Shown piece by piece: positions 1 to 64,000 of a DNA stretch of 64,000 nt. Within the stretch, counting starts at the first letter, position 1. Every line of letters begins with the position of its first letter. Origin of the DNA: Spirochaetia bacterium (lineage in GTDB: Bacteria; Spirochaetota; Spirochaetia; CADAEX01). Location of the stretch: contig CAXXHA010000003.1 in NCBI GenBank assembly GCA_963662265.2, positions 32,001 to 96,000 on the forward strand, read 5' to 3'. A program made the translations under genes and the position numbers. The notes beneath the pieces were generated by a model. The model made no database searches. It had not been told where the DNA came from and saw only the letters and a program-made list of their open reading frames with translations.

Positions 1-585
1 TCCCACAAGATAATGCAGCCTGCAATGGAAGCTCTTGTTTGCAGCGGGGAATCAGATATCTCCGCATATATTTGCCCGGGACATGTGAGTGTAATAACAG
101 GCACATCAATATACATGAAGATTGCATCTGAATACAGAATACCATGCGTAGTATCGGGGTTCGAACCTGCAGACATACTCAATGCAGTCCTCTATATCCT
201 GAGGCAGATAGCAGAAAACAGGAGCGAGGTTGAGATAGCATACAGGAGGGCAGTAACAGAGAAAGGCAATGTAAGGGCCAGGGAAGTCCTTGAAAAAGTC
301 TTTGAAAAGTCTGATTCAAACTGGAGAGGTCTCGGTGTAATTCCGGGCAGCGGATTGAAACTTAAGGCACAATACAGTAAGAGGGATGCTGAAATTATGA
401 TACCGGCGGAAATATCTCTCTCTTCGGAAAAAAAAGGGTGTATATGCGGATCAATCTTGAGAGGGATAAAGACCCCTTCTGAGTGTCCCCTTTTCGGATC
501 AGTATGCACTCCGTCAAATCCGGCCGGGGCATGCATGGTTTCATCTGAAGGGAGCTGCGCCGCCTGGTACAGGTACAAACGATGA
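1..585 (+). CDS. hypD: Hydrogenase formation protein HypD (5' partial)
   Basis: PGHVSVITG, GFEPADIL, WRGLG and C-terminal CxC...C...C...GACMVSSEGSCAAW motifs; frame is open from base 1. Confidence 0.95.
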   Translation, partial: SHKIMQPAMEALVCSGESDISAYICPGHVSVITGTSIYMKIASEYRIPCVVSGFEPADILNAVLYILRQIAENRSEVEIAYRRAVTEKGNVRAREVLEKVFEKSDSNWRGLGVIPGSGLKLKAQYSKRDAEIMIPAEISLSSEKKGCICGSILRGIKTPSECPLFGSVCTPSNPAGACMVSSEGSCAAWYRYKR

Positions 586-1625
586 TAAACAATAACGGAA
601 AAATACTTCTTGAACACGGATCAGGGGGGGAGCTTACAAACAGAATTATAAATGATATTTTCCTTTCCCAATACTATCCATCTGGAAATACAGGCAGAAT
701 CCGGAAAAATCAGACAGACAGCGCAATACTTGAATTTGATGGCAGTATAATTTCATTTACAACTGACAGCTATGTGATTAAACCGCTTTTTTTCCCCGGC
801 GGTGATATCGGTAAACTTTCGGTATGCGGAACAGTTAATGATATTGCTGTATCAGGTGCTGTTCCGAAATACATATCTGCATCGTTTGTCATAGAAGAGG
901 GCTTCCCTGTCAGCGATCTTGAAAAAGTCGCCAGGTCCCAGGCATCAGCAGCTCTTGAAGCGGGGGTGGAAATTGTATGCGGAGATACCAAGGTAGTTGA
1001 AGAAGGATCCTGTGACGGATTATTTATAAACACATCGGGAATAGGATTTCTGGAAAACAGGTTCAGAGGCAATCTCAACTGCAGATAGCCTTGAAACGGG
1101 AGATGTCATTATTGTGTCCGGATGCATAGGAAGCCACGGCACTGCTGTTCTTGCTGCAAGGGAAAATCTCCCCTTCAGTTCTGATGTGGTTTCAGACTGC
1201 GCGCCTCTCTCCCCCGATGATAAGGGAGCTTCTTGAAAATGTTCCCCGATATTGTATTTATGCGGGATGCAACAAGGGGGGGGGATTGCCACAGTGCTTT
1301 GTGAACTGTCGGAAATGACAGGATCTGATCTGAAAATCAGCGAGGATAAAAATACCTTATGACAGCCAGGTCAGGGCACTCACAGATATACTGGGTCTTG
1401 ATCCGCTCTATCTTGCAAATGAGGGGACAATAATAATTGCCTGCGAAAAAAGGGACAGAGGAAAAAGTCCTCTCTGTGCTGGGAAATAACAGATACGGGA
1501 GAAGATGCGCCGTGATAGGTGAGGTTACAGGCCGAGAAGGTGGAAAAGTACTTCTTGAAACTGTGATAGGCGGGAAGAGGCGTTTATACAGGCTGACAGG
1601 GTTTCAGCTGCCGAGAATATGCTAG
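582..1625 (+). CDS. hypE: Hydrogenase maturation carbamoyl dehydratase HypE (several frameshifts, probably sequencing errors)
   Basis: HGSGG, TDSYV..PLFFPGGDIGKL, GDTKVV; MRDATRGG and LANEG in shifted frames; C-terminal QLPRIC. ATGA overlap with hypD. Confidence 0.93.
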
Positions 1626-1847
1626 GATCGTGAAAAACAGCAGCTAAAGTGGTTTCATATGGGCAGGGAAGGAAAAGATCTGATGCTGTCAGCCGGACGC
1701 GGTATTCCAGGTACCCCCTGTGGTACAGGATTGCCTTCAGGGTGCAGGGGGGGGGGGACAGGTTATTTCCCCGGATAACAGCAGGTGTACCTTTATATAG
1801 ATAATACTGCCTTGAGGTTGGAGATATAGCAGGTGAGGATGTAGTAA

Positions 1848-2192
1848 TTGCATGAGATAAGTTTGATGGAAAGGCTTTTTGAAATACTCGATAATATTAT
1901 AAAGGAAAACAGCCTTAAGAGTATCAGCAGCATTACAGTCTCGATAGGGGAGATGAGGCAGGTAATACCTGAGTCATTCAGGCTTGCCTTTCTCTCACTG
2001 AAAAAAGATACCGCAGCTGAAAAAGCGGACCTTATAATGGAGTTTGTTCCTGTTAAGATCCGCTGCAGTATCTGCGGCAGGGAAAGCCGGGTAAAAGATA
2101 ATATATACCTGTGCCCCTTCTGCAGTTCGGTTGATACTGAAGTTACTGAAGGGGATGAAATAACAATAAAACATATTGAAGCTGAAAAATGA
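1848..2192 (+). CDS. hypA: Hydrogenase maturation nickel metallochaperone HypA
   Basis: N-terminal MHE nickel motif and two CxxC motifs (CSIC, CPFC). Confidence 0.95.
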   Translation: MHEISLMERLFEILDNIIKENSLKSISSITVSIGEMRQVIPESFRLAFLSLKKDTAAEKADLIMEFVPVKIRCSICGRESRVKDNIYLCPFCSSVDTEVTEGDEITIKHIEAEK

Positions 2193-2228
2193 GACTCTTT
2201 TGAATATTTATGAAAAGGAGATTTAGTA

Positions 2229-2880
2229 ATGATTATAGAGATTAATCAGGACCTTTTTGAAGCAAACAACATACAGGCGGAAATCAACAGAAAACTGCTT
2301 ACAGAGCGGCAGGTACTCATGCTTGACCTTGTCGGATCACCGGGATCAGGTAAAACAACGCTTCTCGAAAAGACAATTGAAGCACTCAAGGATAAATACT
2401 CTATCGCAGTTATTGAGGGAGATGTCAGCACAAAAAGGGATGCCCAGCGCCTTGAAAAACACGGCATACCATTGATATCTGTAAACACAAATGGAGCCTG
2501 CCATATTGAATCAGTAATAATAGATAATGCGCTTTCACAGCTTGATCTTGATAATACAGATATAATCTTTGTTGAAAATGTGGGAAAACCTTGTATGTCC
2601 TGCGGAATTTGATCTGGGTGAATATGGCAAGATCGCGGTAATAAGCACACCTGAAGGTGATGACAAACCGATGAAATATCCTCTCATATTCAGGAAGGCT
2701 AAAGTTATACTCCTGAACAAGATTGATCTCAATCCCCACCTTGATTTCAGTTACGAGAATTTTGAAAATGATGTGATGAATTTAAACAGTAAGGAGAACA
2801 TAATACAGCTGTCAGCAAAAACAGGTGATGGATTTCATGAATGGATTGATTTCATAAAAAGCAGGACTTCTTCAGAATAA
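2229..2880 (+). CDS. hypB: Hydrogenase nickel incorporation GTPase HypB (frameshift near 2585)
   Basis: GSPGSGKT, EGD, GACH, ENVG/NLVCPA, EGDDKPMKYP, NKID across two ORFs. Confidence 0.95.
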
Positions 2881-2910
2881 TATCTGTTGATAATAAGCTT
2901 TATAAATTTC

Positions 2911-3541
2911 CTATTTTTCGAGAATTACTGTTTTTCCTCCTGTTCTCTCCATATAGACAATCCTGTCTGCAATCTCGTTTGCAATCCTTGTATCATGTGT
3001 GACATGAAGCACTGTACGCTTTTCCTTTCTGAAGAGTTCTTTCATCAATACTGCCATCCTGTCCTTCAGCCTGTCATCAAGAGATGAAAAAGGCTCATCC
3101 ATCAGAAACAGGGATGCATTTTTCCCGAGAGCCCTTGCAAGCGATACCCTTCTCTCCATTCCCCCGGACAGTTCCGCCGGGTAGCTTTGTTCGAACCCTT
3201 TAAGCCCCACTTTCCTGATCAGCTCCATCCCTTTTTGTTTTCTTATCTTTTCCGGCATATGGGTGTCCATTAAATAGCTTACATTACCGATAACATTCAT
3301 CCATGGAAGAAGCCGGGATTCCTGGAACAGGAATGCTACTTTCCCTGTTGTATCAGGAGATATTGTCCCTGTGTCAGGTTTTACAGTTCCTGCAAGAAGG
3401 TTAAGAAGTGTTGTTTTTCCGCATCCTGACGGGCCTAAGAGGCATGTGATTTTTCCCCTCCTCCAGTGTGAAGTCGAGGTCCTCAAAAATATTTATTCCC
3501 GGATAGGACTTGCAGATGTTTTTCATTTCAAGTTTCATCAT
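2911..3541 (-). CDS. ABC transporter ATP-binding protein, NitT/TauT type (N-terminal frameshift)
   Basis: Walker A GPSGCGKTT, LSGGM signature, DEPF; probable start MMKLEMKNI at 3541 after GGAG. Confidence 0.88.
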
Positions 3542-3645
3542 GGGCTCCGTTGTCAATTACTTCAGGATGTATACCTGCAAAACAGCTTTGAATAATACCT
3601 GGACAGCTTAATTTGCAATAAACAAGGTTCACAAAACATATAACT

Positions 3646-4419
3646 TCAAGTTCCATTTCTTTTCTCCAGGTCCCTGCTTACTTTCAGATTTGCAAACCTC
3701 TGAATCATGTGTTCAAACAGCGATGATGCAGCTATCATGAATACGCACCATGCCATCACTGCCGCTGTATTGAGCTGGGCCCTTTCTATCTGAAATACTG
3801 TGCCTATGGCCCTGTCAGGCTGGCTCAGTACTTCTGCTGTTATCATTACCTTGAATCCCAGCCCAAGCGAGGTGATTGTTCCTGTCTTCAGGAATGGAAA
3901 CATGGAGGGGATATAGAAATATTTCAGCTGTCTCCTGAAATGTATCTGATGTACTTTATGGAAGACTATGAGCTTCTTATCTATGTTGTGAATTCCGCCA
4001 ACAACACTCCTGTAGAGAATCGGGAAAATAATCAGTGATGTTACAAAGATGGGAGTAAGTTCTGAATCAAGCCATATGAGCGAAAGAAGTATGATCCCCA
4101 TTGTGGGAACTGTTCTAACCGCGGATTCAACCGGCCTTACAGCCTGTTCAAAATTGTCATTGATGCCTGCAGGTATACCTGCTGCAAGAGCGAGTATAAG
4201 GTCAAGAATAAATGTTATCATTATTCTTGACAGGGTTGAGAATATTACGGTCCATGCTGTACTGCTTGTGAGTATTACTGCAAGCTCTCTTCCTACCGAG
4301 ACAATAGAGGGTATTATTATTTCCTGGTCAACAGCAGCAGAGACTGCCTCCCATATAACAAGGAGGCTTATTATTGAGATCCAGTAGCTCTTACCTGCTT
4401 TTGAAGTAGAACCTGTCAT
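3646..4419 (-). CDS. ABC transporter permease, NitT/TauT (SsuC-like) family
   Basis: About 6 TM segments with a ...WEAVS...IIPS N-terminus and ITAEVL...IG motif; flanked by the ATPase and SBP genes. Confidence 0.88.
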   Translation of the reverse strand: MTGSTSKAGKSYWISIISLLVIWEAVSAAVDQEIIIPSIVSVGRELAVILTSSTAWTVIFSTLSRIMITFILDLILALAAGIPAGINDNFEQAVRPVESAVRTVPTMGIILLSLIWLDSELTPIFVTSLIIFPILYRSVVGGIHNIDKKLIVFHKVHQIHFRRQLKYFYIPSMFPFLKTGTITSLGLGFKVMITAEVLSQPDRAIGTVFQIERAQLNTAAVMAWCVFMIAASSLFEHMIQRFANLKVSRDLEKRNGT

Positions 4420-5378
4420 CAGGCAGTTTACCCCCCACAGAGTCAGGATTTGATTCATAGAGAACACTGAAATATTCTTCCATTGATTTTTTTGCATCCG
4501 CCGCATTAACCCACTTCAGGTTTCCCCCGGGTATTGATTTTGCAATAATCGGAGCAGGAGGCGCCTGTAAAAATGATGATGCCTTTTCTCCAGCGGATGC
4601 AGGATCTGAATTTATCTTTTCAACAGATTCTGAATACTGCCTTATAAATTCCTTGATCAGCCCGGGATATTTTTCAGCTGTCTCCGCTTTTACAAACAGA
4701 GATGCCTGCGGATAACTCTGTGAATCACCTGATATTTTTTTCCACTCTTCCTGAAGATCAATAATGACTCTGGCATCAGGTTTTTTTGTTCTTACAAGTG
4801 AAAATGCAGGTTCAGGCATCATTGATATTGAAGATTTCCCTGATATAAAGGAGGGGGCAAGTTCGGATGTATTCTGCACATACTTGAGTTTGACATCTTT
4901 TTCAGGGTCAATCCCGTTTATTTCGAGGAGGTGCCGGGTAATTATATCAGGGCTCAATCCTCTTCCAAGCATTGCTATTTCCCTCCCTTTAAGATCATCC
5001 CAGCCGGAAATATCTTCTGCTGATACAATGTAGAGTATTCCCCAGATAACAGTCCCCGCATATTTAATATCTATACCCTTGTTGTACAGTTTTGCTCCCA
5101 GTATTGAAGGTGCAAGAAAAAGATCAGCATCCCCTGAAATTACTTTTGAAGCAAGAAGATCGGGAGATTCAAGTATGCTGTATTCAAGACTTATATTGTC
5201 ATCAAACTGCCTGTTCTCTGAAATCAGTTCAGCAAGTGATATTGCTGTAAAACCTGTAGGTGTGACCAGTGTAAGTTTAACAGGCTCTTCCTGTTTAGTT
5301 TTTATTTTCACTCTCTCCCCCTGCATGGATAAATGAAACTGCAAAAAATACTGTCAGCAGTAGAATAAGTTTTTTCAT
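4391..5378 (-). CDS. ABC transporter substrate-binding protein, NitT/TauT family (frameshift in signal peptide)
   Basis: GGAGG RBS then MKKLILLLTVFF at 5378; AKLYNKG, LKGREI, MPEP and GGKLPDDRFY motifs. Confidence 0.85.
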
Positions 5379-5696
5379 GGGACCTCCCTGATATCATAAG
5401 CCATTTACAATATCTATTATAACTATTGATTTCCGACATTCAATCACAGATTTTAAAAAGTTATAAAATATTGATATGCTCCTGGCTGTTTACAGTAATT
5501 ATCATTGGTAAGTTCCTGAATACCCTGGTTTTGTATTTATGAAATGTGCTGTTAATAGTTTAAATCAGGTGATTTTCCCTCCATATTTCTGAGTCTGAAA
5601 CATGTTTCCTGATGGCAGACGGTTAAAAATAAGATGATTATGAGACAAAAACAGATGTTTTTGATGTTATAATATAGATACATTCAAGGAGTCTTC

Positions 5697-7665
5697 ATGT
5701 TAAAAAAAGAACACAGAATCAGGACGCTGACACCGAAACTTGAAAAAAGAATACAGAAAAATCCTCTCCTGAACATAGATACTTTCATAATACCGTCCCC
5801 CTATATCAAGTATCCCGATATTTCAAAAGATTATAATCACAGCTATATCTGGTATAACGAGAGTGAAATACTCGGCTACATGATTGTATATTCGAATCCT
5901 GAAAAAAACATTTACTTCATATATAAACTGGCAACCAGCCCTTTCGGAAGAGGGAAGGGGATAGGCAGTTCCTTTATCAGGCACCTGGCTGAAAACCTTC
6001 CCCGGGAGGCCAGAATATCTCTATATATATGGGAAAAGCAGGCAGATACAGTGGATTTTTTCCATAACAGGGGATTCATGACAGAAGAACAGATTGTTTA
6101 CAGGAATCTTATCTACTACTATCTTTCTGCAAGGAAAGAGGATGTTGAATCTAGACTGTCGGAAAGGGGGGATACTTCAGAGGCAAAGCAGGAAGAGATA
6201 GGCAAGACAAGGCATGATGCAAGAAAAACACTCACCCTCCTTTCAGATATGGTGGAAATGCTTTCAATAGACAACTGTGACAGGATTATAGAGGATATAA
6301 ACAGGGAAACCACTTCTCTTATAAACATGCTTAACTCCTACCGCGACAGCATGGATGTACTTCATGAAGTTAACCTGAGAGAGCTTATCATTGCCCGCCT
6401 TGTTCCCTTTGTCAAGACAGCGCCTGTTCCGTGCCGTCTGCTTGTGAATCTTGATACAGAATCCCCTGTAGTCATGGGGATATCACGTAAATATAAGCCG
6501 TGCCCTTCTGAATCTTCTTTCCAATTCAATTGAAGCAATAGAGGAGTCCGGCAGGAAGGGAAACATCAGAATAAGCCTTCATGAAAGCGATGACAGGATA
6601 GTACTTGTACTTCAGGATAATGGCATCGGGATCAGGGAGAAGTTTCTTGAAAAGGATGAAAACAATATCCCGAAATTTGTTGGAAACACCACAAAAAAGA
6701 AAAACTCAGGTGAGGGGATAGGAACCCGGCAGATATATTCCACATTCTGTCCCGAGAACATTACTGTCGACAGTGTTTATGGAAAGGGAACCAGGTGGGA
6801 AATATTCTTTGACCGGAGTTCTTGTGCACCTGACAGGCAGTTCTTAAGACTTGAAAGGCAGTTCAACGAGTTCAAGACGCTGTGGGAGGATTATTCCCTT
6901 TCCGGCCAGAGAACAAGAAACGATGTAATTGCATATATCTGGCAGATAAGGAAGATGGAAATATTCCTGTTTGACCTTATAATGCAGTTCAGCAAATACC
7001 ACAATATAAGGATGATATACAGGACAGTTCTTTCATTTTACGCGGACCAGATTACAGCAGACAGGTTCAGGGAGACTGTTGAAAATTACAGGTCAGATAA
7101 TGATAAAGCCTGCGAATGGCTGTATGAAATTGTTTCTGAAATAAAAGTAAGGGAAAAATACCTCAGGGAAAAGGAAGATACTGATAAATTCCGGGGAGCC
7201 CTTTTCAAGAGCTACGGGCAGGCTGTTGAAAACAATATTATCTTTACAATGGACCCTGAAAACGGTGAATTTCTTGCTACAGACAGAAAACTGGCAGAAC
7301 ATCTGGATCTTGCCGCCTATCTTCAGAATGACAGGGACAACCTGCTCAGGGGTGAATTTAAAGGTGATGTCAATAATGATTCCCAGCCCATTGTTCTCGG
7401 GCTCTGGTCGGTTGAAAGCCGTGAAGACCTTGAAGACAAGCTCCTCCTCCTGAGGCAGGGGGCTGCAGTGCTTGTCAATATGGGGCTTCACCCCGCCAAA
7501 AAGCTTTCTTTTTATCAGACTACTTATCCTAAATATAAATATGATGTTGATACATACCGGACTATGACATTGCAGCAGTTTGTAAACATGAGCGATGAAG
7601 AACTTTTTGACTGTACGAAAATTACTGATGATGAGTTTTCTGATTACGCTTTTGCTGTTGACTGA
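5697..7665 (+). CDS. GNAT acetyltransferase-histidine kinase fusion with an unknown C-terminal domain (frameshift near 6480)
   Basis: GNAT acetyl-CoA motif RGKGIG; H-box-like TRHDARK. After a shift at GGGG(6476-6479) the frame reads NLLSNSIEA, QDNGIG, FVGNTTK, GEGIG and runs on into ORF 6955-7665. Confidence 0.8.
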
Positions 7666-7707
7666 TAAACCGGTATTTTCATGAACAGGATTTGATCCTG
7701 CGGGTTA

Positions 7708-7737
7708 TTGACTCGAAACGTATAGTATGTATACAAT
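7708..7737 (+). promoter_or_regulatory. sigma70 promoter of the marR gene with a palindromic operator in the spacer
   Basis: TTGACT-18-TACAAT; contains AAACGTATAGTATGTATAC, which recurs at 8254-8272. Confidence 0.7.
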
Positions 7738-7743
7738 GTCTCT

Positions 7744-8191
7744 GTGGGTGATCTGGAAAAAATACGCGAACAGCTGATGTATCTTTCTGAAAAGATGTCG
7801 CAATCAAACAGGAAATCATATGATTTCGGAGACGGTATTGATCTTTATAAGAGTGAAATTCACACAATAGATATAATAGGCCGTTTCCAGGGAATTCATG
7901 TCTCTGAAATAGCCCGTAAATTCGGTGTTACAAAGGGGAGCTGTTTCACAGCTTCTAAAGAAGCTTGAGAAGAAACAGCTGATAGATAAATATCCTGATA
8001 AAAGCAACAATACTCGTATTCTCATCAGGCTGACAGAAAGAGGTGAGCTTGCCTTTAAAAAGCATAACATGCTGCATGAAGTTGAGGACAGAAAGCTGTA
8101 TAATTTTCTTGAAAACCTCGATGACCATGATATGAAAATTCTTTATTCATTTCTTGTAGAAGTAAATGAGATGTGTGAAAAACATATTTAA
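7744..8191 (+). CDS. MarR family transcriptional regulator (frameshift near 7935)
   Basis: SEIARKFGVTKG/AVSQLLKKLEKKQLI...RILIRLTERG winged HTH across two ORFs. Confidence 0.9.
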
Positions 8192-8247
8192 TTGCTGTTA
8201 TCTGTGATGACAGGCAACATATTAAATCCATAGTACGGATTTTATTT

Positions 8248-8275
8248 TTGACAAAACGTATAGTATGTATACGAT
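8248..8275 (+). promoter_or_regulatory. sigma70 promoter of the dtxR-like gene with a second copy of the operator
   Basis: TTGACA-16-TACGAT, overlapped by the perfect palindrome CGTATA-GTATG-TATACG. Confidence 0.7.
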
Positions 8276-8294
8276 AAATCCGGGAGAAAGTGTT

Positions 8295-8777
8295 ATGAAT
8301 GATGAAAAATTAACTGCAAACCAGGAAGAATATCTTGTGACAATTTATAAACTTGAGAAGAAAAACAGGGTTGCAAGAGTTTCTGATATTTCCAATATAA
8401 TGAAGGTAAAGATGTCTTCCGTCGTAAGCGCGCTTAAAATATTAAACAAGAAAAAATTGGTGATCTATGAGAAAAAAGCATATATAACAATGACAGGGAA
8501 AGGTCAGAAAATTGCAAGAGTCCTGTGTGAGAAATTCATAATTATAAGGGAATTTCTTGAAAAAACTCTTGAGATTAACTCAGACGATGCAGTGAAACAG
8601 GCTTGTAAAATTGAGCACTTTATAGATACCGAGACTGCAAAAAGACTGTGCAGATTCACAGCTTTAATAAATACACTTTCTTCCAATCCCGAATTTCATA
8701 ATTATCTGCAAATTACAAATAAGGGACCATGTGCTAATGATAACTGCCAGCGGAGGAAAAATTTAACAGCAGTTTGA
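8295..8777 (+). CDS. DtxR/MntR family metal-dependent transcriptional regulator
   Basis: EEYL..IY.L, ARVSDIS, ACKIEH metal motif; ATG 8295 after GGAGA. Confidence 0.92.
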   Translation: MNDEKLTANQEEYLVTIYKLEKKNRVARVSDISNIMKVKMSSVVSALKILNKKKLVIYEKKAYITMTGKGQKIARVLCEKFIIIREFLEKTLEINSDDAVKQACKIEHFIDTETAKRLCRFTALINTLSSNPEFHNYLQITNKGPCANDNCQRRKNLTAV

Positions 8778-8822
8778 TTTTTTATAATTCAAAAAAGTGC
8801 AAAGCTGTTTTAAAAATAAATA

Positions 8823-8851
8823 TTCCCCCTGAAAACAATTTTCAGGGGGAA
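8823..8851. terminator. Hairpin terminator between convergent dtxR-like and MCP genes
   Basis: TTCCCCCTGAAAA-CAA-TTTTCAGGGGGAA perfect 13-bp stem. Confidence 0.7.
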
Positions 8852-8879
8852 ACTTCTGTCAGAAATGATTGAAATATTC

Positions 8880-11060
8880 TTATCTTTTCAGTTTAAAACG
8901 GGTGAGCTCGTTGTTGATGCTTTCTATGACTTCGCTTGTTGAGTCTGCAATATATTTTACACCGTTTATGGAACTGTTTATATCGTTTGTACCGTTTGTT
9001 ATTTCCCTGTAGCTGTTGAATACTTCGGCATTAGTTCTCTTGAATTTGTCAAGTTCCCCGGTTATCTGTATTACCCCGTTGTTCATTTCAAGAGATCCGT
9101 TTCTTACTGCATCGGTGATTGAATTGATGTTTGATATTGCTTCAAGAATTTGTTTTGAGCCTTCAATCTGTTCCGCCATTGAATTTTCAACTTCATACCT
9201 GAGGTTGTCGATGTTTGACACAACATCCATGATCTGGTCGAATGTCTCTTCCGCTCTCTGTGAGGAATCAACAATTGAATCAATTACCTCTTTTACAGAT
9301 CCGAGCTTCTGTGCAATTTCCTTTGACTGTGATGCTGAGTTTTCTGCAAGCTTCCTGATCTCATCTGCTACTACTGCAAATCCTTTTCCTGCTTCACCCG
9401 CATGGGCTGCCTCGATCGCAGCATTCATTGAGAGAAGGTTTGTCTGTGCGGCAATTCCGCTTATCACATGGTTTGTCTCCATAAGGTTGGCCGACTGAAC
9501 CGATATTTCATTTACCTGTGTATTTACAATATTGAGCTTCTTCTTCCCCTCATTTGAAGTTTCAACAAGCTGCTTGTAGTTGTCTCCGAGGACAGAGAAA
9601 ACCTTGTTTACATTAGTGATGTTTGCAACCATTTCTTCGATTGAAGCTGATGATTCTGTAACGCTTGCAGACTGGTCTTCAATCATCCTGTTGAGCGATT
9701 CCATTGCCCGTGAAATCTGTTCAACAGCTGAAGCTGTTTCTGTAACACTTGCCTCCTGGTTGTCGAAAAGTTTTGATGAAGAATTAACATTAGCCGCAAT
9801 CTCATTTACAGCTGCGGCAGTGCTTTCCATGTTTGCCTTTAATTCACTTCCAGACCTGGACAGGTCGACTGATGCAGTTTTTATGGAACTGATTGTACAG
9901 TACAGTTTTTCTGTGAAATTGTTGAAATGTGATGCAACTTTTCCGATTTCATCATCAGATTTGATATCAAGCCGCTGAGTTAAATCTCCGTCCCCTTCCG
10001 CTATTTCATTCAGCCTGTTTCCAATTTTTGAAATCGGCTTTATGAATTTAACAAGTGTAAAATAGGTGAATATAAGTATTATTGCTGCAAGTGCAATTGA
10101 AAGCAGTGTTATGACAACTGTGAAATTCTTTACAGGAGCAAATATTTCCTTTTCAGGAACAAGAATTCCGAAAAGCATTCCGCTGTCAGTATCCCTGCAG
10201 GAGATAAAGTATTTCTCTCCGTCAATTTTAAAATTTCTGAAATTGTTTTCTGAATCATTCCCTTTAAGTATTTCACTAATCCATGGAACTTCATCTGCAG
10301 ATTTCATAGTCAGTTCTTCATCAAGAGTGTATGCCAGAAAAAGTGATGAGTTTTTATCCACAAGAAATGTGTGGCTGTGTTCTGTCACTTTAAGACTTTT
10401 AACAAAGTTAAGCAGGTCATCAAGTACCCAGTCTACAGTTGTCAGACCGATTATATCCCCTAAATTGTCTTCTATAAATGCAGCAACAGTAATCATAAGC
10501 GCTTCTGTTCCTGCTTCATCTACATATGGGGCTGACCAGTAGAATTTCTTCTCCCTTTCCTTGCTTCTATTCCAGTTTGACGGCAGAGGATCTGTATACC
10601 ATTCCTGGTTAAGATAATCATACTCCGGGGTCGAAAGATCCCATGTATTTACGACTTTGTTGTTTTCCCAGTAAACATATGGACCGAAATATTTTATATT
10701 TTCATCAAAAACATAACTGTCATACCATATACCCCCTCCTATTGATTCTGGAATTGAGTAATAGCTGTCTATGAGATAATTTGTAATTTTTTTACTGAAA
10801 TCCTCATCGGAAAAGTCCCTCTTCAGGTTGTAAAAAAGTTTACCCCCTGTAGCGAGTTCCTCGGCTTTTTTTTCCATAAGTTTTGTATTTTCGTTTATTT
10901 TATTGATACTTATTGTGATTTCCTTGTTGATTTCAGATACTTTTAGATTGGAATAGAAATTTCTGCTTAGATTGAAACTGATAAGTATAAACAAGCTGAA
11001 TGATACAAGCAGACAAAGTCCAATTATAAATGAAATCCTCGATATTAGAGATTTTTTCAT
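8880..11060 (-). CDS. Methyl-accepting chemotaxis protein with Cache sensor and HAMP domains
   Basis: Two TM segments; Cache WY...WSAPYVD; HAMP GDGDLTQRL; signalling tip IAAQTNLLSMNAAIEAAHAGEAGKGFAVVADEIRKLAE. Confidence 0.95.
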   Translation of the reverse strand: MKKSLISRISFIIGLCLLVSFSLFILISFNLSRNFYSNLKVSEINKEITISINKINENTKLMEKKAEELATGGKLFYNLKRDFSDEDFSKKITNYLIDSYYSIPESIGGGIWYDSYVFDENIKYFGPYVYWENNKVVNTWDLSTPEYDYLNQEWYTDPLPSNWNRSKEREKKFYWSAPYVDEAGTEALMITVAAFIEDNLGDIIGLTTVDWVLDDLLNFVKSLKVTEHSHTFLVDKNSSLFLAYTLDEELTMKSADEVPWISEILKGNDSENNFRNFKIDGEKYFISCRDTDSGMLFGILVPEKEIFAPVKNFTVVITLLSIALAAIILIFTYFTLVKFIKPISKIGNRLNEIAEGDGDLTQRLDIKSDDEIGKVASHFNNFTEKLYCTISSIKTASVDLSRSGSELKANMESTAAAVNEIAANVNSSSKLFDNQEASVTETASAVEQISRAMESLNRMIEDQSASVTESSASIEEMVANITNVNKVFSVLGDNYKQLVETSNEGKKKLNIVNTQVNEISVQSANLMETNHVISGIAAQTNLLSMNAAIEAAHAGEAGKGFAVVADEIRKLAENSASQSKEIAQKLGSVKEVIDSIVDSSQRAEETFDQIMDVVSNIDNLRYEVENSMAEQIEGSKQILEAISNINSITDAVRNGSLEMNNGVIQITGELDKFKRTNAEVFNSYREITNGTNDINSSINGVKYIADSTSEVIESINNELTRFKLKR

Positions 11061-11244
11061 CTTTAAACCTGCCCTGTAATGAATATGTTGAATCCATTAT
11101 ATATCGGTTTGATCAGTTTTAAAAATCTTTTATTCTTATCGATAACGCAAAATTAAGAACTTTTAGTTCATGGTTATGTTTATTATGAAAACAAGGCCAT
11201 TCGAAAAATTAAGGTAAATAAAATAATAAATAGATAAAAAAATA

Positions 11245-11273
11245 TTGACATGTGTGTCCATGAGTCATATTAT
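11245..11273 (+). promoter_or_regulatory. sigma70 promoter of the hydrogenase maturase operon
   Basis: TTGACA-17-TATTAT, about 435 nt upstream of the next gene. Confidence 0.65.
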
Positions 11274-11708
11274 GTAGCTGTCTCTGACGGAAGGTTTTAT
11301 TATTCTGATGATCATATGACCAGCAGAATGAAATGCTGTCCCGGAAATCTTCAGTATTTCCGCGATACGGAATACCCTGCAGTATTTATCTCCATGCCCG
11401 GACTGGAGTCCGGATACGGGAAGTCAATACACTGCGGTAGCGGCATTCCATAACTGACTGAAGGAGTAAGAGAGATTCTTCAGTGCGTATTTTGAATCAA
11501 AATACTGCTTCTGAAATTATTCAGCCTGTGTATCCGGCTGATACTCTTCCTTACACTTCTTTATCAGCAAACAAACCACTTCCTCAGAATTCCATTCGGG
11601 ACTTTAATCAGTCACTGAAATCTGTTTATGCGTGCTGTTGTGTTAACGTTGTCTGACAGGTTTTCATTATTCTGAAAAGTTACCGGAAATTAAAAGGAGT
11701 TTTGTCTT

Positions 11709-11963
11709 ATGGAGGAAAAGCGGTACGGTTTTGCAGGTATTTTTGTTGAGAAAGGGGAAGGTAATGTCAAAAAAATACAGGATATCCTGTCGGATTATTC
11801 AACCTGTATTCTCGGTAGAATGGGGCTTCCCCATATAGGAGATGACAACCTTTCCATAATCACACTGATACTGCATGCAACAACCGATCAGATCGGTTCT
11901 CTGACAGGAAAGCTGGGTAATATACCCGGCGTTACAGTAAAATCCGGAATCAGTAAAAAATAA
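11709..11963 (+). CDS. TM1266-family iron-only hydrogenase system regulator (ACT-like)
   Basis: ILGRMGLP...LTGKLGNIPGVTVKS signature; AAGGAG RBS; lies upstream of hydG. Confidence 0.9.
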   Translation: MEEKRYGFAGIFVEKGEGNVKKIQDILSDYSTCILGRMGLPHIGDDNLSIITLILHATTDQIGSLTGKLGNIPGVTVKSGISKK

Positions 11964-12288
11964 CAGAAATCATGTCTCAGTAGCAAAGCAGCTTCTCTGC
12001 TGAAGTGTGAATAACTGCATATAACTTCAGTTGTTCTGATTGGGACTTAACCGGATTAATCAACATTACTGTCTTGCGGATAAATCATGGAAACAAAAAT
12101 GCAATTATTTTCTGTTAATTCAACTGCCCTGAATTAATAAAGGGTTTTTACCTGTTTTAATGACATCCAGTTTTAAACAGCAGAAATGAAAATGCAGAAT
12201 CATAAAATTACCGCTCAAGACAGGTGCATGGAATCCATGCAGAAATTTGAAAGTCTGTCAGGAGAACAGGCTATACAAGGAGTGAAGA

Positions 12289-13758
12289 ATGAAACCAGCA
12301 GCAGGCCCCTGGGCTAAAAATGTAATCAAACAGGATGAAGTTGATAAATATCTCATTGATGGAAAAGATTTTATTGATGACAAGCTGATAAATAAGCAGA
12401 TTGAGGAAAATAAAAATCCCGGTAAATCAAGAATAAAGGATATTCTTGCAAAGTCATATGATCTTCAGACCCTTGCCCCTGAAGAAACAGCTGCTCTTCT
12501 CGATGTAACTGACCCTGAAATACTGTCTGAAATGTATGAAACAGGGCTTAAGGTAAAACAGAAAGTTTACGGTACCCGTATTGTTACTTTTGCCCCCCTG
12601 TACTGTTCAAACCACTGTGTAAACAACTGTCTATACTGCGGATTCAGATCTGAGAATACAAAAGAGAGGCGGAGGAAGCTTTCACTCGATGAGATTACCA
12701 AAGAAGCTGAAGCTCTGGAAAATATCGGGCACAAACGGCTTATCATGGTTTACGGTGAGCATCCTGAATCTGATGCTGATTATATCGTTGATACTGTGAA
12801 ATCTGTTTATGACACAAGAGTGGGTAATGGTGAGATCAGAAGGGTAAATATCAATGCAGCACCGATGGAAATTGAAAAGCTTAAAAAACTTCATGAAGTC
12901 GGAATCGGTACATTCCAGGTCTTTCAGGAAACATATTCCCATGACCGTTATTCACAGGTCCATCCTGCCGGAATAAAGAGCAACTACAGATGGAGACTCT
13001 ATGCTCTTCACAGGGCAATGGAGGCTGGTATTGATGATGTAGGTATGGGTGCTCTTTTCGGTCTTTACGACTGGAAATTTGAGGTTATGTCTCTCCTGTA
13101 TCATACACTGGATCTTGAAAAACAGTTCGGCGGAATCGGGCCCCATACAATTTCATTTCCCCGCATCGAAATGGCTTCAGGGCTTTCTCTTCCTGATGCG
13201 CAAAAATACAAAGTTGAAGATGATGAATTTAAAAGGCTTGTTACAGTGCTCAGGTTAAGTGTACCTTATACAGGAATGATTGTGACAGCAAGGGAAAAAC
13301 CCGAGATAAGGAAAGAGGTTTTCAATGTGGGATGTACACAGGGGGATGCTTCTTCAAGGATAGGTATCGGAGCCTATCATGAGGAGGAAACCGGGGAAAA
13401 TCAAGATCTTGAAAAACAGCAGTTCGAGCTCGGGGATACAAGAGATCTTGATGAACTTGTTGCAGATCTTGCTGATCAGGGTTATCTGACATCATTCTGT
13501 ACCGCTGGATACCGCTGCGGCAGGACAGGCGACTCTTTTATGGATGTTGCAAAATGCGGCAAGGTCCATGCATTCTGTATGCCTAATGCTGTTCTTACAT
13601 TCAAGGAATATCTTCTTGATTATGCAGGGGAAAATACTCTTGAAAAAGGCAATAAACTGCTTGAAAGTGAATTTGAAAAACTGAATGAAAATATAAAGCC
13701 GAAAATAAGGGAATACCTGGGCAGGATTGAAAAAGGGGAGAGAGACCTCAGGGTCTGA
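12289..13758 (+). CDS. hydG: [FeFe] hydrogenase H-cluster radical SAM maturase HydG
   Basis: FAPLY..N.C.NNCLYC radical SAM motif, FQETY, GPHTISFPR, C-terminal CX5CX19C (CTAGYRC...FC), GERDL end. Confidence 0.95.
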   Translation: MKPAAGPWAKNVIKQDEVDKYLIDGKDFIDDKLINKQIEENKNPGKSRIKDILAKSYDLQTLAPEETAALLDVTDPEILSEMYETGLKVKQKVYGTRIVTFAPLYCSNHCVNNCLYCGFRSENTKERRRKLSLDEITKEAEALENIGHKRLIMVYGEHPESDADYIVDTVKSVYDTRVGNGEIRRVNINAAPMEIEKLKKLHEVGIGTFQVFQETYSHDRYSQVHPAGIKSNYRWRLYALHRAMEAGIDDVGMGALFGLYDWKFEVMSLLYHTLDLEKQFGGIGPHTISFPRIEMASGLSLPDAQKYKVEDDEFKRLVTVLRLSVPYTGMIVTAREKPEIRKEVFNVGCTQGDASSRIGIGAYHEEETGENQDLEKQQFELGDTRDLDELVADLADQGYLTSFCTAGYRCGRTGDSFMDVAKCGKVHAFCMPNAVLTFKEYLLDYAGENTLEKGNKLLESEFEKLNENIKPKIREYLGRIEKGERDLRV

Positions 13759-13770
13759 GGTAGGTGTCTT

Positions 13771-14040
13771 GTGAATAGTTTTAAAGAGATTACCGGCAGT
13801 ATCCTTGAAAAGAAATCAGAATCCTGCGGTTGCTATCTGTGGCTTGTTGAAGTCATTGGAAAAAGATTTTCCTTTGTCTGCGGCAGAAATCCGGATTATC
13901 CTCTTTTGCAGGAAATAACAGAGATAAGTGTCAGCAGCAGGTACAGGCTTCTTGCCCAGAAGGAGTCCGGCGAATTCAGAGCTGAAGATTTATCTGTATT
14001 AAAGGAAACTGGAGAAATAATTGGAAAACATATACCGTAA
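13771..14040 (+). CDS. Small hypothetical protein between hydG and hydE
   Basis: 89-aa ORF with AGGTG RBS, tightly packed between hydG and hydE and overlapping the hydE start. Confidence 0.7.
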   Translation: MNSFKEITGSILEKKSESCGCYLWLVEVIGKRFSFVCGRNPDYPLLQEITEISVSSRYRLLAQKESGEFRAEDLSVLKETGEIIGKHIP

Positions 14041-15022
14041 TTTTGATTTATCTGAAAAAACTGTAGAACTCCTTAAAGAAGCCAGGAAAATAACAGATTC
14101 TGTTTACGGCAGAGGGATTTATATAAGGGGAATTATTGAATACTCCAATATCTGCCGTAAAAACTGTACATACTGCGGAATAAGGGGTGGCATGCCGGGC
14201 ATTAACAGGTACCGTCTTACCGAAGATGATATGGCTGGTATTGCTGTGAATCACATAAATAACGGTATTAAGACTGTTGTTCTTCAGGGAGGTGAAGATC
14301 CCGGAATTACAACAGAATATCTTTGCAGAGTCATTGAAAAAATCAAGAAATTTGATAGTGAATCTGCAGTTACCCTCTCAATAGGGGAGAAAAGCTATGA
14401 AGAGTATTGTGAACTGAAATCATCCGGAGCAGACCGTTTTCTGATCCGGTTTGAAACTTCAAATGAAAAGCTTTACCAGGACCTCCACCCGGGTGAAACT
14501 TTGAATAAGAGACTTCAGGATATTTACAATATAAAAAAAGCCGGATTCGAACTCGGATCCGGCTTCATGGCCGGACTTCCAGGGGAAGAGGAGGGGGATA
14601 CAGATAGAAATCTTGAGCTGCTCAGGAGCCTTGGCGTTCATATGGTGGGAGTGGGGCCGTTTATTCCTGCTCCGGGAACACCTCTTGAAAATTTTTCTCC
14701 TCCGTCTGTTGACCTTCTTATTTCTATCTATGCCAGGATGCGAATCATGATGCCTGATGTGAATATTGCCGCAACTACAGCAATGGATGCGCTTCAGACC
14801 GGGGTAAGGGCGCTGTCTCTGGAGGCAGGGTCGAATGTTCTTATGCCGAATCTGACACCTCCTGAGATACAGGCAGACTATAACCTTTATACACGCAAAG
14901 ATAAAGTTGACAGGAATCTTTCATCATTTTCATCTGTTGCTGATGAGCTTGAAAAACTCGGGTACAGGGCCCTGTTTAACGAGAGGGGAGATTCCAGGAA
15001 ATTTCTCAAAGAGCATTCATGA
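14021..15022 (+). CDS. hydE: [FeFe] hydrogenase H-cluster radical SAM maturase HydE
   Basis: RGIIEYSNICRKNCTYCG, LQGGED, RFET, GVGPFIP, ATTA, MPNLTP, YNLY. Confidence 0.9.
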   Translation: MENIYRNFDLSEKTVELLKEARKITDSVYGRGIYIRGIIEYSNICRKNCTYCGIRGGMPGINRYRLTEDDMAGIAVNHINNGIKTVVLQGGEDPGITTEYLCRVIEKIKKFDSESAVTLSIGEKSYEEYCELKSSGADRFLIRFETSNEKLYQDLHPGETLNKRLQDIYNIKKAGFELGSGFMAGLPGEEEGDTDRNLELLRSLGVHMVGVGPFIPAPGTPLENFSPPSVDLLISIYARMRIMMPDVNIAATTAMDALQTGVRALSLEAGSNVLMPNLTPPEIQADYNLYTRKDKVDRNLSSFSSVADELEKLGYRALFNERGDSRKFLKEHS

Positions 15023-15113
15023 GTTGAGTCTGTATGAGACTGAAACTAAAATAATAATTTATAAAAAACTCTGCTTTTGCGTGTTTTATCCTTATCCTGA
15101 AACAGCATGATTT

Positions 15114-15150
15114 AAACCGGGCGGATGAGAAAAAATCTTCCGCCTGTTTT
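15114..15150. terminator. Probable bidirectional terminator between hydE and msrC
   Basis: AAACCGGGCGGA...TCCGCCTGTTTT imperfect stem between convergent genes. Confidence 0.55.
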
Positions 15151-15622
15151 AAAAAATACTTTTCCTGAGTGCCTTCCCTGCAATTTCCGCGATTTCTTCA
15201 ACAAATATTCTGTCAGTTTCTCCGAAAGATGAATAGCTGCGGCTGTCAATATCAATGACAGCTATGATTTTTCCGTCACAGAATACTGGAACAACTATCT
15301 CGCTTCTGGATTCTGAATCACATGCAATATGACCCGGAAAAAGATCAACATCCTCAACAATAACTGTTTCTTTTTCTCTGGCAGCTTTTCCGCATACCCC
15401 TTTTTTTATATCAATTGCTGTGCAGGCAGGTTTCCCCTGGAACGGTCCGAGGTAGAGTGTGTTCCCCTCAAGAAGGTAAAAACCTGCCCAGCTTATCTTG
15501 TCAAAACTGCTGAATAGAATTGCAGATATATTTGCCAGAACTGTTACTCCAGGAAGATTTTCTCCTGCGAGTTCTCTTATAGCCTGAATAACTGTTTTAT
15601 AAACTGTTTCATCTGTATTCAT
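15149..15622 (-). CDS. msrC: Free methionine-(R)-sulfoxide reductase (GAF domain)
   Basis: WAGFY, LGPFQGKPAC, GVCG, FPGHIACDS.SRSEIVVP. Confidence 0.92.
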   Translation of the reverse strand: MNTDETVYKTVIQAIRELAGENLPGVTVLANISAILFSSFDKISWAGFYLLEGNTLYLGPFQGKPACTAIDIKKGVCGKAAREKETVIVEDVDLFPGHIACDSESRSEIVVPVFCDGKIIAVIDIDSRSYSSFGETDRIFVEEIAEIAGKALRKSIF

Positions 15623-15829
15623 GATACTTATTTTAGCATATCTGAAGCTGATGTCGAGTTTTCAATAAATGTATTTTTTCATTTTCATGAAGCTTCCATT
15701 GGGGAGGGCAGTTTTCTTATGCCGGTTACCCGGCTCATGGATTCCATGACAGAGCTGCGTATGATTACGGCATGAGAGCGGCTGAATCATCTATTGAGCA
15801 AACTGAATACTAGTTATATATTGGATTTC

Positions 15830-17389
15830 ATGACTTCTGAAAAAGGTGATTTTAAAAAAATATTTCTCCTGGGAATACCACTCTTTGCAGGTAACTTTTC
15901 AAAGTACCTTCTGCAGCTTGCCGATACTGTGATGGTTGGAAGACTCGGTACCATGGAACTTGCTTCAATTGCAATTGCAGGTCTTTACTGCCATGTTCTT
16001 CTCACATTTATCTGGCCCCTTACAAGCGGTGTTCAGGCAATTGCTGCCAGAAGATTCGGTAAACAGAAATTTACCGGGCCGGAAGATGATTTTACAGAAG
16101 AAAATCAGCCTGCAGCTGTATCCGGCAGGGAGGCTGGTAAGCTGCCGGTAAATGCCGCCGATAAGATTGCAGCGGATGATTTTTTCTGTGTCCCTGATTC
16201 TGACGGAGGACGGATTTGTCCGGATAAAGTTTCTTCTGGTAAAACCTTTTCAGTCAGCGTTACAAGGCCTGACGGATTATCTGCAGAAGCTTTTACAGGA
16301 AGGGCTCTTACAGGAGGATTTCTTGCAGGTGCAGGCGCGGGATTTGCCGCCTTTATAATATCATTTGCAAGCAGCTTTATTCTGAATATTCTCATTGATG
16401 AAAAGCAGCTTCTTCCCCTGGCTCTTGATTATACCAACCTCTTCAGATGGGTTTTCCCTATAGCCGGTCTCGGTGTTGTAATTTCAGGATTTCTTGCTGG
16501 AATAAACATGACATTCCAGATCATGGTTGTTACTATTGGAACAAATATTCTCAATATATTCTTTAATTATCTTTTCATCTTCGGGTCATTTGGTTTCCCT
16601 GAAATGGGAGTAAGAGGCGCTGCACTCGGAACTGTTCTTGCTGAAGTTTTCGGAACGCTCTATCTTCTGGCTTATCTTCTTCAGGAGAAAAAACTGCTGC
16701 CTTACAGGATTTTCAATATAAGAAAAATTAATTTTTCGACAGTCAGGGACATTGTAAGGATATCCTCTCCCATAGCTGTCCAGAATATAATAGCTCTGAC
16801 CGTGTTTCTTGTGTATGAATCCTTTATCGGAATGATAGGAACCGCATATCTTGCCGCGACTCACATTATTTTCAGCGTATTCAGGGTGAATAAGACAATA
16901 GTCGGAGGTTTTGCAAGGGCAGGGGGAATTCTTGCCGGTAATTACCTGGGGGCAGATAAAAAGGATAGAGCAATTAGCATAGTGAACTGCTGTGCAGTTA
17001 CAGGACTTGTTATAGGAATTGCTATTGTAGTTGCTGTACTGGTCTTTCCGCAAAGCATAGCCTCTCTTTTTACAACAGATGCGGAAACTGCTTCAATTAC
17101 AGTGAAAGCTCTCCGTTTTTTTGCTCTATTTTTCTTTATTGAAGTTTTTGGCTATACATTCGAGATAATATTTTCAGGGATAGGGTGGGGCAAATATGTG
17201 CTGTTTTCAGAGTTTACCACAAATATGGTTTTCATCCTTTTCATGACATGGATGTGCGTTAAAATTCTCGGTCTCGGTATTTACTGGGGATGGCTCAGCT
17301 TTGCACTTTACCAGGTTTTCCATGCTCTTATCTTGAGTTCCGGGTGGCTTTCAAGGCGGTGGCTCCATGTTGAGGTTGAAACAGGGTAG
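15830..17389 (+). CDS. MATE family efflux transporter with a long loop insertion
   Basis: DTVMVGRLG, NYLFIFGSFGFPEMGVRGAALGT, GNYLGA; about 12 TM segments. Start could alternatively be TTG 15794. Confidence 0.9.
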   Translation: MTSEKGDFKKIFLLGIPLFAGNFSKYLLQLADTVMVGRLGTMELASIAIAGLYCHVLLTFIWPLTSGVQAIAARRFGKQKFTGPEDDFTEENQPAAVSGREAGKLPVNAADKIAADDFFCVPDSDGGRICPDKVSSGKTFSVSVTRPDGLSAEAFTGRALTGGFLAGAGAGFAAFIISFASSFILNILIDEKQLLPLALDYTNLFRWVFPIAGLGVVISGFLAGINMTFQIMVVTIGTNILNIFFNYLFIFGSFGFPEMGVRGAALGTVLAEVFGTLYLLAYLLQEKKLLPYRIFNIRKINFSTVRDIVRISSPIAVQNIIALTVFLVYESFIGMIGTAYLAATHIIFSVFRVNKTIVGGFARAGGILAGNYLGADKKDRAISIVNCCAVTGLVIGIAIVVAVLVFPQSIASLFTTDAETASITVKALRFFALFFFIEVFGYTFEIIFSGIGWGKYVLFSEFTTNMVFILFMTWMCVKILGLGIYWGWLSFALYQVFHALILSSGWLSRRWLHVEVETG

Positions 17390-17494
17390 AAAAAATATAT
17401 TGTTTTTCAAGTTCCCCTGCAGGCAGAAATCCAGGGTAGATGTTCGGATTCTGCGGGGGAAAAACAGCAAAAACGGGTTTCCATAAATACAAAT

Positions 17495-17531
17495 GAATGA
17501 AACAGGAATGAAACAGGAATGAAACAGGAAT
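17495..17531 (+). repeat. Tandem repeat (GAATGAAACAG)x3.4
   Basis: Three exact 11-bp copies plus GAAT, upstream of the kinase operon at 17604. Confidence 0.9.
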
Positions 17532-17603
17532 ATTAGTTATTCAGCAATATTCCGGAATAAAAAAATTATGAATAGTCAGAAAAATGTAATATAATTATTT
17601 ACT

Positions 17604-18836
17604 GTGAGAACGGTAAATAATTCACATAATTCTTTATATCACGGAATTCTTTCTCTTGTTATTGAGAAGCTGGATTCCTTTATTATTATAGCGGATGAAG
17701 AAACTAATATCGTTATATGGAACAAGGCAGCTGAAAACTGTTTCTGTATACCGGAAGAATTTGCTGTAGGTAAAAAAGTATTTGATCTTCCTGTCATATG
17801 GGACAGGGATCAGATCCGGGAACAGCTTGAGCAGTCAGGCAGCATAAATGCTGACAGATTATTGAATCTGGAACTGGAAAGACCGGATAACCAGAAAAGA
17901 TGGATCTCTTTCAGGATATATAAAATTAATTCTTCGGAAGATAATAACAGTTCCTATATTTTTCTGGTTGGAAATGATGTTACTGAACAGACAAAAAGCT
18001 TTGAACTTCTTAAAGAGGACAACAAGTTCAAGGCAATCGGAGAACTTTCCGCCGGTATAGCTCATGAAATAAATTCCCCACTGCAGTATATCCATAATAA
18101 TCTCACTTTTATAAGCAGTGTGCTTGAATCCCATATGAATATTGAAGATAAGCTGCTCTCCATTCCGAAATCCCAGGACAGCAGCAGTCTGGAAAAATTT
18201 GTGAAGAACCTGAAAGAGGAAATTGAACTTCAGCAGACAGATGAAATATCATCTGAAGCAAGGGAAGCTATTGATCAGTCTATGGAGGGAGTGAGGCGAA
18301 TTGAAGTAATAGTAAATTCCCTGAAGAACTATGCTCACCCGGAAAAGGATGAACCTGTTGATGTCAATCTTATTTCAGTAGTGCAGGATTCAATTAACTT
18401 ATCGATAAATGAATGGAAATATGTGGCTGATATAGAAACTGATTTTCCTTCTTACCCTGTAATTATAAAAGGTTATCCGACATATTTAAGCCAGGTAATT
18501 GTCAATATTCTTGTAAATGCGGGGCACGCAATCGAGGAGCTCCGTGTAATAAAAGATATTAAGGGCCTGATTAAACTGAATGTAAGTACAGGCGACGGGA
18601 TGGCTGGAATCCGAATTGAAGATAATGGTATAGGCATGAGGGAGGAAGTCAGGAGCAGAATATTCGAGCCGTTTTTTACTACAAAGAGAATTGGAAAAGG
18701 GACAGGCCAGGGGCTTGCAATTGCCTACTCAATTATTGCCAATAAGCACATGGGACAGATAACATGTGAATCCACTGTTGGTGAAGGCTCTGCTTTTTAC
18801 ATAGAGCTGCCGGTTGATATGAATGATGGGAAATAA
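17604..18836 (+). CDS. PAS-domain sensor histidine kinase (NtrB-like, cytoplasmic)
   Basis: PAS WNKAAE; AGIAHEINSPL, NILVNA, DNGIG, FEPFFTTK, GTGQGL. Confidence 0.93.
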   Translation: MRTVNNSHNSLYHGILSLVIEKLDSFIIIADEETNIVIWNKAAENCFCIPEEFAVGKKVFDLPVIWDRDQIREQLEQSGSINADRLLNLELERPDNQKRWISFRIYKINSSEDNNSSYIFLVGNDVTEQTKSFELLKEDNKFKAIGELSAGIAHEINSPLQYIHNNLTFISSVLESHMNIEDKLLSIPKSQDSSSLEKFVKNLKEEIELQQTDEISSEAREAIDQSMEGVRRIEVIVNSLKNYAHPEKDEPVDVNLISVVQDSINLSINEWKYVADIETDFPSYPVIIKGYPTYLSQVIVNILVNAGHAIEELRVIKDIKGLIKLNVSTGDGMAGIRIEDNGIGMREEVRSRIFEPFFTTKRIGKGTGQGLAIAYSIIANKHMGQITCESTVGEGSAFYIELPVDMNDGK

Positions 18837-20080
18837 TATTAACAGTTCACATCCATGGTTGCCCGGAGGAGATTATTACCAGACTGCTCTTGATAATTTT
18901 CCTGATATTGTAATTATCCTTAACTGCAGGCTTGAGCTTGAATATTTAAACAGAATAGGATTGGAAATATATAAAACTGACATTGTCAGATCAGGATTTA
19001 CCATCAAAGAGCTGTTCCCTGATGCTGATGATCTGCCGGAAAAGCTGATGCAGTTGAAATCAGGCAGATTTTTGAGTAATTATGAAATTATAAACAGCCG
19101 CGGCGATGGGAAAAAATACAGTTTTGTTTCCGCCGGAATTTTTAAAGACTGTATTACAGGTGAAGAAAAATATCTTCTTTTTGTCAAAGACATGACATCT
19201 GAAATAAATGAATTTGCCAAACAGATCAAGTCAAATATTGAACTGATAAACAGCAATGAAATGCTTAAGAAAAAATATGCGGATTTAATTATAGAAAACA
19301 GGATGTCTTCGATCGGGCAGCTTGTCGGCCGGTATAGCACATGAAATAAACAATCCTCTCGGATATATAAAAAGTAATTTCAATGTTCTTACAGAAAATA
19401 TTGAAATACTTGAAAAATATATCTCTCTTCTTAAAAGCAGTTCTTTAAATTCTGAAATTACAGAATTTGCTGATAAAAACAATATTCAGGAAATATTTGA
19501 TGATCTTGAGGATATCAGAAAAGAAACAAACCATGGGATTTCAAAAATAAAAACAATAATTGACAGCCTGGGAAGCTTTTCCCATACAAATATTCTTGAG
19601 AAATATGAACAGGTCAATATTAATGATTCTATTGAAAATATGCTTGTTATAACTGAGAATCAATACAAATATGATATTGAAGTGATATACCGTCCGGGAC
19701 AGGTGCAGGACACTTACTGTATGGTCTCAGAGATAAATCAGGCTTTTCTCAATATTTTCATGAATGCTGTGGAAAATACACGTAAAAGCAAGTCAGAGAA
19801 AATAATAATTATTGAAACCTGGATGAGTGATAATATGATTTATATTTCTTTTGAAAATCATGGCGATTCTGTTGATGAAGCAGATCTTGAGAAAGTATTC
19901 AATCCTTTTTTTACTACTAAAAAAACCGGAGAAGGGATGGGGCTTGGTCTTACAATTGTTCAGGATATTATCCGGGACAGGCATCAGGGAAGTATAGTCT
20001 TAACCAATACAGATAACGGTGTATGTGTTAAGGCCTCAATTCCCGTTATTGAATATTCGGAGGATACTTATGGAACATAA
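18823..20080 (+). CDS. PAS-domain sensor histidine kinase (frameshift near 19322)
   Basis: PAS-like N-terminus; SIGQL/SAGIAHEINNPL, NIFMNA, FNPFFTTK, GMGLGL. Confidence 0.88.
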
Positions 20081-20979
20081 CATCTTGTTTGTTGATGATG
20101 AAGTAAATGTTGTAAAAGGAATAAAGAGGCTGTTTCTGCGGACAGATTACAAGGTATTTATTGAAACAGACTGCAGAAAAGCGCTTGAAATAATTAAAGA
20201 AAACAGAATTAGTGTTCTTGTTTCTGACATGAGAATGCCAGAAATGAACGGAGTTAAGTTTATAAAACTTGCCGATGAAATAGATCCCATGGTTGTCAAG
20301 ATAATACTGTCAGGGTATTCAGATATTGATGATATCATGTCTGCCATCAATGAAGGTCATATATACAGCTACATTACAAAACCCTGGCATGATGAAGGTC
20401 TGAAACTGCTTATATCCAATTCCTGTGATTATTATGAAAAAAAAATCAGGGAAAAGGAGCTTATTGCTGAACTGAAGAAAAAACAGAAACAGCTTGTAGA
20501 TATGAATAAAAACCTTGAAAAAATTGTTGAGGAAAGGACAAAGGAGATAGCTGAGACAAATAATATACTGAACCTGATTATCAAAGGTTCTGACAGGGAA
20601 ACAATATATTCCAGTATTGCTGAAAATATCAAGCAAATAAACAGAAGAGGCGCTTCTGTTCTTGTGATGGAAAACAGCAATGCTCAGTACTACGGGGATG
20701 AAAATATCACTGTGGATAAACCGGAAGATATAAAAAAGTCTGAACAGGCTTTTGAATATAAAGATCTGGTTGTTTTTCCGATTACCTATTCAGGAGAACT
20801 TGTAGGAGCCTTCCTTCTGAAAAATGATATGAGTCTTGATATCTCAATAACTGAAAAAACGGATATCATCATTTAAATCTGCCGCCAAGCTGTATATGAC
20901 ACAGCGCTTTCTTCTCAGTGATTCGGGAGGATTTATCAATAATATTGATAAAATGATAGGTGAGTTGTCTGATGAATGA
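20070..20979 (+). CDS. Response regulator (REC + coiled coil + GAF-like tail; frameshift near 20865)
   Basis: FVDDE, SDMRMP, LSGY, KPW; GGAGG RBS before 20070; shifted frame ends in an ATGA overlap with the next gene. Confidence 0.88.
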
Positions 20980-22864
20980 TCTGCCGGATAAAGCTGTTTA
21001 TCTGCAGTTTTGATAATTCTTCCGACAGAAAACAGTTCCTGGAAAATGCTGAAAAAAAATATAAAGATACTCCCGGTTTTAAAAAAACATTTATTGATTT
21101 TATTTTGTTCAACAGATTGGAGAATTTACTGGGGGCGGATATTATTATTTCTGAACCGGTTAAAGAAAGGCAGCTTAAAATTCACGGTTTTCCTGACATA
21201 AGAACATTCAGTGAACTGGCTAATATCAGTGCTGTTTTTGAGAAGCTTTCTGAATGCCTGGGTAATACTGATCCGGCAGATACAGCACTTCCTCCTTCTC
21301 TTTTTTTCAGGAAAGGTGATACAGTCGCGGAAATATTCAATACAGAAAATACCAATTCTGCTGAGATATCTGATATTATTGATTTCGATTCAGACAGTTT
21401 TAATGTTGAAAGATCTGAAAACATGCAGATATGCAAGGCTAGAAAGAGCGGCTATCTAGTTTCGTCCATCGGAAGACTGTCAATTTCCTCACCAGTGGTA
21501 TTTTCGAGTGTGAGAAAACAGAAGTATATGTTTATTATTTTCCTGTCATATACAGGAAGAATGATCTTCTTGATTATATTTATAACTGGTTTAGCCAGTT
21601 TTCTGTAAAATACCCCGAAGCCCCGTTCCGTGAATTACCTGACAGAAAGTATCTTGAGAATTCTGATGCGAACAGGTTTCTGGCGATAAAAGGTAATACA
21701 GCTGTAAGCGGAAGGGATGCTTCAATTGAAAAACTATGCTGCTATACTGACAGTATTGCTGATGAAGAGGGGAGAATCGATCACAGATCTTTCAAAAGAT
21801 ACACAGTTGTAGACAAGGACCAGCTTCTTTTCAGAAAATTTAAAAAACTTGATCCTGTCCCCGGAGTCGATATTTACGGCAACCGGATTGAAGTAGATGA
21901 AAGCAGCGACAGGGAAATAAAAGCGGAAGGATTAATCAGGGAAGAATCTGAAGGGGAGTATATAAACTATTATTCTGATTCTGCAGGGCTCTTTTCTTTC
22001 GAAGAAAACCGGGCTCTGGTTGAAGAGGTGATGATAGTCGACGGAAATGTTGATTATAGGACAGGCAATATTGATTTTCCGAATAATGTTAATATCAGGG
22101 GTGATGTTGCCCCCGGGTTCAATGTCAGAAGCGGAAAAAATGTAATTGTCGAAGGCTGTCTTGATAACGGTTCATTTGTCAAATGCGGGGGGGACCTTGT
22201 TGTAAAAAACGGGATAATCGGCGAGGGGACCAGGATTGAATGTGAAGGTGATGTTTATGCTAATTATTTTTCAGAGGCAGAGCTTTACTGCAGCGGTAAG
22301 ACTGTAATTGAAAAATATATGATGGGCGGTTCAGTTTTTTCGGAAAAAATGATTGAAGTACATGGAAACGGAATAAAAAAACCTGAAATATCTTCTGTTT
22401 TCGGAGGCAGATACTACTCAATGGGGAGTATTTCAGTTCATTCGGCAGGAAATATGAACAGAAGCACTCTTCTTTGCTGCGGCTATAATCCATATCTGGA
22501 TTTTAAACACAGGGAAACAGTCCGCGCGTGTGCAGCAGTTGACAGTGAAATCTCCGGTATTTTAAACCTGCTTCGCGGCAGGTACGGTATAACTGAAAAC
22601 CCTGAAACTGCAAAAAATAAAACAGCAGATGAAAAAAGACTTATAGTGGAAAAACTGAAGAAACTGAAAGAATTGAATAAAACACGGAACAGCCTTTCAG
22701 AGCTTGGAAACAAAATACTGTCAGATATTTATTCGCATGAAAACAGCAATATATCTGTTTCAATACAAAAATATTTAATTCCTGTTGTCGAAATCCAGAT
22801 GATCAGGGATATTCAGGTTATCAGGGAAAAGAGAAGCAGTGAAATTTTTAAACTGCCTGATTAA
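20976..22864 (+). CDS. FapA / DUF342 family protein (frameshift near 21520)
   Basis: GVDIYG upstream, then VDGNVDYRTGNIDF..NVNIRGDV..GF beta-helix and a coiled coil. Confidence 0.8.
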
Positions 22865-22989
22865 TAATAATATTGTCAAATCATTGTTTAAACAATGTTT
22901 CATGCAGATATAAATACTTGATTATTAAGCGGATATACCTTTAATATTGTATCGATATTATACAAAAACTTATAAATAAGAGGCTGCCA

Positions 22990-24243
22990 TTGGGGACGAA
23001 GAATTCAAAGATATTGTATTTTCTTATAATGCTGATATTATTCCTGATTATTTCCGGATTGCTGATTGACGGTCCGGGAAATGCATTGAGGAGTTTTTTC
23101 AATCTTCAGGTACTGCCTGCAAGGCTTTTAAATGATTTTATTCAGACAGGAAGTATCGGGGGAACATTAATAAATGCTGCTCTTGTAGGAGCTATCGGCC
23201 TGTTCCTTACAGTAATTCTCAAGGTACAGCTGTCAGGTCCGACTTTTGCTGCAATTTTCACAATGATAGGGTTTGGATTTTTCGGAAAGACAGTTTTTAA
23301 TATTATACCTGTAATTACAGGTGTATATCTTTCTGCAAAAATTGTCAGAAAAATGCTTCGTGAATACATAATTATTGCGCTTTTCGGAACTGCACTCGGC
23401 CCTCTTGTAAGCCTTATAAGTTATGAGATTGGTTTTACAGGGATAAAGGCAGTCATTGCAGGAATAACAGGCGGAATAGCTGCAGGTTTTTTTCTTCCTG
23501 CAATTGCGGTTGCAATGCTCCATCTGCATCAGGGATATAATCTATACAACATGGGGCTGTCATGCGGGTTTTTCGCATTATTTGCAGCTTCGTTTGTAAA
23601 AGCGACAGGTTACAGGTTTGAGACTGCTGTTGAATGGTATACTGAAAAATCACTGGTCTTGCAGTTTCTTGTACCTGTAATATCTGCTGTCCTTATAACA
23701 GCAGGTTTAATATCGGGAGGGAAAAAGTGTTTAAAAGATTTCCGCGATATACAGAAACTGTCAGGACGTCTTCCTTCCGATTTCATGGATCTCTGTTCAA
23801 TAGAGGGATCTCTTTTAAACAGCGGGCTTATCGGGCTTGCAGGCTCTCTGTATATCTATATAATCGGTGGGGATTTCAACGGTCCTGTAATCGGAGGATT
23901 ATTTACAATAATGGGGTTTGCCGCATTCGGAACCCATTTTAAAAATTCATGGCCGGTTGTACTTGGTGTAATTCTCAGTTCCCTGCTGTTTTCCCAAAAC
24001 CTTTCATCTCCCGGACCTGTTCTTGCTGTAATTTTCTGTACAACTCTTGCTCCCCTTGCCGGGCAGTTTGGTATTTTTACCGGTATAACAGCAGGATTTA
24101 TACACCTTGTAATGGTGCTTCAGACAGGCAGCTGGCAGGGGGGATTAAACCTCTACAATAACGGGTTTGCAGGCGGAATTACTGCTACATTAATAGTTTC
24201 TGTTATACAATGGTACCGGATTAATAAATCTGATTATTCATAA
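22990..24243 (+). CDS. DUF1576 domain membrane protein
   Basis: Two internal repeats (GFGFFGK / GFAAFGT; HQGYNLYNMG / GGLNLYNNGF); multi-TM. Confidence 0.85.
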   Translation: MGTKNSKILYFLIMLILFLIISGLLIDGPGNALRSFFNLQVLPARLLNDFIQTGSIGGTLINAALVGAIGLFLTVILKVQLSGPTFAAIFTMIGFGFFGKTVFNIIPVITGVYLSAKIVRKMLREYIIIALFGTALGPLVSLISYEIGFTGIKAVIAGITGGIAAGFFLPAIAVAMLHLHQGYNLYNMGLSCGFFALFAASFVKATGYRFETAVEWYTEKSLVLQFLVPVISAVLITAGLISGGKKCLKDFRDIQKLSGRLPSDFMDLCSIEGSLLNSGLIGLAGSLYIYIIGGDFNGPVIGGLFTIMGFAAFGTHFKNSWPVVLGVILSSLLFSQNLSSPGPVLAVIFCTTLAPLAGQFGIFTGITAGFIHLVMVLQTGSWQGGLNLYNNGFAGGITATLIVSVIQWYRINKSDYS

Positions 24244-24266
24244 TATAATCTATCAGGAGTTTTTCA

Positions 24267-24644
24267 TTGAAAAGAAAAGATTTTATCCTGCATCTTATCG
24301 GGGAGATTGCAAACTATATTCTGGAAGAAGATCCCAGGAGAATGGTGATTTCACTGCATCAGGAAACAGACGGGCTTCACCTCTGTATACTTGATGATAA
24401 TTCTCATTCTGATGAGGAAATAGAAAAGATGGAAAAGGCTTTAAACAGCCAGAAAAGACCGGAGCTTTCCGGGTATTACGGTGCCATGACCGGGCATGAT
24501 CTTCTCGGCTCTTCCCGGCTCAATCTTATCGGGTGGCAGATCAAGCATGCTGATGTCAGCCGGACAGACAGCGGAATAAAGATTGACCTGTGGCTGGGCG
24601 GAGACAGGTTTGACAGTAATAATTTCAATATACCGGAAAAATAA
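24267..24644 (+). CDS. Hypothetical protein co-transcribed with the DUF1576 gene
   Basis: 125-aa ORF with AGGAG RBS, followed by a terminator. Confidence 0.8.
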   Translation: MKRKDFILHLIGEIANYILEEDPRRMVISLHQETDGLHLCILDDNSHSDEEIEKMEKALNSQKRPELSGYYGAMTGHDLLGSSRLNLIGWQIKHADVSRTDSGIKIDLWLGGDRFDSNNFNIPEK

Positions 24645-24657
24645 AAATTCCCGAAGT

Positions 24658-24697
24658 AAAAAAGCTGTACCAGGGTTATTCCAGTACAGCTTTTTTT
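24658..24697. terminator. Bidirectional intrinsic terminator
   Basis: AAAAAAGCTGTAC...GTACAGCTTTTTTT between convergent operons. Confidence 0.85.
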
Positions 24698-24719
24698 AAA
24701 CTTTTAAATATGAATGTTA

Positions 24720-26132
24720 TTATTTTTTTACAATAGTTTTTTCCGGAGCATCAAAAACCATTGTTGCTCCCTCAATATTGATTACATCCCCGGGTTTCAG
24801 TACCCGTTTTTTTACAGCCCTGTTGTTAACCCTTACCTCATTGCTTGAAACAAGTGTGTAGCTGTCTGTTTTTTCATCCCTTACTATTGTCGCATGTGAT
24901 TCCCTGATTGACGGAATCCCTGTTATTGTATAATCAGCAGATGCTGATCCTCCGATTACAGTATTCTGTGACGAGATAAGCATTGTCTTCTCAAGAGCCC
25001 TTCCTCTTCCCCGGCCTGAAAGCAGCTGTGTCAGTTCCGCCTGATGCGCCTCTTTTTCCAGTTTAAGGAACAGCAATACAGCAAGTATTATTACACCTGT
25101 AATTATAAGAATAAGGGCGGGAAGTGGTGAACTGAGACTTCCTGTTCCGAATATAAGTGCCGGTGAATATGACATGCTGTCATCTGCCGTATTATTGAGA
25201 TTCACATCAACTGAAGGAGCCTTTGAAAAAGTAACAGGAACCCTGACTCTTATTCTGAACTCCTCATTTATGCTCTTTCTTATATTTTCATAAACACCTG
25301 TGAGTTCCTCTTCATTTGATGCATCGAAAACTCGTCCTCCCGATGTTACAGCTATCTCAGCAAGGGGGATGTCTTTCTCTTTTGAAAAATTCACGGCATA
25401 AAGTGTTACTTCGTTTTCGGAAAGCGCTTCTGCTGCCTGACCAGGCAGGTAACTTTTATCTCCGAGTTCAGGGTGCTGTTTTCCCGATACCTTGAAGTAC
25501 GGGTAATTCTCTCCATCGGAGAGAAGTATAATTGCTTTCCTTCCGGCAGTTTTTCCCATTTCTCCTGCAGCCTTTATTATTGTGTAATAAAGCTCTGTAT
25601 ATGATTCCTCCCTGGTCGGTTTTTCAATTGTCTCAAATATATCGTTTATGCTGCCCAGGTTCACGCCTGGCTGAGCGAGCAGGGAGAAATCCCTGTTGAA
25701 AACAGCAACACCCCCAGAGTCCCTGTCCTGATCAAGTCTGGAAAAAAAGGTCCTTGCAGCCCTGACTGCAGCTGAAATCCTTTCAGTTTCCGGATCTTTA
25801 TCAGTTTTCTCATACATGCTTCCTGAATTATCCAGAAGCAGCATAAATGTAATTCCATCTGAGCTTTCACTGTTTTTTCCGGTTTCAAGCACTTTAAGCG
25901 GCTTTGACCCGGATTCATCTGTCTGTGTAAGACTGATTGATGATCCGGGATTTTTTATTTCAAGAGGTTTGCCCCCCTTATCTGTTATCCTGACATAGCA
26001 GTCGACTGTTGAGGATATAAAAAGCCTGGAAGTATCAAGCTGTGATATTGATATATTTTCCCCCCATGCAGGAGAAGATGCGATTAACATGATAAAAGCT
26101 GTTTTTAATATTGATTCAAATGTTTTTCTCAT
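24720..26132 (-). CDS. Exported vWA domain - TM - cytoplasmic FHA-like protein
   Basis: Signal peptide; MIDAS DNSGS, T, SDG; one TM (LPALILIITGVIILAVLLFL); C-terminal FHA fold (VIGG...HATI...VNN...LKPGDVI). Confidence 0.88.
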   Translation of the reverse strand: MRKTFESILKTAFIMLIASSPAWGENISISQLDTSRLFISSTVDCYVRITDKGGKPLEIKNPGSSISLTQTDESGSKPLKVLETGKNSESSDGITFMLLLDNSGSMYEKTDKDPETERISAAVRAARTFFSRLDQDRDSGGVAVFNRDFSLLAQPGVNLGSINDIFETIEKPTREESYTELYYTIIKAAGEMGKTAGRKAIILLSDGENYPYFKVSGKQHPELGDKSYLPGQAAEALSENEVTLYAVNFSKEKDIPLAEIAVTSGGRVFDASNEEELTGVYENIRKSINEEFRIRVRVPVTFSKAPSVDVNLNNTADDSMSYSPALIFGTGSLSSPLPALILIITGVIILAVLLFLKLEKEAHQAELTQLLSGRGRGRALEKTMLISSQNTVIGGSASADYTITGIPSIRESHATIVRDEKTDSYTLVSSNEVRVNNRAVKKRVLKPGDVINIEGATMVFDAPEKTIVKK

Positions 26133-26142
26133 TTCTTTCTCC

Positions 26143-27030
26143 TTAACGCGCAGGCAGGAACAGGAGTTTCACACTTCCTATCTGTATGACATCTTCATAC
26201 TGTAGACGCTTCTTACCTGTTTTTTCCTCATTTATGAAAACTTCCCCCTCAAGTGATTCAAGTACTACTTCATCCCTTGTTGAGACAAAAAGAGCATGGC
26301 TGCCTTTAAGTCCAGAGTAATCCTCAAAATCAATTGCACTTTTTTTGTCAGATCCCAGAACTGTTTTTTTCATAATCAGAACATATTCCTTGCCCCTGAC
26401 AGGGCCTGTCAGCACTTTGAGCATTCCGAAGGCTTTCACCGATTCAAACAGCGAATAGAAAAGCCCTATTGAACCTCCCATGATAAGGAAGCCTGTTCCT
26501 CTTGCTGCAAATCCGCTTTTCATGAAAGTTGTTATGAATTCAAGAACAGCTCCCCCTGCAAATCCTCCGCTTAATCCTCCTACCACTCCGATCCATACCC
26601 TGTTAGGTGACCGGCTTCTTATCCCCTCTATTGCTCCTACTACAGCTCCCAGAATCATCCATCCGACAGCCCTGCTGATCGGTAGTATCAGATTTTCCGC
26701 AGTTTTCAATGTGAATATATCAGAGCTGATAAGCGCACTCAGAAGACCCTGTATCAGAAGAACGACAAGAATCCCGGACGCTGCTCCTGTTGCAGCCCCT
26801 GCAAGGCCTCCCTGTATACTCCTCTTCCTGTCTGAAACAAGAATCCCCTCCGCTGTTCCGAAACTGAATCCGAAAAAGAGTCCAAGCAGGGCACCTTCTG
26901 AAAGGGAGAGAACCAGGTAGCCGCCTATTCTGCTTCCTGCAAGGAGCAGCAGTTCCATGCTTCCCCATGCGCAGAGTGCCCCTGCAAGCCCCAGTATTAC
27001 CATCAGTATTTTTCTTATTATTAAATTCAT
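26143..27030 (-). CDS. Multi-TM glycine-rich membrane protein with a C-terminal FHA-like domain
   Basis: About 6 Gly-rich TM helices, then LTGP..GKEY.L...VLGS...HA...FIN...LQYEDVIQIG. Confidence 0.85.
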   Translation of the reverse strand: MNLIIRKILMVILGLAGALCAWGSMELLLLAGSRIGGYLVLSLSEGALLGLFFGFSFGTAEGILVSDRKRSIQGGLAGAATGAASGILVVLLIQGLLSALISSDIFTLKTAENLILPISRAVGWMILGAVVGAIEGIRSRSPNRVWIGVVGGLSGGFAGGAVLEFITTFMKSGFAARGTGFLIMGGSIGLFYSLFESVKAFGMLKVLTGPVRGKEYVLIMKKTVLGSDKKSAIDFEDYSGLKGSHALFVSTRDEVVLESLEGEVFINEEKTGKKRLQYEDVIQIGSVKLLFLPAR

Positions 27031-27045
27031 TTGTTTTCCTTGTAA

Positions 27046-28629
27046 TTATTCCCTGTACAGTCCCGCCTGAAGAACCATAACATCCTGGCTGTTGTTAATT
27101 TTTAGTGAAAAGATTTTATCCCTGTATCCGGATGCTTTTACAAGTATTTTTATTACTCTTCCGGACATCAGTCTTTCAGCCTCTTCAATAGCCACCCATT
27201 TATTTCCCTCTCTGAGAAATATTTCCGCTTCGGAAATGATGTCATCTCCTGTGACTGCATCCCTGACATTCGGAATAAATTTCAGAGGCTGCGGATCTCT
27301 TTTGTGCCTGTAGTAAGTCACAGCTTCTCCGCCCCTGGTCTTTGATTTTTTCCATGGTTCGACAGTGAATGAGTTCCAGAAAACTTCGTTTGAAGCTGTA
27401 ATTTTCACCCTGTAGTTACCTTGCTTCAGAAAAACCGGAAGTGAAGTGACTGATGAAAATGATTCGCTGCTGTCGTTAATTAAAAAGAGAGGCATGTCAT
27501 CAACATCAGGTATTTTTTTATCATCATCAACAAAAATTGATATATTTACAGAATCTGCATCAAGAGGAGGAATATCGGCAGGTGTTTTTACAGAAAACAC
27601 AACTCTTCCGTATGTATCAGGAAACAGAAGTCCCCTGTACAGCTTGAAATTATATACAGCTGATCCTGCTGTGAGAAAAATAAGCAGAAGCACTGATGCT
27701 GCAGTTATTTTCAATCCTTTCCTCTTAAGCTTTATTCTTTCAGGGATTGTGATTTCCTTTACCTGAGCTGCCTCCGCAGTACTCTGAACAAGCTGTTCTG
27801 AGTTCCATTTCTTTATTGTTTTTTCAAGCAGCAGAATAACAGGATCGAGATTTTTGTATCTCTTTTCCCTGTTTGTTCTCATGGCTTTCCTTATGAAGCG
27901 GAGCAGGTTCCTGTCAATTCCCGGTATTATCTTGTCCGGTGAAGTATATTTACCTGTCTGTATGTTTTTCATCAGTTCGGGTGAGTAGCTGCCGGGAAAA
28001 GGTTTTTTCCCTGTGAGCATCTCATATGCCAGTACTCCAAGTGAGTATATATCTGCCCTGAGATCAACGTTGCGTGAATCTTTAAACTGTTCGGGAGGCA
28101 TATACCCCGGAGTCCCGAGTGTCATCCCGTCAATAGTAAGCCCCTCTTCCTGGCTCTCTTCCGATGAGGCAATTCCGAAGTCTACAATTTTGACAGCGCC
28201 CTCTTTTGAAACAAGTATGTTTGCAGGCTTTATATCCCTGTGAACAACTTTTTTTGAATGTGCATATTTAAGGGCTCTTGCAGTATTCAGAAGTATGTAT
28301 GCTGCAAGGCTTGAGTGGATATAGCGGTTGTTCAGTATCATCTCTTCGATTGACATTCCGTCAACATATTCCATGACAAGGTAATATGATGATCCCTCTT
28401 TAAAATGATCATACATGCTTACTATATGATCATGTCTGAAATCCATCAGTATTCTTGCTTCCCGCTTAAATCTCTCTGTTATCGCTTTCCTGCTGGAGAG
28501 GGTCAGCTTCTTGATAATTACCGGCCGCTTGAGGGTGGGGTGCTCAGCCTTGAATACTGCGCCCATTCCCCCCTTTGCAATAAGTGATTCAATCTCATAT
28601 TTTCCTATTGATTCAGGTAATTTTGCCAT
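27046..28629 (-). CDS. Hanks-type Ser/Thr protein kinase with a TM and an extracytoplasmic domain
   Basis: AKGGMG, IIK, RFKREA, HRDIKPAN, DFG, GTPGYMPPEQ, DIYSLG; one TM; ATG 28629 abuts the upstream stop codon. Confidence 0.95.
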   Translation of the reverse strand: MAKLPESIGKYEIESLIAKGGMGAVFKAEHPTLKRPVIIKKLTLSSRKAITERFKREARILMDFRHDHIVSMYDHFKEGSSYYLVMEYVDGMSIEEMILNNRYIHSSLAAYILLNTARALKYAHSKKVVHRDIKPANILVSKEGAVKIVDFGIASSEESQEEGLTIDGMTLGTPGYMPPEQFKDSRNVDLRADIYSLGVLAYEMLTGKKPFPGSYSPELMKNIQTGKYTSPDKIIPGIDRNLLRFIRKAMRTNREKRYKNLDPVILLLEKTIKKWNSEQLVQSTAEAAQVKEITIPERIKLKRKGLKITAASVLLLIFLTAGSAVYNFKLYRGLLFPDTYGRVVFSVKTPADIPPLDADSVNISIFVDDDKKIPDVDDMPLFLINDSSESFSSVTSLPVFLKQGNYRVKITASNEVFWNSFTVEPWKKSKTRGGEAVTYYRHKRDPQPLKFIPNVRDAVTGDDIISEAEIFLREGNKWVAIEEAERLMSGRVIKILVKASGYRDKIFSLKINNSQDVMVLQAGLYRE

Positions 28630-28630
28630 T

Positions 28631-29653
28631 TTACTTACTCTCCGGTTGTTTTGTATTATCAATATAATGCAGACCAAAATTATTTTCAAAGCCTGATGCA
28701 GTTTTGAGGAAAACAACAGGATATCTTAGCGGATTATGTATCTGAATATATTTTCCGCCGGCCCTCAATCTGTACATTTCAGTCACAGGCCTGTGCCCGC
28801 CGTACATCATTGCCTTATTGTTGCCCGGAAAGTATTCATCGAGGTATTTTTTTACAGTACCTTGTTCTGATTCCCCGTTGTCTGTCCATGTAAGATCATA
28901 TATTATTTTTCTCTTCTCATAACAGGATATAATTTCATCTCTTGTGTAATAATTTCTCGGTTCAGCATGAGTTATGCAGCAGAATTTTCCTACAGCCATT
29001 ACAGGCAGGAACTTTTCAAAATCATAGTACCTGCTTAAGACAGATGTTCCCAGGAAACGCTTTGACCAGTTTTTCACCATTTCCCCTTCTGATGTGAATT
29101 TGGCAAATGACCGGTTGTCTTCTGTTGTCTCATTCATGATATTTTCATGATTGCCCTTTAGAAAATGAAAATTTTCACAGAAGCGTGTCTTCCAGTCCAT
29201 GACAATAAGCATCAGATTGAGACTGTCTCTCATTTCACTGTCTATTGCCTTGTGCCTGACAAATCCCCCCCTGTATTCACTGTATGCTTCAATCCATCTT
29301 GCTCTTTTCAGCCCCTCGCTGTGAAAACCGTCTCCGGCACATACTACCTGTATTTTACCCTCTTCAAGCAGCTTTAAAACAGGCTTATCCATTCCGGGCG
29401 GAATCCAGTATGCAAGTGTCCTCATGTAATCCACTCTTGCATGCAGATCAGGCACAATAACAAGAGGCAGGTCTTTAAGCTGAATGAGTCCGCCCGGATA
29501 TCCGCCCCTGTCACGGGGACGGATAAGCGGATTTTCATTATCCATTACTTTTTTAACCTGCTTAAGTGCGGCCTGCAGTTTTTCAGGTTCCGGGTATTTC
29601 CTTCTCCTGATCAGTTCCTCCAGCCGGAAATAAGCGCTGCCTGTTTTTAACAT
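28631..29653 (-). CDS. Calcineurin-like metallophosphoesterase (putative phosphatase)
   Basis: PDLHA, GDGFH, GNHE, THA, GGH metal-binding motifs. Confidence 0.88.
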   Translation of the reverse strand: MLKTGSAYFRLEELIRRRKYPEPEKLQAALKQVKKVMDNENPLIRPRDRGGYPGGLIQLKDLPLVIVPDLHARVDYMRTLAYWIPPGMDKPVLKLLEEGKIQVVCAGDGFHSEGLKRARWIEAYSEYRGGFVRHKAIDSEMRDSLNLMLIVMDWKTRFCENFHFLKGNHENIMNETTEDNRSFAKFTSEGEMVKNWSKRFLGTSVLSRYYDFEKFLPVMAVGKFCCITHAEPRNYYTRDEIISCYEKRKIIYDLTWTDNGESEQGTVKKYLDEYFPGNNKAMMYGGHRPVTEMYRLRAGGKYIQIHNPLRYPVVFLKTASGFENNFGLHYIDNTKQPESK

Positions 29654-29662
29654 ATCTTTTTA

Positions 29663-30196
29663 TTATTCACTTATTAATGTTTTGTTTATTTCTATAAACT
29701 CATCTGTAAGCTGATGAGTGACCTGAGTTAGAAGTTCGTTTGCTTCTTCATATTCAATTGATTCCCTGACAATTGCTATTCTGTAAACAGGGGAGCTTTT
29801 ATCAATCGGCCCGTTTTTGAATTTTACAGCCTCATCAATGCTTATATCTTCTGCAAGCTGTGAATTACTCTGCTGAAGGAAATCCGGAACATCTGTCCTG
29901 AATCCGACACTTGTATATTCTGTCTGTCTTCCGTTTTCTTCAAGCGGTCCCAGTTTTATCAGCGAGCCTGAATAGGTCATTACAAGAGCTCCTCTAGTCT
30001 CTGATGCGGAAAAAGAATCCGCAGGTTCAAGTTCATTTTCCTCTATCTGTCTGTTGAAAACCTCATCTTTTTCAAGCCATCCGCCTGCCAGTATTTCAAG
30101 AGGATCTTCAGTGATGTCTGAAAGCTGTATATTGCCTGAAAGCTGTTTCAGGTGGTTCTGGACTCTTTCCGATACCTTAGAAAAATTGTTTTCCAT
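29663..30196 (-). CDS. Uncharacterised 177-aa protein (domain X), first gene of the kinase operon
   Basis: GAGGGAG RBS; homologous to the N-terminal domain of 30604-31485. Confidence 0.88.
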   Translation of the reverse strand: MENNFSKVSERVQNHLKQLSGNIQLSDITEDPLEILAGGWLEKDEVFNRQIEENELEPADSFSASETRGALVMTYSGSLIKLGPLEENGRQTEYTSVGFRTDVPDFLQQSNSQLAEDISIDEAVKFKNGPIDKSSPVYRIAIVRESIEYEEANELLTQVTHQLTDEFIEINKTLISE

Positions 30197-30603
30197 TTTA
30201 TTTCTCCCTCAGCAGATAATCTGCTTTTTTAAACTACCAATACGGTTTAAAATGTAATTACATATTTTCTGTTAAGCACATACTCCGGGGTATGTGCTTC
30301 TGATAGGAATGGATTGTATGTCGGGTCTGAGACTCAAAAACCATTCATATCCAAACCTTTCAATTTTTTTAAATTATGTTGCAAGCTACGGGATCAGACC
30401 CTCCTTGCGAATAAATTAATTTATAACACAGATAATACACCATTTTCCAGAAATGTCCATAAAAATCGGTGAAATTTGAAAAAAATATGATATAATCATG
30501 AAAAACGGCTTGTTTCAGGTATTTTTTTACTGTTAAGGTATGTAAAATACATGAAAAGCCAGTTAAAAAAGACCTTGAAAAAGTCTTATACAGGAGTTGT
30601 AGT

Positions 30604-31485
30604 ATGCAGATTGAAAAGCTGCCTGAAGCAGTACAGGCACATCTTTTGCATTTAATCAGGAGTTCTGCCCTCCCTGATACTCCGGAATTCCGCTCCCGTC
30701 TTGCCGGAATCTGGAACAGGAAATGCACCTTGTTTGAACAGCAGATAAATTATCTTGAAATGGAGCTTGTTGATAAAGTTGATACAAACGAATCAATGGC
30801 AATGATAATTCTCACATACTCAGGTTCTATAATAAGTATAGGCCCTCTTAAGGAAACCAGGGATGTTGAATATGCGAGTATACACTTGAGGGCGGATGTT
30901 CCGAAATCAGTTGTCGTGACTGAGACAAATATCGACGGAGAGCTTCTCCGCGACAAGCCGGTATGTTTTAAAACAGGCGCAATAAAGAAGACTTCTCCCG
31001 CCTTTATGATAGCTGTTTGCGACAGTAATCTTGATCCCTCTGTTCAGTCTGAAAGAATCAGGGAAGCAATGATTTATCTTACAAACGGATTTCTCAAGAT
31101 AAACCAGTCGATACATATTGACCGTAAGAGTGTGCCTGATCATTTTACCGCGAAATCAATGGCAAGATATATTGCGAAAAGACATGACCTGACAGGTGCT
31201 GCTGTGCAGAATATTCTGGAAGATTTTTACTATCTTATTGAAACAGGAATGCTTCTCGGGGAAACTGTTCCGCTCGGCAAAATAGGACGGCTCTCGCTGA
31301 AGAAGAAAGAGGCCCAGAAAGCCAGAATAATAAGGCACCCTGAAACAGGAGAGGAGATTACTGTCAGGTCTAAGCCTTCAATGTATGTTCCCAGGATATC
31401 GTTCAGCAGCCATATAAAAGATAAGGCAGCTTCCCTTCCTGATGACAGCAATTCAATAATCAGGATGGACTATGATGATGAATGA
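30604..31485 (+). CDS. Domain X fused to a C-terminal HU/IHF-like DNA-binding domain
   Basis: AGGAG RBS; C-terminus TAKSMARYIAK...GETVPLGKIGRL...ARIIRHPETGEEITV...PRISFS matches the HU/IHF fold. Confidence 0.88.
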   Translation: MQIEKLPEAVQAHLLHLIRSSALPDTPEFRSRLAGIWNRKCTLFEQQINYLEMELVDKVDTNESMAMIILTYSGSIISIGPLKETRDVEYASIHLRADVPKSVVVTETNIDGELLRDKPVCFKTGAIKKTSPAFMIAVCDSNLDPSVQSERIREAMIYLTNGFLKINQSIHIDRKSVPDHFTAKSMARYIAKRHDLTGAAVQNILEDFYYLIETGMLLGETVPLGKIGRLSLKKKEAQKARIIRHPETGEEITVRSKPSMYVPRISFSSHIKDKAASLPDDSNSIIRMDYDDE

Positions 31486-31782
31486 AAATTCAGATCTTAT
31501 GCTTTTTTTGTGGAAATAAATTATACACATGCTTGATGTAAATCTGAATTCTGTTCAATTTATTTGCATGACAGATTTAATGCCCTGCGGGCACTTTGCA
31601 CCCTGCTGTGTGTTTTATCGCATTCTGTATGAATTAGATGGTATTAAAACTGCTATAAAATTATTTCATCGCAGACCAGTTTAACCAGCTGCCTTCAGCA
31701 GTTGTGTTGATCTGCGATGAATGGAATTCATATTACATCCTGCAGCATGTAAACATATTTATCAGGTGCTGAAAACAGATAA

Positions 31783-32301
31783 TTAAATAAACTCTGCAAT
31801 TTCATCAAGCTGCTTTCTCTTTTTGTCACTTTTCTTTACAAATCCTTTCGGTGTGTATCCGAGAGGTGTTATCACGAAAACCGTTTCCCCCTCTTCGAGT
31901 TCAAGCACTTTTTTAAGAATATCAGGATCGAATGCTGCAATCCAGCATGTCCCTATCTCCTCGTTTTCCGCGGCAAGAATCATATGGTCCATGGCTATTG
32001 TAAGATCTGTTTCAAGCGAATTGTAATTATCATACCCTCTTGACCATGCCTCTGATCTCCTCCCTTTTACTATCAGTATGTGGGGTGCATCGTGAAACCA
32101 CTCCCTGCTGTAGCATTGTCGCACCTTTGAAAGCATTTCTTCTGATGATACCACGACAAATTTCCACGGCTGCCTGTTTGCTGCCGATGGAGCTATTCTG
32201 CCGGCCTCAAGTATTTTCCTGATAATCTCTTCAGGTATTTTTCTCTCAGGATCATAACTCCTTATGCTTTCCCTTTCAGATATGACTTTGTAAAAATCCA
32301 T
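31783..32301 (-). CDS. Nitroreductase family protein
   Basis: RESIRSY, APSAANRQPWKF, LAAENEEIGTCWI. Confidence 0.93.
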   Translation of the reverse strand: MDFYKVISERESIRSYDPERKIPEEIIRKILEAGRIAPSAANRQPWKFVVVSSEEMLSKVRQCYSREWFHDAPHILIVKGRRSEAWSRGYDNYNSLETDLTIAMDHMILAAENEEIGTCWIAAFDPDILKKVLELEEGETVFVITPLGYTPKGFVKKSDKKRKQLDEIAEFI

Positions 32302-32742
32302 TATTTATCTCCTTTTTTCTATTGATATTATTATTTCAGAAGTCTAAAATTTTTTCCTCAGATGTTGCCCTCAAGGCACCTGTCCCCAAAGGGGGAATCT
32401 ATAAGAAAAAACTATGTTTTTAGTATACAACAAATTATTATTACACAAGAGGCTATAGTCTATATTAGAATAAAATGATGCAAAATTAAAAACATAGTTT
32501 TTAGAGATCCTCTTATATATTCCTGGACGCTTAAATGTGTGAAAAAAAATAAAAATGCATCCTGAGAAGCGAAATCCTGCATATGTAAACACATGCTTTT
32601 ATAATTATACGTTATTTTGCATAAATATACTAATTTATTGCAATGTAATGAATTATTCTGCATAAATGCTATTTTTCTTTGCAATTTATCCTTATTCCCA
32701 ATATAATGAAGTATTGCACATTTTTAAAAAGGAGAATTTCAG

Positions 32743-34320
32743 ATGAAAAGAATTGCTTTACTGCTTATTGTACTTATTGCAGTAACAGGCATGTTTATGT
32801 CCTGTTCGAAAAAAGCAGCCGAAAAAGAAGAAGTTGAATTTTTAGTATGGAACCAGTCTGAACCGCAGAGTCTTGACTGGCACCAGATCGAAGGTGTTCC
32901 TGAACACAGGATCTACTATTCACTTGGTGAAGGACTTGTATCATCAAATCCTGAAACAGCAGAACCGGTACCCGGAGTTGCGGAAAGCTGGGATGTTGAT
33001 GACACAGGACTTGTTTATACATTTCACTTAAGAAAAACTACATGGAGCGATGGTGAGCCTATAACAGCAAAGACATTTGTTGATTCATGGTTAAGAGTCC
33101 TCAATCCTGAAACTGCTGCACCTTATGCATGGTTTCCTGCTGATGTAATTGCAGGAGCTGCAGAATACAACAGCGGAGAAGCAGGACCTGAAGCTGTTAA
33201 AATCAGAGCTCTTGATGACTATACATTTCAGGTAGAACTTGTAGGTGCTATGCCTGCAATAGTAAGTGCATTCTCTCACTATGCATTTGCAATAGTTCCT
33301 ATTCATGCTATTGAAAAGAACCCTGACAGCTGGACACAGCCTGAAAACTATGTTGGAAACGGACCTTTTGTACTTGAAGCATGGGAACCACAGGAAAAAC
33401 TTTCTGTAGTTAAAAATGACAAGTACTGGGACAAGGAAAATGTAAAACTCGACAGAGTTCTTTATATTCCTACAGATGATGACAATGTCGGATTCAACAT
33501 GTATCTCAACAACGAAGTTGACTGGGCTCCTGAAGTACCACTTGCTCAGCTTGAATCAGTTGTACTCAGAGATGACTATGTTGTAGCTCCATACCTTGGT
33601 GTTTACTACTATATTTTTCAGATGGAAAAAGAACCTCTTACAGATGTAAGGGTAAGAAAAGCTCTTTCAATGGGTCTCGATAGAGATACTCTTGTCAAGA
33701 AAGTAACAGGCGCAGGCGAAACAGCTGCTTACAGCATGGTTCCCCCAATGGCTGGTTATACCCCAACTTCCGGTGTAAAGGGATCTATCGAAGATGCCAA
33801 AAAACTTCTTGCTGAAGCAGGATTCCCGGGCGGAAAAGGTTTTCCTGAAATTGAAATTCTCTATAACACAAGCGACAGACATCTGAAGATTGCAGAGTTT
33901 GTACAGGAACAGTGGGAAAAGAACCTTGGAATTAAATGTACCCTTATAAATCAGGAATGGAAAACATACCTTGATACAAGAAAACAGGGTGAATTCATGG
34001 TTTCAAGAGCAGGCTGGATTGCTGACTATCCGGATCCAAGTTCTTTCCTTGAAATGTTCGGATCAGGCAAAGCTATGAACGGCGGAAAATATTCAAATAA
34101 AGTATTTGATGAAAACATGGAAGCTGCCGCAAGAATGGCTCCCGGACCTGAAAGATTTGCAAAACTCAGAAAAGCTGAAGATGTATTTATCACTGAAGAT
34201 CATGGTGTAATGCCAATTTACCATTATGTTTCTCAGAGCATGATTGATACAAATGTATGGGGCGGATGGTATCCCAATGCAATGGACTGGCATCCTACAA
34301 AATATATCTACAAAAAGTAG
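32743..34320 (+). CDS. oppA: Oligopeptide ABC transporter substrate-binding lipoprotein
   Basis: Lipobox FMSC; EPQSLD, PGVAESW, YTFHLR, NGPFVL, GWIADYPDP. Confidence 0.95.
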   Translation: MKRIALLLIVLIAVTGMFMSCSKKAAEKEEVEFLVWNQSEPQSLDWHQIEGVPEHRIYYSLGEGLVSSNPETAEPVPGVAESWDVDDTGLVYTFHLRKTTWSDGEPITAKTFVDSWLRVLNPETAAPYAWFPADVIAGAAEYNSGEAGPEAVKIRALDDYTFQVELVGAMPAIVSAFSHYAFAIVPIHAIEKNPDSWTQPENYVGNGPFVLEAWEPQEKLSVVKNDKYWDKENVKLDRVLYIPTDDDNVGFNMYLNNEVDWAPEVPLAQLESVVLRDDYVVAPYLGVYYYIFQMEKEPLTDVRVRKALSMGLDRDTLVKKVTGAGETAAYSMVPPMAGYTPTSGVKGSIEDAKKLLAEAGFPGGKGFPEIEILYNTSDRHLKIAEFVQEQWEKNLGIKCTLINQEWKTYLDTRKQGEFMVSRAGWIADYPDPSSFLEMFGSGKAMNGGKYSNKVFDENMEAAARMAPGPERFAKLRKAEDVFITEDHGVMPIYHYVSQSMIDTNVWGGWYPNAMDWHPTKYIYKK

Positions 34321-34415
34321 AGCCCTGTAGAGTTAATCAATAAATAAATACAGGGGAGGCAGTTTTAATCAGATTGTTGATACTGTCTCCCTGTGTTTTC
34401 TTTAAGAGGAATATA

Positions 34416-35345
34416 ATGACACGATATATCATAAGAAGATTTATTGGATTGTTTCCAACACTCCTTATCATTATAACAATATCATTTTTTATAATAAGAA
34501 TAGCCCCGGGCGGACCTTTCGATGCAGAAAAAGCATTACCAAAACAGATAATGGAAAATATTGAGAAAAAGTATCATCTCGACGAACCGCTTATAAAACA
34601 GTATGCCAGATATATGATAAGTGTGATGAGGGGAGATCTTGGTCCTTCCTACAGGTACAAAGACCAGGATGTTAATTATTATATCGGAAAAAGTTTGCCA
34701 AATTCCCTGGTTCTGGGATCAATAGCAATGACACTGTCTCTGATTATGGGTATAACGGCCGGAATGATTTCTGCACTCAGGCAGAATACATGGGTTGATT
34801 ACCTTGTCATGTCGATTGCTGTTATAGGAATAACCATTCCGCTTTTTGTAATAGGCCCTGTCCTTGTTTATATTTTTGCGATGAAACTTGGATGGCTACC
34901 GACGTCAGGGTGGATTACAGGAAGATTCGGATGGGTTACAATTATTATGCCGGTTATTACTTTGTCTGCTGACAAATTTGCATATATTGCAAGGCTTTCA
35001 AGAGCAAGTATTCTTGAAATCCTCAGAAGTGATTATATCAGAACTGCAAAGGCCAAAGGGCTTAAAACATCAACAATTCTTGTTAAGCATGTCCTTAAAG
35101 GGGGGCTTCTCCCTGTGGTAAGTTATCTGGGGCCTGCTTTTTCTTCAGTACTCACAGGATCAATTGTTGTTGAGACTGTATTCCGTGTACCGGGACTTGG
35201 TAAGTTTTTTGTACAGTCAGCCCTTAACAGGGATTATACACTAATACTCGGTACAGTTATCGTATATTCAGTAATACTCATAATCATGAATTTTATTGTA
35301 GATATTATTTATGCGTATCTGGATCCGAGAATTTCATATAAATAG
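34416..35345 (+). CDS. oppB: Oligopeptide ABC transporter permease
   Basis: APGGPFD, GDLGPS, DYIRTAKAKGL, DPRI. Confidence 0.95.
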   Translation: MTRYIIRRFIGLFPTLLIIITISFFIIRIAPGGPFDAEKALPKQIMENIEKKYHLDEPLIKQYARYMISVMRGDLGPSYRYKDQDVNYYIGKSLPNSLVLGSIAMTLSLIMGITAGMISALRQNTWVDYLVMSIAVIGITIPLFVIGPVLVYIFAMKLGWLPTSGWITGRFGWVTIIMPVITLSADKFAYIARLSRASILEILRSDYIRTAKAKGLKTSTILVKHVLKGGLLPVVSYLGPAFSSVLTGSIVVETVFRVPGLGKFFVQSALNRDYTLILGTVIVYSVILIIMNFIVDIIYAYLDPRISYK

Positions 35346-35354
35346 GAATTAATT

Positions 35355-36438
35355 ATGTCTGCTGAAGAAAATAATAAAACAGCTTTGAATGAATTTGACC
35401 AGCCTGTGAAAGGGGTGAGCCTCTGGAACGATGCATGGAGAAGACTAAAGAAAAACAAGATGGCAATGTTCGGAATGTATGTTGTTATTTTTTATATTCT
35501 TATTTCTCTTTTTGCACCTGTTCTTCCTATATATTCATTCAAACACCAGATTATAGATCATCAGTTTCTCCCCCCCTTCATTAACCAAAAATGCGGGGCA
35601 GCTCTATTATGAGAGGACAGAGAAACAGATGAAGGCTCTTGCAAACAAGCAGAACAGGAAACTGAATGAAGAGGAGCTTGCAGAGCTTGAAGCGATCAAA
35701 GTCCAGATTGCTACTGAAACTGAGATTATAGATGGCAAAGAGGTCAAGATCCATGAGAGAAGGTATCTTTTCGGTACTGATTACCTGGGAAGAGACCTTC
35801 TTGCACGAGTCATATACGGAGGTCAGATTTCGATTGCTATCGGTTTTATCGGTACAATCACTTCTGTTCTGATCGGTATTGTTCTTGGCTCGATTGCCGG
35901 GTATGTAGGCGGGAAGGTTGATTATATAATAATGAGAATTGTCGATGTAATTTACGGGCTTCCATACATGATGCTTGTAATTATTTTTATGGCTATTTTC
36001 GGGAAAAATATTTTAAACCTCTTTCTTGCTCTTGCTATAGTAAGCTGGCTTACTGTTGCCCGTGTTGTAAGGGGACAGATAATGTCTCTCAAGAATTCCG
36101 AATTTGTGGAAGCTGCAAAGTGCGGAGGTGCGGGAACAATGCGGATTATATTCAAGCACCTGCTTCCAAATACACTTGGTGTAATTATAGTTTTTTCCAC
36201 TTTGAGAATACCTACATTTATCATGCTTGAAGCATTTCTTTCTTTTCTGGGGCTCGGTATATCTGCTCCCCTTGCTTCCTGGGGTTCTCTTGTAGGACAG
36301 GCTGTTGACGGGATGAATCTCTATCCGTGGAGACTCTTTTTCCCTGCTGCGGCAATGACTCTTTTTCTTTTCGGGATGAACTTTCTGGGCGATGGACTCC
36401 GGGATGCGTTTGATCCGCAGGGAAAAAACAGATTCTAA
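35355..36438 (+). CDS. oppC: Oligopeptide ABC transporter permease (frameshift at the C-run near 35575)
   Basis: SLWNDAWRRLKKNKMA, FGTDYLGRD, EAFLSFLGLG, GDGLRDAFDP. Confidence 0.93.
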
Positions 36439-36454
36439 AGGAGCTTTTACATAG

Positions 36455-37456
36455 ATGAGTGATAATAGAGAAACAATACTTAGTGTTAGAAATCTAAAGA
36501 CACACTTCAAAACAGATGACGGAATTGTAAAAGCGGTTGACGGTGTCAGTTTTGAACTGAAAAAAGGGGAGACTCTCGGAGTTGTAGGAGAGTCCGGAAG
36601 TGGTAAATCTGTAACAAATCTTTCAATTATGAAGCTTATACCATCTCCTCCAGGAAAAATTGTTGATGGTGAAGTTCTTTTCAACGGTGAAGATATACTG
36701 AAACTTGATGAATCTGGTATCAGAAATATCAGGGGAAACAGGATTTCTATGATATTTCAGGATCCGATGACAAGTCTGAACCCTTTCCTGAGAATATCAA
36801 CCCAGCTGGTTGAAACAATTATACTTCATCAGAAAGTCGATAAAACGGAAGCCCGGAAAAAAGCAATTGAAATGCTTGAACTTGTAGGTATTCCTGCGCC
36901 TGAAAAGCGTATTGACGCGTATCCGCACCAGTTTTCGGGCGGTATGAGACAGAGAGTTATGATTGCAATGGCATTAAGCTGTAACCCGGAACTTCTGATT
37001 GCAGATGAGCCGACAACAGCTCTTGATGTTACAATCCAGGCCCAGATTCTTGAGCTGATGAAAGAGCTTTCAGATAAACTCGGGACTGCAACAATTCTGA
37101 TAACACATGACCTCGGGGTTGTTGCCGGAATGTGTGAAAATATCTGTGTAATGTATGCCGGAAGGGTAGTTGAAAAAGCAGATACTGACACGCTTTTTGC
37201 AAATCCCAAGCATCCATACACGATAGGGCTTATTAACTCTGTTCCCCGTCTTGATTTGGAGACCAGTGACCGGCTTTATTCGATTAAAGGCCAGCCGCCT
37301 AATCTTGTTGATATGCCGGAATGCTGTCCTTTCCATCCCAGGTGTGACAAGGCAATGGATATCTGCCGAAATAAATATCCCGAAACAATAAAAACAGATG
37401 ATCATACCGAAGTAAGCTGCTGGCTTTACAGAAAGGAGGGGAATGATGGAGAATAA
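36455..37456 (+). CDS. oppD: Oligopeptide ABC transporter ATP-binding protein
   Basis: GESGSGKS, YPHQFSGGMRQR, HPYT, C-terminal Cys cluster. Confidence 0.95.
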   Translation: MSDNRETILSVRNLKTHFKTDDGIVKAVDGVSFELKKGETLGVVGESGSGKSVTNLSIMKLIPSPPGKIVDGEVLFNGEDILKLDESGIRNIRGNRISMIFQDPMTSLNPFLRISTQLVETIILHQKVDKTEARKKAIEMLELVGIPAPEKRIDAYPHQFSGGMRQRVMIAMALSCNPELLIADEPTTALDVTIQAQILELMKELSDKLGTATILITHDLGVVAGMCENICVMYAGRVVEKADTDTLFANPKHPYTIGLINSVPRLDLETSDRLYSIKGQPPNLVDMPECCPFHPRCDKAMDICRNKYPETIKTDDHTEVSCWLYRKEGNDGE

Positions 37457-38441
37457 AACACTGCTTGAAGTAAAAGATCTCAAGCTTCATTTCCCCATAG
37501 AAGAGGGACTTCTCTTCAAGAAACAGGTGGGAGCGATCCGGGCTGTAGACGGTATTGATTTTGCAGTACGTGAAGGGGAAACACTTGGTCTTGTAGGGGA
37601 GTCAGGATGTGGTAAATCCACTACTGCGCGGGCAATTGCACAGCTTTACAAGGCAACATCCGGAGAAATAATATTCAATAACAAGAATCTTAATAATCTT
37701 TCCAGCCGGGAGCTTCTTGAAGAACGGAAAAACATCCAGATGGTATTTCAGGATCCATATGCGTCCCTGAACCCGAGAATGACTGTAGGTGAAATAATAT
37801 CTGAACCTCTTAAAGTCTATAAGAGCAGAGGGCTTATGGATATTACAAAAGAGGAAATTACCGACAGAATCGAGAATCTGATGGAGATCGTAGGCCTTTC
37901 GCACCTTTTTAAAAACAGGTATCCCCATGAATTTTCAGGGGGACAGAGACAGAGGATCGGAATTGCAAGGGCTCTTGCATTAAATCCGAAACTGATACTT
38001 GCCGATGAGCCTGTGAGTGCGCTTGACGTATCGATACAGTCGCAGATTCTGAATCTTTTTACAGATCTTCAGGAAAAATTCAACCTGACATATCTTTTTA
38101 TTGCGCATGACCTTGCTGTAATTGAATATATCAGTACAAGGGTTGCAGTTATGTATCTTGGTAGAATTATGGAGATTTCTGATTCAAAGAAGCTTTATAA
38201 AAAGCCTCTCCATCCATATACCGAGGCGCTATTATCTGCAGCTCCGATTCCTGATCCTGTTGTAGAGAGAAAACGGAAAAGGGTTGTTCTTTCAGGCGAT
38301 GTACCGTCTCCTGACAAGGAAAGACACTGCTGTTATTTCTATGACAGATGTCCGAAAAGAATGCCGAAATGTGCGGAAAGTGTTCCTGTCCTTAAGGAAG
38401 TGGAAAAAGACCATCAGGTCGCATGCTTTCTGTATGACTGA
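37443..38441 (+). CDS. oppF: Oligopeptide ABC transporter ATP-binding protein
   Basis: GESGCGKST, YPHEFSGGQRQR, DEPVSALD. Confidence 0.95.
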   Translation: MMENKTLLEVKDLKLHFPIEEGLLFKKQVGAIRAVDGIDFAVREGETLGLVGESGCGKSTTARAIAQLYKATSGEIIFNNKNLNNLSSRELLEERKNIQMVFQDPYASLNPRMTVGEIISEPLKVYKSRGLMDITKEEITDRIENLMEIVGLSHLFKNRYPHEFSGGQRQRIGIARALALNPKLILADEPVSALDVSIQSQILNLFTDLQEKFNLTYLFIAHDLAVIEYISTRVAVMYLGRIMEISDSKKLYKKPLHPYTEALLSAAPIPDPVVERKRKRVVLSGDVPSPDKERHCCYFYDRCPKRMPKCAESVPVLKEVEKDHQVACFLYD

Positions 38442-38485
38442 GAACAGCTTTTGCAGTAAGGCAAGCTGATTGCTGTAATAAATAT

Positions 38486-38520
38486 AAAGGCCGCCCGGTA
38501 AATAACCGGGTGGCCTTTTT
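38486..38520. terminator. Intrinsic terminator after oppF
   Basis: AAAGGCCGCCCGGT-AAATA-ACCGGGTGGCCTTTTT. Confidence 0.88.
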
Positions 38521-38639
38521 GTTCGGCCATCTAATGACCTGATCAAGTATCTCTGTTTTTGTGTGCTGACTGCTGATTATCTTTTTAAGATTGAAAATGA
38601 TAATAGAAAGAAAATCTGAATCAGCTGATAAGGAATAAT

Positions 38640-39149
38640 TTATTCCTTTACCGGAACACCGCAGAACCCGGCAATCAGTTCTGCATTTTTCATGAGTTTT
38701 TCCTTTTCCCTGAAATATACAAGTTCCATATCTTTTTCTGTTTCATTCCCGAAAACAAGAGTCATTTTCAAATACCGTGAGCTGCTTTTGTTTTTATTTC
38801 CCTTTCTGATTTCAGAAATCCTTATATGGTTTATATCAGATAAATCTGCTGTTTCTTTTGAATAATAAAAAATGAGACCAAGTCTTTTTTCAACTGTCTT
38901 TTTTTCAATATCAAAGACCCATTTTTCCTCATAGAGAGTAACAAAAACAGCCATTATGAAAAAAAGAAGCGGCAGGTAATCTGTTCCCCTTGCCCCTTCC
39001 TCAATGGGGAAATAAATCATTGAATAAAGTATGAACAGCGCGGAAAACAAAAAAACAAATCTCATCCACGGTGGAAGCCTGAGTTCCATTGTATTTTGTC
39101 CAGTCTGTTTCACCTGGAGAGCAATCTTAAACATATGAATATAATACAA
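38640..39149 (-). CDS. Hypothetical membrane protein (2 TM plus a soluble domain)
   Basis: 169-aa ORF with two hydrophobic segments. Confidence 0.7.
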   Translation of the reverse strand: MYYIHMFKIALQVKQTGQNTMELRLPPWMRFVFLFSALFILYSMIYFPIEEGARGTDYLPLLFFIMAVFVTLYEEKWVFDIEKKTVEKRLGLIFYYSKETADLSDINHIRISEIRKGNKNKSSSRYLKMTLVFGNETEKDMELVYFREKEKLMKNAELIAGFCGVPVKE

Positions 39150-39282
39150 TGCACCAGGTATTATGTCTTCTCCTTTTACAGAAAATAACTGTATTTTATG
39201 TCTGAGGTGTTAATAACATTTTTTCAATGATATGTATGTAAACAATATAAAATGAGGAATATGTATGTGAAAATGAATTATA

Positions 39283-41083
39283 ATGAATATTAATGCAGAT
39301 AAGATATCAAAATATGATGCATGGTTTTTAGAAATTTATAGGTTATGGAAAAAGTGCCGAAAATTAAAAAGTGAATTAATGTCTGCAAATTCAAGAGAAA
39401 GGTATATAATTTTGAATTTTTTCAGATATCTGAAAAAAATTATACTCGATGATTTCAAACTTGTAATACTGTATATTATCTTTGTTCTTTTTTTCTCTGT
39501 TTTTTATATTACATTTGAATGGTCTGAAGGGCTCAGAAAAATTGACAAATATCTTGATATGGCAGTCAGTACAGTGCCTCTTCTTCTTGAAGAGGATTTT
39601 CATGACAGGGCACTGGGGTCTGAAAGCATCAGCTTTGAAGAGGAGCTGAAAAACAGGAAAAAAATCAACAGTTTTGTTAAAACCATCAATCTTGAATGGG
39701 TTTATACACTTGTGAACTACAGGGGGAAATATTATTTTTCCGCTCCAACTGTAACTGACGAAGAGGCAGAGGAGATTGAACGGTGGTATTTTTATCCGTA
39801 TGATGATGTTCCCCGTTTTTTTCAACGATGCATATACTGAAGATAAAACTGTCTTTGTTACATACACAGATCAATGGGGGACCTACAGGTCTATTGTAAA
39901 ACCTATCCGATCTCCCGGTAATATTCTCTACCTTGTCTGTGCAGACATGGAGATATCAAAAGTAAGGGGAATTATTTTAAAACAGTTTGCAAATTCCCTT
40001 GTTATTTTCATTCTTTTCATTTTTCTTTCAAGCGCTGTTATTATCAGGCTCATCATGGACAGACGAAAGATCATAGCAATTAACCGGGAACTCCTGTTCC
40101 ACAAAAATAACCTTACTGAACTTGTTGATAACAAGACTTCCGATATCATAAAGATCAATGAGCAGCTTCTACATACCGAGCAGCAGCTTAAACTTACAAT
40201 AGCAGAGGGGGGAATGGGGATTCTGAAGTGGAATTCAGGTAATGATGTAATTTCAAAGGGAGATTCTGATTCATTTTTACAGGATGCCGGACTTCTGGAA
40301 TATTTCCCACTCACATTTAAAGAGCTTGTTGAAATATATATTCATCCTGATGATATTGATATTGTGAATGTCTTTCTGGATGATATGAAAATTCTGAAAA
40401 AGAATTCTGCACAGGTTGAATTCCGTCTGAAAAACAATGACGGAAACTGGATCTGGATAAGTTTTCTGGGGAAGCGGTTTGAATCGGAAACCCCTGATTC
40501 CTCTGAAATTGTATTTATCCTGTTTGAAATTATTGATGAAAGAAAAAAAAGAGAATTAATTCTTGAAAAGAAAGCTGTTCATGATTCTCTTACCGGAATA
40601 TATAACAGGGAATTTTATCTTGATTTCATTAATGCGCTTAATATAAATAAAAGGCTGAATGATTTTCCCCTGACTGTATGCTATATCGATATAAACGGAC
40701 TCAAGGAAGTCAACGATATGCTTGGCCATACAGAAGGTGATGAAATGCTTGTTGCATTCTGCAGTTTTGTTATTGAAAACCTCAGGAAAACAGACATATT
40801 CTGCAGAATAGGGGGGGACGAGTTTCTTATACTCTGCCCCGGTATTTCAAACACCGAGTTCAGGAATATCTGGTCTAGAATAATTGCAACAGCAGATATC
40901 TATAATTCAGAAAGTATAAAACCGTATCGCATATCATTCAGCCACGGTGTCATTGAATTGAGCCATGATGATATTTCCATGCCTGCAGAAAAGATAATTG
41001 CGCTTGCAGACGAGATGATGTATCTTGAAAAGAAGATACTTAAAAAGGAAAGCAGTTCAATAATCAGGAATAATGACAGATAA
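39283..41083 (+). CDS. Membrane sensor diguanylate cyclase (periplasmic sensor, PAS, GGDEF; frameshift near 39815)
   Basis: HDSLTGIYNR, DINGLK.VND..GH..GD, RKTD I-site, GGDEF; IHPDD PAS motif. Start uncertain. Confidence 0.9.
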
Positions 41084-41954
41084 CAAAAATAAACTTAAAT
41101 ATGCTTATCTAGAAGGATATTCATCAATAATAATAAATATTTTTCTGTTTCTAGTTAAATACTGGGCAGGAGTTATTTCAGGTTCAATTGCAGTAATAGC
41201 TGATGCCTGGCATTCCCTTTCTGACTCACTGACATCAATAGTAGTTCTTGTAAGTTCACGGGAAACAGAAAAGCCGGCTGATATTGATCACCCGTTCGGA
41301 CACGGGCGGGCGGAACTTATCGGTTCTGTAATAATTGGTGTACTTCTTGCTGTGGTGGGATTTAATTTTCTTGTAGATTCTTCAAAAAGGCTTGTAAGCT
41401 TTGAATCGAGAAATTTTCCTACGGTTGTCCTTGTGGTTATTCTTGTTTCTGCGCTGATCAAGGAAGCCAGCGCCCAGTATGCTTTCTGGTGCTACAGAAA
41501 AACCGGGACCCATGCACTGAAAGCTGACGGCTGGCATCACAGAAGTGATGCTATCACTTCACTGTTTATTCTTTTCGGGATCTTTTTGAATAAATATTTC
41601 TGGTGGATGGATGGAGTTCTCGGTGTAATTGTCTCAGTTGTATTGATTTTCACAGCCTGGACAATTATCAAAGAGGGAGCAATGCCCCTGCTCGGGGAAA
41701 GCCCTGACAGAGAATTTATTGAAAGTGTTTCATCTGTTGTTGAATCTGTTTACCCTGAAAAAATATATATGCATCATTTTCATCTTCACAGGTATGGTTA
41801 CCATACTGAGATAACTTTTCATATATGCCTGCCGGGTGAAAAAAGAATTGTTGACGGGCATGAAATTGCAACAGTTATAGAAAATGCAATCAGGGATAAA
41901 CTCGCAATAGAAGCAACAATACATGTTGAACCACTGGAAGATCATTTTATCTAG
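41073..41954 (+). CDS. Cation diffusion facilitator (FieF-like) transporter
   Basis: ADAWHSLSD, HPFGHGRAE, HHRSD, TIHVEP. Confidence 0.93.
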   Translation: MTDNKNKLKYAYLEGYSSIIINIFLFLVKYWAGVISGSIAVIADAWHSLSDSLTSIVVLVSSRETEKPADIDHPFGHGRAELIGSVIIGVLLAVVGFNFLVDSSKRLVSFESRNFPTVVLVVILVSALIKEASAQYAFWCYRKTGTHALKADGWHHRSDAITSLFILFGIFLNKYFWWMDGVLGVIVSVVLIFTAWTIIKEGAMPLLGESPDREFIESVSSVVESVYPEKIYMHHFHLHRYGYHTEITFHICLPGEKRIVDGHEIATVIENAIRDKLAIEATIHVEPLEDHFI

Positions 41955-42089
41955 AAACTATTCTGCTGCTCTAATTGAAATAATTTTTAATATTTCCTTT
42001 TCTTTTGCATCGTCTGTATGTAATATATAAATATGTATATATAGGAATACTGCAGATGTCAGAAAATGACTCTGTAACGGGGGCAGAAT

Positions 42090-42266
42090 ATGAGTTTAAA
42101 ATTTTTAACCAATATAATACCGGCGGTTTTAGGCGGCGCGGGGGGCTTTTTACTCTATAAATATGTGGGATGTGTTACAGGTACATGCCCCATAACTTCA
42201 AATCCATGGTCTTCTGTTATTTTCGGCGCATTTCTGGGGCTTATGATTTCACAGTCATGGAGTTGA
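42090..42266 (+). CDS. Small membrane protein, DUF6132-like (58 aa; below the ORF-track cutoff)
   Basis: MSLKFLTNIIPAVLGGAGGFLLYKYVGCVTGTCPITSNPWSSVIFGAFLGLMISQSWS; GCxxGxCPITSNP motif. Confidence 0.8.
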   Translation: MSLKFLTNIIPAVLGGAGGFLLYKYVGCVTGTCPITSNPWSSVIFGAFLGLMISQSWS

Positions 42267-42355
42267 ACAGGGCGGGAGTTCTGTCTTCAAGCAGTTAAAA
42301 CAGAATATAAAATGGATAAACTGGAAAATAATGAAAGTTTACAAAGGGGTTGTAT

Positions 42356-42865
42356 ATGGCAAAAAAAATACTTGCACTTGTAGATGAAAAATATGAGGAT
42401 CTTGAGCTTCTCTATCCTGTCATCCGCTTGAGAGAGGCAGGTTATGAAGTGGTAGTCGCAGGTGATGAAAAGGGCAGGATATATCACGGAAAACACGGAT
42501 ATCCTGTAAAGTCTGATGCTGATTTCAGGAAGATTGATCCTTTACAGTTCGAAGGTGTTATTGTCCCCGGGGGCGGTGCTCCTGACAGGCTCAGAAGACA
42601 TCCTCAAGTATCTGAAATACTTAAGAATCTTGACAGCCGCGGAAAAACAATAGCAACAATCTGCCATGCGGGACATGTTCTTATTACTGCCGACCTGCTT
42701 AAAGGGAGAAGAATCACAAGCTTCTATTCAATAAGACCTGAGATGGAATTTGCAGGCGGAACCTGGTCAGACGAAAGTGTTGTTGTTGACCGCAATTTTG
42801 TATCAAGCAGAACACCTGATGATCTGCCTGATTTCATGAGGGAAGTTATTAAAAATATCAGCTGA
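42356..42865 (+). CDS. pfpI: PfpI/DJ-1 family protease/deglycase
   Basis: EDLEL.YP, GKHG, PGG.APD, ICHA, SRTPDDLP. Confidence 0.92.
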   Translation: MAKKILALVDEKYEDLELLYPVIRLREAGYEVVVAGDEKGRIYHGKHGYPVKSDADFRKIDPLQFEGVIVPGGGAPDRLRRHPQVSEILKNLDSRGKTIATICHAGHVLITADLLKGRRITSFYSIRPEMEFAGGTWSDESVVVDRNFVSSRTPDDLPDFMREVIKNIS

Positions 42866-43477
42866 GAAAGCTGCCTGCATATTTCAGCAGAGACAGCGAT
42901 ATTGTAAACATGCTGAGTGCAACAGCTGTATTCAGTATTTTCCATGAGAACGGCTTGCTGAAAAGCGGCGACAGTATCTTGCCTCCTATACTCAGCGCAA
43001 AAAACCAGAGGCAGGATGCTGTTACTGCTCCAGTGAGAAACCCTGTTCTGCTGCCTCCGAAACTATTGCCTATGCTTCCCAGGAGAACTACTGTATCGAG
43101 GTAAAGATGGGGATTGAGCAGGGATATCGAGAGGGTTGCAATAATTGCTTTTTTTTCTTGTATCTATCTTCAGAAGAGATTTTTTCAGTGAATTATCCCG
43201 GAATACAGATTTGATGCTTTCAGTCCCATACCAGAAAAGAAATACAGCCCCGAAAAGTGCGGCTGCAGCTGTGAAATAATCATTTTTCCTGAAAATAATT
43301 CCGAGTCCGGCAACCCCCTGCAGTTATGAGTACTGCATCAATAATAGTACAGATCAGGGGAATAACAATAAAATAGCTTTTTTTAATTCCCTGGCTCAGT
43401 ACAAATGCGTTTTGTGCCCCTATTGCAATTATCAGGGCTGCACCTGTTGTGAATCCGAAAAAATATGAATTTAACAT
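42858..43477 (-). CDS. argO: LysE/ArgO amino acid exporter (frameshifted)
   Basis: LIIAIGAQNAFVL.QG N-terminus; LLNPHLYLDTVVLLGS and WFFAL in the shifted frame. Confidence 0.88.
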
Positions 43478-43714
43478 TTTAATCCCCCTTAAATTCAGCT
43501 GATATCTTTGATCTGTTTTGAGCTTATATTTTGTTTTCTAAAAAACAGAGGGTTTTATAACAGGGATTTGAATGATCAAAAGAAAACATTGATTACTGCA
43601 AGATTCCGGATTTAAACCTGTATTATCCTCTTTTTAAAGAGGAATATATATTTTTCAGCAAGATTTGTAAAATTAATCTTTTTTTATATAATATAAGCTG
43701 TGCTAATATTATAT

Positions 43715-44618
43715 ATGTTTGATTACAGGCTGTTAGAAGAGCTTTTGCTTCGGTTATTTCTGAAAAGGGGTTTTGAAAAAGCATCTGATAAACTCGGATT
43801 GACACAATCTGCAGTCTCGCAGAGAGTCAGGCAGCTTGAAGATCTCATGGGGAAAAAATCCTTATAAAGAGATCGAATCCTCCTGAAGTAACAGATGAGG
43901 GGAAAAAGCTTTTTTCCCATTTCAGACAGGTTGATTTTCTTGAGAAGGAATATCTTAGAACTGAACACAATAAAAGCAGCAGTGAATATATTAAATTTCC
44001 GGTAGGTGTTAATGCAGACAGCCTCGGAACATGGTTTCTTCCTTCTGTTGCTGATTTTGTGAAAAATAAGAGAATAACGCTTGAAGTTATTACTGCTGAC
44101 CAGACAGAAACAGACAAGCTTCTTAAAAGCGGGGAAGTACTGGGATGCATCAGTTCCACTGCAAAATCAATTCAGGGGTGCAGGAAAGAATTTCTTGGAG
44201 TAATGCGCTATATAGCAGTTGCAGCACCTGAATTCCAGAAAAGATATTTTAAAAACGGGATTACAGTAAAGTCTCTACAGACAAGCCCCTTCTGTGTTTT
44301 TCAACAGATCAGATAATCTTCTGGAACAGTTTTTTTCTGAAAAATACGATGCCGATTTTAAAAATATTCCTGTTAATTACATTCCGTCATATGAAACATT
44401 TATTCAATCAATTGTAATACAGCTCGGTTTTGGAATTGTCCCTGAAATGCAGGCTTGAGAAATATCTGAAAAATAAATCACTGGTGAATATCTGTCCCCG
44501 GCATTTCATTAATCTTGAACTGTACTGGCATTGCTGGAATATTGAATCAGATATTATTAAACAATTCACAGCTGAAATGATCAACAAATCGGCAGCGTTT
44601 CTTTTAAAAAACAATTAA
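43715..44618 (+). CDS. argP: ArgP/LysG family LysR regulator (several frameshifts)
   Basis: MFDYRLL...[45 protein letters not shown]; divergent from argO. Confidence 0.85.
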
Positions 44619-44629
44619 AGTAATGATGG

Positions 44630-44713
44630 TTAAAGTTTTGTTGCTTTTTTGCTGAATACAATAATAAAATAAACAGCAACAGCTACAATAAGAGACAGCG
44701 CAATAAGAGCCAT
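44630..44713 (-). CDS. Putative 27-aa single-TM small protein
   Basis: AGGGGAGGT RBS then MALIALSLIVAVAVYFIIVFSKKATKL*. Confidence 0.55.
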   Translation of the reverse strand: MALIALSLIVAVAVYFIIVFSKKATKL

Positions 44714-45015
44714 GATCTTACCTCCCCTGTTTGATTTTTAATAACGGAGCAATCATGCGGTTCCTGAAAATGAGTTATGAGATATTGAAGAATACATATT
44801 CTGCTGACTTTTAATCCATTGCAGATTTTTTCCGGTTTTCATGTCTCATAACTGTATTGAAAATAATTGAAAGCCCGTTATTAAGTATAGTTTTTAATTT
44901 AATTCAGAGGGATATGATAAAATATTGAATATTTATGTAGATTAATGTCCATATTTAATGGAATATATGATGATGAGATGTATTTAAAATTTTACCGCCT
45001 TCTCAAATGCTTGTA

Positions 45016-45793
45016 TTAAGTAAAAAAACTGTTTTCACCAAATAATGTAAGATCTGTCCTGATTGGTGTAACAGATACTTTTTTTTCAATAAGAATTGTA
45101 TGGGCATCAGTTCCCTTTTCATGGACCTGTGGTTTGTTCAGTTCGAGGGACATTTCATCCAGTCGGGAACTTACAGTCCCGTTAGAAATAATATTGTTAT
45201 AGTATGGTTTGTCTGTAAGCCTTGTTCTTAGCCATTGTGTTGAGCTGTCTGCTGTTTCAGGTACATCTAATTTGAGAATTTCGAATTGTCTGAATCCTCC
45301 ATCTCTTTTAAATTTCTCTGTAAACATTTTCAAAAAATATTTAACCCGCATCCCAGTTGACTTCGCCGTAGTTGAAATGGTATTCAAACGGTGTCTGCAG
45401 CGAGGCAGCAATAGCAGGTATTCCTATTGATGCAGCTTCAAAAGCAGCGCCAAGTGTTCCTGAAACAGTTATATCAGTGCCCATGTTTTCACCATAGTTT
45501 ATTCCCGATATTAAAAGATCAGGTTTTTCCTCCCTGAATATGGTTGTAAAAGCATATTTCAGCAGGAGGGCAGGGGTACAGTCCACATGAAAAGCCCGGA
45601 TATCACTTTTTCCTGTATTTATGACTGTTTCTGTAAAATGCTGCTTTCTGCTTCCCTTGAGGCTTCTTCCCGCAGCTGTCTGCTGTTTTGTCGGTGCTGC
45701 AACGGTTATTTCACCCAGATCTTCTACAGCCTCAACTGCTGCTTTCAGTCCGGGAGAAAATACACCATCATCGTTGGTTATTAATATTTTCAT
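45016..45793 (-). CDS. surE: 5'/3'-nucleotidase SurE (frameshift near 45345)
   Basis: ILITNDDG, APTKQQT, SGINYGEN, SGTLGAA.EA, VSVTP. Confidence 0.93.
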
Positions 45794-45937
45794 GATTATG
45801 TATTATAACATTTTATATTTTTTATGCAAAACAAACATTTGAATCTTGCATACATAATTTACAGGAATTATATTCTGAAATATAGCAGTTTGCTAAAAAA
45901 ACTGATTACTTTTATAAAGGGTGATATAAGGATTATT

Positions 45938-46913
45938 GTGAATATATTAAAAATCATAGAAAAAGTATTCTCAGGGGAGTTTTTACCGGGAATTGCCTAT
46001 CTTTTATTTATAACCGGCTTTTTTACATGGATAATTGTCTTTGCGCTTCGATCGCTCAAAGATGTGAAAAACCGCAGGAAGAAAAGGCTTCAGAACAGAA
46101 AAGGGGGATTTTCACTGCCTCTCGATTCTGACAGTTCAAGCGCACTAAGGAAGATTAAAAAAAGCGGAATGGAAAGTATTGAAAGCCAGTTTTCAATAAG
46201 CAAGAAAATAATCATCCCACTGATTGTTATAATCGGCCTTATTATTGCATTAATCCCTTTCGTCTCCCATGTCCCTGCAACACTGCTGTCTTTTATTGTA
46301 GGTGCTTTCACTGTTGTCACCGGTATAACAGCGCGTCCTTTCCTTGAAAATCTTTTTGCAGGAATTGTTTTCTCTCTTCATCCCGCTCCCTGAATATAGG
46401 GGATACAGTGATTGTTGATAATAATTACGGTACTGTTGAGGATATCAGTCTCACTTACACTTCAGTAAAAACCTGGGACTGGAAAAGATATATTATTCCG
46501 AATATTAAGATGCTTAACAAGGATTTTCTTCAACCTTTCCCTGGTTGAAAAAAATCAGTGGGCCTACATAGAATACTGGGTTTCGTATAACAATGATCTT
46601 GATGAGGTTAAAGAGCTGTCTGTCAAGTGTGCAAAGGAAAGCAGGTATTATAATGAGGAGCATGATGTTGAATTCTGGGATAATGGGAATGGAAAAGGAT
46701 GCTGTCCTCTGCTGGCTGGCAGTATGGGCTGATTCCCCTTCAGATGCATGGGGATTTAAAAATGATGTGAGGACAGGTATTATCACTGAATTCCGCAGAA
46801 AAAACATTGAAATACATTCCATCAGCAGCCGTGTCAGTTTTATTTCAGAAGGAAAGGAACATAGTGTTTCTGATGCTGAAGTAAACATCAGGTCAAACAC
46901 TGATTTTAAATAA
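45938..46913 (+). CDS. mscS: Mechanosensitive ion channel, MscS family (frameshifts)
   Basis: TM helices, ENLFAG, then IGDTV.V...GTVEDI.L.YT..KTWD....IPN in the shifted frame. Confidence 0.85.
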
Positions 46914-46950
46914 ATACTTATTTCAGGAATATTACTTCTCTTTCATGATT

Positions 46951-46991
46951 AAAAAAAATACCCGTAATCCTGACTGCCGGATAACGGGTAT
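46951..46991 (-). terminator. Intrinsic terminator of the peroxiredoxin gene
   Basis: ATACCCGT...ACGGGTAT stem followed by a U-run on the minus strand. Confidence 0.7.
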
Positions 46992-47010
46992 ATATTGCCT
47001 GATGTACTGT

Positions 47011-47659
47011 TTATAGCGGTTTATGGCAGAACCACCAGTCATATCCGTCATACTGATCAAGACGCTTTGCTGCATCTGCTTCGCTTGTAGCAGGCGGTAT
47101 AATAACCCTGTCTCTTATAAGTTCATTTTCCGGCCATCCTGCAGGAACTGCAACTCCGTTGCTGTCCTGAAACCTGAAGCGCTTTTACAGCTCTTACAAC
47201 TTCATCCATATTTCTTCCGATTTCCTGGGGATAGTAAAGAACAAGTCTTACCTTGCTTTCCGGGTCTACAACAAAGACTGCCCTTACAGTGTTTGTACCT
47301 TTTCCTGGATGAAGCATTCCCAGCTTGTTAGCAATGTCGTCATTTGCAGCAACAATTGGAAATTTAATTTCTATATCGAGTTTTTCCCTGATCCATTCTG
47401 TCCATTTAATATGGCTGAAAACCTGGTCCACTGACATTCCTATGAGTTTTACTCCCAGTTTTTCAAACTGTTCAAATCTTTTCTGAAAAGCAACAAATTC
47501 TGTTGTACATACAGGTGTGAAATCTGCCGGGTGGCTGAAAAGGACAAACCATTCACCTTTAAGGTCTTCCGGTATGTTCATAGGTCCGTGTGTTGTGTTT
47601 GCCTTGATTGACGGGAAAATATCTCCAAGTAACGGCATGTTGAATTTTTTTTCTTCCAT
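47011..47659 (-). CDS. Peroxiredoxin, Prx6-type (frameshift near 47165)
   Basis: [24 protein letters not shown]; C-terminal DWWFCHK in the shifted frame. Confidence 0.93.
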
Positions 47660-47752
47660 AGTTTTTATCTCCTTGTTTTTTATATAAGAGTGCCTTATAA
47701 GGCCTGTCTTAATGTTGAACTGATCAGTTTTATCTGTTCTTTACTCATATAT

Positions 47753-47769
47753 TGCAAAATGCGTGCCAA
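47753..47769 (-). promoter_or_regulatory. sigma54 (-24/-12) promoter of the peroxiredoxin gene
   Basis: Minus strand TTGGCACGCATTTTGCA = TGGCAC-N5-TTGCA consensus; divergent sigma54 activator adjacent. Confidence 0.85.
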
Positions 47770-47830
47770 TTAAAAAGAAAAAAATAAATCGTTATAAAAC
47801 AGGAATTTAATATTTAATTCCTTGACATGG

Positions 47831-47867
47831 AACGATATATCGGTGAAACTTGTAACGATATGGCGTT
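47831..47867. promoter_or_regulatory. Tandem candidate upstream activator sites
   Basis: AACGATATATCGGT (47831-47844) and AACGATATGGCGTT (47854-47867): dyads 23 bp apart, upstream of the sigma54 promoter. Confidence 0.55.
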
Positions 47868-47965
47868 GCAACTAAATAAAGTTGTCCTTGATTAACTGAA
47901 GTGACTGACTTGCAATAGCATGAGCAGTCCTGATTGTATTTTAAAAATAAAGGTATATTGCTGAG

Positions 47966-49462
47966 ATGATTACTTCTGAAAATATATATTCAGGTATAAA
48001 TCCTGAAAAAGTACTGGAAATAATTCTGGAATCTCTCTATAAGCTGGTTGATTATGAACTTGCTGTTGTTATGGGAGTGAGTGATGAAAAAATACTTAAA
48101 GTTCTCAAAGCTGACGGACCTCTGTATATATCTGCGCTTGACAGGTTTGAAATATCTCTTTCCAAAAGGACAGATATTGCCGGATTGATTGAAAAAGGGA
48201 AAACCCATCTGTTCAGTGAAGAAGAGGAACATCTTGATACATATTATGAGCTTCTGGAAATGCCTGATAATCATTCATGTCTTGTCTCCCCTCTTTATGT
48301 GGATAACAGGGCAATCGGTCTTCTTACTCTCGATCACCGGGGATGCGGCATGTTTACTGAAAATGTTGTAAATCTAATCGACAGCCTGTCAAAGCTGATT
48401 GCAATTTCCCTGTCCCAGATGTCGGCAGTTAATGAGATGTACCGGGAAAACAGACTGCTTGCAGATGAAAGAAACAACCTCCTTGACAACAAGAGCGGTG
48501 CGCTTGAAATGCTTGTAGGCAATTCTGATAAATGGAACAGGGTCAAGGACAGCATCAGGCTTGTTGCATCGTCAGATACGCCTGTCCTTATTGAGGGGGA
48601 GACCGGAACTGGCAAGGAAGTTGTTGCAAGGGCTGTCCATTCTCTTTCGGCGAGGCATTCAAAACCTTTTATCGCTGTAAACTGCTCAGCAATCAGCGCA
48701 GCTCTGGCAGAAAGTGAGTTTTTCGGTCATGAGAAAGGATCTTTCACAGGGGCTGATTTCAGGAGAAAGGGGAGGTTTGAGATTGCTGACGGGGGAACTC
48801 TTTTTCTTGATGAGGTTGGGGATCTCCCTGCGGAAATTCAGCCGAAGCTTCTTCGTGTCCTTCAGGAGGGGTGTTTTGAAAGGGTAGGCGGGGAAAAACA
48901 GGTTTTTACAGATGTGAGAATTATTGCAGCAACAAATGTAAACCTTATCAATGCTGTCCGAAAGGGAAAGTTCCGGGAAGATCTATACTACAGGCTCAGT
49001 GTGTTTCCCCTGCATCTGCCCCCTTTGAGAGAACGTGAAGCAGACATCATTCTGCTTGCAGATTATTTTTTGAATCAGATAAAAAAGAGGCTGGGGCGTG
49101 ATATTTCTATTTCTGACAGGGCGCTTTCTGTCATTGCTTCATCTGAGTGGAAGGGGAATGTTAGGGAGCTTCAGAACTGTATGGAACGGGCAGTTATACT
49201 TTCCGGCGGAGGTATTATAGATAGGGAGCATATAAGAATTTCAGATCCAGGATCTCTATCCGGTTATAAAACCAGCGACTCTTCAGCCGGAAGTGACGAT
49301 GAGATATCTGATCTTGATTCTGTTGTGAGGAATCATATTCTGAAAACATTGGCCTACTGCGGCGGAAGGATATACGGTAAGGGGGGAGCAGCAGAAATCC
49401 TTGATCTGAAGCCCACGACTCTTCAGAGCAGAATGAAAAAACTGGGTATTAAAAAAAGTTGA
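47966..49462 (+). CDS. sigma54 enhancer-binding protein, GAF-AAA+-HTH (NorR-like)
   Basis: GETGTGKE, ESEFFGHEKGSFTGA, LFLDE, FREDLYYRL, WKGNVREL; GAF with D.Y...HSC...LTLD as in NorR. Confidence 0.92.
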   Translation: MITSENIYSGINPEKVLEIILESLYKLVDYELAVVMGVSDEKILKVLKADGPLYISALDRFEISLSKRTDIAGLIEKGKTHLFSEEEEHLDTYYELLEMPDNHSCLVSPLYVDNRAIGLLTLDHRGCGMFTENVVNLIDSLSKLIAISLSQMSAVNEMYRENRLLADERNNLLDNKSGALEMLVGNSDKWNRVKDSIRLVASSDTPVLIEGETGTGKEVVARAVHSLSARHSKPFIAVNCSAISAALAESEFFGHEKGSFTGADFRRKGRFEIADGGTLFLDEVGDLPAEIQPKLLRVLQEGCFERVGGEKQVFTDVRIIAATNVNLINAVRKGKFREDLYYRLSVFPLHLPPLREREADIILLADYFLNQIKKRLGRDISISDRALSVIASSEWKGNVRELQNCMERAVILSGGGIIDREHIRISDPGSLSGYKTSDSSAGSDDEISDLDSVVRNHILKTLAYCGGRIYGKGGAAEILDLKPTTLQSRMKKLGIKKS

Positions 49463-49625
49463 AATAAAGTCTGCGGTAAGTGATAAAATGAACTATTATT
49501 TTTACTGGTAGCATAAAAGATTAAAGATAAAAACTTGTTAACAGTCAGGGACTTTCCAACAGGAAAGTGCCTGAAAGCGATATGAAGAAATGATAACATT
49601 TTTACCATTGCATAGGAGTAAAAGT

Positions 49626-50300
49626 ATGAAATTATTAAAAATACTGATTGTAATTGTCTGTATGCTTGTCTGTATTTTCCAGGCTTTTTCTTCAGGGGGG
49701 GAAGAAGATAAAGACGATATATATATATTTGACGGCAGGATCAGCTATGCAGACGGAGATGTTTATTTAAACGGAAAAGAGGCTGAAATCGGCGATTCTG
49801 TAAATAACAGTGACCTGGTGGAAACCGGAACAGATTCTGTCTGTGAAATAATATTTAATGAAAGAAATATTATACAGCTGGGTCCCGGAAGTCTTTTTGA
49901 AGTGGGAAGCAGCAGAAAAATTGATTTTTCCCTTGAAAAGGGAAGTCTTTCTGCAGTTGCTGATAAGCTAAACATGATTGCCGGAACTAAAGAAAGACTT
50001 GCTGTCAGGACTCCTTCTGCAGTTATCGGAGTCAGGGGAACGCTCTTCTTTGTTAAAGTTGAAGATGAAAACAACTCCTATCTCTGCATTTGCAACGGCA
50101 CCGCAAATACATACAAGGGTGACGGCAGGAGCCGTATCAAAATCAAGGCTGATCATCACAAGGCAGTCCGGTTTACCAGATCCGGCGACAGTTACAAAAG
50201 AAGCAGTGCAGGGCTTTTGTATCATGATGATGAATCCATGGAAAAACTTGCAGAGAAAATAAATGTCAGAGTTGACTGGGGGAGCGGAAAGGCATATTAG
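49626..50300 (+). CDS. Exported FecR-domain protein
   Basis: Signal peptide; D.VETG.DS.CEI.F, VRTPSAVIGVRGT.F motif. Confidence 0.8.
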   Translation: MKLLKILIVIVCMLVCIFQAFSSGGEEDKDDIYIFDGRISYADGDVYLNGKEAEIGDSVNNSDLVETGTDSVCEIIFNERNIIQLGPGSLFEVGSSRKIDFSLEKGSLSAVADKLNMIAGTKERLAVRTPSAVIGVRGTLFFVKVEDENNSYLCICNGTANTYKGDGRSRIKIKADHHKAVRFTRSGDSYKRSSAGLLYHDDESMEKLAEKINVRVDWGSGKAY

Positions 50301-50405
50301 TAAAATTTTTGAAGTATTCTGACAGTCATTTATATTTTCTGCTGTTTTTTACCTTTCTGCGGAAAAGAAACAGCAGAAAATAACTGTAAAAACTGTTTCA
50401 GGCTT

Positions 50406-51083
50406 TTACCTGAAATTATAATCAGGATCTGTGATTGCACCGCCTCTTTCCATTTTCGAGTCCCTTATTCTTTCATAATCAGTTTCACTTAAAAATTCAG
50501 GAGAGTATTTCCCGCCCGACCTTGAAAGCTGCCTGCTGAAAGATCTCAGATGATTCCGGGAACCTTTCATGAGATTCTGGTATGTTATTTTGATATCTTT
50601 GTTATTGCTTATTCCTATTTCATCCATGAGATCTTTAATATCTTTCTCCTCGACAAGAAGTGCATTTTCAAGTGCCTTTTCATAGGATTTCATCCCTTCA
50701 TCAAGAAGATCTGAGTATAGTTTTTCAAGATCGCTGTTTTTAAAGCTGCTGCTTCCTGATGGCTCCGGAAGAGGCACATCATATCTTTCAAGCAGATATT
50801 TTACTGCATCCATGTGTGTCTGCTCACTCCTTGAAATATTTCTGAAAATATTTTTTCCCCATTTATCATAAAGTGAGGCATAAAAATCCCTTGCAAGCTT
50901 TTCCTCCTCATAGAGAAAGAGAAGACCCATTTTTTCCTCATTGGAAAGTTCTTCTTTTTCTGTCTGTTGTATTACAGATTTCAGGTTGGAATCTGTTCTG
51001 TTTCCTTTTGCCTGAGCATTTGCATTAAGCACAGGAACAAGCATTACTGCTGTCAGCAGTATCAAGATTATTCTGTTTTTCAT
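50406..51083 (-). CDS. DUF2202 ferritin-like exported protein
   Basis: EEEKLARD.Y, F.NI..SEQTHM, EEKDI.DL, GSRNHLRSF; signal peptide. Confidence 0.88.
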   Translation of the reverse strand: MKNRIILILLTAVMLVPVLNANAQAKGNRTDSNLKSVIQQTEKEELSNEEKMGLLFLYEEEKLARDFYASLYDKWGKNIFRNISRSEQTHMDAVKYLLERYDVPLPEPSGSSSFKNSDLEKLYSDLLDEGMKSYEKALENALLVEEKDIKDLMDEIGISNNKDIKITYQNLMKGSRNHLRSFSRQLSRSGGKYSPEFLSETDYERIRDSKMERGGAITDPDYNFR

Positions 51084-51662
51084 GTTAATCTCCTCTACGC
51101 TTTATTAACACTTCCTTTCAGGAAGTCTCTGTAGCTAATGATAAAAACAAGGTTTTTATCATTTCTTCTTTCACGTTTTCGAGCACTTTTGTAATCAAAA
51201 GTCTCTGACTTCTGCTGAAAAACAGGTTTTTCAGCAGAACACCTGTAACCGTGTTTCAATATTAATATTATTATAATATGTGTAGGGGGTTTTCAGAAAT
51301 CATGAAGATTCTGTGAAGTTGAAAGTTATTTTGTTTTCCCTGAAAATGGGTAAATAAGATGTGTTTTAAAAAACAAATTATACCTGTAGCCGAATATTGA
51401 TCATTTATTTTTACTTTAAAAAAGCTTCCCCCCTTAAGATTATGGCATTAAATCAGGGGAGAAGACAGGGAAAATATAAAAGGTGTGGATTTATAATAAC
51501 AGCTGTTAAACAGCCGGTATAACCTGTATTTAACAGACTGCTGCCTGTTAAACACTGCTGATCTGTAACAGTTTTGCCGGATCAGCAGGATTATCTGATA
51601 TTTATATCAACCTGATATAAATATCTTTCAGTTTTTTATCCAGTTTATGACTGGATAATTTC

Positions 51663-52748
51663 TTAACAGTATTTCCTTCTGAAGTTATTCATGAAATCTG
51701 CAAGCTTTTCCGCATCGGAAAGAGGAAGAGAATTATATGTAGATGCTCTCAAGCCTCCAACACTCTTATGCCCTTTTAAACCGATAAGATTTTCTGATCC
51801 GCTTTCTTCGAGGAATTTCGCTTCGAGAGAACTGTCCTTCATTGTAAAGACGATATTCATGAGCGACCTGTTTTTCTTTTCCACGGGGCAGTTGTAAAAT
51901 CCTTCGCTTGAGTCAATTGCATTGTAAATAAAATCAGCTTTCTTTTCATTGTTGAGTGCAGTCTGCTCAAGCCCGCCGTTTTTTTTCATCCTTTCAAGCA
52001 CAAGCTTCAGGGCCCAGATCGGAAAAACCGGAGGAGTATTGTAGAGTGAATTGTTTTTTGCGTGGGAGTTGTAGTTAAGATATGCAGGAAGATCTTCAGG
52101 TGATCTTTCAAGAAGATCATCTCTTACTATAGCGATGGTAACGCCTGAAGGTCCGAGGTTTTTCTGGGCTCCCGCATAAATCATGCCGAATTTTTCCACA
52201 TCCACCGGGCGGCTCAGGATATCGCTTGACATGTCGCAGATAAGCGGGATTCTTCCGGTTTCAGGCCAGTTTTTCCACTGTATTCCGCCAATTGTCTCAT
52301 TTGATGTTATATACAGGTATGATGAGTTATTTGAGAGTTCATTCTGAGATATTTCCGGAAGAGAAGTGTAATTATTCTCCGCTCCGTCATAGACAACATT
52401 TACCTTGCCTATTTTTACAGCATCATTATAAGCTTTCTTACTCCATGCACCTGTAACTGCAAAGTCGCAGATCCTGTTTTCAGTAAGGAAATTCATCGGA
52501 ATCATACCGAACTGCAGAGTCCCTCCCCCCTGGAGGAAAAGTACATGGTAGTTTGACGGTATATTGAAAAGTTCCCTGAAAAGTTCTATTGCAGAATTAT
52601 GGACATCATCATATGTTTTTGATCTGTGACTTGTCTCAATCAGCGACATTCCGGTATTGTTGAAATCCTTTATTTCTTCAGAAAGCTCCTTAAGTACATC
52701 CTCAGGAAGTACAGAAGGGCCTGCGTAAAAATTTGATACTCTGCTCAT
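51663..52748 (-). CDS. serC: Phosphoserine aminotransferase
   Basis: NFYAGPS, SHRS, NETIGG, DMSS, AGAQKNLGP, YNTPP, GHKSVGGLRAS. Confidence 0.96.
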   Translation of the reverse strand: MSRVSNFYAGPSVLPEDVLKELSEEIKDFNNTGMSLIETSHRSKTYDDVHNSAIELFRELFNIPSNYHVLFLQGGGTLQFGMIPMNFLTENRICDFAVTGAWSKKAYNDAVKIGKVNVVYDGAENNYTSLPEISQNELSNNSSYLYITSNETIGGIQWKNWPETGRIPLICDMSSDILSRPVDVEKFGMIYAGAQKNLGPSGVTIAIVRDDLLERSPEDLPAYLNYNSHAKNNSLYNTPPVFPIWALKLVLERMKKNGGLEQTALNNEKKADFIYNAIDSSEGFYNCPVEKKNRSLMNIVFTMKDSSLEAKFLEESGSENLIGLKGHKSVGGLRASTYNSLPLSDAEKLADFMNNFRRKYC

Positions 52749-53626
52749 TAGTTTTCTCCTTTGCTGAAAGATTTAAGAATATTGATTATTTCATTTTCAA
52801 TTCTTTCGAGGTTTTCTGTTGTTGATGCCCCGATATGCGGAGTCATGATAACTTTTTCAGTTCTGTAGAGAGGTGTGTTTTCAACAGGCGGTTCAGTTTC
52901 CCATACATCTGAAGCATAGTAGCTGATTTTTCCCTCTCCAAGTGCCTTGTTTATATCTTCTGAATTAACACATCCGCCTCTTGAGGTGTTGATAATAGCT
53001 GCACCCTCTTTCATGCAGTCAATAATTTTACTGTTTATGAGACCTTTGGTACTTGCTACAAGAGGTATGTGGAGAGAAATATAATCTGCATCTTTTACAG
53101 CAGATTCAAGGTCAGGCATAAGAAGAGCATACTCACCCGGATTGCCGTCTACTGTGTATGTCTTAACCTTCATTCCGAATGCATGGCATCTTTTTGCCAT
53201 CTCAAAACCAATATTTCCCATTCCCACGAGACATATTGTTTTTCCGTAGAGTTCTGTTCTCTTCAGTGATTTCTTGAGCCACTTTCCTTCACTCATGCTG
53301 TTGTGCGCATCAATAAGAAGAGACGGAATTGAAATAAGATGTGCAAAAGCAAGTTCAGCAACAGCAATAGATGATGCTTTGGGAGTGTTTTTTACTGTAA
53401 TTCCTTTTTCTTCAGCATATTTAAGATCTACATTGTCGAGTCCCACACCGCCTCTTACAATCAGTTTAAGGTTGGGATATCTGTCAATAAAATCCTTATC
53501 AGCCTTTGTCTTGCTTCTGAGCAGAACTGTTTCTGTCTTTTCTGAAAGCTGATCAGATATATATCCTGATTTCATTATCTTTGATTCAAGATTTTCTGAA
53601 AATTTATCTAAAATTGCTACATTCAT
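52748..53626 (-). CDS. serA: D-3-phosphoglycerate dehydrogenase (short form, no ACT domain)
   Basis: RGGVGLDNVD, AVAEL, GMGNIG, INTSRG, TPHIGAST; adjacent to serC. Confidence 0.85.
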   Translation of the reverse strand: MNVAILDKFSENLESKIMKSGYISDQLSEKTETVLLRSKTKADKDFIDRYPNLKLIVRGGVGLDNVDLKYAEEKGITVKNTPKASSIAVAELAFAHLISIPSLLIDAHNSMSEGKWLKKSLKRTELYGKTICLVGMGNIGFEMAKRCHAFGMKVKTYTVDGNPGEYALLMPDLESAVKDADYISLHIPLVASTKGLINSKIIDCMKEGAAIINTSRGGCVNSEDINKALGEGKISYYASDVWETEPPVENTPLYRTEKVIMTPHIGASTTENLERIENEIINILKSFSKGEN

Positions 53627-53662
53627 TGTGATCCTCTTTATGAATAGTATGGAATGAAAATG

Positions 53663-53691
53663 ATATTAGTGTAGAAATATTCAGATGTCAA
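53663..53691 (-). promoter_or_regulatory. sigma70 promoter of serA-serC
   Basis: Minus strand TTGACA-17-TAATAT. Confidence 0.65.
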
Positions 53692-53976
53692 TCAGTAAAA
53701 TGCATAAAGCGTTAAATAATAATACAAATATAGCAAAAAATGCATAAAAAGTTATTGCAAATGCATTAAATGCAATATGAAAAAGAGGCTTAATATAGAG
53801 GAAAACGGTGCTGTGAAAAACCGCCTGCATTTTTCCCTTCAGCTTCAGGATTTTTAAGAGAGCGCTTTTGAAATATGGACACGATGCGTATTGATGATAT
53901 AATCTGTTGATCGGCTGCTGAACTCATGCAGCAGATGATTATTTATTTGAGGTTAATTTATTCCTGCGAATTATAA

Positions 53977-55725
53977 ATGCAGGCTGCAGACCGTTTTATG
54001 AAAATAAAAAAAATAAAAATACGAATTGCTCTTTATTTCACTGCCGGGTTTCTTTTTATAATCCTAATGATTGCCGGTATTTCCACTTATATTTTTTCAA
54101 CCACACTCATGTCACAGCTCCGGAAGAATATCAAGCAGAATGTAAAGATGATTGATTTTGAGCTTGATTCAGGAGTAAACAGGGTTTATGAAATACAGCG
54201 GCAGATAGTAAACAACTCACGGCTTAATAACCTTATGAAAATAGTTGCAGAATATGACGGCGGTTCCGACAGCAGTGTTAAGGAGATTTCCTCGATAATG
54301 AGGGATTTTTCCTATAAAACCATATATACAAATTCAATTCTCATGTTTAACAAGAAAGGTGTTGTTCTTGATCCGTTTTATCATATTGAACCATACAGCA
54401 AAATAATAAGGGAGAATAATGATTTCAGATCTTTTCTCAAGTCTGAAAAATTCAAGCAGTTTTCACCTCCCTCCACATTCCCTATGAACAGCAGTTTCAT
54501 GAAGATCAACAGCAGGAAAAATATCACCTATTATGTTCAGTATCTGGATAACCGGAATTTCAGGAAACTAGGTTACCTTGCAATAAACATCAGAAATAAT
54601 TTTCTCTTTGGAAATATTGAAAAGCACTATTCCGGTATTTTTGATGAGATATTTATTTATGATAAACAGGGGAACACTATATTCTCGATGACTGACAGGT
54701 CTTTTTATCATTTCAGGGAGAGCAGTAAATATCTGGTTTATGAAAAAAGTGTTTCCGCATACCCCGAATGGAAAATAGCTGTTGCTATATCAACATCAAG
54801 CCTTTTCTCTGTGGTACAGAAGGTTCTTGTCAGTATTTATATTATTACAATTGTTGGAATAATAATGGCTATTCTAATCGGGTTTTATATCTCCAGCAGC
54901 GTTTCAACCCCTATTTATGAAATTAATTCTGCAATCAATAAATTTCAGATAACCAGTAAATGGCCTGAACCTCTTACATGCAGGACAGAAGACGAGATGA
55001 ATTACCTGATCAAGGGGATTAATGGCCTTTTTATAAGTATGCAGGAACTTGTTGATCAGATTTATGAGGAGCAGGAGGAGAAAAAAAGTGCGGAAGTAAA
55101 AGCTGTGGAGCTGCGGCTCCAGCTGCTTCAGTCTCAGATTAATCCCCATTTCATACATAACACGCTGAATGCTGTTGAGTGTATAGCGCTTGAACTGGGC
55201 GCCGATGATATATGCAGTATGATTAACTCGCTTAACCTTCTGTTCAGAAACAGTATGGCAATAGACCGGATTTATAATACTGTCGAAGAAGGTATCTGTG
55301 CTGTTGAGGCTTTTATAATAATAATGAAATTCCGTTACGGAGACAGCTTTGAATATAATATTTCTGTTGATGACAGTATAAAAGACTGTCTAGTCCCGAA
55401 ACTTCTTGTTCAGCCGCTTGTGGAAAATGCACTGTTTCACGGTTTGCAGCCTAAAGAGGGGCAGGGAAGACTTGATATAAAGGTGACAGAGTGCAGAGAC
55501 CTGATAAAAATAGAAGTGTCTGATAACGGGGTGGGAATGGATGTTGAAAACTATGAAGCCCTGCTTGGAAGATACAGGCGCGGTTTAACCAGTATAGGAA
55601 TAAACAACATAGTTGAGAGACTTAAATACTGTTATAATGATGACGGTAAAATAGATTTTCAGAGTAAAAAAGGGGAAGGCACAACCATAACAATGATGCT
55701 TCCCAGGAAACCTTTCAGAGAGTAA
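53977..55725 (+). CDS. YesM/LytS-type sensor histidine kinase
   Basis: Two TM segments, HAMP, LQSQINPHFIHNTL, QPLVENA..HG, DNGVG. Confidence 0.93.
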   Translation: MQAADRFMKIKKIKIRIALYFTAGFLFIILMIAGISTYIFSTTLMSQLRKNIKQNVKMIDFELDSGVNRVYEIQRQIVNNSRLNNLMKIVAEYDGGSDSSVKEISSIMRDFSYKTIYTNSILMFNKKGVVLDPFYHIEPYSKIIRENNDFRSFLKSEKFKQFSPPSTFPMNSSFMKINSRKNITYYVQYLDNRNFRKLGYLAINIRNNFLFGNIEKHYSGIFDEIFIYDKQGNTIFSMTDRSFYHFRESSKYLVYEKSVSAYPEWKIAVAISTSSLFSVVQKVLVSIYIITIVGIIMAILIGFYISSSVSTPIYEINSAINKFQITSKWPEPLTCRTEDEMNYLIKGINGLFISMQELVDQIYEEQEEKKSAEVKAVELRLQLLQSQINPHFIHNTLNAVECIALELGADDICSMINSLNLLFRNSMAIDRIYNTVEEGICAVEAFIIIMKFRYGDSFEYNISVDDSIKDCLVPKLLVQPLVENALFHGLQPKEGQGRLDIKVTECRDLIKIEVSDNGVGMDVENYEALLGRYRRGLTSIGINNIVERLKYCYNDDGKIDFQSKKGEGTTITMMLPRKPFRE

Positions 55726-55729
55726 TGAT

Positions 55730-57367
55730 GTGACTGACAGAAAATTTTCAGTTTTTGTAGTTGATGATGAACAGCCGGCAAGGAGAAAGATAGAGCTTCT
55801 TCTTGATCAGATTGACAGCCCTTTCAGCTACTCGGGATCTGCGAGAAATGGCAGGGAAGCTCTTGATGCATACAGGCAGTCAAAACCGGATCTTCTTCTT
55901 GTAGATATCCAGATGCCTGTCATGGACGGGCTCGAGTTTATCAGGGAAATACGGAAAATTGATGCTTCCCAGGCTGTAATCATTGTCAGCTGTCATGAAA
56001 GCTTCTCATATGCAAAAGAAGCAGTTAAGCTTGGTGTTATTGATTATCTGATAAAAGACCTTCTGACAAGGGATGAACTCTATACAGTTCTGATGAAGGC
56101 TGAGAATATACTTGACATCAGGCTTTCTGAAATAAATAAACAGTCAGATTTACCTGTTTCGGAGGATTCTCAACCTCAGAACAGGAAAAACAGGAAAAGA
56201 CACAGCTCTGAACTGCTTAAACTGATAACAGGCAACAGGGAAAACTGCAATACATGCAGCATGGATTCAGAACGCCTGAATAATTCAGAAGCAGTTTTTC
56301 ATAAACCGCCATATGCTGCCATCTGTCTCAGCATTGATGATTTCAGGAATATCTCTGCAGACAGGGTAAATGTAATAGATCTCATTGATAATATAATTTA
56401 TTCAGTACTTCAGGAAAACAGCTGGGGGGAATCTGCATACTGCCAGACAGGAATTTATGCAGCGGCAGTCAGTTTAAGTGAATTTGCGGATGAGGATGAT
56501 ATTATTAAAAACTGCAGTCATATACTGAACTGTATCCGCAGTGAACTTGAAAAGAAGACTGATATTACTGTTTCTGCCGGTGTTTCAGCTCTTTTTTACA
56601 GTATTGATGAACTACCAGACAATTATACAAGGGCATATGAACTTCTAAAATACAGAATTTTTCTCGGAGGGGGAAGAACAATTTTCAGTACTGTTCAGAT
56701 CGCAAAAATACCGTCACTAAAGACGGAAAAAATCGAAATCTGCCTGGAAAAGATAAAAAAACTTGCTTCAGAAAAACGTTTTCAGAAAGTTGTCTCGTCA
56801 ATCAGGGAGCTTTATAATACAGAACTTGAAGGGATACTCCAGTATAATTATATTCAGCATATTCACGCGAACCTTTTTTCAGTTATTATTGATATTTGCA
56901 AAAACAACAAAATCTCCTATGATGAAATTTTCGGAAAAAGCTATCTTCCCGTAGATATTCCTGAAAATTTTAATACTATCGACGAATCAAAAGAATGGTT
57001 TACCGGTGTTTTTGACAGGATTATTGAAATACGGAACAGCGGCAGGGAATGCTGGAGCAGTCATATAAACAAGGCAGTTTCTCTTATCGTCGAGAACCCT
57101 AAAATTACTCTACAGGAGCTTTCCGACAGGCTGTTTATCAACAAGTCATATCTTTCCAGGCTTTTTAAAAAAGAGACTGGCTGTACTGTACTCGAATATA
57201 CACTTAAAGTAAGGATAGACAAGGCAAAAAATCTTTTAAATGATCCATCGGCAAGGGTAAATGAAGTTGCTGAAAAGCTTGGATATGAATATACACAGCA
57301 GTTTACAAGTGACTTCAAGAAGTTTACAGGAATATCCCCGACTGAATACCGGAGTGAGATTCTCTGA
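55730..57367 (+). CDS. YesN-type response regulator (REC + AraC HTH)
   Basis: VDDE, DIQMPVMDG, YLSRLFKKETG, F.K.TGISP.EYR. Confidence 0.93.
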   Translation: MTDRKFSVFVVDDEQPARRKIELLLDQIDSPFSYSGSARNGREALDAYRQSKPDLLLVDIQMPVMDGLEFIREIRKIDASQAVIIVSCHESFSYAKEAVKLGVIDYLIKDLLTRDELYTVLMKAENILDIRLSEINKQSDLPVSEDSQPQNRKNRKRHSSELLKLITGNRENCNTCSMDSERLNNSEAVFHKPPYAAICLSIDDFRNISADRVNVIDLIDNIIYSVLQENSWGESAYCQTGIYAAAVSLSEFADEDDIIKNCSHILNCIRSELEKKTDITVSAGVSALFYSIDELPDNYTRAYELLKYRIFLGGGRTIFSTVQIAKIPSLKTEKIEICLEKIKKLASEKRFQKVVSSIRELYNTELEGILQYNYIQHIHANLFSVIIDICKNNKISYDEIFGKSYLPVDIPENFNTIDESKEWFTGVFDRIIEIRNSGRECWSSHINKAVSLIVENPKITLQELSDRLFINKSYLSRLFKKETGCTVLEYTLKVRIDKAKNLLNDPSARVNEVAEKLGYEYTQQFTSDFKKFTGISPTEYRSEIL

Positions 57368-57680
57368 TATTTTTACTGAATTTAGTCAATATCCAAGAAA
57401 TTTAAGTCATTATTCATTATTTGCTTCTGAAGATTTCCGTTTTATGATTTTTCATGTAAAAAGGGAAATGACTTGAGTTTGTGCTGTGTGTGCGTTTTCT
57501 GTCTTAAAGATTTCTGCTGTCTGTACAGCTGTAGTCTTTAGCTCTAATCTCTTTTTACCTGAATTTTATGCATGACTGAATTAACAGTTTTAAAAAACAG
57601 ATCCTGTTGATTCTGACATGTTAAATACATTTGAAGCAGTTTCCTTGACTGCTTCCTGTTATTCCAGAAGGGGGAATGAA

Positions 57681-58665
57681 ATGAAAAAACTTTTAACTGT
57701 TTTACTTATGCTGATGATCAGCGTTTGTCTTTTTGCAGGAGGATCTTCTGAAGCGAAATCAGAAGAGGAAAAAGGCGGTTCATATCTTATGGGTACTGGT
57801 AGTGCTACAGGTAACTACTATAACTTCGGAAGTGTTCTTGCACAGGTAGTAAACACACACACAAATACTAACCTTACTGTTACATCAACAGGCGGTTCAG
57901 TTGAAAATGCAAGACTTCTCGGAAGTGCTGAAAACGAATTTGCAATGATTCAGACTGATGTTACAAAACTATGCTTATACAGGAACTGAGCAGTTCAAAG
58001 GCAAACCTGTAAAAGGTTTCTCTGCAATTACTGCATGTTATCCAGAAATGGTTCAGATAGTTGTTTCAAAGAAAAGCGGAATTAAATCTGTACTTGATAT
58101 GAAAGGCAAGAGAATCTGTGTAGGTGCTGCAGGAAGCGGATACGAAGTAGCTGCACGATCAGTACTTGCTGCTCACGGCATGGATTATGATGATATTGAT
58201 GAAAGATTCCTTTCTGCATCTGAAGGTAAAAATGCGCTTCAGGATGGTCAGATTGATGCTTTTTTCATGTGTTCAGGATACCCTAACTCAAATGTTGTTG
58301 AACTCAGCCTCACAGGCAATATCGATGTAATCAGCATTGATGAAAAATACCTCAACATCATGCTTGAAAAATATCCTTTCTATGCACCTTTTACAACAAG
58401 CGATGACCAGTACAACGTAGGTCACAAAGTTACAAGTGCAGCTGTAATGGCAATTCTTGTTGCAAGAGATGATGTTCCAGAGGAAGAAATCTACAACATA
58501 ACAAAATCTATCTACGATAACCTTGATGAGCTTAAAAGCCTCAACAGCAAAGCTAACTACATGAGCCTTGACGGTGCTTTCAGAGGTATCGGCGGAAATG
58601 TACATTCAGGTGCTGCAAAATACTACAAAGAAGCTGGAATGGATGTTCCGGACAACGACTTATAG
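57681..58665 (+). CDS. TAXI family TRAP transporter solute-binding subunit (frameshift near 57965)
   Basis: TGSATGNYY, STGGSVEN, QTD, GAAGSG, HSGAAKYYKE. Confidence 0.92.
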
Positions 58666-58680
58666 GAATTAAATAAATAT

Positions 58681-58706
58681 TCTGCGGAAGATAATTCTTC
58701 CGCAGA
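58681..58706 (+). terminator. Hairpin after the TAXI SBP gene
   Basis: TCTGCGGAAGA-TAAT-TCTTCCGCAGA perfect 11-bp stem. Confidence 0.65.
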
Positions 58707-59069
58707 TTTCATCGAAAAAGACGGGATAAATTCCTAAGAGGACATTGTTTGTCTGAATTGCTTTCAGGCTGCAATTTCTTCAGGGTATTTCAGATTATTC
58801 TTTAAGGTGTGGATTCCTTCAGGATATTCCTAAAGGTTAACCCGTCATACAGTCCATATCTTACAAACCAATTATACACAGCTGCCTGTTATTTACCTGC
58901 TCCTGCAGACCTGATTAAACCTCAGGATAATAAAGGTATGTCTTAAGGGATTTCATGAAACGGATATTATCCGTGCTGAAAGAGCTTTTATGAGGATATC
59001 CTTCTGTACAGCTTGTCTTTCAGGATCATGTTATCGTGTGTAGGTTGATTAAACAGGAGATAAATCCCA

Positions 59070-61020
59070 ATGGGTTTAAATATATTTGCTAAATATAATA
59101 GAACTATTACGGAAGATATCGATTTAACATCAATTGACAGGGAATCAAAATTCAAGAATTTTGTCGGAAATCAGAAAATTATTCTAACAGTTATTCTTTC
59201 GTTTTTTGCCTGTTTTCAGCTATATGCATCTATTACAAACAGCTTTCCGCAGCAGATTGTAAGATATTCACATCTGGGATTTGCGATAAGTCTTGCATAT
59301 GTTATGTATCCTGCTACAAAAAAAACAGACAGGAACAAACACAGCATTTTTGATCTTTGTATAGCTGTAGGTATTTGCATCAGTGATCGGATATTTTCTT
59401 TTTAATTATGAGGCGCTTCAGTTCAGGGCTGGGGCATACACCAAAGTTGATGTTGTTATGGCGGCGCTGGGAGTATTTCTTGTACTCACTGCTTGCTGGA
59501 GAGTTGTAGGGCCTCCGATTGTAATAATTGCTTCAGCATTTATTCTTTACGGGTTTGTAGGTAAATACCTTCCCGGCTTCCTACATCACAGGGGATATTC
59601 CCCGCAGCGGATTATAACTCACCTTTTTCTTACAACAGAAGGGGTAATCGGTAATCCTCTCGGAGTATGTTCAACATTTATATTCCTTTTCATCTTTTTC
59701 GGAGCATGTCTCGAAAAAACAGGAATCGGACAGTTTTTCATCGATGCTGCAACAAGCGCGGCAGGATGGGCATCAGGGGGACCTGCAAAGGTCTCAGTTC
59801 TTTCATCAGCACTTACCGGAACAATAAGCGGATCATCTGTATCAAATACAGTAAGTACAGGAAGCTTTACTATCCCGATGATGAAGAAACTCGGATACAA
59901 GGGTGAGTTTGCAGCAGCAGTAGAAGCGGCAAGCATCTACAGGTGGACAGATCATGCCTCCTGTAATGGGTTCAGCAGCATTCCTTATCAGTGATGCAGT
60001 AGGAATCCCGTATTCCCAGCTGATGAAACATACAATTGTTCCGGCACTTCTGTATTTCACAGGTATCTGGGTAATGGTTCATCTTGAAGCAAAAAGAAGG
60101 CGGTCTCAAAGGTCTCCCGAAAGAGCAGCTTGCTCCGCTCTGGCCTTTATTACGGGCAAAAGGACATCTTGTATTACCTCTTGTAGCTATTATCTATTTT
60201 ATGCTGAGCGGTTTTACAATTACTAGAAGTGCTCTATGGGGAATCATGATTGCTGTTCTTATTCCATTCTTAAAGAAAGATACGAGAGTACCGGTAAAAC
60301 AGATTATATCAGCATTACCAGCCGCAGCCAGAGGAATTGTCAGTGTAGCAACAGCATGTGCTACAGCCGGTATTATTGTGGGCTATGGTAACTCTTACAG
60401 GTCTTGGTCAGAGAATCGGTGCCGGTATGTTTGATGTGGTAGGGGGAAGCCTTATACTGGGTCTGATGTGTGCCATGATGACATCTCTTATTCTCGGAAT
60501 GGGTGTATCAACAACTTCAAACTACATTATTACAAGTACTGTAGCAGCCCCGATACTTATAAAGATGGGTATTCCTCTTCTTGCAAGTCATCTGTTTTGC
60601 TTCTACTTCGGTATTATTGCAGATATTACACCGCCTGTTGCTCTTGCAGCTTATGCAGGTTCTGCTATTGCAAAGAGTAATCCGTTTAAAACCGGGGTAA
60701 ATGCCGCCAAGATTGCAATAGGTGCTTTCATAATTCCGTACATGTTTGCAATATCGCCAAAAATGATTCTTATTGGCGGTACTTTTATGGAAGCTCTTCC
60801 AATGATTATAACTGCAATTATCGGGATGATAGGTATAAGCGGTAGTTTTATCGGCCACCTGTTCGGACCGATAAAAGGGTGGTGGAGACTGATCCTTTTT
60901 GCAAGCGGATTCATGCTTGTAATTCCGGGTTTAGCAACTGATATTGCCGGTTCTCTTCAGATTGCTTTTGTAATTATCCTTCACAGATTTTTTCTTAATA
61001 AGGAAAAAGTGATAAGTTAA
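59070..61020 (+). CDS. TRAP transporter 4TM/12TM fused permease (several frameshifts)
   Basis: GGPAKV, GTISGSSVSN, AAVEAAS, MPPVMG, ILGMG, DITPPVALAAYAG across four ORFs. Confidence 0.92.
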
Positions 61021-61026
61021 ATATTT

Positions 61027-61054
61027 AAAGGCAGGTTTTTATCCTGCCTTTTTT
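61027..61054 (+). terminator. Intrinsic terminator after the TRAP permease
   Basis: AAAGGCAGG...CCTGCCTTTTTT. Confidence 0.85.
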
Positions 61055-61252
61055 ATTATATCTAATTTATAATTAAAAAAGTGATTTAAAAATTCAGATA
61101 AAAACCGGGAAAGTCTTGAAAATATCACATCAGGAATTGTCAAATTTGTTGTCTGGAATATCATATAGAATAATTCAGGCCGGAACTTAATAATAGGCCT
61201 TATTAATGATAATATTGGAATGAATATTATTTATCAGGATAAGATAAGCAGA

Positions 61253-62562
61253 ATGAATAAAAACTGGATTATAATAATTGTTTTTCTGATTTTGAACTCA
61301 GCATGCAGCCCGGTAAAAAAAGAACCGGCTGAAATCAAGAATCCTGTTGAAATCGAATTCTGGTACGGGCTTGAAGGAATGAGCGGCAAGGCTGTTGAAG
61401 ATATTGCAGCAGCATTTAACTCTTCACAGGATGACTATTATGTCAAAGCTGTTCAGCAGGGAAATTATACAGAGACCTCCCGTGCGCTTCACGCAGCAAT
61501 TATCAGCAATACAGAACCGGCATGCCTTCTTCTAAGCCATGATCACAGTACATCGCTGTATTTAAGGGGAGCTCTTATTCCGCTCAACGGTCTGATGAAT
61601 CAGACCTCCGGAATTCAATAAGGATGATATATTTCCCATATTTCTTGAGTCGTTTGAAAAAGACGGGCCTTTACTATGGAATACCTGCAATAGGTTCAAC
61701 ACCTGTACTCTATTACAGAAAAGATCTGTTCCGCGAAGCAGGACTTTCTGTAATTGATCTGCAGTCCTGGGAAGGAATTATAAAAGCAGCTGAAAAACTT
61801 ACAAAGAGAGAGAACGGGAAAACTCTTGTATACGGCTGGGAACCGCTTCAGTCCAGTAGAACTCTGATTGAGGCAGCTGTGAGTAATGGGGGAAGATTTC
61901 TCTCTGATGACGGGAAGACAGTTCTTATTGATTCAGATGAATGGGTTGAAGCCTGGGAACTTATCAGAAGTGCTATATTTGATAAAAAAATCATGAAAGT
62001 TAATTACGGCGGTCAGGGCTGGGAATATCTTTATGCAACAATGGATGATGTAATGGAGGGGCGAGCAGCCGGTTATTTCGGATCAAGCGGGGATCTCAGT
62101 TATCTTGACAGTGATATTATCGCTGCTCAGATTATGCCTGGATGGGGAGGCTTTGCGGGAAAACCGGAAGCCTCTGCAAGCGCTCTGTGTATACCCAGAA
62201 AAATTTCTATTGAAAAGAAGAGGGGCGCTTTTGAGTTTATATCATTTTTCATCAATACCAGGAATACTGTTGATTTTTCAATAAAGACAGGCTACATACC
62301 GGTCAGAAAGTCGGCAATAAGGACTCCTGAATTTCACAAATTCATGAGAGAAAAAACCAGTATTGTTATATCTCTGAACCAGCTTGATATTGCAGTTCCT
62401 CCGTTCTATGATCCTACAGGCGGCGAAATAAACAACGCGCTTGAAGAGGCGGCTGCTCTTCTTGAAATAGAGAATATAAGTGCTGAAGAAGTTCTTAAAG
62501 ATGCTGCTGTAAAAGCCCAGGCAGCCCTTGACCGTTATCATGAAGAGCAGGGCAGGGATTAA
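61253..62562 (+). CDS. Extracellular solute-binding lipoprotein, UgpB-like (frameshifts near 61620)
   Basis: Lipobox NSAC, IEFWYGL, QGNY, LYYRKDLF, TGYIPVRKSA; no permease genes adjacent. Confidence 0.85.
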
Positions 62563-62642
62563 TAGCCTTAATTCATTTTATATATCATTGAACTGAAAAA
62601 CTGTTTGCCTGATATTAAATAATAAATCTAAGATCTATAAAA

Positions 62643-62854
62643 TCATTTTATATTTTCAATTGCAAGGTCTATTCCGAGCTGTTCCTCTCTGTAACATGCC
62701 TTGAGATAACCTTCCAGAAATTTCTTCTCTATATCAACAGAATCTGATTTTTTTCATAATGCAGATTCAGAAGCCTGCATCCTGTTTCTGCTGCTCCTTC
62801 AATTGAAAAAAGCAGTGATTTTTCCTGAAGATCATAATTCTCTTCATCACGCAT
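62643..62854 (-). CDS. Possible small hypothetical protein (about 70 aa, requires one shift in an A-run)
   Basis: MRDEENYDLQEKSLLFSIEGAAETGCRLL... continues ...IEKKFLEGYLKACYREEQLGIDLAIENIK* if the A-run gains one base. Confidence 0.35.
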
Positions 62855-62886
62855 ATCTATTCCGTATCCTATATGTGCAGAATAAG

Positions 62887-64000
62887 TTATCTGGCCTTAC
62901 AGATAAATCCGCCAGGAAAATTTCTTATTCTTAGAGGAACAGCGGATCCGGGACCGAAAACAGATTCAATCATTTCCCTGTATTCATCGAAGCCGGATGC
63001 CGGAATATATGCCTGAACAGTCCCTGCAAATCCTCCTCCGTGAATCCTGGCTGCTCCTTCTGCAGTTTTTATTCCGCATTCAATTTCCCGGCTGCTTTTC
63101 TTTTCCGCATTGGTATTGATGAAGTTTTCTGTCATCATCAGCGCGATTGAAGTTGCCTGGTCCTGGCAGGCGGAAACTGAGTATACATTCTGCAGATATT
63201 TGTAGGATGAATTTCCTGAGTCTTTCACTGTTTCAAGGTATTCAGAAATGCAGTCTGATTTCAGGGACTCTATCATTTTGTCGACTTTCCTGTTTTCATT
63301 GAAAAAGTGTGCTGCCCTTAAAACAGCTCTTCCTCCTGCATGTTTTCTGAGCCTATCTATGTTTTTATAAAAGTCATTTTCATCAACCTCTCTTAAAAAC
63401 TGCTTTCCGAAGTAAGCAGAAATGCTTCCCATTTCAGAAGTTATAGCGCTGTAATCCCCTGTGAGATCTGCATGGTCGCTGTCAGTCTTTACAACAGTTA
63501 GAATATAACCATGATCTGCAAAGCTGAAATTAACAGGATCTATAATTTCATTTCCTTCCTCTTTAAAATCAATGGAAATAATTCCGCCGAATCCGCATGC
63601 AGTCTGGTCCATTAAACCTGAGGGTTTGTTGAAATATTCATTTTCCGCATACTTGCTCATCCGTGCGCAGTCAGGAATTGATACAGAATTATTGTTGTAG
63701 AAATAATTGAAAATATAGGCAATAAGCATTTCTATGGATGCAGAAGAACTTAAACCAGATCCGGGAGGAACATCGGAAGAGACAACAGCATTGAATCCCC
63801 CTGTTTCAAGCCCCCTGTTTCTGAAAGCTGCTGCAAGCCCTCTTACCAGCGCTTCTGTTTTTCCCTCTTCCTCCCTGTTTTTTTCGATGCTGCTGATATC
63901 AATTGAAAGGGGAGGATAGCCTTCTGAGAAAATTGAAACAACGCTGTTTCCGCTTCTTGATGCTGCTGCAATTGTATCAAGGTTTACTGCTGCCGCAAGA
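62887..64000 (-). CDS. galK: Galactokinase-like GHMP kinase (5' partial; frameshift near 63730)
   Basis: PPGSGLSSSAS, AENEYF.KPSGLMDQ, RAAHF..EN, ARIHGGGFAGT. Confidence 0.85.
   Translation of the reverse strand, partial: LAAAVNLDTIAAASRSGNSVVSIFSEGYPPLSIDISSIEKNREEEGKTEALVRGLAAAFRNRGLETGGFNAVVSSDVPPGSGLSSSASIEMLIAYIFNYFYNNNSVSIPDCARMSKYAENEYFNKPSGLMDQTACGFGGIISIDFKEEGNEIIDPVNFSFADHGYILTVVKTDSDHADLTGDYSAITSEMGSISAYFGKQFLREVDENDFYKNIDRLRKHAGGRAVLRAAHFFNENRKVDKMIESLKSDCISEYLETVKDSGNSSYKYLQNVYSVSACQDQATSIALMMTENFINTNAEKKSSREIECGIKTAEGAARIHGGGFAGTVQAYIPASGFDEYREMIESVFGPGSAVPLRIRNFPGGFICKAR

Follow-up and report, generated by a model that had tools for sequence, protein, structure and literature searches.

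The window, by which we mean the whole 64,000-nt stretch of spirochaete DNA analysed here, contains two divergently oriented genes whose products share a domain that we call X. One product, free X, consists of this single domain, and its gene opens a five-gene operon that further encodes a metallophosphatase (PPase), a Ser/Thr kinase (STK) and two membrane proteins with FHA-like domains (TMFHA and VWAFHA). In the other product, X-HU, domain X precedes an HU/IHF domain. The features are listed in Table 1.

Table 1. Genes, protein domains and predicted promoter elements at the X/X-HU locus (window coordinates).
Feature	Position	Strand	Description	Source
free X	29663..30196	minus	177 aa, single-domain; first gene of the operon	ORF list
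X-HU	30604..31485	plus	293 aa	ORF list
X-HU, X domain	30604-31107	plus	residues 1-168	
X-HU, linker		plus	residues 169-182	
X-HU, HU/IHF domain	31150-31431	plus	residues 183-276, followed by an acidic tail	
PPase	28631..29653	minus	PPP-like metallophosphatase, 340 aa; starts 9 nt past the X stop codon	
STK	27046..28629	minus	membrane Hanks-type Ser/Thr kinase; Pkinase E 1.4e-54; HRD and DFG in the translation	
TMFHA	26143..27030	minus	polytopic membrane protein, C-terminal FHA-like domain; PF16697 36.6 bits, PF00498 23 bits	
VWAFHA	24720..26132	minus	vWA-TM-FHA-like protein; PF13519 41.4, PF00092 32, PF00498 29.1 bits	
Conserved core	30432..30497		66 bp; two back-to-back sigma-70-like promoter matches	promoter scan
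Promoter match	30459-30454, 30437-30432	minus	TGGACA, 16-nt spacer, TATTAT	promoter scan
Promoter match	30469-30474, 30491-30496	plus	GTGAAA, 16-nt spacer, TG-TATAAT	promoter scan

The initial annotation had described free X and X-HU as a divergent paralogue pair, about one third identical in a nearly gapless alignment. Both ORFs are indeed present, and in a single BLASTP comparison they are identical at 57 of 168 residues (34%), with two gaps (E 2e-29); the six shared motifs that had been picked out by eye (VQxHL, LAGxWxxKxxxFxxQI, TYSGSxIxxGPL, EYxSxxxRxDVP, FKxGxIxKxSP and LTxxFxxIN) all recur in this alignment. They are the only copies of X in the host genome, and each is preceded by a ribosome-binding site of the AGGAG/GGGAG type, 7 nt 5′ of the ATG. 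We found 22 clusters of homologues for free X and at least 279 homologues for X-HU. Breznakiella homolactica, a spirochaete available in culture, is named as the source of members of both families. Of 48 X domains placed in a tree, the 17 that belong to X-HU form a single clade (100/99), within which the branching mirrors that of free X; the duplication that yielded the two is old. About 17 of the 59 matching genomes have only a short form and lack X-HU, which counts against the reading preferred below; most of these are fragmented assemblies, yet one consists of just two contigs.

Domain X is uncatalogued, as had been supposed, and has no structural neighbour among the searches run. Free X has no match in Pfam or NCBIfam, and a profile of X finds none amongst PDB sequences (best E 0.032). 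The AlphaFold2 model of free X (pLDDT 89.5) features two long helices spanning positions 32-53 and 149-174; conservation of the C-terminal one is far higher in X-HU than in its free counterpart. With this model, Foldseek returned no PDB match at E ≤ 1e-3 (best E 0.049, TM 0.17-0.26); VIA-align, run over 48,161 chains, reached a Z of 4.5 at most, none attaining 5, and 3.7 at most when the 984 Foldseek candidates were re-compared; in the ESM Atlas, the best score was 0.81. PH-like domains, PrfA and galectin were considered as neighbours of X and rejected, their rows being weak and on par with noise. Full-text literature searches returned no description of domain X or of its fusion to HU.

Conservation was computed over 228 non-redundant X domains, including 15 from X-Z proteins, in which X stands N-terminal to another domain, Z (residue numbers are those of free X). 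Eleven positions (W40, K43, F47, S76, G77, S78, R90, Y94, S96, R100 and S135) are kept at 0.96 or above in both free X and X-HU, as are F167 and N171 (0.87 in X-Z), while T74 is kept at 0.99 in free X versus 0.80 in X-HU. In the X-Z proteins, most of these positions do not vary at all, whereas Y94 and R100 are kept at 0.93 and S96 at 0.80. The alignments thereby indicate a putative invariant polar site, made up of a T-x-S-G-S β-hairpin plus K43, R90, Y94, S96, R100, S135 and N171. The initial annotation had regarded conserved Thr, Tyr and Ser residues as plausible phospho-acceptors or part of a ligand pocket, a role that is reasonable since the Ser/Thr-rich hairpin is conserved and gene order ties X to a phosphatase and a kinase of the Ser/Thr type. 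The strictly invariant hydroxyl residues in the hairpin are serines, T74 varying in X-HU, which counts against a phospho-switch; bacterial Hanks kinases use Ser less often than Thr. The set of Lys, Arg, Ser, Tyr and Asn residues would suit a small-molecule anion pocket equally well.

The C-terminal part of X-HU is predicted to adopt a complete HU/IHF fold. Residues 182-274 match PF00216 with 43.5 bits (cut-off 22.4; E 3.8e-11), the alignment spanning positions 2-88 of the 90-position profile. The AlphaFold2 model (pLDDT 88.1 overall, 93-96 across most of the HU domain) shows the HU topology: helices 183-193 and 198-217, strands 228-235, 241-244, 251-254 and 260-267, and helix 269-276. Foldseek found 26 PDB matches at E ≤ 1e-3, and those listed, which include Anabaena HU, IHF and Hbb, are all of the HU/IHF type (target-normalised TM 0.63-0.79). 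The arm reads RHPETG, and the retention of its proline, already pointed out in the initial annotation, extends to 44 of 49 X-HU proteins (P246); R241 is found in 47 of them, R or K at position 244 in 41, T248 in 46 and G249 in 45. X-HU thus has the fold of the HU/IHF family (PF00216), to which site-specific IHF and Borrelia Hbb belong, together with the arm-tip proline and the basic residues of the arm that such proteins use to bend DNA. The canonical proteins of this family, some 90-100 aa long, stand alone, and the host genome has one such HU (~100 aa) on a separate contig; X-HU instead adds an N-terminal X of about 170 aa and a linkage to a kinase operon. The fusion, combining X and a complete HU in a 293-aa protein, is therefore the unusual architecture it had been taken for, one for which DNA binding and dimerisation are predicted. 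We know of no conserved operon linkage for mycobacterial HupB.

X-HU scores 22 bits against PF18291 (HU-HIG), under the cut-off of 26.2, and its extra domain is N-terminal and matches none of the C-terminal wHTH, Ig or Gly-rich extensions of HU-HIG. The HU-HIG and HU-CCDC81 clades (Burroughs et al. 2017) are likewise fusions of HU to other domains, but according to that paper, the partner domains (wHTH, Ig, Gly-rich, TM plus SPOR/LysM) are attached C-terminally and conserved operon links are lacking; the words kinase, FHA, vWA and phosphatase do not occur in its main text.

In the operon, the genes downstream of free X follow each other at intervals of 9, 1, 15 and 10 nt. PPase scores 19.3 bits against PF00149, under the cut-off of 21.5; a profile built from 16 orthologues matches PPP Ser/Thr phosphatases only amongst PDB sequences (47 matches, the best to PP1 with E 3.9e-4, over the GNHE region), and the residues of its metal-binding motifs are invariant (D69, H71, G107-D108, G167-N168-H169, H229 and G286-H287). 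The kinase likely starts at ATG 28629, one base past the PPase stop, the ORF list giving an overlapping TTG start at 28716; its single hydrophobic segment (309-329) is followed by about 200 more residues, a C-terminal tail that is predicted to face outward. Hydrophobic segments of TMFHA lie within residues 1-165, and VWAFHA has a hydrophobic N-terminus, a TM segment (337-355) and its FHA-like domain at the C-terminus. Neither FHA-like domain has the Arg after the conserved Gly (“GR” motif) in the 23 and 22 orthologues, respectively, and the SxxH Ser is kept in less than 60% of them; a classical phosphothreonine reading of these domains is therefore doubtful. As regards the make-up of Hanks kinase/FHA/vWA modules, the kinase motifs and the vWA domain are present here; of the FHA residues that bind phosphothreonine, the Arg is missing and the Ser poorly kept.

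The gene order X-(PPase)-STK-TMFHA-VWAFHA, on one strand, was found with tblastn of the window proteins at all of the 19 loci examined that have a close free X (PPase unmatched in one) and also in three further genomes (again, PPase unmatched in one). In all, free X is the first operon gene in each of the 22 other genomes examined, with PPase not found in two, and the vWA protein is conserved in each of these 22 operons. This leading position, together with the linkage of X-HU to the operon, is the most informative observation on the pair and had escaped the initial annotation. X-HU lies divergent beside X at 11 of the 19 loci, just upstream on the same strand at one, in convergent orientation past the last operon gene at four and elsewhere in the genome at three; it adjoins the operon in 16 cases, and its linkage to the kinase operon extends across many spirochaete families. 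The PPase family is broader than X (91 of 401 genomes). Amongst PPase loci of genomes without a close X, none of 10 has X, TMFHA or VWAFHA (nine have PPase with STK, one PPase alone); the occurrence of X thus goes with that of the FHA/vWA genes. The six-gene module, that is, the five-gene operon plus X-HU, is conserved and was found only in Spirochaetota. It is present in two of 19 other genomes of the window’s family, and its G+C content is unremarkable (0.39-0.42).

Between the two divergent genes, the 66-bp core is invariant in 45 of its 66 columns in four genomes, with a pairwise identity of 79-91% vs 16-43% in its flanks. It is kept in a fifth genome, of another family, and is so far found in the window’s family and that one other. 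A k-mer search of the DNA between the divergent genes, 12 such regions being taken from distant families, yielded no operator common to all families; only A/T-tract words were slightly above shuffled sequences. A palindrome in the X leader (30274-30299) was set aside, as the nearest relative does not conserve it. HU proteins often bind DNA without sequence preference, and the core could therefore consist just of promoters and the site of another regulator.

Other X proteins occur outside the module. Second free X copies and X-Z proteins are not located beside any kinase operon; the neighbourhoods of X-Z genes are not conserved and include no kinase operon. Domain Z has no match in the PDB and a best score of 0.76 in the ESM Atlas. 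A distant short form of X is located among housekeeping genes.

Hanks-type kinases are common in bacteria, and their route to DNA is mostly unclear. The reading we prefer, with a probability of roughly one half, is that this kinase/phosphatase complex signals through X, its receiving module, with X-HU as the DNA-binding output; taken together, X and X-HU look like a path, not described so far, by which protein phosphorylation reaches DNA. X would be a cytoplasmic receiving or docking module of the membrane-anchored complex, and its polar site would either accept or bind a phosphoryl group. A phosphoryl event on X-HU may then alter DNA binding or bending by the HU dimer. The promoter core is the most obvious candidate target of X-HU, in which case both transcription units would be autoregulated. 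Free X, encoded on the same message as kinase and phosphatase, could rival X-HU for partners and act as a buffer, decoy or adaptor.

Dedicated output proteins of Hanks kinases akin to the response regulators of two-component systems are rare. A bolder version of our preferred reading, which we put forward tentatively and hold to be more doubtful than probable, is that X serves Hanks Ser/Thr kinases as a receiver-type domain: a modular phospho-switch of new fold that occurs alone or N-terminal to outputs (HU, Z). In that case, bacterial Ser/Thr kinase pathways would have in X-HU their first dedicated one-step “response regulator” to act via an HU-type DNA bender, and stand-alone free X could be likened to single-domain response regulators.

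It is less probable that X is a small-molecule sensor for a nucleotide or other anionic metabolite, X-HU being a ligand-controlled nucleoid protein and the kinase operon merely co-regulated or sensing the same ligand via free X. Two invariant Arg, a Lys, several Ser, Tyr and Asn, and the small-residue S-G-S hairpin would be typical of phosphate or anion pockets, and such a role is also consistent with X-Z and second free X copies standing apart from kinase operons and with the distant short form amid housekeeping genes. Against it stand the fixed place of free X as the leading gene of the kinase operon (22/22) and the absence of X from all 10 phosphatase loci without FHA/vWA genes; nor did the searches with the X model match any known ligand-binding fold.

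X could also, as in the model of the initial annotation, be mainly a dimerisation module, free X pairing with the X of X-HU and titrating it off the DNA by partner switching. We consider this quite unlikely, as the polar site is kept in all three architectures, which suggests more than an interface, and as Pfam/NCBIfam searches detected no STAS domain, HATPase-type anti-sigma kinase or PP2C, the kinase being of the Hanks type and the phosphatase PPP-like. The paralogues are nevertheless co-inherited and usually adjacent, the two long helices of the model might form such an interface, and the better conservation of the C-terminal helix in X-HU also speaks for it. That the cluster is an anti-phage or anti-mobile-element system, in which kinase, vWA and FHA proteins sense invasion and the HU fusion intercepts foreign DNA, is highly improbable: its kinase domain does match kinase-based defence models (PD-T4-6, E 1.4e-79; PADLOC 2.0), vWA-containing conflict systems are described in PMC7159879, conflict roles for multi-domain HU clades are proposed in PMC5499826, and the module is patchy within the window’s family, but this generic domain is the sole PADLOC match (none for X, X-HU, the phosphatase or both FHA-like proteins), the operon has no nuclease, toxin or NTPase effector, the parallel branching of X-HU and free X across families fits vertical inheritance as a unit, and the G+C content is unexceptional.

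Some parts of the module have counterparts in described systems. In the archaellum regulatory network of Sulfolobus acidocaldarius, ArnA (FHA), ArnB (vWA), the kinase ArnC and the phosphatase PP2A control gene expression (PMC7472852); its FHA and vWA proteins and its Hanks-type kinase recur in the module, where the PPP-like protein is the putative counterpart of its PPP-family phosphatase, but the Arn network is archaeal, its components are soluble and, as described there, it comprises neither X nor an HU output. Unlike in the Arn network, the FHA-like domains here have no phosphothreonine-binding Arg, and the vWA and kinase proteins are membrane-anchored. The DRA0331-DRA0334 operon of Deinococcus radiodurans (bioRxiv 10.64898/2026.01.23.701218) likewise unites vWA, a Hanks-type Ser/Thr kinase, FHA and a phosphatase in a bacterium; the latter is a PP2C with a KI-FHA domain as opposed to the PPP-like enzyme here, and the accessible text includes no X or DNA-binding partner. 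In Mycobacterium tuberculosis, Ser/Thr kinases lower the DNA binding of HupB (PMC4754617, citing Gupta et al. 2014). HupB is itself the kinase substrate, and the part of PMC4754617 that is accessible mentions no dedicated receiver-type domain, whereas X-HU has an N-terminal domain and a free paralogue.

If X is a phospho- or ligand-controlled switch, it would define a new family of domains, one for which our searches found no structural neighbour, and X-HU would represent a new regulated class of nucleoid-associated protein; the module would be a tractable system in which to study how kinases signal to the chromosome in gut and free-living spirochaetes, and for this the conserved promoter core is a ready test target. 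One further X architecture involves a module component: in protein P0216, a vWA-TM part, 27% identical to the window protein (E 1e-41), leads into X where the latter has its FHA domain, which is in line with our preferred reading.

In the window, the two genes that share the domain X, one free-standing (free X) and one fused to an HU/IHF domain (X-HU), are present exactly as the initial annotation had described them. A BLASTP alignment (short protein, residues 7-174; long protein, residues 5-170; 34% identity, 2 gaps, E 2e-29) bears out the proposed paralogy, near-gapless and about one-third identical, and contains all six common motifs listed there. In the long protein, residues 182-274 match Pfam PF00216 (bacterial DNA-binding protein HU/IHF; 43.5 bits, cut-off 22.4). 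X, rightly called an unknown domain, has no match in Pfam or NCBIfam. The genome carries exactly two copies of X, and one canonical HU protein of ~100 aa is encoded elsewhere in it.

Features of the X/X-HU locus, segments of the X-HU model and X-Z proteins of other genomes (loci L064-L068)
Feature	Location	Strand	Remarks
Free X ORF	29663-30196	minus	177 aa
Metallophosphatase	first gene after free X	minus	340 aa; weak Pfam match
Hanks kinase	after phosphatase	minus	E 1.4e-54; one transmembrane segment and ~200-aa tail
Polytopic membrane protein (TMFHA)	after kinase	minus	FHA-like domain at its end
vWA-TM-FHA-like protein (VWAFHA)	last of the four genes	minus	
X-HU ORF	30604-31485	plus	293 aa
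X-HU, X part	residues 1-168		same topology as X (AlphaFold2 model)
X-HU, linker	residues 169-182		low confidence (AlphaFold2 model)
X-HU, HU part	residues 183-276		textbook HU domain (AlphaFold2 model)
Predicted promoter towards X operon	in core 30432-30497	minus	sigma-70-like match
Predicted extended -10 promoter towards X-HU	in core 30432-30497	plus	sigma-70-like match
X-Z	L064:9127-10053	minus	
X-Z	L065:8194-9105	plus	
X-Z	L066:9439-10449	minus	
X-Z	L067:5077-5949	minus	
X-Z	L068:10645-11586	minus	

Four minus-strand genes follow free X on its 3′ side, separated by spacers of 9, 1, 15 and 10 nt. A profile of 16 sequences of the metallophosphatase retrieved only PPP-family Ser/Thr phosphatases from the PDB (47 matches, best E 3.9e-4), and the residues of its DxH, GD, GNH, H and GH motifs are invariant. 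Neither FHA-like domain has the Arg of the canonical GR motif, so that phosphothreonine reading by either of them cannot be assumed. At the phosphatase-kinase junction (28627-28716), the kinase starts in the ORF list at TTG 28716, overlapping the phosphatase gene by 86 nt, and the region that aligns with orthologues begins at ATG 28629, one base past the phosphatase stop codon. Elsewhere in the window (17604-20876, plus strand) lies a run of ORFs whose translations contain HEINxPL motifs resembling the H-box of histidine kinases, along with a putative receiver-like protein.

We compared the gene order in 20 loci fetched from different families, 19 of which have a close free X. In all 19, the order X-(phosphatase)-kinase-TMFHA-VWAFHA is kept on one strand, with the phosphatase lacking a match in one locus, and three further genomes give the same operon picture. 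The X-HU gene varies in position. Of the first 19 loci, 11 have it next to X in divergent orientation, one has it immediately upstream in the same orientation and four have it convergent at the operon's distal end; in three it is elsewhere in the genome. The phosphatase family is broader than X (91 of 401 genomes). Ten loci were taken from genomes that lack a close X: nine have a phosphatase-kinase pair, one has the phosphatase alone, and none of the 10 includes X, TMFHA or VWAFHA. The occurrence of X is thus tied to that of the FHA/vWA membrane proteins. A more widespread core pair consists of the PPP-like phosphatase and the Hanks kinase (L074-L083, e.g., L074:4934-7562); in family f2, the phosphatase family occurs in 27 of 50 genomes, and no X, TMFHA or VWAFHA was found there. 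In a metagenome relative (L084:1357-3485), X, phosphatase and kinase each match by tblastn in several pieces in different frames, which suggests frameshifts through sequencing errors or decay.

Word-indexed searches yielded 22 homologue clusters for free X and at least 279 for X-HU, named, where a name is given, “hypothetical protein”, “HU family DNA-binding protein” or “nucleoid DNA-binding protein”; the named sources are Spirochaetia/Spirochaetales and Breznakiella homolactica. Against 1.84 billion representatives, a profile of 17 X domains retrieved 194 proteins at E ≤ 1e-3, nearly all of ~175 aa (free) or ~280-300 aa. Of 401 genomes sampled across the phylum, 59 gave a match, and some 32 of these have short and long forms together, as counted by open-frame length in a set with many fragmented assemblies. 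The module (operon plus X-HU) was not found in the large families f19 (0/75), f24 (0/38) and f22 (0/11) and is present in only two of 19 other genomes of the window's own family; a 97% complete genome of the same genus gave no match with the query used. A maximum-likelihood phylogeny of 48 X domains groups the 17 of X-HU proteins in a single clade (support 100/99), within which the branching parallels that of the free copies. The duplication of X took place before these families diverged, and the two copies have been co-inherited since.

The AlphaFold2 model of X (pLDDT 89.5, pTM 0.85) starts with a short helix and a long one (32-53), continues with eight strands (57-142) and ends in another long helix (149-174). 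Judged by this model, no solved structure is convincingly like X: Foldseek returned none at E ≤ 1e-3, a full VIA-align scan of 48,161 chains gave a best Z of only 4.5, re-examined Foldseek candidates reached at best Z 3.7, and the sequence profile found nothing in the PDB better than E 0.032. Since models without a clear match still typically get Z 7-8 in VIA-align, X appears unusually isolated structurally, which does not prove a new fold. With the X-HU model (pLDDT 88.1), Foldseek gave 26 matches at E ≤ 1e-3, and the matches listed are all HU/IHF-type proteins. The arm proline that the initial annotation had reported as preserved is kept in 44 of 49 X-HU sequences, R241 in 47 and R/K at position 244 in 41. 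Because the HU fold is intact in the model and these arm residues are kept, X-HU plausibly still binds DNA.

The 407-bp spacer between the two genes was aligned with those of three relatives (a metagenome contig, a same-genus and a same-family genome; 70-82% protein identity). A core of 66 bp (30432-30497) has 45 of 66 columns invariant and pairwise identities of 79-91%, against 16-43% in the flanking spacer. Both sigma-70-like matches of a promoter scan fall inside this core, the two predicted -35 hexamers lying 10 bp apart. In 823 kb of DNA, all matches to an 18-nt core word with up to two mismatches are in this intergenic position, including in a genome of another family with proteins only ~50% identical. 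The presumed 5′ leader upstream of free X contains a palindrome without a loop (30274-30299; arms of 13 nt, 92% complementary), which the nearest relative does not preserve.

Conservation was scored over 228 non-redundant full-length X domains (76 free, 137 X-HU and 15 X-Z, a third architecture; free X numbering). W40, K43, F47, S76, G77, S78, R90, Y94, S96, R100 and S135 are conserved at ≥0.96 in the free and X-HU forms and mostly fully in the X-Z proteins (Y94 and R100, 0.93; S96, 0.80); F167 and N171 likewise reach ≥0.96 in the first two forms and 0.87 in X-Z, while T74 stands at 0.99 in free X and 0.80 in X-HU. In the model, S-G-S occupies the turn joining strands 70-74 and 79-86. The C-terminal helix (QxxRIREAxIFLTNGFxKIN) is highly conserved in X-HU and variable in free X. 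Because the polar constellation is common to all architectures, it points to a single common biochemical act of X, in which X may become phosphorylated, bind a phosphoryl group or bind an anionic ligand.

We favour, at a probability of roughly one half, a reading in which X would be a signal-receiving or docking module of a membrane kinase/phosphatase/FHA-vWA complex, X-HU the output that binds DNA, at the shared promoter core at least, and free X a co-expressed competitor or adaptor. That X serves instead as a small-molecule sensor seems to us unlikely. The model of the initial annotation, in which free X titrates X-HU through heterodimers, seems to us improbable. A conflict system is very improbable; in PADLOC, the kinase domain, a generic one, was all that matched.

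Of the systems already known, those nearest to this one are the HU/IHF proteins as such, the Arn network of Sulfolobus (PMC7472852), the DRA0331-0334 operon of Deinococcus (bioRxiv 10.64898/2026.01.23.701218), mycobacterial HupB under kinase control (PMC4754617) and the multi-domain HU clades described by Burroughs et al. (PMC5499826), whose main text mentions no kinase, FHA, vWA or phosphatase, the architectures being listed in its supplements. Full-text literature searches turned up no description of X or of the X-HU fusion.

In one database representative (P0216; 701 aa: signal peptide, vWA, TM, X, Z), a vWA-TM protein similar to that of the window (E 1e-41) has X-Z in place of the FHA domain. 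This single sequence, either a genuine fusion or an error of gene calling, ties X to the cytoplasmic end of the vWA-TM protein. In X-Z, X is followed by a conserved domain of ~125 aa (Z; motifs WIILxWF and YKWxESEKKxFDIGL) that has no match in Pfam, PDB or Atlas. Full-length X-Z occurs in five of 401 phylum genomes and free Z-only ORFs in six; the genes around X-Z are not conserved, and no kinase operon is among them. Lastly, a distant stand-alone X-like protein (families f13 and f27; L051:8286-8873, plus strand; matched by the X profile at E 1e-13 to 1e-17) carries NGS where X has SGS and is encoded outside the kinase operon beside housekeeping genes, adjoining a possible RNA methyltransferase gene, as judged by eye from its translation.
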